Program-made: the position numbers and the translations under genes
Notes under the pieces: generated by a model
The model's database searches: none
Told to the model about the DNA's origin: nothing
The model's input: only the letters and a program-made list of their open reading frames with translations
From: a virus
UHGV virus genome: UHGV-0212824
Strand: one strand, 5' to 3'
DNA length: 5,993 nt
Shown: piece after piece, positions 1-5,993 of the stretch
Layout: every line of letters starts with the position of its first letter
Position numbering within the stretch: the stretch's first letter is position 1

Positions 1-3
1 ATA

Positions 4-89
4 GCAACTCTGTTGCGTGCGTCAGGGATAGTAGGCGAGTATCGGAGCGTAGCGGAGATATGTTTGAGCCGGATAGCCCGCCCGGACGC
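4..89 (+). other. GC-rich hairpin cluster, putative single-strand origin (part 2)
   Basis: GCAAC-TCT-GTTGC (4-16). A long imperfect stem GCGTC-A-GGG (19-27) / CCC-G-GACGC (81-89) has the apex TATC-GGA-GC-GTA-GC-GGA-GATA (40-60). Confidence 0.55.
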
Positions 90-103
90 CCAAAATATAA
101 TTA

Positions 104-1102
104 TTAAAATGGACATTCATTTAATGATGTATATTTTTTTGCCTGATTTATTGCCCAATATGTCTCTAATTCTTGCAATGATTTATCTTGTTTTTTCTTT
201 TGCCTTCGTAATCTGTTTAAATATTGTACTTTTTCCCAATCTTTTCGCCTATCTCCATATAATCTTTGTTCTGTCCTTCTTCCTTCTTCTAGTAATTGTA
301 AATAATATTCTTCATCATCCCTGTGTACGGGCTGTCCCATTACATAAATGATTCCTTTTTCTATTTTATCAAGGAATATTAATTCTCTTTCTTCTTCTGT
401 GAATAATTTGTTTCTGTAATATATTGGTAGATTGAGCTTTATACCCGTTCTTGTTCTGTATCTTTCATTTGTTTCACCTTTTTTGTATTTGTGATTTTGA
501 GCGTCTGCTCTTTCTGTATATCCTTTGCCTAGTCCTGATGAGCATAATACTTTTCCTCTAAAATTTTTATGGTCTACATCTACTTTTAGCATATATTTAG
601 TAATGTAATTTATTGTTTTTTCATTTACAAAAAAACCTGTGAATGTGATTCCGTATTTCCAATTATTTGTAATTTTTTCTCCATTTCCTAGCCCCCATAC
701 TATCCCGTGGAGATGTAATCTTTCTGTTTTCTCGTGTCCTAATTCTGTGATAAACCAATGTTTTACGGATTTACCTGTTTGTTTTCGTACTCTTTCTAGG
801 CATAATCTTATTGCTTTTGTTGCTATATCATTATCATTTTCTAAATTGTATTTATTTTTCAATATTGCGTAGTGTTCATCTGTAATTGTTAGTGTTAGGA
901 AATATGCATTTGGTTCTTGTCTTAGTTCCTCATTCATTCTAACTTTCCATGCTCTTTGCTTTTGTTGCCTGCATTCTAGACAGTCTCCACATGCTGCTGT
1001 TACATATTTTAGTCTTTCGTCTGGACATGCCGGAGGCACTCCACCATTTTTTTTGTTTGGTAGATACCTCCGGTTTAGTATGAGTTTTGGGTATAGACAC
1101 AT
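104..1102 (-). CDS. VP4: Replication initiation protein (HUH rolling-circle endonuclease, microvirus VP4 / gpA-like), 332 aa
   Basis: N-terminal MCLYP...CGDCLEC Cys cluster, motif I YFLTLT, motif II ELG...RLHLHGIVW (HUH), motif III YITKY (two Tyr), then SSGLG and LPIYYRNKLF typical of microvirus Reps. Ends in tandem TAA TAA (106-101). Confidence 0.96.
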   Translation of the reverse strand: MCLYPKLILNRRYLPNKKNGGVPPACPDERLKYVTAACGDCLECRQQKQRAWKVRMNEELRQEPNAYFLTLTITDEHYAILKNKYNLENDNDIATKAIRLCLERVRKQTGKSVKHWFITELGHEKTERLHLHGIVWGLGNGEKITNNWKYGITFTGFFVNEKTINYITKYMLKVDVDHKNFRGKVLCSSGLGKGYTERADAQNHKYKKGETNERYRTRTGIKLNLPIYYRNKLFTEEERELIFLDKIEKGIIYVMGQPVHRDDEEYYLQLLEEGRRTEQRLYGDRRKDWEKVQYLNRLRRQKKKQDKSLQELETYWAINQAKKYTSLNECPF

Positions 1103-1103
1103 A

Positions 1104-2168
1104 TTATTCTATTCCTCTTGTTACTGTTTGTTTTATTGATTTTGAGCCGATTTCTTGTCCTTTGGCGTCAAACATTTCTTCAAGTCTTCCGGTTACCTCT
1201 GTTATTGTTTTAGGTGCTCCTCTCATTACCCAGTTGAGAATTTCTCCGCTTATCTCTTTTCCTGCGTGGATTCCTTCATAGATCCAGTCTTTGATAAGTT
1301 CACGGTCTTTTCTGTCTAGGTCTTTCATTCCCATCATTAGCTCGTTGGCAATTCTGTCACTTTCGTTTGAAACTGATTTTTCTCCTATTGCTACATTAGC
1401 CCACCCTAGTGCAATTTGTCCTTTGAGGTAGTTTATTTGTTCGCTGTTGAGTTTTTGTCTTGTGATTGATTCAACGCCAGCTTGCATAAGATTAAAATTT
1501 TCTAGAGCCGCTCTATGTACCATAGCTTCTTTGGTTTTTTCTGCTACGTCTGATTTTACAATTTGTTCACGTAATTCTTCCCAGACTTTCTTCTCTTGCG
1601 CTTGTACGTAGAAATATTCTGCGGCTGTTTTTTGTTCTTGCGCGTTTGTTAGTCTTTCAATACTGTCTTGTAATTTCGTTATTCTTTTATTAAAATCGCT
1701 TTGGGATTCTAACATTTCCGCTTCTTTTTCGGCTACTTTGGTGTCTGCTCCTGCCGTCTTTTCTGCTTCGACTCTGTTTTTTTCTGCTTGTGATTTATTT
1801 AATTCTACTTGACTTGCTAGGTTTGCTAGTTCTAGTCCCATTCCTTGCATGGCTATAGCTGTTTGCATTCCTTTAGCATCACTTAGTCCTACCCCACTTG
1901 CTTGACCTGCCCCTGACGAGCTTCCTCCTTGTCCTCCCATTCCGTAAATCAGAGCTGGATTAAGTCCTGCGTCTTTCATTTTTCTTACTTGGTTTGGAAA
2001 TGAGGTATAATTCCACATATCCTTTGCTAGTCCTTGATTGTATTGAGCTTGCTGTTGATTTAGTTTTGCTTGAAGCTCCATCATCTCTCTTTGGTCGTCG
2101 TTTTGTTTTTTTCGACCTATTAGGCTTCCGGCTAGTCCTATGCCTGCTCCTATTATAGCTCCTATCAT
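1104..2168 (-). CDS. VP2: DNA pilot protein (minor capsid protein VP2 / gpH-like), 354 aa
   Basis: Gly/Ala-rich hydrophobic N-terminus (MIGAIIGAGIGLAGSLIG), Q/N-rich segment, AGLNPALIYG followed by a G/S-rich linker, long Ala/Glu/Lys/Gln coiled-coil-like region. Lies directly upstream of Rep. Confidence 0.92.
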   Translation of the reverse strand: MIGAIIGAGIGLAGSLIGRKKQNDDQREMMELQAKLNQQQAQYNQGLAKDMWNYTSFPNQVRKMKDAGLNPALIYGMGGQGGSSSGAGQASGVGLSDAKGMQTAIAMQGMGLELANLASQVELNKSQAEKNRVEAEKTAGADTKVAEKEAEMLESQSDFNKRITKLQDSIERLTNAQEQKTAAEYFYVQAQEKKVWEELREQIVKSDVAEKTKEAMVHRAALENFNLMQAGVESITRQKLNSEQINYLKGQIALGWANVAIGEKSVSNESDRIANELMMGMKDLDRKDRELIKDWIYEGIHAGKEISGEILNWVMRGAPKTITEVTGRLEEMFDAKGQEIGSKSIKQTVTRGIE

Positions 2169-2198
2169 ATTTTAAATAATTTAATTTTACAAATTTCG

Positions 2199-2253
2199 CG
2201 CTTTTTTAGAAAGCGTCTTTCCAATTACTTGATAATATATTGTACGTGCGTAC
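2199..2253 (+). other. Putative double-strand origin of rolling-circle replication (predicted nick between G2231 and A2232)
   Basis: Intergenic TCTTTCCAATTACTTG|ATAATA resembles the pC194 (TCTTTCTTATCTTG|ATAATA) and phiX174 (CAACTTG|ATA) nick sites. Flanked by hairpin CGCTTT/AAAGCG (2199-2215) and inverted repeat GTACG-TG-CGTAC (2242-2253). Confidence 0.65.
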
Positions 2254-2343
2254 CTTTAGCAAAAACTTTAAACAAAACTCCCTCCCTCCACCCTTTTTTT
2301 TTTATGACTTTTGTTGTTTTGCGTACTAGGTGCACTACAAGGC

Positions 2344-2367
2344 TTAACGCGAGTTTTCGCTAGTTAA
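2344..2367. repeat. Inverted repeat / hairpin directly after the 102-aa gene
   Basis: TTAAC-GCGA-GTTT-TCGC-TA-GTTAA, 4 nt after the stop codon. No U-tract follows on the coding strand. Confidence 0.45.
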
Positions 2368-2371
2368 CAGT

Positions 2372-2680
2372 TTAGTTTTCACTCGGGCTTCCTCCTTCTG
2401 TTTTTGTCGGCACGTCGTCGGCTGTGATTTGGTTCTTTTTTGCAATTCTTTCCATTTCGATTTTATCGTATGCCTCTATTGCTAAATCAAACCTGTCTGT
2501 CCGGATATTGTATGCTGGTAGTACTCCGTCCTTTTTTTCTGTATAGATAATTGGCGCTGTGTCGGTAATTGGTTCTTTTGTGAGAGTAATTCTCGCTACT
2601 TTTTTTTCAATTGTTTCACCTTCGTAGATGTCTACACTTTGTAGTCTACCGTTATTTGGTATTGCTTTTGAATATTTCAT
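2372..2680 (-). CDS. 102-aa microvirus protein, possible internal scaffolding protein (VP3-like)
   Basis: Starts 11 nt after the VP1 stop behind an A-rich leader. The segment GETIEKKV...PIIYTEKKDGVLPAYNIRTDRFDLA resembles a protein I recall from Bacteroidota microviruses. The scaffolding role is inferred only from size and position between VP1 and VP2. Confidence 0.8.
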   Translation of the reverse strand: MKYSKAIPNNGRLQSVDIYEGETIEKKVARITLTKEPITDTAPIIYTEKKDGVLPAYNIRTDRFDLAIEAYDKIEMERIAKKNQITADDVPTKTEGGSPSEN

Positions 2681-2691
2681 AATTTTTCTTT

Positions 2692-4641
2692 TTATAAGTT
2701 AGGAATTTGTTTTGCACTAATGAGACGTCTAGCTTTAATGTCAAATTTAATTTGTGTCCAAAAGTTCATAGCGTCTAGGTTTGTATCTGCAAATATGTAG
2801 TTATATTTTACAGGGTCTATGTACGTTGTTAAGTCTTCGATATCAAGGTGCCCGTCACTGTTTATTTTTGGACTGTATTGTCTGTTTAGTACCATGAATT
2901 CCTCATCCATTCCTGTTGCGAAGTTTCCGAATGTTCGGTTTACATTTGTCATGTAGTTAATCCATGCTACTGTTTTACCTACTGATGTTTGATTGATTTC
3001 CTCCTTTTCATTCCAGTAATCAGCCCACCATGCTCTCTCCCCGTTGATACTATCTTGGTATCCGATTCCGTCGAGTGCTGGTTTATGTAAATCATCCATT
3101 GTTTTTAGTTCTGCATCCCAGTCATTCCCCTGTGAATAATCGATTCTTGGAGTGATTGATGTTATACACATAATATATCCCGGCTCTGTTACCTTGATTT
3201 TAATGTGTCCGCCTCTTTGTTTGTTTGTTGTTATGCCTCTGCCTGCAAGTGTTCCTAATGGTTCGTTTTCTGATGCAGAGTTACTGATAACTTCTTGAAA
3301 TACAATTTCTTGGCTTGTTCCTCCTTCGAATATCGGAGTTTCACATCTTTCGAAGTAGTTGCTTCCTGTGTATACGGTTTCTAGCCAGTCTCTGTACGTT
3401 CCTCCACTTACCACAATTCTGTTTAGCATATTGTAAACTTTTTGTGCTAAGTTTAGTGCGTCCATAGATAGTTTGCCGTCTGATACGTCTACTGAGGATA
3501 TTTCATTTACTCCTTGTATTCCTTCAATCCATTCGGTATTGATCCAGTTTTGGAATAGGTCACTGTTGTAAGTTTTTATACATAATCCGTATTGTGGATC
3601 TGTTGTATTTAGTTTGTTGTTGCTCGGTTTTCTTAACCTGAAGTTTTCATATGGTTTTGGCACTTTTAATGTTTGTGATGTTATGTTGAGTTGTGTATTT
3701 CCCGGATATTGGAGTATTAAATCTCTCATTTTATCAATGTTTTCTAACGGGATTGGCTCTAGTGTTGTTCTATTTATTGTTTGTATTGCTCTTATGTACC
3801 AAAATTTACCTTCGGGTATTAGATTGGTTGTGATTTCTATAAAATCACCTTGTACTGTAAAATTACCAATTTCACTTACGGTTAATATTTCGCTTTTTGC
3901 GGTTACTGATCCTTTTGCTACTTTTATTTGTAGTTCATTTTCTTTTATGGTGTTAGGTTTTATTTTAATATTGGCTGAATTGTTTACTCTTCCTACGTTA
4001 CTAGGTATTACGTTTGGATTTACTGCTTCTCCGTTAATTGTAATATCTAAATCTTCCGTATTTCCGATAATGTAAAAGTTGTCTTCTTGCGTGTTTGCAT
4101 AGTAGTTTTTGAATATATCGTAATACATTAGTGTTGGTACTCCGTTTTTGTATACGTTTTTTGTTGATGTTTTAGATGTTATAGATCCGTAACCTTTTAT
4201 TCCTAGGTATGCTAGTAAACAGCTAGGATTTACTTGCGTCCATTGGTCTTCAGTTGTTGGTTGGTCGTAATTTCTATTTAATCCTACCCATATTTGAGGT
4301 AATTTGATTTGGCTCATGTCTAGTCCGATTTTTGTTCGGTTGTTATGTAGCCAGCTGTTATACAATCTTAATGCTCCAAAATATAGATGGTTTTCTAGTT
4401 TGAAGCCCCCGAATAGTGGTCCTACTGTTGGGTGAGTAAGTACATTTGCTTCTATGTCAATATCGATGACGTCCCCTTTTTGTACAAGTAATTTCATTGT
4501 AGGTACGAGTGTTCCTGGACTCATTGAAGTTCTGGTAATTGTACTTAGATCATGTGTTGACATGTTATAGTCATGCATGTATACTTGCATTTTGTTGTTG
4601 TCACCTATGGTATTTTTACCAATGTTTTTATTTATTCCCAT
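2692..4641 (-). CDS. VP1: Major capsid protein (microvirus VP1 / gpF family), 649 aa
   Basis: N-terminal HDLS...SMSPGTLVP...GD...THPTVGPLFG, DIFKNYY, central YNSDLFQNW, RIVVSGGTYRDWL, PIFEGG, EPGYIMCITSITPRIDYSQG, DLHKPALDGIGYQ, and C-terminal ISAKQIPNL; these follow the microvirus capsid motif order. Confidence 0.97.
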   Translation of the reverse strand: MGINKNIGKNTIGDNNKMQVYMHDYNMSTHDLSTITRTSMSPGTLVPTMKLLVQKGDVIDIDIEANVLTHPTVGPLFGGFKLENHLYFGALRLYNSWLHNNRTKIGLDMSQIKLPQIWVGLNRNYDQPTTEDQWTQVNPSCLLAYLGIKGYGSITSKTSTKNVYKNGVPTLMYYDIFKNYYANTQEDNFYIIGNTEDLDITINGEAVNPNVIPSNVGRVNNSANIKIKPNTIKENELQIKVAKGSVTAKSEILTVSEIGNFTVQGDFIEITTNLIPEGKFWYIRAIQTINRTTLEPIPLENIDKMRDLILQYPGNTQLNITSQTLKVPKPYENFRLRKPSNNKLNTTDPQYGLCIKTYNSDLFQNWINTEWIEGIQGVNEISSVDVSDGKLSMDALNLAQKVYNMLNRIVVSGGTYRDWLETVYTGSNYFERCETPIFEGGTSQEIVFQEVISNSASENEPLGTLAGRGITTNKQRGGHIKIKVTEPGYIMCITSITPRIDYSQGNDWDAELKTMDDLHKPALDGIGYQDSINGERAWWADYWNEKEEINQTSVGKTVAWINYMTNVNRTFGNFATGMDEEFMVLNRQYSPKINSDGHLDIEDLTTYIDPVKYNYIFADTNLDAMNFWTQIKFDIKARRLISAKQIPNL

Positions 4642-4642
4642 A

Positions 4643-4888
4643 TTACTTTTCCTCCGTATTTAAAGTTTTTTTACTGATTTCATTTTTTTTATTGAATTCG
4701 TCCGCCTCTTTAAGAGCGTAAACCATTGCTGCCATTAAATTCCAATCTGTTTGATTGATTCTTTCTTCCGCTGCTTCCCGTGAAGGAAATTTTTCTTCCG
4801 TTGCTAAATGATTTCCAATTGTAATCATATATTCCTTTCCTTCTATGTCAGCTGGTCTGACAATAAATGCTTCACTTAAGCTTTTCAT
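4643..4888 (-). CDS. Hypothetical protein, 81 aa
   Basis: Co-oriented and tightly packed (TAA-T-ATG junction with VP1; 6 nt after the previous stop). Globular-looking sequence (YMITIGNHLATEEKF...DWNLMAAMV). Function unknown. Confidence 0.8.
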   Translation of the reverse strand: MKSLSEAFIVRPADIEGKEYMITIGNHLATEEKFPSREAAEERINQTDWNLMAAMVYALKEADEFNKKNEISKKTLNTEEK

Positions 4889-4894
4889 AATTTT

Positions 4895-5098
4895 TTACTT
4901 TTTAGGATTAATATTAATTTTTGTACTGTCAATACTTGATGTTGACGTTTGCTCGGTTCTTTGTGAAGCATTATTATTATTTTTTGCTACACTCAAACTC
5001 ATTGTACAACTTTGCACACATAGTGTTGTGATTATTGCTATGATTGCTGTTGAAATTGCTCGGATAATTTCTACCCATTGTTCTTTGGTTATTTTCAT
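4895..5098 (-). CDS. Small putative lipoprotein / membrane protein, 67 aa
   Basis: Short charged N-region, hydrophobic helix (IIRAISTAIIAIITTLCV), lipobox-like V-Q-S-C31 and a polar S/T/N-rich tail. Starts 2 nt after the upstream stop. Confidence 0.8.
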   Translation of the reverse strand: MKITKEQWVEIIRAISTAIIAIITTLCVQSCTMSLSVAKNNNNASQRTEQTSTSSIDSTKININPKK

Positions 5099-5100
5099 GT

Positions 5101-5355
5101 TTAGAATAATTTAAGTTGTTTATGATTCCATTTTTTTAAATTTTCTTCATCATTGTCATAAATTTTTTCTATTATTAACCTCCTTTCTTTTTTATTTAAT
5201 TTGTATTCTTTAATTATCGTATCTTCGAATACTTCGAATCCTTTAGTACATTCGTTTGGTCTCATATTAAACCATGCAAATGTTTTGAACGCCTTAAATG
5301 TATTAAATTCCTTGTTTAGTATTATCCATTTTGTTTTTCTTTTCGTTTTTTTCAT
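5101..5355 (-). CDS. Basic hypothetical protein, 84 aa, with C-terminal QLKLF motif
   Basis: Co-oriented, and its stop is 2 nt before the next ATG. Overlaps the upstream ORF by 53 nt, so the exact start is less certain. Confidence 0.72.
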   Translation of the reverse strand: MKKTKRKTKWIILNKEFNTFKAFKTFAWFNMRPNECTKGFEVFEDTIIKEYKLNKKERRLIIEKIYDNDEENLKKWNHKQLKLF

Positions 5356-5542
5356 TTTCGTTAGGATATAATTTCCATGTTTCTACTACTGCTATTATTT
5401 GCTCTCCTTCAATTTCTTGCATGAGTGCTTTTGCTACTGTTACTGCTACTTTGTAGGTGTGTACTCCCGGTAACTCTTTCACACAGATGTGCCATGTCGG
5501 GTTGTCTCCTGTTGTGATTACACTGAATTTTGTTGCTGCCAT
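5303..5542 (-). CDS. Hypothetical protein, 79 aa
   Basis: ATG 2 nt after the upstream TAA (TAA-TT-ATG). Mixed alpha/beta-looking core and a low-complexity K/N/E tail in the overlap region. Confidence 0.72.
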   Translation of the reverse strand: MAATKFSVITTGDNPTWHICVKELPGVHTYKVAVTVAKALMQEIEGEQIIAVVETWKLYPNENEKNEKKNKMDNTKQGI

Positions 5543-5544
5543 AA

Positions 5545-5682
5545 TTATTTATTGATTTTAATGATTAATAATGCTAATATTTCTATTAGTGATTTTAATT
5601 CTTTTTTGTTTAATTCTTTTGCATACTTTAGTTTGTATTTCCAAAGTAAGTTTTCTAGTTCTTTTAATTCTTCTTGTGTCAT
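5545..5682 (-). CDS. Small helical hypothetical protein, 45 aa (MTQEELKELE...LLIIKINK); start re-assigned from 5739 to 5682
   Basis: The ATG at 5682 follows AAGGAGGT and lies just downstream of the predicted promoter. The longer start at 5739 overlaps the -33 box itself and would not be transcribed from this promoter. Confidence 0.65.
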   Translation of the reverse strand: MTQEELKELENLLWKYKLKYAKELNKKELKSLIEILALLIIKINK

Positions 5683-5686
5683 ATTT

Positions 5687-5694
5687 ACCTCCTT
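5687..5694 (-). promoter_or_regulatory. Shine-Dalgarno-like sequence AAGGAGGT
   Basis: The - strand reads AAAAAAAAGGAGGTAAAT-ATG(5682). Confidence 0.5.
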
Positions 5695-5709
5695 TTTTTT
5701 ATTACATTG

Positions 5710-5740
5710 CAAATATACGTGTTTTTTTTGATTCTGCAAA
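5710..5740 (-). promoter_or_regulatory. Bacteroidota primary-sigma promoter (-33 TTTG / -7 TAnnTTTG)
   Basis: The - strand reads TTTG (5740-5737), a 19-nt spacer, then TATATTTG (5717-5710). This is an exact fit to the Bacteroides consensus TTTG-N19-21-TAnnTTTG, placed just ahead of the first gene of the unidirectional gene array. Confidence 0.85.
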
Positions 5741-5809
5741 ATTCCTTGTTACTTTTAACATTTATTTAACACACTGCATAGTAAGGATGCGCGCCGTTTG
5801 AGCGCCGAT

Positions 5810-5988
5810 GGAGCAATAGAGGGCGCGTAGCCCTCCTTAGCGTCTAGCTCCTTAATATCGCCGAAGGCGCACACCACGGCTTTAGCCGGGTGCACGCCCT
5901 CATATAAATCTGTTCCTTAAGGAAACTGTCCGTTATTCTTTCACTGTCAATCCTCCCCTATAAACACCTAAACCCTGCGCGGAGCGCA
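5810..5988 (+). other. GC-rich hairpin cluster, putative single-strand origin (part 1; continues at 4-89 if circular)
   Basis: GAGGGC/GCCCTC (5819-5835), CGCC-GAA-GGCG (5859-5869), CACC-A-CGGC-TTTA-GCCG-GGTG (5872-5892), palindrome TTCCTTAAGGAA (5913-5924), TGCGC-GGA-GCGCA (5976-5988), and TAGCGT at 5838-5843. Confidence 0.55.
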
Positions 5989-5993
5989 AATTA

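Follow-up and report, generated by a model that had tools for sequence, protein, structure and literature searches.

Microviruses are among the commonest phages of gut and environmental communities, and most of what is understood about their replication comes from phiX174. To our knowledge, the packaged strand of Microviridae is assumed to be coding-sense across the family, as in phiX174, and we know of no member whose packaged strand is complementary to mRNA. The virus genome UHGV-0212824, analyzed here as one stretch of 5,993 nt (the window), raises the question of which strand such a phage packages, since an initial annotation had placed its replication signals on the strand opposite to the genes. 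Our literature search revealed no report of negative-sense packaging in Microviridae; subscription journals and supplements may hold one.

Gene content and layout

The window constitutes a complete circular microvirus genome, the end of which joins its start in the relative L003 and in contigs of four out of four runs. As initially annotated, all recognized genes and small open reading frames (ORFs) lie on the − strand, which was borne out by ORF calls and family matches (Table 1). The genome displays the Microviridae traits of a major capsid protein, an HUH initiator, a pilot protein, and a small circular genome coding on one strand, and the best 60 of 618 tblastn matches were all microvirus-type records. 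VP4 carries the motifs by which the HUH initiators of Microviridae are recognized (motif I, FLTLT at 68; motif II, HLH at 130; motif III, YITKY at 166), with motif I, motif II, and YxxKY defined as in the available text of PMC6668415. The 102-amino-acid (aa) ORF matched neither Pfam nor PHROG; relatives harbor an ORF of similar size at this place, and by size and position only it is scaffold (VP3)-like. The five small ORFs were searched against the same two collections, and no family match was found.

An Rfam search yielded no match, and generic promoter and terminator scans of the window remained at chance level. The Bacteroidota promoter consensus, TTTG-N19-TATATTTG, is matched at the head of the gene array; the window contains two such matches, which chance alone could give. 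Among 106 genomes of the clade to which the window belongs, noncoding matches were found on the coding strand in 42 and on the other strand in 3.

Table 1. Features of the window and the basis of their assignment
Feature	Position	Strand	Basis
VP4, HUH rolling-circle replication initiator, 332 aa	104..1102	−	PHROG 942 (E 1e-28), Pfam PF23343
VP2, DNA pilot protein (H/VP2), 354 aa	1104..2168	−	PHROG 8689 (E 1e-16)
Small conserved hairpin just 5′ of origin motif	2199..2215	+	Fold; alignment of 8 relatives, judged by eye
Predicted viral-strand origin, TACTTG↓ATA - AT-rich spacer - TGCGTAC (arrow, predicted nick), antisense to all genes	2226..2253	+	Motif match, conservation
102-aa ORF between VP1 and origin	2372..2680	−	ORF call
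VP1, major capsid protein (F/VP1), 649 aa	2692..4641	−	PHROG 514 (E 2e-36), Pfam PF02305 (E 3e-7, above cut-off)
Five small ORFs (81, 67, 84, 79, and 64 aa)	4643..5739	−	ORF call
Bacteroidota-type promoter match, heading gene array	5710..5740	−	Pattern match
GC-rich multi-hairpin island, across the circular junction to about 90	5785..5993	+	BLAST, fold
Second origin-like element, CCTT(G/A)ATATCG, C-GAA-G hairpin, ACCAC	5850..5877	+	Conservation profile

A phiX174-like origin motif on the noncoding strand

The best intergenic match to a nick site was indeed located on the + strand, as initially annotated, and proved to be part of a longer motif. In the window, ACTTGATA has a single + strand copy, at 2227-2234, and none on the − strand. 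It exactly matches the core of the phiX174 origin (record J02482), which is cleaved at G4305/A4306 according to the available text of 10.64898/2026.07.25.740675. The whole motif sits in the gap between the 102-aa ORF and VP2, and comprises the predicted nick at G2231/A2232, an AT-rich spacer (2234-2239), and a TGCGTAC element (2247-2253). It was the sole window match to the pattern TACTTGATA-N13-GCGTAC, even with three mismatches tolerated; since this pattern was built from the window site and its relatives, its weight comes from conservation and not from the window alone. The profile obtained from 80 dereplicated genomes, chosen by a pattern fixing both blocks, revealed an ACTTG↓ATA core, next to it an AT-rich spacer, and farther downstream a second conserved block, as in a phiX174-type origin, and the five spacer positions left free by the selecting pattern were occupied by A or T only. 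Just 5′ of the motif, the stem bases of the small hairpin differ between the eight aligned relatives yet stay paired. When mapped onto protein trees, nick-core changes numbered 10 for VP4 and 10 for VP1, and this covariation test did not discriminate between the two.

Orientation of the motif in the clade and its relatives

Among relatives selected by VP1 and VP4, the motif was antisense in 57 of 58 loci, and the single miss was a 2-kb piece, the other part of which carries the motif. A strand-blind motif scan found it antisense in 62 of 62 microvirus loci (not dereplicated). The held-out metagenome loci were antisense in 60 of 77 cases and sense-only in none, and of the other 17, 16 were contigs that are short or partial and one was a fold-back artefact. 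In genomes, searching with a single VP1 protein gave no match; an alignment search found five loci, four with the motif antisense and none sense-only. The 120 loci returned by a motif scan of genomes all lacked a microvirus gene match. Lack of conservation of the + strand motif in related genomes had been proposed as one observation that would speak against inverted polarity. The motif turned out to be conserved clade-wide and antisense throughout, save for the fold-back contig L641, which carries it in both orientations and was counted apart. The number of independent contigs rules out an assembly inversion as the source of this orientation. Clade members are embedded in Dysgonomonas sp. 521, D. 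macrotermitis DSM 27370, and a Phocaeicola MAG (VP1 43 to 53% identical), and these Bacteroidota relatives suggest a Bacteroidales host for the window genome. The Dysgonomonas sp. 521 prophage carries the canonical motif, whereas that of D. macrotermitis DSM 27370 shows a variant core and is possibly defective.

Bacteroidetes-type relatives harbor the motif in the sense orientation instead, at 25 loci (15 after dereplication) and within the corresponding gap. In VP1 trees, built without named BMV, the antisense clade forms one branch (SH-aLRT of 100) nested among these sense-motif relatives. Comparison of the collinear L249 and L243 revealed a 45-nt cassette inverted in place. The antisense state likely arose at the root of the clade, by a single inversion of the origin within the gap preceding VP2. 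A profile search of eight sampled GenBank relatives left five without a clear match, one of which was matched by a broader pattern. In a scan of 62 gokushovirus genomes, the motif was sense in 54 (AT skew of −0.31 to +0.30) and antisense in 8 (+0.31 to +0.41). Inverted origin-like hairpins were found in three to five separate gokushovirus lineages, in which comparable origin inversions appear to recur; this control motif is itself an inferred origin, of which our literature search found no test. No motif was found in the A-rich phiMH2K.

Base skew and mutation spectrum

The + strand is T rich, as first noticed (2,627 T versus 1,244 A), and the bias is uniform along the genome. T-richness alone is nevertheless a weak guide and not diagnostic, because sense-motif gokushoviruses reach a coding-strand AT skew of +0.30. 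The silent-site A/T skew amounted to +0.67 in the window (clade median, +0.65), −0.65 in phiX174, and −0.39 to −0.82 in relatives with the sense motif in the same gap; in all these groups it follows motif orientation. Sense-motif gokushoviruses reach +0.61, and skew is therefore not a clean predictor of orientation. A formal independent-pairs test gave four pairs, none opposed (median p of 0.25). As a control, 24 Bacteroidota chromosomal loci from the motif scan ranged from −0.19 to +0.20, near zero; host silent sites are thus unskewed, and host codon preference was rejected as the cause.

At four-fold sites of the coding strand, the clade exhibited more G>A than C>T changes (0.33 versus 0.17) and more C>A than G>T changes (0.11 versus 0.03), whereas sense-motif gokushoviruses exhibited the reverse (C>T, 0.17 versus G>A, 0.11; G>T, 0.12 versus C>A, 0.06). 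The two polarized spectra are mirror images. They were derived from triplets, which share outgroups and took over from an underpowered singleton approach; the sense side consists of gokushoviruses only, and spectrum and skew are mutually dependent and not separate lines of evidence.

Hairpins and the GC-rich island

The initial annotation had counted four GNA-triloop hairpins, all on the + strand. This number was not reproduced: perfect GNA-triloop hairpins with a stem of at least 4 occur five times on the + and four times on the − strand. The strand bias stood for loops closed by a C-G pair, with three on the + strand (1028-1038 inside VP4, 5859-5869, and 5976-5988) and none on the −. Noncoding C-GNA-G hairpins were antisense in 51 cases versus sense in 7 in the clade, and sense in 33 versus antisense in 8 in sense-motif gokushoviruses; in these two large groups they track the motif strand. 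The asymmetry was uninformative in 15 sense-motif Bacteroidetes-type genomes (1 versus 1) and in 12 antisense gokushoviruses (1 sense, 0 antisense).

BLAST with the GC-rich island matched 56 loci, each of them antisense and from a member of the antisense-origin clade. Folding energy does not favor the + strand (z of −1.7, versus −2.35 on the −). The island is a candidate complementary-strand (single-strand) origin.

Alternative explanations

The motif might instead be an orientation-free double-stranded protein-binding site, such as an operator, promoter element, or recombination site, the true nick lying elsewhere on the coding strand of an ordinary positive-sense phage with an A-rich coding strand. 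Its place about 60 bases upstream of VP2 is a plausible regulatory spot, its core varies in the clade (ACTAG, ACTCG, AGTTC) at positions fixed in phiX174, and some sense-motif gokushoviruses have an A-rich coding strand too. However, the best sense-strand profile scores were −14 or lower in 29 relatives and the window. The − strand CTTGATA sites initially put forward as alternatives (367-373, and about 2841-2847 within 2839-2850) lie inside VP4 and VP1 coding sequence, and no more than 3 and 1, respectively, of the 106 dereplicated genomes of the clade share their sequence contexts. A promoter would not occur reversed at the same place in relatives, and an orientation-free site predicts no flip in skew or spectrum, host silent sites being unskewed. 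Nor does recombination fit, as in all three chromosome-embedded copies the motif lies mid-prophage, between a small ORF and VP2, and not at the border, which eliminated an XerCD dif/att role; BMV prophages, by contrast, have dif-like attachment sites (PMC3091885, available text). We regard a binding site as unlikely.

Polarity could also be inverted with the nick at 5850-5877, leaving 2226-2253 for packaging, termination, or priming. In relatives, this second element reads CTTGAT-N16-ACCAC, in the register of the phiX174 origin, and it is always antisense (33 of 106 genomes, 32 with the nick-position G; sense in none). About two-thirds of the clade nonetheless lack it, the window itself shows A in place of the nick-position G, and the 2226-2253 motif is nearly universal, making this arrangement very improbable. 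Least credible is that both strands are packaged, or that the clade replicates mainly as double-stranded DNA, with mixed polarity: the strong, uniform, one-sided skew and the asymmetric spectrum fit one long-lived single strand, and origin-like motifs are confined to one strand.

Proposed replication mode and its implications

Collectively, motif conservation, the opposite skew of sense-motif relatives, the mirrored spectra, and the C-GNA-G hairpins support the initially proposed inverted polarity at the sequence level. The window phage, and with it the clade as a whole, probably packages the antisense (negative-sense) strand from a phiX174-like origin on the noncoding strand, which in the window is the + strand. 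VP4 would nick this strand at G2231/A2232, and rolling-circle synthesis would head toward higher coordinates, displacing the + strand. As the displaced strand would be the transcription template, a nick on the + strand implies head-on encounters between the fork and RNA polymerase. On the incoming + strand, the GC-rich hairpin island (5785-90) would likely be the place where second-strand synthesis is primed.

We further consider it reasonably likely that polarity is a switchable trait of Microviridae, in which repeated flips of a short origin cassette gave rise to negative-sense packaging and replication head-on to transcription, both in a large clade associated with Bacteroidales and in several lineages of gokushoviruses, and that polarity can be read from origin orientation together with silent-site skew. 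If so, positive-sense polarity would be no family rule, and natural pairs with one origin in both orientations could be used to probe head-on conflict in a 6-kb replicon and to tell which strand collects single-strand damage. Polarity would also bear on strand-specific probes and single-strand library design. The motif provides a candidate origin for Bacteroidales microviruses, of use in phagemid-type tools, and clade prophages in named strains make polarity directly testable.

Comparison with known systems

With the 30-nt origin and protein A of phiX174 (Bullavirinae), the window shares the ACTTG↓ATA core, the AT-rich spacer, a downstream block, a two-tyrosine HUH initiator, and the location of the motif on the T-rich strand. 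The phiX174 origin, however, forms part of gene A and has the coding orientation, whereas that of the window is intergenic and antisense, with TGCGTAC as its downstream block. Gokushovirinae (EC6098 and Chp2) carry an intergenic TACTTGAT hairpin motif with the same core; in EC6098, a further block (TGACACC) follows some 14 nt after it. This motif is sense in EC6098, Chp2, and most scanned genomes and is set within a long stem-loop that has no counterpart in the window; the gokushovirus minority with an antisense motif has an A-rich coding strand, as does the window.

Bacteroidetes microviruses (Alpavirinae/BMV prophages; Family 5 of Kirchberger 2022) have in common with the window Bacteroidales hosts, a size of about 6 kb, and a long VP1. 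In BMVs, Rep lies directly upstream of the capsid gene (PMC3091885, available text), as it does in Dulem virus 219, which carries a homologous motif in the same gap in the sense orientation. In contrast, the window order is VP1-ORF-origin-VP2-VP4, so that Rep is not next to the capsid gene, and the motif is antisense. Outside the phages, anelloviruses and some parvoviruses package a strand complementary to mRNA; these eukaryotic viruses are unrelated, and their packaged-strand polarity would resemble that of the window phage if our reading holds.

Genome organization and host

The window is circular at 5,993 nt, its end joining its start in the relative L003 and in contigs from four of four runs, and its recognised genes all lie on the − strand, which makes + the noncoding strand (see the table). 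Its capsid, initiator and pilot proteins and the form of its genome place it in the Microviridae; because its gene order differs, it was not filed with the classical BMV-type alpaviruses. The small-ORF region is variable among close relatives. The host is likely a member of the Bacteroidales, because clade members with VP1 43-53% identical are embedded in contigs of Dysgonomonas sp. 521, D. macrotermitis DSM 27370 and a Phocaeicola MAG, and because the gene array is headed by a match to what we take to be the Bacteroidota-type promoter consensus.

Features of the window
Feature	Position	Strand	Remark
VP4, HUH initiator	104-1102	−	
VP2, pilot	1104-2168	−	
102-aa ORF	2372-2680	−	
VP1	2692-4641	−	
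Five small ORFs	4643-5739	−	no Pfam or PHROG match
Bacteroidota-type promoter match, head of gene array	5710-5740		
Second origin-like element, inside GC-rich island	5850-5877	+	phiX174 register

The origin motif and its orientation

The initial annotation had proposed that this phage packages its antisense strand, and the observation behind that proposal was largely right. The CTTGATA-type site ACTTGATA occurs once in the window, at 2227-2234 (+), and + is indeed the T-rich strand (T 2627, A 1244). Two CTTGATA sites on − are both intragenic, and their contexts recur in 3/106 and 1/106 dereplicated clade genomes. In relatives, the full motif reads TACTTG/ATA, followed by five A/T-only bases and by TGCGTAC 13 bases past the core. 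The nick core varies pairwise, from ACTTGATA to AGTTCATA or AGTCCATA (C..G to G..C), in L031-L037, L690, L691, L703 and L705. This paired change, which each of the two trees shows in three or more places, may reflect pairing of the two bases to close a two-base loop in the VP4-bound single strand. Directly 5′ of the motif, a small hairpin at 2199-2215 (+) is conserved, with stems altered yet still paired, and could serve either the origin or the translation of VP2.

The motif is found clade-wide in the antisense orientation. Among 58 loci picked by VP1 or VP4 similarity, 29 were antisense by the simple pattern and 28 of the remaining 29 by profile, some with variant cores; the sole miss was a 2-kb piece whose other part carries the motif. 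A strand-blind scan of viral contigs yielded 119 new loci (not dereplicated; 43 stubs without flanks and 14 without a microvirus gene), and all 62 with a microvirus gene were antisense. In a hold-out using an earlier profile, 60/77 metagenome loci and 4/5 genome loci were antisense; the loci without the motif (16 metagenome, 1 genome) were partial contigs in which, judged by eye from ORF maps, the gap is absent or truncated. One contig carried both orientations: L641:1-10494 is a fold-back, with mirror-image copies of the motif at 1537 and 8958, and probably arose as an artefact of amplification or assembly. The D. macrotermitis DSM 27370 prophage carries CTTGGTA in place of CTTGATA (L627:9424), which may be a sign of a defective prophage.

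Silent-site skew and mutation spectrum

The coding-strand (A-T)/(A+T) skew at four-fold silent sites was +0.67 in the window, with a clade median of +0.65 (80 genomes), compared with −0.65 in phiX174; the Bacteroidetes-type relatives with a sense motif ranged from −0.39 to −0.82. Host codon preference does not account for the clade skew, because 24 Bacteroidota chromosomal loci ranged from −0.19 to +0.20.

Unpaired DNA is expected to accumulate C>T and G>T lesions. Polarised substitutions on the coding strand of 103 clade triplets showed G>A at 0.33 versus C>T at 0.17 and C>A at 0.11 versus G>T at 0.03, which places the long-lived single strand of the clade on +; in 43 sense-motif gokushovirus triplets the bias was the reverse (C>T 0.17 versus G>A 0.11; G>T 0.12 versus C>A 0.06). 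These rates are not independent of skew, and triplets have outgroups in common. Transcription-driven exposure of the coding strand would predict the opposite spectrum. PMC9810213 takes up the strand bias of ssDNA viruses.

Orientation switches in gokushoviruses

In EC6098 and Chp2, the coding strand has a TACTTGAT hairpin in an intergenic position. A strand-blind scan with CTTGAT-N13-15-TGACACC scored 79 loci, 54 of them sense, 8 antisense and 17 without microvirus genes, with AT skews of −0.31 to +0.30 for sense and +0.31 to +0.41 for antisense loci. The antisense gokushoviruses, which show the same orientation switch as the clade, fall at five places on a 116-row tree and three on a 41-row tree. 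By reading of the 116-row tree, every antisense lineage lies above its sense neighbours in silent-site skew; the formal test on the 41-row tree had four pairs only, none opposed (median p 0.25). Because sense-motif gokushoviruses reach silent-site skews of up to +0.61, polarity is not readable from skew alone. Between the collinear loci L249 (3004-3048) and L243 (2177-2219), a 45-nt origin-like cassette is reversed in place (skew +0.09 versus −0.86). Either a recent flip or an artefact confined to one contig could account for this; the L249 skew is intermediate, as with a recent flip.

The gokushovirus-type motif was not found in the cultured phage phiMH2K (L062) or its close relatives L264-L272. 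In phiMH2K the coding strand is A-rich (silent-site skew +0.31) and CTTGAT occurs only antisense. On the coding strand of SpV4, an origin-like site reading TACTTGTTATAATAT (L059:523) resembles the gokushovirus motif.

Hairpins and a second origin-like element

GNA-triloop hairpins had been reported exclusively on +. This did not hold overall (perfect stems of at least 4: five on +, four on −) but stood for the C-G-closed subset (3 versus 0). Noncoding C-GNA-G hairpins were antisense in 51 cases and sense in 7 across 106 clade genomes, and sense in 33 and antisense in 8 across 143 sense-motif gokushoviruses; the asymmetry was uninformative in two small groups. A GC-rich island (5785-90) is matched by BLAST in 56 loci, every one a clade member and every match antisense; by analogy only, it is the likely second-strand priming site. 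The origin-like element within it is present in 33/106 clade genomes, always antisense; its nick-position G is A in the window and G in 32 of the 33. Several relatives have further antisense stem-loops in the small-ORF region, with CTTGATA within the loop or next to it (L006:1037, L010:2231, L012:2313, L016:5957, L024:1314, L027:5857, L030:3354); these are possibly extra or relic nick sites.

Probable inverted polarity and comparison with known systems

The comparative evidence supports the inverted-polarity interpretation, and the window is likely of inverted polarity. Taken together, motif, orientation, conservation, skew and spectrum make it quite probable that VP4 would nick + at G2231/A2232, with synthesis advancing toward higher coordinates and + being displaced and packaged. 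Because transcription proceeds on the + template toward lower coordinates, replication fork and RNA polymerase would meet head-on, and second-strand synthesis on the incoming genome would be co-directional with transcription. The main rival reading makes the motif a binding or recombination site that works in either orientation. It fails because chromosome-embedded copies carry the motif mid-prophage (BMV attachment sites lie at prophage borders; PMC3091885), because a conserved sense-strand site is lacking, and because the skew flips with motif orientation.

No report of negative-sense or origin-inverted microviruses was found in literature searches at the level of titles and abstracts. Virion polarity outside phiX174 is not addressed in the keyword-matched passages of PMC9865509, PMC9753089, PMC3091885, PMC7062461, 10.64898/2026.07.25.740675, PMC9810213, PMC8201624, PMC11860568, PMC3394797, PMC9239249, PMC10707117 and PMC6668415.

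Distant Bacteroidetes-type microviruses, Dulem virus 219 among them, provide a natural control: their homologous motif lies in the same gap, between a ~105-aa ORF and VP2, but on the opposite, coding strand. A broader pattern was applied to 42 loci; of the 36 that have microvirus genes, 25 carry the motif sense (15 genomes after dereplication), 5 antisense and 6 not at all. On the VP1 tree, whose long branches leave the exact sister groups unsure, the antisense clade sits as one branch, with an SH-aLRT support of 100, inside the sense lineages, and a single origin inversion at its base is the simplest history. The phiX174 origin, cleaved at G4305/A4306 according to 10.64898/2026.07.25.740675, has the same layout as the clade motif and an identical core, ACTTGATA (record J02482).
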